From the NCBI GenBank assembly GCA_964619725.1, contig CAZUFC010000168.1, positions 1-16,000 on the forward strand: 16,000 bases of DNA, read 5' to 3'. Below the pieces are notes generated by a model. It saw nothing but the letters and a program-made list of their open reading frames with translations, was not told the DNA's origin and searched no databases. This DNA comes from an uncultured bacterium (lineage in GTDB: Bacteria; CSSED10-310; CAZUFC01). Position 1 is the first letter of the stretch; every line of letters begins with the position of its first letter. Shown piece by piece: positions 1 through 16,000 of the stretch. A program made the translations under genes and the position numbers.

Positions 1-70
1 GATCGATTCAAATGATAACCCTGCTTTGCTTTCAAACGACTGTACAGATCAGACCTATGTTTCCATTACG
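1..70 (+). repeat. Partial copy of the interior of the 234-bp MITE-like element (cut by window edge, ends just before the full copy)
   Basis: 1-70 (gatcgattcaaatgataaccctgctttgctttcaaacgactgtacagatcagacc...) aligns without gaps to 166-235 with only a few substitutions. Confidence 0.9.
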
Positions 71-76
71 GGAACT

Positions 77-310
77 GATCAAACAGGGGTTACAAATTGT
101 GATCTCGATACTCAACCAGAACTATCGCGCTCAGCGGAGCGGCGCTCGTGCCCGTAATCGTAATCGATCGATTCAAATAATAGCCCTGCTTTGCTTTCAA
201 ACGACTGTACAGATCAGACCAATGGTTCGATTACGATTACCGCTGCACTGAGCACGAGCGCGGAGGATTCAAACTGAGAAATTGTAACCCTGACATGGCC
301 ATTTTTGATC
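77..310 (+). mobile_element. 234-bp non-coding MITE/REP-like element, copy A
   Basis: Bounded by GATC at both ends, with inverted GGGTTACAA motifs near each end. Internal inverted repeats: gtaatcgtaatcga 154-167 / tcgattacgattac 227-240 and gcgctcgtgc 142-151 / gcacgagcgc 252-261. An inverted copy of the same length lies at 4594-4827 (20 mismatches by manual alignment, no gaps). Confidence 0.75.
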
Positions 311-501
311 TGCGCCCGAAATGCTTTGCGCTTTGATGATGTATCCTGTTTTCCGAACATCGGTTGCCGTTTTCTGTTTTATCTTTTTCCGTACCGTTAT
401 TCGCCTGGATTGAATCGATTAATTCACCCCGGACCGACCAATCGATCATGAACATCGGACCGAATTCGTGAAGCTTTTATTTTACAGGTTTACACCGGCA
501 A

Positions 502-595
502 AAAAAATTGCGTTCCCCCGCGTGCTCCGTGAGGAGGCGCTGCGTTGGAAGGCAGCGCATCTCCTCACTCCGCACGCGGGGGAACGCAATTTTTT
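502..595 (-). other. Long GC-rich hairpin downstream of the FGE/CLec gene (candidate DGR target hairpin and/or bidirectional terminator)
   Basis: 24-bp perfect stem (502-525/572-595), 3x3 internal loop, 8 bp (529-536/561-568), 2-nt bulge, 7 bp (537-543/552-558), 8-nt loop; A/T runs form the base of the stem. Lies ~32 nt past the stop codon at 628-630. Confidence 0.85.
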
Positions 596-627
596 AAAGG
601 GTAAAAGGGTAAAAGTATAAATGGTAA
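596..627 (-). repeat. Degenerate ~8-nt tandem repeat (TTTTACCC-like) between stop codon and hairpin
   Basis: Minus strand reads ttaccatttatacttttacccttttacccttt directly after the TAA. Confidence 0.7.
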
Positions 628-639
628 TTAGAGAAACCT

Positions 640-759
640 CGCAGGGCGGAAGCCGACATCGTCGTAGCCGTCATCGGGCGAGTAGCCGTACCGAGCGGCC
701 GAACGACAGTGCCTCGCAAAGTAGCTCCAGCCGCCGCCGCGGAAAACGCGGTACGAGCC
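640..759 (-). other. Candidate DGR variable region (VR) at the 3' end of the CLec domain
   Basis: GSYRVFRGGGWSYFARHCRSAARYGYSPDDGYDDVGFR fits the scaffold GS-N-RV-N-RGGSW-NNN-AR-N-CRSA-N-R-NNN-xPx-N-x-NNN-xGFR. All 14 N positions are NNY codons. A hairpin follows; no TR was found in the window. Confidence 0.55.
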
Positions 760-1636
760 GGATGTAGGTCCGATAGGATCCTCAACCGGTCCGCTCGGAT
801 AGCTACCCCAATAATCCCAGCACCATTCCAAGACATTACCGTGCATATCATTTAATTCCCATGCGTTGGCCTGTTTCTGAGCGACATCATGCGTCTGGCC
901 TCCAGAATTGTAATAATACCACGCCAAAGGATCAAGATTAGAATCGTTGTAGCAACTGGTGTTATCCTGACCGCTGTTGTAAGCCGTATCTGTTCCCGCC
1001 CGGCAGGAGTATTCCCATTCCGCTTCGGCAGGCAGCCTGTATCCGTTCGCCGACTGATCCCAGTATACCGTTCCTCCGGTTACAGGCGGCGGTTCCGTCG
1101 AAAACCGTCGTATAAGCTTCGTCCGCATAATAACAGGGCGTCAATCCCTCAGCGACGGAAATACGATTGCAGTAGATACAGGCATCATACCAGGTTATGG
1201 TTTCGACAGGTCTGTCGTCGCCAGTGAAGTTAGAAGGGTTAGTCCCGAAAACATCCACCCATTGGGTCTGGGTCACTTCCGTTTTCTGGATGATGAATCC
1301 TCTGGTCAGAGTTACCGTATGAAGAAGTTCATAACTATCGCGGCACATTTCGTCCGTCGGGGAGCCCATCTGAAACGTTCCCGGCGGACAATAAGCGAAA
1401 TTATCCGGCACATGAACGATCTTCAGGTAACTTCCGGTTCTGTAGACAGCCCCGAACGTCAGCCCAGCCGCCAAAGCTTCCGCATTATCCGCATACTCGA
1501 GAATATCGCTCAGTTGCAGTTGCGACGTGGGATTATCCGTTCCAATGCCCACGGAACCCGTTGTTTCGTTATAGTAGACTTCTGCGCCCGCAGGCGTTCC
1601 CTCGTCATTATAAATAAGCTGCATGTTCGATCCGCC

Positions 1637-2194
1637 GGCGGGGCCTTCAGGACCTGTGGGGCCTGCGACTCCGGTGTCGCCCTTAGGACCGGCGATGCCG
1701 GTATCGCCCTCAGGACCTTCCGGACCGAAGGGGCCTGTCGGACCTGTTTCGCCCATTGCGCCCGTATCGCCCTTAACACCGACCGCGCCTGTGGCTCCTA
1801 CCGGACCGGTCGAACCTTCAGGGCCTGCCGGACCGGTGGGACCGGTAACGCCGGTATCGCCCTGATGTCCCGTGACTCCTGTATATCCTGCCGGGCCGGT
1901 CGGACCTGCTGCGCCGGTGTCGCCTTTTGGACCGAACGGACCTGTTTCGCCTGCGGGGCCTGTCGGACCGGTATCTCCTTCAGCGCCTGTCGGACCGGTC
2001 GGGCCAGTGTCGCCGGTCGGACCCATCACGCCCGTTTCGCCTTTCGCTCCCTTCGGACCTGTTTCGCCCATCGGACCCGTCGAACCCGTTATGCCCGTAT
2101 CGCCCTTCGGACCCGTAACGCCCGTATCACCCTTCGGACCGGTCGGACCCGCCGAACCTTCGGCGCCGGTGGCTCCCGCAGGTCCTTCCAGTCC
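1637..2194 (-). repeat. Collagen-like (Gly-X-Y)62 coding repeat
   Basis: Uninterrupted GLE-GPA-GAT...GPE-GPA; rich in GPT/GDT/GET triplets. Confidence 0.95.
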
Positions 2195-2843
2195 CGTCGG
2201 GTCGCCCACCCATTGGCCCGTCTCATTAATTACCGTCTCAGCTTTGCCGTCGTAACCCACTATGCTCAGGCTGCGGGGACTGATGTCCTTATCGTATACA
2301 TCCTCAGCCTGCAGGGCATAACCAGCGCTTGTTATTCTCTGATCGGGCGCCAGAAGCTGGTACCCGTTCACGCCGTCGGAAAACCAGACCCGAAGATATA
2401 CCTCATCCGTTGCAAACGCCGATGACGGTATGGGCTCCATACTGTCAGCATCGCCCAGAATTACGTTATAAAGCCCTTCGGTCACAGTCGTTTCCACTGC
2501 CGTCTCAGGCGGATCGGGCTCTTTTCCGTCGTTGGTCCATAATATCTCACCCGATCCGTTCACTATCGCAAACATGAAATATCCCGGCTCCGGTCCTGTC
2601 TCACCGTAAGGCTCGCCGTCCACTTCCACCTTGCCCTGGTAATTGATCATCCCCGGCGCCGCTTCGATTGACGTTTGAAACACCATCAATGATAAAATGA
2701 AAAATGTCATAACAGATACACATAAAACCGCCGGTCTCCTCATCCTTCTCTCCCTTCGTCGTTTGCTCCTGCAGAGATAAAAATAAAACATCACGGAACA
2801 ATTGAAAAATTACTCGTTGCGAACCCTCATGGGTTACATTTCT

Positions 2844-2872
2844 TGTATAATGATGGTTTTTCTTAATGTCAA
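2844..2872 (-). promoter_or_regulatory. Putative sigma-70 promoter of the collagen-FGE gene
   Basis: Minus strand TTGACA-N17-TATACA, about 100 nt upstream of the ATG at 2743. Confidence 0.5.
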
Positions 2873-2973
2873 GCGTTGCGCTTTAATTTTTTATTGAAAA
2901 TATTGTGACTGGTTCATTTGTAATTTGAATCACAATATTGGGACTTATAGCGCTGTTTATAGTTGTTTTATTA

Positions 2974-3032
2974 GCGGATAAAGCGGACATGGCGGACTTT
3001 GCGGACTCAGCGGAGTTTGCGGACCAGCGGAC
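2974..3032 (+). repeat. Intergenic 9-nt period tandem repeat (GCGGAC-NNN x7)
   Basis: GCGGA begins at 2974, 2983, 2992, 3001, 3010, 3019 and 3027. Confidence 0.9.
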
Positions 3033-3205
3033 AAGGCCTTTAATCGGAATTCATTTCAATTGATGAATTGATATCGAGCGGTCATTCGCAGCCTGTCTCG
3101 AAGTATTTTGTGAATGTTGTCCATTTTTTTTAATAATAAACTGATGTAAGTTAACGATCCCTGAAGTTCATAAATCGTTAAATTTCACTCAGGAAGTCTT
3201 TTGAA

Positions 3206-4465
3206 TTAAAAAACCGAAAAATACTGCGCCAGTTTCAAATATATAACGTCGGGTTGTTCGAAAGTGATGCCCGCATATTCTACTCCGCCGTATTCGGTAT
3301 CATTGCCGCCCAAAAACAGGTTCACCCCCATCAGTAAACTCGTATTCTGCCTGACCGACCAGCTTAAACTCGGCCCCAAAAACAAGCTGCCGTCCAGCAG
3401 ATTGCAAACGACTCCTCCGGACAGTATCCACAACGGCGTTAATTCATATTCTCCCATGACCGATAAATAATGTCGGCCGATGTTGTATATTTCTCCTCTC
3501 GTCAGACGATCAGCCTCCTCAATTAAAAAAGCGACATATTCCCCGTCATCATTGACGCCCAGATCGTTAAAATAGTATTCGCCATATAAAAAAAGTCCGT
3601 TCTCCCACCTGTAATTGACCCCGGTCGTTATCCGTATGAAATCCGATTTTTCTTCAGGATCGGTGTAAGTCCCTTCAATCCAGTAACCCGCACCCTCAAT
3701 CTGTCCGGCAATGGAGACCCCGGCAGTTATGTCCGTGTAATTGACTCCGCCCATTACCGCCATGTCGGTCGCCCAGATATTGTTTTTCACCCGGAAAAGA
3801 AGACTCGACTCATCCTCGTCATACTCGTTCTCCTCATTTCTTCCCGGCCGCCACGCTCCGGCAGCCTCTCCCGCAAACCCGAACGGCGCCTCGAACAAAA
3901 CCATGTCCGTTCCCGGTTTCCACTCCGTATCGATGGCCGAAGGACGAAAGGGATTGATCAGGTCTGTGGGGTTCCAGGTGTAACCGCTGCCCCAGGACAG
4001 AGCTGTCCGGCCCGCCGTCAGATCGAAATATTCGTGGCGGTACCGCAAAGCCAGGCGGTCCATCAAGTGCTGTAATCGGTAATTGCCGCCCTCAGACAGG
4101 TCGTCTTCAAGGTCTAAAAAGTTATCGGCTGCAGGAGAGATAAATTCATCATAGGAAAATATTCCCTCACCCGGCGCCGCTTCCGCTTTCAACGTATCTC
4201 CCCACAGGTGACGTATTTCATAAGCATAATCCAGGACGAAATAATCGCCTGCTCGCATATCGCCGTATAACCTCAGCAAAACTTTATTATCGTACATTCT
4301 TTCCATTCCCGTTAGCGAATCATCACTGAACCGGGCCCCTGTCGCTATATCCTTGAACGAACCCGTCATCCCGAAATCGAATTTTGCCGCTTCAACCCCT
4401 GAACCGAAAATCAGAAATGTTAAAAGCGCATACCGCATTGTTTTCCTTTTTAATAAGGACTGCAT
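3206..4465 (-). CDS. Probable outer-membrane beta-barrel protein of the type that accompanies LolA-like/ABC permease operons
   Basis: 419 aa; GGAGG RBS; signal peptide (..GSGVEA). Motif DLTAGRTALSWGSGYTWNPTDLINPF..IDTEWKPGTD; alternating aromatic beta-strands; aromatic C-terminus (YLKLAQYFSVF). Confidence 0.7.
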   Translation of the reverse strand: MQSLLKRKTMRYALLTFLIFGSGVEAAKFDFGMTGSFKDIATGARFSDDSLTGMERMYDNKVLLRLYGDMRAGDYFVLDYAYEIRHLWGDTLKAEAAPGEGIFSYDEFISPAADNFLDLEDDLSEGGNYRLQHLMDRLALRYRHEYFDLTAGRTALSWGSGYTWNPTDLINPFRPSAIDTEWKPGTDMVLFEAPFGFAGEAAGAWRPGRNEENEYDEDESSLLFRVKNNIWATDMAVMGGVNYTDITAGVSIAGQIEGAGYWIEGTYTDPEEKSDFIRITTGVNYRWENGLFLYGEYYFNDLGVNDDGEYVAFLIEEADRLTRGEIYNIGRHYLSVMGEYELTPLWILSGGVVCNLLDGSLFLGPSLSWSVRQNTSLLMGVNLFLGGNDTEYGGVEYAGITFEQPDVIYLKLAQYFSVF

Positions 4466-4593
4466 GAATAATCCTCCTTCTCTGCCGCTATTTTACAGAC
4501 TTGCGAATAATTTTCCACTCGGCGAATCAAAACAGGCATAAACGTCTGCTGAACCGCTATCAGGTTTTTATTACTGATCAATTTTACGGCGCT

Positions 4594-4827
4594 GATCAAA
4601 AATGGCCATGTCAGGGTTACAATTTCTCAGTTTGAATCTTTCATGCTCGTGTTCAGTGCAGCGGTAATCGTAATCGAAACATTGGACTGAGCTGTACAGT
4701 CGTTTGATAGCAAAGCAGGGCAATCATTTGAATCGATCGATCAGGATTACGAGCACGAGCGCCGCTCGGTTGAGCACGAAAGTTCTTTTTGAGTATCGAG
4801 ATCACAATTTGTAACCCCTGTTTGATC
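4594..4827 (-). mobile_element. 234-bp MITE/REP-like element, copy B (inverted relative to copy A)
   Basis: Reverse complement matches 77-310 at about 91% with no gaps; the terminal ~39 and ~45 nt are identical. Confidence 0.75.
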
Positions 4828-4841
4828 AGTCCAGAAAATAT

Positions 4842-4987
4842 GATCAGAACAACACCTGTCTCCTCGCAATTATTTTGTTGCGACCCCGATACCGACCCCG
4901 ACCCCGAAAAAAACGTCCCTCGATGAAAAAAACCGGGGATTTCAATCATTCAAGCGTTTTATGAAAAAGTGCAACCTCCGTTTGATC
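4842..4987 (-). repeat. Related GATC-bounded element with a different interior
   Basis: Minus-strand end gatcaaacggaggttgcactttttcataaaacgcttgaa resembles the short end of copies A/B and especially 15797-15842. Interior has cgaccc-cgatac-cgaccc-cgaccc hexamer repeats. Left boundary uncertain. Confidence 0.55.
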
Positions 4988-5014
4988 TGTCCCGATTTTA
5001 CAGAAGGTCTTGCT

Positions 5015-6313
5015 TTAGTTTTTTCTTCTGACGATAAGACTCAGACTGAACAAACCGATTGTCAAAAGCAGCCCCAAATGTCCGGCAGAGGGAACGGGAG
5101 GCGGTTGCGGAGTCGATGAGGGCGAAGGGGTATGAGAGACTTGAGTGGGAGTGAAAGAGGGGGTAAAGGTCGGGGAGAATGTCGGCGATGCAGAAGGCGT
5201 CCAGGTCGGCGTGGATGTGGGCTGAATCGTGGCCGTATACGTGGGCGAGACCGTCGGCGTCGGCGTTTGAAACTGTACGGGGCGTATCAGGATGATCATT
5301 CCCGACGTATCCTCGCTCACGTAAACCCATCCTTCCGCATCCAGCGCCACGTCCTCGATATTATAGAATCCCACGGCAAAGTCTGACGCACTGCCGGAAT
5401 CGTTTATCTTAGATACGCGTCCATTGCCCGAACCCAGGTCCTCCTCCGCTACATACAACGGAAAGAATCCTCCGGGACTGAACCGCAATCCCTCGCATGC
5501 CGTCAATCCTGAACAGAAAAGCGTCCGGGCGCCGTCAACCGGGTCCACCGTGAAAACGCTGTCCTGCGTTCCCGTTCCTGAAGCCTCGTTGCAAACATAT
5601 ATCAAACCCGTGAAATCCAACGTTATCCCTGAATAACTCCATAAAAAATTGTTGCCTATCACGTCGGAAACGCTTCCGCCGAGCGATACCCGCGTCACGC
5701 TGGTATAAAAAAGAAACGGATTGCTCGTAAACTGCACGTTCGACTCCGTAATCAATACATCGGTTCCGCCTTCAAATACTACGCCCTCCGGAGCATCCCG
5801 CCCCTGAGAAATAACCGTCATCACCCCATCAGGATCAAACTGCAACAATCGACCGCTCTCTATATCCTCCACCACATAAAGATTCCCCGAATCATCGAAA
5901 GCTATTCCCTCCGGAGAAGAAATCCCTGACGCAAATGTCTCGACCGTCCCGTCTTCATATACCCGGGATACCCGACCCGCCGACTCCTCTGCCACATATA
6001 ACAAGCCGTCCGGAGAAAAAGCCAGTCCGTCAGGCGACGACAATCCCTCCGCATACACCACAGCCTCATAATTCAAAGGTACTCCTATCCGGGGTACCGG
6101 GTCGCCGGGACTCAACACCTCCTCCGGGAAGTAAATATCCCGCTTATCCCGCCGCTGTCCCCAGAAATCCTTCATAATCGCCGTCTCACCATAATCAGCC
6201 AGACAGGTCGCCGAGAACCGCCCCGAACAACACAAATACAATGAAATCAATAAAACAAGAAAATTCCTCTTCGCTGAAAAAATCGAAAACAATGAATGTA
6301 ATCCGATCATCAT
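5015..6313 (-). CDS. Surface/exported beta-propeller protein (NHL/SMP-30-like repeats) with Pro/Thr/Ser linker and IPTL/PEP-CTERM-like C-terminal sorting signal
   Basis: 432 aa; GGAGG RBS. Repeats such as GLSSPDGLAFSPDGLLYVAE and GISSPEGIAFDDSGNLYVVE; TPTPT-type stalk; ends VPSAGHLGLLLTIGLFSLSLIVRRKN (motif + TM helix + basic tail). Confidence 0.8.
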   Translation of the reverse strand: MMIGLHSLFSIFSAKRNFLVLLISLYLCCSGRFSATCLADYGETAIMKDFWGQRRDKRDIYFPEEVLSPGDPVPRIGVPLNYEAVVYAEGLSSPDGLAFSPDGLLYVAEESAGRVSRVYEDGTVETFASGISSPEGIAFDDSGNLYVVEDIESGRLLQFDPDGVMTVISQGRDAPEGVVFEGGTDVLITESNVQFTSNPFLFYTSVTRVSLGGSVSDVIGNNFLWSYSGITLDFTGLIYVCNEASGTGTQDSVFTVDPVDGARTLFCSGLTACEGLRFSPGGFFPLYVAEEDLGSGNGRVSKINDSGSASDFAVGFYNIEDVALDAEGWVYVSEDTSGMIILIRPVQFQTPTPTVSPTYTATIQPTSTPTWTPSASPTFSPTFTPSFTPTQVSHTPSPSSTPQPPPVPSAGHLGLLLTIGLFSLSLIVRRKN

Positions 6314-6427
6314 TCCTCCACTGCCCTAAAACATGAATCCCTCAATACGCATGAAAATTTCTTCACTCGTCTGACTTCGAGCTTTCCCTAAACATATAAA
6401 GAATTTTTTTATCGATTTCAAGGCATT

Positions 6428-6460
6428 GATCAAAAATGGGACTTTTGGGGTAACAATTTT
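6428..6460 (+). repeat. Diverged long end of the GATC-bounded element family
   Basis: gatcaaaaatgggacttttggggtaacaatttt vs gatcaaaaatggccatgtcagggttacaatttc at 4594; same 20-nt offset. Confidence 0.6.
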
Positions 6461-6586
6461 CCAGAGTATGCCGTCATTTTGTTTCGATCCCGATTACTGA
6501 AACAAACTGTCAAACGATTTGAGAAAAGCAAAAACAAAAAATTATCTGTTTTTAATCAAAGCCAAATAAAAACAAACCAAGGCAAC

Positions 6587-6636
6587 GTCCCTTCAGTCCC
6601 TTAGGTCCCTTTGTCCCTTTGTCCCTTTGTCCCTTT
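6587..6636 (+). repeat. Short tandem repeat GTCCCTT(T) x6
   Basis: Two 9-nt units followed by four exact GTCCCTTT units, in the divergent intergenic region. Confidence 0.9.
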
Positions 6637-6740
6637 AACCCCGTTTCTTCCCCCCAAAAGACAAAGATGATAAAATAAAGACCGTCGGGAATGCCCCGAC
6701 ATCAATCACGCCGGAATTTCAACGGACAAGGAGGATAATA

Positions 6741-7751
6741 ATGAAGAAAAAAATGTCGCGGAACATGCATGCGGCATTAACGACATTAATCCTTTCATGC
6801 GCTCTGACCGGGAACACGGTTTTTTCATTCTTTGAAAAAAGCATAACGGCGGAGCACATCCAGCCGGCAGAGGTAAAAATGGAATCGATAGAGACATTAT
6901 GCATAGCGGGCGACAATACGGCGGACGGCAATATGGACCATGTTCGTTATTTGCAGTCGCAGATATCGGAAAAACTGAGCCGCGGCGGCGTCTTCGAGGT
7001 AAAGGAGACCGCGGAACTAGAAAAAGTTTTAAAAGATAACAACATTGATGCAGCCTCGCTGGATAAGGCAGAAACGGTATATCAATTGAAAAATTACATT
7101 GACTGTGACGGGTTGCTCTTTTTCGATATAACTAAATCGGAATTGAGACACGTCACCGACGAGGAGCTTGTATTAAATCAAAGCAACACTCAGGCAGAAG
7201 AGGCTTTTCCGGTACAAAACGAAATATCGGCGCTTGCAGGCGCTGACGTCATTCTTTACGATCTGAAATCGCAAAATATCATCTTTCGGGAATGGGAATC
7301 CTACGAACATATCGGTGATGAATTGAAGTTCACTGATGAGGAGCGAATTGAAATTTGCCTTAGGAGGATAGCCGACTCTCCGGCAAAAAAATTTTTACCC
7401 CATAAAACAGAAGTCGAGTATCCCTGGGTAACCGGCGACGGAAACAGTAAAGAGAGCCGGAGAATACGAGGCATTTTAAAGAAATTATACGAGCCGGCGC
7501 GGTTCGGGGATTATGAGACGGTGGTCGACAACTGCCGGAACCTGTTGAAGGAGCATCCCGAAAATGCGGCGGTACATCACTGCCTGGGGCTGGGACTGGG
7601 GTTGATGAACGAGTTCGATCCGGCGACGAAACATCTTGAAAAAGCGGTAAAATTGAATCCGGAACGCTCTGAACACAAGGAAGCGCTCGAACTTATCAAA
7701 AAAAGACAAAACGACATTGCGAGCGTGAAATCTGCTTCAGATACGAAGTGA
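6741..7751 (+). CDS. Exported (possibly lipo-) protein with C-terminal TPR and CsgG/HfaB-like N-terminal alpha/beta region
   Basis: 336 aa; AGGAGG RBS; basic + hydrophobic N-terminus with LILSC. TPR: AAVHHCLGLGLGLMNEFDPATKHLEKAVKLNP. The CsgG-like resemblance (FEVKETAELEKVLKD) is tentative. Confidence 0.7.
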   Translation: MKKKMSRNMHAALTTLILSCALTGNTVFSFFEKSITAEHIQPAEVKMESIETLCIAGDNTADGNMDHVRYLQSQISEKLSRGGVFEVKETAELEKVLKDNNIDAASLDKAETVYQLKNYIDCDGLLFFDITKSELRHVTDEELVLNQSNTQAEEAFPVQNEISALAGADVILYDLKSQNIIFREWESYEHIGDELKFTDEERIEICLRRIADSPAKKFLPHKTEVEYPWVTGDGNSKESRRIRGILKKLYEPARFGDYETVVDNCRNLLKEHPENAAVHHCLGLGLGLMNEFDPATKHLEKAVKLNPERSEHKEALELIKKRQNDIASVKSASDTK

Positions 7752-7775
7752 TCGTAACGGGCCGGACCCTTCAAG

Positions 7776-8486
7776 TTATTCGCCGGCAATCTGTCCGTCC
7801 CTGATTCTGACCAGGCGTTCGGCCTTTTCCATCACCAACTGGTCATGAGTGGAAAAGATAAAGGTTATATTTCTTTCTTCATTCAGGTTTTTCATAAGCT
7901 GCAGGAGCGATTCGCCTGTTTTTGAGTCCAGGTTGGCTGTAGGTTCATCAGCCAGCACCAGCTCCGGCTCGCTGACCACGGCCCTGGCTACCGCCACACG
8001 CTGCTGCTGTCCGCCGCTCATCTCGTTGGGTCTTCGATTGATGTACTCTTCCAGTCCGACCTCTTTCAGTATGTTTTCCGCTTTTTCCCGCCGTTCCGTT
8101 TTGGGAACCCCCTGCAGCAGCATAACGAATTCAACGTTTTCTATCGAGGTGAGGACAGGTATCAGGTTATAAGACTGAAAAACGAAGCCGATATTGTGTA
8201 ATCTTAATTTAGCGAGTTCTGAGCGTTTCATTTCGCATATGTTTTGTCCGGCAATATTAATAGTCCCTTCGGAGACGTTGTCCAGTCCGCCGATCAGATT
8301 CAACAGGGTTGTTTTGCCGGAACCCGACGGACCGGCCAGGGCCATGAATTCCCCTCGTCTGACGATCAGGTCTACATGCTTCAATGCTTCAACTGAAACC
8401 TTACCCGAATTATAAGTTTTGCTCACGTTTTGGACTTCTACTATATTTTTTTCATCTCTGTTGATTTTCTTATCACTTTCAGACAT
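7776..8486 (-). CDS. ABC transporter ATP-binding protein (LolD/MacB-like)
   Basis: Walker A GPSGSGKT, Q-loop IGFVFQ, signature MSGGQQQR, Walker B LVLADEPT, H-loop STHD; overlaps the upstream permease stop. Confidence 0.95.
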   Translation of the reverse strand: MSESDKKINRDEKNIVEVQNVSKTYNSGKVSVEALKHVDLIVRRGEFMALAGPSGSGKTTLLNLIGGLDNVSEGTINIAGQNICEMKRSELAKLRLHNIGFVFQSYNLIPVLTSIENVEFVMLLQGVPKTERREKAENILKEVGLEEYINRRPNEMSGGQQQRVAVARAVVSEPELVLADEPTANLDSKTGESLLQLMKNLNEERNITFIFSTHDQLVMEKAERLVRIRDGQIAGE

Positions 8487-9705
8487 GTCTCAAGGCCTCC
8501 ACAGGTTTCAATCCGGCGGCTTTGAATGCAGGATAGAAATTGACGATTATGGTTAAGGCAAGAGTAAAAACGATTATTTCCAGGTAATCATTGAATCCCA
8601 TTATGGGATATATGACGGGATTGAATCCCCAGAATTCCGCGCCTTTTCCGAAAAAGGACAGGTCCAAGCCGTATCTGTCGAAATACTCAATTATCAATGC
8701 TCCGACTCCGACGCCCAGGAATATTGCCAGCGTACCCAGAAAAAGTCCTTCCATGGAGACGAGAAAAACCAGGTGCATGGGCCGGAGTCCCAATGATTTC
8801 ATGATCCCGAATTCCCTTATTCTTTCCATGACCGCCATAAGAAAAACGTTGACTATGCCGAAAGCCATGGAAATGAAAATGATCAGGTAAAAAATGTAGA
8901 TCACGTTATCCGCGAACTCAACCATCTGAACAATGGCCGGTATGAGCTCTTTCCAGCTCAAAACTTCAATATTTTCTCCGAAGATTCTCTTCAATTCCGC
9001 CGCCCCTGAACTGACGAAATCACGGTTTTTCATACGAATGACAATTTCCGATATTCTTTCCTGCAATCCGAAAATGCGTTGAGCATCGTCCAGGGTAATG
9101 TAAACGATTCTCTTCTCCAGGTCTTCCGAGGGTCCGTCGAACACTCCGACGACGCGAAAGGCTGCCGAAGCGATTTCGCCTGATTTGTCACCGGCCATGA
9201 GCACAACCTTGCTGCCTTCCCGGACTTTTAATTTTTGGAACAAGGCCTGTCCCAGAACGATTTTATTTTTATCCGATTTTTTCAGAAAACGCCCCTCGAC
9301 GATTTTATTGGGTATGGAAGCGACTTCATTCTCCGCATCGGGTTGAACGCCCATTATTTGAACTCCGGAAGAATACCGGGCGCTGCTTATCATGCCATTG
9401 GTTTTTATTCGAAAGGCAAAGGCTTCGATGCCTTCAATATCCTTGATTTGATTTAATTTTGTTTGGTCTGGTCTTATATTGGAGCGCAGTCGCGGATTGT
9501 CCGTAAAACCGGTTTCGTGAATTTGAATATGTCCGACTACAGGATTAACGTTATTGTCCACAATCTGTTCCAGGTATCCGTTCATGAAACCCAGAGCGAA
9601 AACCATTCCTCCTACGCCGATTATTACTGCGACAGACAGGATCAGAGTCCTTCTTTTATTTCTCCAGATATTTCTCCAGGCCATCAGCAAAAAAGTCTTC
9701 ATCAT
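8479..9705 (-). CDS. ABC transporter permease (FtsX/MacB/LolCE family)
   Basis: AWRNIWRNKRRT start; one TM, large periplasmic domain, then three TMs; ERIREFGIMKSLG; ends PVEALRHV. Start may be 9702. Confidence 0.93.
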   Translation of the reverse strand: MMKTFLLMAWRNIWRNKRRTLILSVAVIIGVGGMVFALGFMNGYLEQIVDNNVNPVVGHIQIHETGFTDNPRLRSNIRPDQTKLNQIKDIEGIEAFAFRIKTNGMISSARYSSGVQIMGVQPDAENEVASIPNKIVEGRFLKKSDKNKIVLGQALFQKLKVREGSKVVLMAGDKSGEIASAAFRVVGVFDGPSEDLEKRIVYITLDDAQRIFGLQERISEIVIRMKNRDFVSSGAAELKRIFGENIEVLSWKELIPAIVQMVEFADNVIYIFYLIIFISMAFGIVNVFLMAVMERIREFGIMKSLGLRPMHLVFLVSMEGLFLGTLAIFLGVGVGALIIEYFDRYGLDLSFFGKGAEFWGFNPVIYPIMGFNDYLEIIVFTLALTIIVNFYPAFKAAGLKPVEALRHV

Positions 9706-9714
9706 GCGCCTTTC

Positions 9715-10950
9715 TTAAGGAGTTCTCAACGCTTCAGCGGGTTTGATTCTGTATATGCGCAGGGCAGGAACGATCGATGAGACCACGGTAATGATCATTA
9801 GAATGATCGCTGCAGACAAGCAATGAGTTAACCTGAAATCGCTGTGAAGGGAGGCTTCCAGGCCCCAGTATGCCATAACTTCCTGCATATTCTCAAAGTG
9901 TAAGCCGTGAAACTGGAAATACAGAGATAATCCCGCGCCCAGGATCGCCCCGACGATCATACCCAGCGCTCCTATAAAAAAAGCTTCCAGCATGATCATT
10001 ACCCAGGCTCTTGCCGGGGAAGTTCCCATCGACAAAAGAACGCCGTATTCTTTGATCCTTTCAAAAAAGGCCATCAGAATAGTGTTCAATATGCCGAAAC
10101 CTACTATGATGAGCAGCACGACGTAAAAAAGATACCCTGAGGACCGGTCCAGTTCAATAGCCTGCTTTAATCCCGGATTGATGTCGTCCCAGGCCAGCGC
10201 ACGCACGTTATCCAGGCGCTTCTCCTTTAGCTTGCCGTTGATCTCGGCTTTTACTTCATCAGTTTTCCCGATATTTTCCAGCATTATCGCTGCTTCATGT
10301 ATCTCATTCTCCGGGATGACGAATATCTCCGATATGAAATCGATCGGCGCCGTAGCCATAGTCCGGTCCATCTCCGAAATTCCTATGCTGAACAATCCCC
10401 GGACGTTCATCGCATCGGCTGCAGTCGATCCGTCCGCAGCGATTCCCAGGAGTACGATTTCATCTCCTACATCCACACCCAGATTCTTCGCCAATGTTTT
10501 TCCTATCAAAGCGCCCCTGCGATCTTCCGACGAAAGATATTTACCCTGGCGGACAAGCTCTTCTAATATGGTTATTTCCTTCTCTCGCTCCGGGTCTACT
10601 CCGATAATCATTCCGCCGACTGTTTCCGTTTCGCTGGCCAACAACGCAAATGCATTGACTCGCGGCGAATACGCTTCTATCTCCTCTATCTCCTCCAATA
10701 TCTCGAAAACCTGGTCCCTGTCCTCGATCAACTGAGTAATCTTCGAATCAGACTTGTAATCTTTATGCTGCACCTGAAGCATTCCGGTCTGCATCCGCAC
10801 AAAATTAAGTATCATATTGGAATAGCTGCCGGCCTGGAGCCCCAGCATCACTATCAACACCGCCTCAGCGAAAGCGACGGCCCCCACCGTCAGCATCGAC
10901 CGCCGCTTGTTGCGCCATAGATTCCGCCAGGCAATAACCGGCAACAGCAT
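9715..10950 (-). CDS. ABC transporter permease (FtsX/MacB/LolCE family)
   Basis: AWRNLWRNKRRS, ERIKEYGVLLSMG, ends PAEALRTP; TGATG overlap with the upstream gene. Confidence 0.93.
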   Translation of the reverse strand: MLLPVIAWRNLWRNKRRSMLTVGAVAFAEAVLIVMLGLQAGSYSNMILNFVRMQTGMLQVQHKDYKSDSKITQLIEDRDQVFEILEEIEEIEAYSPRVNAFALLASETETVGGMIIGVDPEREKEITILEELVRQGKYLSSEDRRGALIGKTLAKNLGVDVGDEIVLLGIAADGSTAADAMNVRGLFSIGISEMDRTMATAPIDFISEIFVIPENEIHEAAIMLENIGKTDEVKAEINGKLKEKRLDNVRALAWDDINPGLKQAIELDRSSGYLFYVVLLIIVGFGILNTILMAFFERIKEYGVLLSMGTSPARAWVMIMLEAFFIGALGMIVGAILGAGLSLYFQFHGLHFENMQEVMAYWGLEASLHSDFRLTHCLSAAIILMIITVVSSIVPALRIYRIKPAEALRTP

Positions 10951-11720
10951 CAGTTTATTCCTCTCTTGAGATTGCGATGAGTGAACACATCCTTGTCAAT
11001 GGACACATTGAATTCGATCTCCTTTATCCTTACTATCGTCTTGTCGCCTTTCTCCTCCTCCAACTGCGGCAGCATCGTCATAACGGCCGGTATCTTCCGG
11101 CCCCCCATCACCTTGAATTCAGAATACTCCAACAGCCTGACCAATACATCCGTCTCATCGTAAAATTCAGCCTTCAACGGCATTAAATCTGACTTCCGAA
11201 CATGCTCGTCTATCCCCGCCCATACTACCGCCGCATCAGGCTTGGGACTCAAATGAATCAAATATGCCTCCCCGTGCGTATCATCCTTGTAAGTCTTCTT
11301 CAATTCAGCATCATAATCGTCCGATATGCTCGATTCATGCACCAGGTCGTCATTCGTGAAATCGCTCCCCATCCACGAACTCATCATCATTGAACTCGGT
11401 ATCTTGATCACGCGGTCTATCTTCGGCAGATAATTCCACATCTGATCGCCTATCTTCAAATATGACACGCCCTTCTCCTTCTCCGGCTCCAACACGCGTA
11501 TGAACGCCCGGTCCGTCCCCTTCGTCCACGTCTCCATCTTCAGCGCCCGCGTCCATTCCTTCGTCACAATCTTCATCTCATATATCCCGTGCTGAGTCTC
11601 CCCCCACAATAAATCTTCCACTTCCTCTATGATCTCATTCGCCGTCAAACCCTTCTCCTCACCAAAAACAATTCCGACAGAAAAAAAAATACAACTCAAC
11701 GCCACAATGATTGATTTCAT
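10950..11720 (-). CDS. Outer membrane lipoprotein-sorting protein (LolA-like family)
   Basis: 256 aa; AAGGAG RBS; signal peptide; motif P..EKG..YLK....MWNYLP....VIKIP......SWMGSDFTNDDL; first gene of the ABC operon. Confidence 0.88.
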   Translation of the reverse strand: MKSIIVALSCIFFSVGIVFGEEKGLTANEIIEEVEDLLWGETQHGIYEMKIVTKEWTRALKMETWTKGTDRAFIRVLEPEKEKGVSYLKIGDQMWNYLPKIDRVIKIPSSMMMSSWMGSDFTNDDLVHESSISDDYDAELKKTYKDDTHGEAYLIHLSPKPDAAVVWAGIDEHVRKSDLMPLKAEFYDETDVLVRLLEYSEFKVMGGRKIPAVMTMLPQLEEEKGDKTIVRIKEIEFNVSIDKDVFTHRNLKRGIN

Positions 11721-11781
11721 TATATGCTCCTTTCGTTCAACGGCGCAACGGGAATTGACCCTCTAATCCCTATCACCAATA

Positions 11782-11809
11782 ATTATGAAGAATTATGGGT
11801 TTTTGTCAA
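11782..11809 (-). promoter_or_regulatory. Putative sigma-70 promoter of the LolA-like/ABC operon
   Basis: Minus strand TTGACA-N16-CATAAT, about 60 nt upstream of the ATG at 11720. Confidence 0.6.
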
Positions 11810-11882
11810 CCCGACACTTTCTTTCATTTTTAAAACGACTCGGTTTTTGTATAATGGTGAAGGCTGGAACTGAACGGTAAAA

Positions 11883-11978
11883 GATTGGATTGCTGGAAGA
11901 TTGGATGAATGGATGAATAGACGGATGCGGGATTGGGTTAGTGGAAGATTGGATGGTCGGTTTACAGGAAGGATGGAA
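11883..11978 (+). repeat. Degenerate 8-nt period repeat (GATTGGAT/NNNTGGAA-like, ~12 units)
   Basis: gattggat tgctggaa gattggat gaatggat gaatagac ggatgcgg gattgggt tagtggaa gattggat ggtcggtt tacaggaa ggatggaa. Confidence 0.7.
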
Positions 11979-12082
11979 AGTTTGCTGATGCGAAGATTGC
12001 ATGTGCTTAGATTGAGGAGTTGGAAAGAGAGGCCGGCAACTTTGTTTCCGGGAGGTTCTGGTCAGGTTCGGAGTTTCAGGTT

Positions 12083-14305
12083 ATGAATGACAATCCTATA
12101 ACTGCACAACCTGGTTTCATGTCGGATTTATATCAGCAGAGCGCTTTTCTGGCGGCTCTCATCAACCTGTTTCTGGCTGTTTTCGTTCTCGTCAAGAATC
12201 CCAGGCGTAAATTGAATCAGACTTTCGCGTTCGTCAGCTTCGTTCTTTTCCTGTGGAACATGGGAGCATTTTTTCAAGCGCCCGAACTGATTTATATTTC
12301 TCTTATTTTTGTGCCGGCAGCGTCGTTGCATTTTATATTAACCTTCATCCATCAGCACAGCGAATTCAGCAGCATTGTATTGAAATTCTGTTACTCGGCG
12401 AGCACGCTTCTGGGCTTGAGTTATCTGGGGGGAGTGCTTCAAGGCAGGCTTTTCCATTATTTTTTAGCCCTGTACATAGCTCCCGTAATCGTTTATATCA
12501 TACAAAGGATATATCAGCGCAGGAGGATAACGAAATTCAGGCTGGAAAAGAAGCAGTTGAGTCATATCCTGATCGCCACGATCGTAGCGGTATTGGCGGC
12601 AATAACGGATTTTGCGGCATCCATCGGTTTTCCGGCGCCGAAGCTGGCGAACGTGGGCATATTGCTGTATGTGATCGTGATTGCTGTGGCTATTGTGCGG
12701 CATCGCCTGCTGGATATGGAAGTGCTTTTCGGACGCGGCATAATTCTGCTGATTTTCACATTCATCATCTGGTCTTTTTCAGGCGTATTCGGGGGTTGGT
12801 GGGTTGAAACGCCTTATCACAATATCGGAGGTATCCTGGTCGCCACCATATTCATACTTATCATTTACGAACCTTTGAAGGTATTGATTGAACGCCAGGC
12901 CGACAAGGTGCTCCAGAAGCAGAGTTATGAATTTCAGAACATGTTGTCCCGTTTGAGCTGGGAGATTATTTCCATCATCAACAGGGACGATCTTATCAAA
13001 AGCGTCTCGCATTCTCTTTCCTCTTCAGAGAAGGTGGGAGATTTTTCCATTTACGTACAGGAAGGGGAGGATGAAAATTTTGTATTATATGATCAGAAAA
13101 GCAACGTTGATTTAAGCCGCAAAAATGCGGTGATAGAGAAAGCGACGCCGCTGGTACAGTATCTTCTGCAGAAGAAGAATGTGGTCGACAAGGACGAAAT
13201 CGAGCGTGAGCTGCAATTGTGGCTTTTGCCGGAGCAGAAAAAGATGCTGAAAAGCGTGCACAGGACTATGACTCGTATTCGAAGCGATATGTGCATTCCG
13301 CTGATATACCATGCGAATCTTCTGGGATTCATGAATCTTTCGACGGATGAAGCTGACGTGCGCTTCACCTCCCGGGAAAAGGATTTACTTACTGCAGTAG
13401 CCAACCAGTTGGCGATTTCGCTTGAAAATGCGAGGATTTACGAACAGATGAAAAAAAGCGACCGTTTAATCGCATTGGGTGAGATGGCTGCCGGGTTGGC
13501 GCATGAAATCCGGAATCCCCTGGGCGCCATTAAAGCGACGGCTCAATTTTTACAATCGCCGACGGGGAATCAGGACATAAGCGAATTTCTCGACATCATC
13601 ATCGAAGAAGTCAATCGCTTGAACGACGTAGTAACCAAGTTTCTGGACTTTTCTCGTCCTGCGGGACGCAATATTGAAAAAACAGACATAAACGAACTGA
13701 TCGAAAAAACGGTCCAATTGATGAAGCAATCCAGGAAGATGGAAAACATCAGCCTGGAGACCGATCTTGATCCGGAATTGCCCCTCATCGAAGCTAATCC
13801 CAATGAACTGAAACAGGTTTTCATCAATATGATGAACAACTCGTGCGAAGCCATGGCCTACAAGGGCGAGCTGTCTGTGAAAACCGAAGCCGCGGATTTC
13901 ATGACCGTAACGAAACCAGAGAATTTAAAAAACGGAAAAGAAAATGTGTCCCAATTGCCGGATTCCTCAAAATTCATTTATATTCCCAGGAAAATACGGA
14001 TCAGGATAACGGACAGCGGAGAGGGAATAAATCCTGAGATGCTGGATCGTCTGTTCAATCCCTTTTTTACCACTAAACGCTTCGGAACGGGGCTGGGCCT
14101 GGCCATCGTTCACAAGATAATAGAAGGGCACGGGGGTACGGTAAGCGTAAAAAGCAAAAAAGAAAAATCGACTCAGTTCACAATTGAGCTGCCGATACAC
14201 CAGGATCATAGCGGAGAAACGAAACCGGCAGGTGAGTCTAAAGAGACGGAATCGATACCGGCGTCCGATTCGAAATCGCAGAAGGTTTCCCGACCATCCA
14301 ATTAA
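12083..14305 (+). CDS. Multi-TM + GAF sensor histidine kinase (HisKA_7TM/PrsK-like architecture)
   Basis: Multiple N-terminal TM helices; GAF (CIPLIY..NLLGFMNL...LLTAVANQLAISLENA); H-box AGLAHEIRNPL; N-box QVFINMMNNS; DSGEGI, NPFFTTK, GTGLGL. ATG 12083 chosen for its upstream GGAG; 12119 is an alternative. Confidence 0.92.
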   Translation: MNDNPITAQPGFMSDLYQQSAFLAALINLFLAVFVLVKNPRRKLNQTFAFVSFVLFLWNMGAFFQAPELIYISLIFVPAASLHFILTFIHQHSEFSSIVLKFCYSASTLLGLSYLGGVLQGRLFHYFLALYIAPVIVYIIQRIYQRRRITKFRLEKKQLSHILIATIVAVLAAITDFAASIGFPAPKLANVGILLYVIVIAVAIVRHRLLDMEVLFGRGIILLIFTFIIWSFSGVFGGWWVETPYHNIGGILVATIFILIIYEPLKVLIERQADKVLQKQSYEFQNMLSRLSWEIISIINRDDLIKSVSHSLSSSEKVGDFSIYVQEGEDENFVLYDQKSNVDLSRKNAVIEKATPLVQYLLQKKNVVDKDEIERELQLWLLPEQKKMLKSVHRTMTRIRSDMCIPLIYHANLLGFMNLSTDEADVRFTSREKDLLTAVANQLAISLENARIYEQMKKSDRLIALGEMAAGLAHEIRNPLGAIKATAQFLQSPTGNQDISEFLDIIIEEVNRLNDVVTKFLDFSRPAGRNIEKTDINELIEKTVQLMKQSRKMENISLETDLDPELPLIEANPNELKQVFINMMNNSCEAMAYKGELSVKTEAADFMTVTKPENLKNGKENVSQLPDSSKFIYIPRKIRIRITDSGEGINPEMLDRLFNPFFTTKRFGTGLGLAIVHKIIEGHGGTVSVKSKKEKSTQFTIELPIHQDHSGETKPAGESKETESIPASDSKSQKVSRPSN

Positions 14306-14319
14306 CAGAAGGTAAAAAA

Positions 14320-15699
14320 ATGAAACATAAGATACTGATAGTAGATGATGAACACAACATGCGGCGTATACTCGAAGCCATGTTAAGGCGCGAGGGTTAT
14401 AATGTGGTCCAGGCTGAAGACGGCGAAACGGCCTTAAGAAAAATAGAGGAAAATGACATAACCACAGTCGTTACGGACCTTAAAATGCCCGGGATGGACG
14501 GCTTGAGTCTTTTATCGAAAATAATGAGCGACAGTCCGGAAATACCGGTCATAATCATTACGGCTCACGGCACCATTGAAACTGCCGTCAATGCTATGAA
14601 ATCCGGCGCTTTCGATTACGTAACGAAACCCTTCGAACAGGACGAGATGAAGATGATCGTCAGAAAAGCCGTTCGGGCCGCTGAGTATAACCGTCTGGAG
14701 ATACATCCCGAATCGGGATTGCCGACGAATAAATACCATACGGTCGGCGAAAGCCGGCAGATCAAGGAAATCCATCAGATTATCGATAAAGTGGCGGCAA
14801 GCCCTACGACAGTACTTATCAGAGGCGAAAGCGGAACCGGAAAAGAATTGATTGCTCAGGCTATACATGAAAACAGTCCCAGGAATAATAATCCCTTTAT
14901 AAAACTGAATTGCGCCGCCATTCCGGAAAACCTCCTGGAAAGCGAATTGTTCGGTTACGAAAAAGGCGCGTTCACCGGCGCAGTCACCAGCAAACCCGGC
15001 AAATTCGAATTGGCTGACGGCGGATCGCTTTTTTTGGACGAAGTAGGTGAAATTCCGAGAGAAATGCAGGTCAAATTGCTGCGAGTGCTCCAAAACCAGG
15101 AATTTGAACGCGTTGGAGGCATCCGCACCATTAAAGTGGACGTACGGATCATTGCCGCTACCAACAGAGACCTCGAAAGAGACGTAGACGAAGGACGCTT
15201 CCGACAGGAACTCTACTACCGGCTGAATATCGTTCCGATAGCTTTGCCGCCGCTCAGGCAAAGGACTGAAGACATCCCCCTGCTGGTGAATCATTTTATC
15301 CTGAAATTAAATCGAAAACTGGGCCGCAACGTCAAGGACGTATCTCCGAACGTTTTAAAAGCGCTGATGAATTATCACTGGCCCGGCAACATCAGAGAAC
15401 TGGAAAACGTCATGGAAAGGGCCGTCCTTATGACAGACAACACAACCCTGGAATTGAGCGATTTTCCGCCTAATATCCTGGAAACTTCCGGTGGAAACAT
15501 CCCTGATATTTCCTTCAATCAAAACGTCACATTGAAAGAAGCGGTCAAAGAAACCACGGAACAGGTCGAAAAAAGCCTGATTATAAAAATACTAAAAAAA
15601 ATGAACGGCAACGTTACACGCTCGGCCCAGGAACTGGGGATAAGCCGAAAAAGTCTCCAGATGAAAATGAAGGAATACGGCTTGAGAGATATAGTATAA
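14320..15699 (+). CDS. Sigma-54-dependent response regulator (NtrC/AtoC family)
   Basis: Receiver ([17 protein letters not shown]); AAA+ ([41 protein letters not shown]); Fis-type HTH ([16 protein letters not shown]). Confidence 0.96.
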
Positions 15700-15796
15700 A
15701 TGATGAGAGTTCAGTTAAAAGTATGCCTTAATTAAACTGCTTCACAGCGACTGGATGAAACTGCTGGAAAATTGGAATAGGAGAAAACCGGGTACT

Positions 15797-15842
15797 GATC
15801 ATACCGGGGTTACACTTTTTCCAAAACGTTTGACTGGATGAA
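15797..15842 (+). repeat. Short end of a GATC-bounded element related to 4941-4987
   Basis: gatcataccggggttacactttttccaaaacgtttgactggatgaa aligns to the reverse complement of 4941-4987. Confidence 0.65.
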
Positions 15843-15867
15843 CCAATCAAAAAAAACGGCGTACATA

Positions 15868-15938
15868 ATTCCCCCTCACCAAAGCTTAGCAAAGCCCAGG
15901 GTTAAAGGAGCGAAGCGACTGCAACCCTGGGGGGGAAT
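15868..15938. repeat. REP-like imperfect palindrome
   Basis: cccagggtt (15895-15903) / aaccctggg (15923-15931) around gagcgaagcgac; outer attcccc / ggggaat. Confidence 0.6.
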
Positions 15939-16000
15939 GTGAAATATTACAACCCTGAATGGTGATTGAATAATTATGCAGGGCATAATCCTGTATATCG

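Follow-up and report, generated by a model that had tools for sequence, protein, structure and literature searches.

It is already published, as far as the accessible text of the surveys extends, that DGR targets can be remote or non-adjacent, that incomplete loci can be served in trans and that CLec paralogues form families (PMC5758913, PMC7517822, PMC10907252). The survey text available gives the Treponema denticola DGR as the one with the most non-adjacent targets, seven in number (PMC5758913). For Thiohalocapsa PB-PSB1 and cyanobacteria, the accessible sections describe genomes that combine several DGRs with numerous CLec paralogues and have remote targets as well as incomplete loci that are helped in trans (PMC10907252, PMC7517822). 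One of these papers, in the portion available, sets an identity to the template repeat (TR) above 50% as threshold for a remote target (PMC7517822), and large NTPase-type targets with a CLec tail are described for multicellular bacteria in extracts of two reports (PMC10907252, PMC7159879). According to the available extract on BPP-1, the IMH together with a hairpin suffices to target a heterologous gene, and DGR target hairpins have stems of 7-10 bp and 4-nt loops (GRNA) and lie 4-34 bp from the variable region (VR) (PMC3240598).

Here we analyse a candidate remote target in the assembly G000 of an uncultured bacterium. The window, i.e. the whole stretch of DNA analysed, comprises 16,000 bases and is identical with the entire contig C168. 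The assembly holds 9.17 Mb in 344 contigs with 90.9% completeness and 6.5% estimated contamination; its N runs amount to 37 scaffold gaps, each of 10 or 100 bases, and no DGR piece lies near one. The nearest genomes in the reference set belong to the same phylum only, leaving the organism without a close relative there. The original prediction held that a CLec gene near the start of the window is or was diversified in trans by a DGR elsewhere in the genome.

The other genes of the window are ordinary chromosomal ones, encoding an NHL-repeat protein, a MacB/FtsX-type ABC transporter with a LolA-like protein, a GAF histidine kinase and a sigma-54 activator. An ORF on the minus strand at 3206-4465 (419 aa) had no Pfam match at E 0.001. 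The window also contains several dispersed repeats. Copies of a repeat of about 250 nt lie at 66-320 and 4588-4830; it includes a 70-nt direct repeat, positions 1-70 of the window resembling 166-235, and gave 81 BLAST matches on 61 contigs, 19 of which touch a contig end. This repeat probably breaks the assembly, including at the start of C168, 500 nt past the hairpin described below. At the other end of the window, a 56-nt REP-like repeat (15785-15840; 257 matches on 150 contigs) and an 81-nt repeat (15885-15965; 34 matches on 30 contigs) were found.

Results

The putative target is a collagen-plus-CLec gene broken by a frameshift

The target gene extends on the minus strand from about 2743 to 628 and encodes a protein in which a probable signal peptide precedes collagen repeats and an FGE/C-type-lectin domain of the TvpA type. 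The N-terminal frame of the gene (962-2794, minus strand, likely start ATG at 2743) runs into a premature stop past a frameshift, as seen in the ORF list, and comprises a probable signal peptide recognised by eye, an N-domain, collagen Gly-X-Y repeats and the first part of the FGE/CLec domain. Pfam matched this frame to Collagen (E 6.8e-28) and to positions 8-109 of the FGE-sulfatase profile, and the protein collection holds a 593-aa gene call for it that begins MRRPAV. The C-terminal frame (628-1089, minus strand, 153 aa plus stop), part of a second frame that the ORF list gives as open from 1140 to the stop at 628-630, carries the rest of the FGE/CLec domain including the VR and matched FGE-sulfatase (PF03781) with E 1.3e-24 at profile positions 109-255.

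The FGE-sulfatase match is split between the two frames at profile position 109 because of a +1 frameshift at 1091-1092, where the alignment places one extra C on the minus strand relative to the paralogues C141 and C153a. Judged by frames, profile match and alignment, the two frames belong to one collagen-plus-FGE/CLec gene that a +1 frameshift interrupts, a point that the original prediction had overlooked. The frameshift (1091/1092) severs the variable tail from the rest of the protein, and the C168 copy as assembled probably yields no full-length product. A Logan contig of run X1 covered 978-1400 without difference or gap and reproduced the extra C; since X1 may be the sample of origin, this match represents a second assembler and not a second sample. 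Logan contigs without the extra base at this position are diverged paralogue copies. Being frameshifted, the C168 copy may be a decaying target.

With the intact paralogue C153a as query, the closest solved structure to the domain family was T. denticola TvpA (2y3c) at E 5e-45, compared with E 6e-21 for catalytic FGEs, in both cases as a measure of overall similarity. Proteins of the C168 family look secreted. Among the best 120 homologues listed, the collagen-plus-FGE architecture occurred in this genome's own paralogues and in one outside cluster.

The genome has about 30 copies of the FGE-type domain (38 tblastn rows), and seven paralogues are at least 60% identical in protein sequence to the C168 copy (C141, two on C153, C161, two on C179, and C185). 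Over the C-terminal frame, protein identity amounted to 78% for C141, 71% for C153a and 63% for C153b. C153a is an intact gene of 910 aa whose N-terminal part differs from that of C168. The VR of C141 shows 9 third-position changes and a change of Trp to Cys in the conserved GGxW. The tail of C153b looks undiversified, with GAG and AAA codons and 20 third-position differences, and its hairpin is retained. C161, C179a, C179b and C185 have tails of ordinary codons and lack both octamers and hairpin.

In the variable region all differences from C153a fall on codon positions 1 and 2

The codons on which the original prediction was based are the reverse complement of 634-759, in a minus-strand gene with its stop at 628-630, and all 14 codons flagged there are indeed of the NNY type. 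We agree with the caveat attached to them that NNY codons alone are weak evidence; the comparison with a paralogue carries the weight. The VR core (634-759, minus strand) corresponds to the last 42 codons and differs from C153a at 17 sites in 13 codons, which include 11 of the 14 flagged codons and 2 that had not been flagged. In plus-strand coordinates these sites are 744, 726, 725, 723, 720, 711, 696, 695, 690, 689, 687, 671, 669, 666, 665, 663 and 657.

The tail of C153a (C153:3832-3957) and that of C168 share the same scaffold at all 109 remaining sites. Judged against this paralogue, not against a TR of the gene's own, the differences are distributed over codon positions 1, 2 and 3 as 12, 5 and 0, so that every one of the 17 changes in the 126 nt of 759-634 lies at positions 1-2, and four codons carry double changes. 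Over the upstream 110 codons the corresponding distribution is 20, 17 and 40; the upstream coding sequence (1089-760, 330 nt aligned) shows 76 differences (77.0% identity). At the upstream third-position rate of 0.36, the probability of no third-position change in 42 codons is 6e-9.

On the 3' side, the last codon and stop (633-628, 6 nt) contain 2 differences, the spacer (627-596, 32 nt) contains 1 in addition to one more octamer in C153a, and the hairpin (595-502, 94 nt) contains 3, two of which form a compensatory pair. Past the hairpin (501-400, 94 nt aligned) the two contigs are unrelated, with 49 differences and 48% identity. The shared block of 258 nt (502-759) thus has sharp borders and is 97-100% identical to C153a outside the 17 sites. 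Over the upstream 110 codons C168 has 45 differences from C141 and 77 from C153a; C168 is closer to C141 there, yet its VR scaffold is that of C153a and not that of C141. The scaffold, with 0 changes at 109 sites, is also cleaner than its own 3' flank, with 6 in 132 (P of 0 in 109 at the flank rate = 0.007). This comparison suggests that re-templating came after the flanks had diverged and was recent on the scale of the paralogues.

Adenine occupies just 4 and 6 of the 17 variable sites in the two copies, and C168 and C153a are therefore not each other's template. When the segments were aligned with the verified DGRs of this genome, the variable sites fell on TR-adenine columns in 10 of 17 cases for C280 and in 11 of 17 each for C9 and C26 (hypergeometric P = 2e-4, 3e-6 and 4e-5, respectively). 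The VR ends in an invariant GC-rich segment (637-654, minus strand) that is identical in C168 and C153a and has one mismatch in C141. It is IMH-like by position only, and we infer an IMH role for it by analogy with BPP-1. The dominant VR sequence was identical in Logan contigs of the two samples X1 and X2; such contigs drop rare variants and display the dominant VR only.

A conserved spacer and hairpin follow the stop codon

Directly after the stop at 628-630 lies a pyrimidine-rich spacer of 32 nt (596-627, minus strand), inside which the predicted short repeats were found again as two and a half tandem copies of the octamer CTTTTACC at 596-616 (minus strand). The GC-rich hairpin, expected about 32 nt past the stop, begins exactly there. 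It is a long imperfect hairpin of 94 nt (502-595, minus strand) with 39 predicted pairs and an 8-nt loop, preceded by A6 and followed by T8 after the stem.

The RNA of the hairpin folds at -80.3 kcal/mol (z = -10.8), and none of 200 shuffles folded as well. For the 130 nt that follow the stop the folding energy is -75.2 kcal/mol, a value that was reached by none of 2500 sampled ends of ORFs of at least 300 aa in this genome (mean -27.7, sd 8.3). The hairpin family has four copies in the genome (C168, two on C153, C141). Compensatory changes were seen in 3 of the 39 predicted pairs, and several pairs are broken in the C141 copy. A GC-rich stem-loop plus a T run has the form of an intrinsic (rho-independent) terminator. 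The stem at 502-595 is much longer than is usual for such a terminator. Rfam yielded nothing at gathering score over the hairpin, and the sub-threshold matches, to two miRNA-precursor families and Fibro-purF, were rejected as spurious.

The 15-mer CTTTTACCCTTTTAC occurs in six exact copies in the genome, all just 3' of VR-type gene ends: on C168, C153a (two overlapping copies), C280, C324 and C25. A reversed control of the 15-mer gave 3 matches at up to one mismatch. In the C280 family it follows all three targets, at a position that TR homology no longer reaches. A different short repeat and a small hairpin with an 8-bp stem around GAA or GGA come after the C9 and C26 targets. Since the hairpin is also present in C153b, whose tail is not VR-like, its presence alone is no mark of a live target. 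On the evidence of these comparisons the 3' module is real and conserved; target signal, terminator or both are candidate roles for it.

The genome carries complete and broken DGRs

As predicted, the window contains neither an RT nor a TR, none of the 13 RVT_1 matches of the genome being on C168. Elsewhere in the assembly, an adenine-bias scan around the RT matches revealed three complete DGR cassettes with FGE-type targets (C280, C9 and C26), in each of which an Avd-like gene accompanies an RT of 333-342 aa; C280 encodes an HRDC protein in addition. The TR of C280 (364-491) matches three VRs, at C280:2517-2644, C324:546-673 and C25:73977-74105, with 19/21, 17/20 and 19/20 of the mismatches at TR adenines. 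For C9 (TR 105606-105733, VR 106999-107126) this applied to 13/15 mismatches, and a less clean second copy is located near 104309-104429; for C26 (TR 32438-32574) it applied to 18/18 and 19/19 in its two VRs. Judged by eye, the proteins targeted by these verified DGRs are large, of NTPase type, and end in a CLec tail; those of C9 and C26 are served by an RT clade different from that of C280. The Avd model NF033474 scored above its cut-off on C280 (107.6 bits) and on C226 (102 bits). Some of the DGR pieces are on very small contigs, with 4.5 kb for C280 and 2.5 kb for C324.

Several incomplete elements were observed besides. C226:6430-8553 (L133) is a degenerate DGR with a CLec gene end, a VR-like segment at 8133-8242, a long hairpin of its own, an HRDC-like ORF, Avd and an RT truncated near residue 213; no cognate TR for its VR-like segment was found in the assembly. 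At C29:314-640 (L134) a TR-like segment rich in AAC comes after a C-terminal Avd fragment, and no RT follows; at about 900-1200 the same contig has a long array of GATCCCGA-like short repeats. At C8:48913-49030 a CLec gene has an AAC-rich tail resembling an unmutated VR. C-terminal fragments of DGR-like RTs are found at C207:2-478, where the contig start cuts the gene, and at C27:66920-67441, where the fragment starts at the end of a dispersed repeat (C27:66790-66976, 96.8% identical to a stretch of C108) and no TR was detected downstream. The loose DGR parts on C226, C27, C207 and C29 could border the missing TR.

A further RT of 338 aa at C78:1540-2556 (L012) is group-II-like and directly adjoins cas1. 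It was considered as an orphan DGR RT and ruled out on account of this position and of its closest relatives, the RTs of group II introns; RT and cas1 together suggest an RT-assisted CRISPR adaptation module.

Searches for the cognate template repeat

The original prediction had expected short-word BLASTN to retrieve from the genome a non-coding copy differing almost only at adenines. BLASTN-short with the 181-nt tail retrieved no cognate TR from the assembly, and none was found by an assembly-wide search for six invariant motifs with 0-2 mismatches or by an adenine-bias scan that covered 3 kb in each direction from 12 RT-bearing places. With the 17 sites masked, only C168, C153a and C141 passed an ungapped scan, and no TR was among them; the masked scan in 45-nt windows returned nothing elsewhere in the assembly, and an nhmmer profile of 14 VR/TR segments likewise detected no cognate TR there. 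The TRs of C280, C9 and C26 are ruled out as donors, their scaffolds being about 60-70% identical. With 90.9% completeness and 344 contigs, these results do not demonstrate absence of the TR from the organism.

Searches were extended beyond this assembly. Among 40 related genomes, the nearest of which share the phylum only, 6 had weak matches and none had a cognate TR. A pattern scan of metagenomes gave no match, one of genome contigs gave 72 loci, among which L101 alone had extended similarity (62-68%, not cognate), and one of viral sequences gave a single locus without extension. Near the fourteen metagenome relatives of the domain (41-52% identity), tblastn with three DGR RTs as queries detected no RT, and adenine-biased repeats were likewise not found. 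When proteins of 33-105 aa were searched with the 60-aa tail for an ORF derived from a TR, the 2 matches were both ordinary FGE fragments. Logan contigs of public runs included no TR-like contig among the matches listed, which is no evidence of absence.

Spacer and hairpin likenesses in other genomes and viral contigs

A near-identical spacer and a GC-rich hairpin follow three CLec gene ends (L157, L158, L159) in G031, a genome of another phylum. In G011 (L160, another family) spacer and GC-rich hairpin are found after the remnant of a CLec end that comprises the last 12 or so codons. The stop-proximal spacer of both genomes reads TTAC..CTTT..CTTTTNCCCTTTTAC.CTTT, and at these loci conservation is higher in the non-coding flank than in the coding tail. 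No RT was detected in G031, and the differences between its CLec tails are spread over all three codon positions (20/13/14).

Many large viral contigs contain tandem arrays of TTTTTACC-like T-rich units, at 39 loci in all (L162-L200; 42 matches); the arrays are often followed by CTTTAAAA and a small inverted repeat, and many of the contigs come from one sample. No CLec-type gene end was found by these arrays when all 42 matches were screened with a regular expression, which flagged 5 that look spurious, and 7 loci were read. The octamer motif was thus not upheld in viral contigs as a DGR-specific mark. A literature search on the octamer strings found no report of them.

Discussion

A DGR very likely wrote the segment at 634-759, because the pattern of substitutions is the product of DGR retrohoming and to our knowledge no other process gives such differences. 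We regard this segment as a probable DGR variable region of a remote or orphan target, whose cognate TR may be either live and unassembled or recently lost. The proposal of diversification in trans by a DGR elsewhere in the genome agrees with the pattern of 17 sites and with the three DGRs of the genome; a cognate TR was not recovered from the assembly. DGR RTs are present, and variation in the segment is not concentrated at third positions, the opposite of which the original prediction had named as counter-evidence. From the scaffold shared by two genes we infer that the cognate TR exists outside the assembly.

The mechanism proposed is standard DGR retrohoming. The VR would form the C-terminal ligand-binding face of a TvpA-type CLec (FGE-sulfatase) domain on a secreted, collagen-stalked protein. 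A TR located outside this assembly would have been transcribed and then reverse-transcribed by a DGR RT/Avd, random bases being placed opposite the template adenines. The cDNA would have replaced the 126-nt segment in C168 and, independently, its counterpart in the paralogue C153a. After such a process both genes would have the same non-adenine scaffold and randomised adenine-derived sites, i.e. positions 1-2 of NNY codons. The 3' module, made up of the GC-rich VR end, the octamer spacer and the large hairpin, may mark the site as a target.

The principal alternative is a fossil target: a VR written by a DGR whose cognate TR or RT was later lost or disrupted, with the segment no longer changing and the gene in decay. 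This account, which shares the historical part of the explanation given above and differs on the present state only, is possible and we hold it tentatively in reserve. The unsuccessful TR search in the assembly and the frameshift at 1091/1092 are consistent with it, as are the broken DGR pieces of the genome (Avd, truncated RT and a VR without TR on C226, RT fragments on C27 and C207), the drift of the sister copy C141 with its 9 third-position VR changes, Trp to Cys exchange and broken hairpin pairs, and the recovery of the same VR from two samples. Against it stands the identity of the scaffold at 109 of 109 sites between genes otherwise 23% diverged; as this scaffold is cleaner than the adjacent flank, any loss of TR or RT would have been very recent. 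Moreover, a missing TR is unsurprising given 90.9% completeness, 344 contigs, 37 gaps and DGR cassettes on very small contigs.

A more speculative extension, which we consider doubtful, is that the 502-759 block is a portable DGR landing pad that moves between CLec genes with unrelated N-termini and whose spacer may be read by the retrohoming machinery. In favour of this we count that the same CTTTTACCCTTTTAC follows the C280 targets and the C168 family, which needs a different TR, that another short repeat and a canonical small hairpin accompany the C9 and C26 targets, whose RTs belong to another clade, and that a near-identical spacer and hairpin exist in G031 and G011. The viral T-rich arrays without CLec-type gene ends count against it, and so does G031 with neither a detectable RT nor a clean DGR pattern in its tails. 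If the idea were true, one RT/Avd could serve several TR families via a shared target-side code.

An origin without any DGR appears improbable. It would require an ordinary FGE/CLec family whose 3' block was gene-converted and then mutated under positive selection, with the hairpin acting as a bidirectional intrinsic terminator. The sharp-bordered 258-nt block (502-759) could be a conversion tract and the A and T runs flanking the hairpin are terminator-like; similar 3' flanks follow the CLec genes of G031, where no RT was found and tails differ 20/13/14, and the 14 metagenome relatives (41-52% identity) lacked a nearby RT or adenine-biased repeat. However, conversion accounts for the shared scaffold and not for the pattern of differences. 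Seventeen changes with none at the 42 third positions and none at the other 67 first and second positions are unlike ordinary mutation, which would not place 10-11 of 17 on the TR-adenine columns of verified DGRs either. Least credible of all is an assembly artefact, i.e. a C141-like gene body wrongly joined to a C153a-like 3' end, the frameshift being an assembly or sequencing error: coverage is low (Logan word depth about 5-10), C168 ends in dispersed repeats and estimated contamination is 6.5%, but Logan X1 contigs match 594-945 and 978-1400 with 0 differences and no chimera at the module border, an X2 contig matches 537-757, a VR differing from C153a at 17 sites cannot derive from C153a reads, and C168 shares the dispersed repeats of this genome.

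If the DGR-written reading is confirmed, a secreted collectin-like target with a collagen stalk and a variable lectin head is added to the DGR-diversified proteins, in an organism that bears at least three complete DGRs plus several broken ones. Comparison of two VRs with a common scaffold can reveal a DGR target whose TR is missing, a practical approach for fragmented metagenome bins, in which TR/RT cassettes are often not assembled. The octamer-plus-hairpin flank offers a cheap, testable candidate for a target-side signal. Our literature search on DGRs and collagen found no collagen-bearing DGR target in the text sections available, and the supplementary tables of the surveys might list such proteins. 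The collagen-stalked lectin architecture and the conserved octamer-plus-hairpin flank are points of modest interest.

Among the known systems, T. denticola TvpA resembles the C168 protein in its FGE-sulfatase-type CLec fold and in having the variable region at the extreme C terminus. Unlike TvpA, the C168 gene has no cognate TR/RT found for it, its lectin domain sits on a collagen-like stalk (replaced by a different N-domain in C153a) and the copy is frameshifted. Like the Mtd site of BPP-1, the C168 site has a GC-rich invariant VR 3' end and a GC-rich inverted repeat within tens of bases. It differs from BPP-1 in a hairpin of 39 pairs with an 8-nt loop, in the A and T runs that flank it and in the octamer-repeat spacer in between; the short canonical hairpin of the phage type is found in this genome after the C9 and C26 targets. 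With Thiohalocapsa PB-PSB1 and cyanobacteria the genome has in common several DGRs, many CLec paralogues and incomplete loci. A classification of the C168 tail as a remote C280 target by TR identity, following the threshold in the accessible part of PMC7517822, was rejected as mechanistically wrong, since the scaffold bases differ. In the portions of the reports available, remote targets of Thiohalocapsa PB-PSB1 and cyanobacteria are tied to their TR by homology, whereas the C168 target is linked to a DGR through a second VR with the same scaffold.
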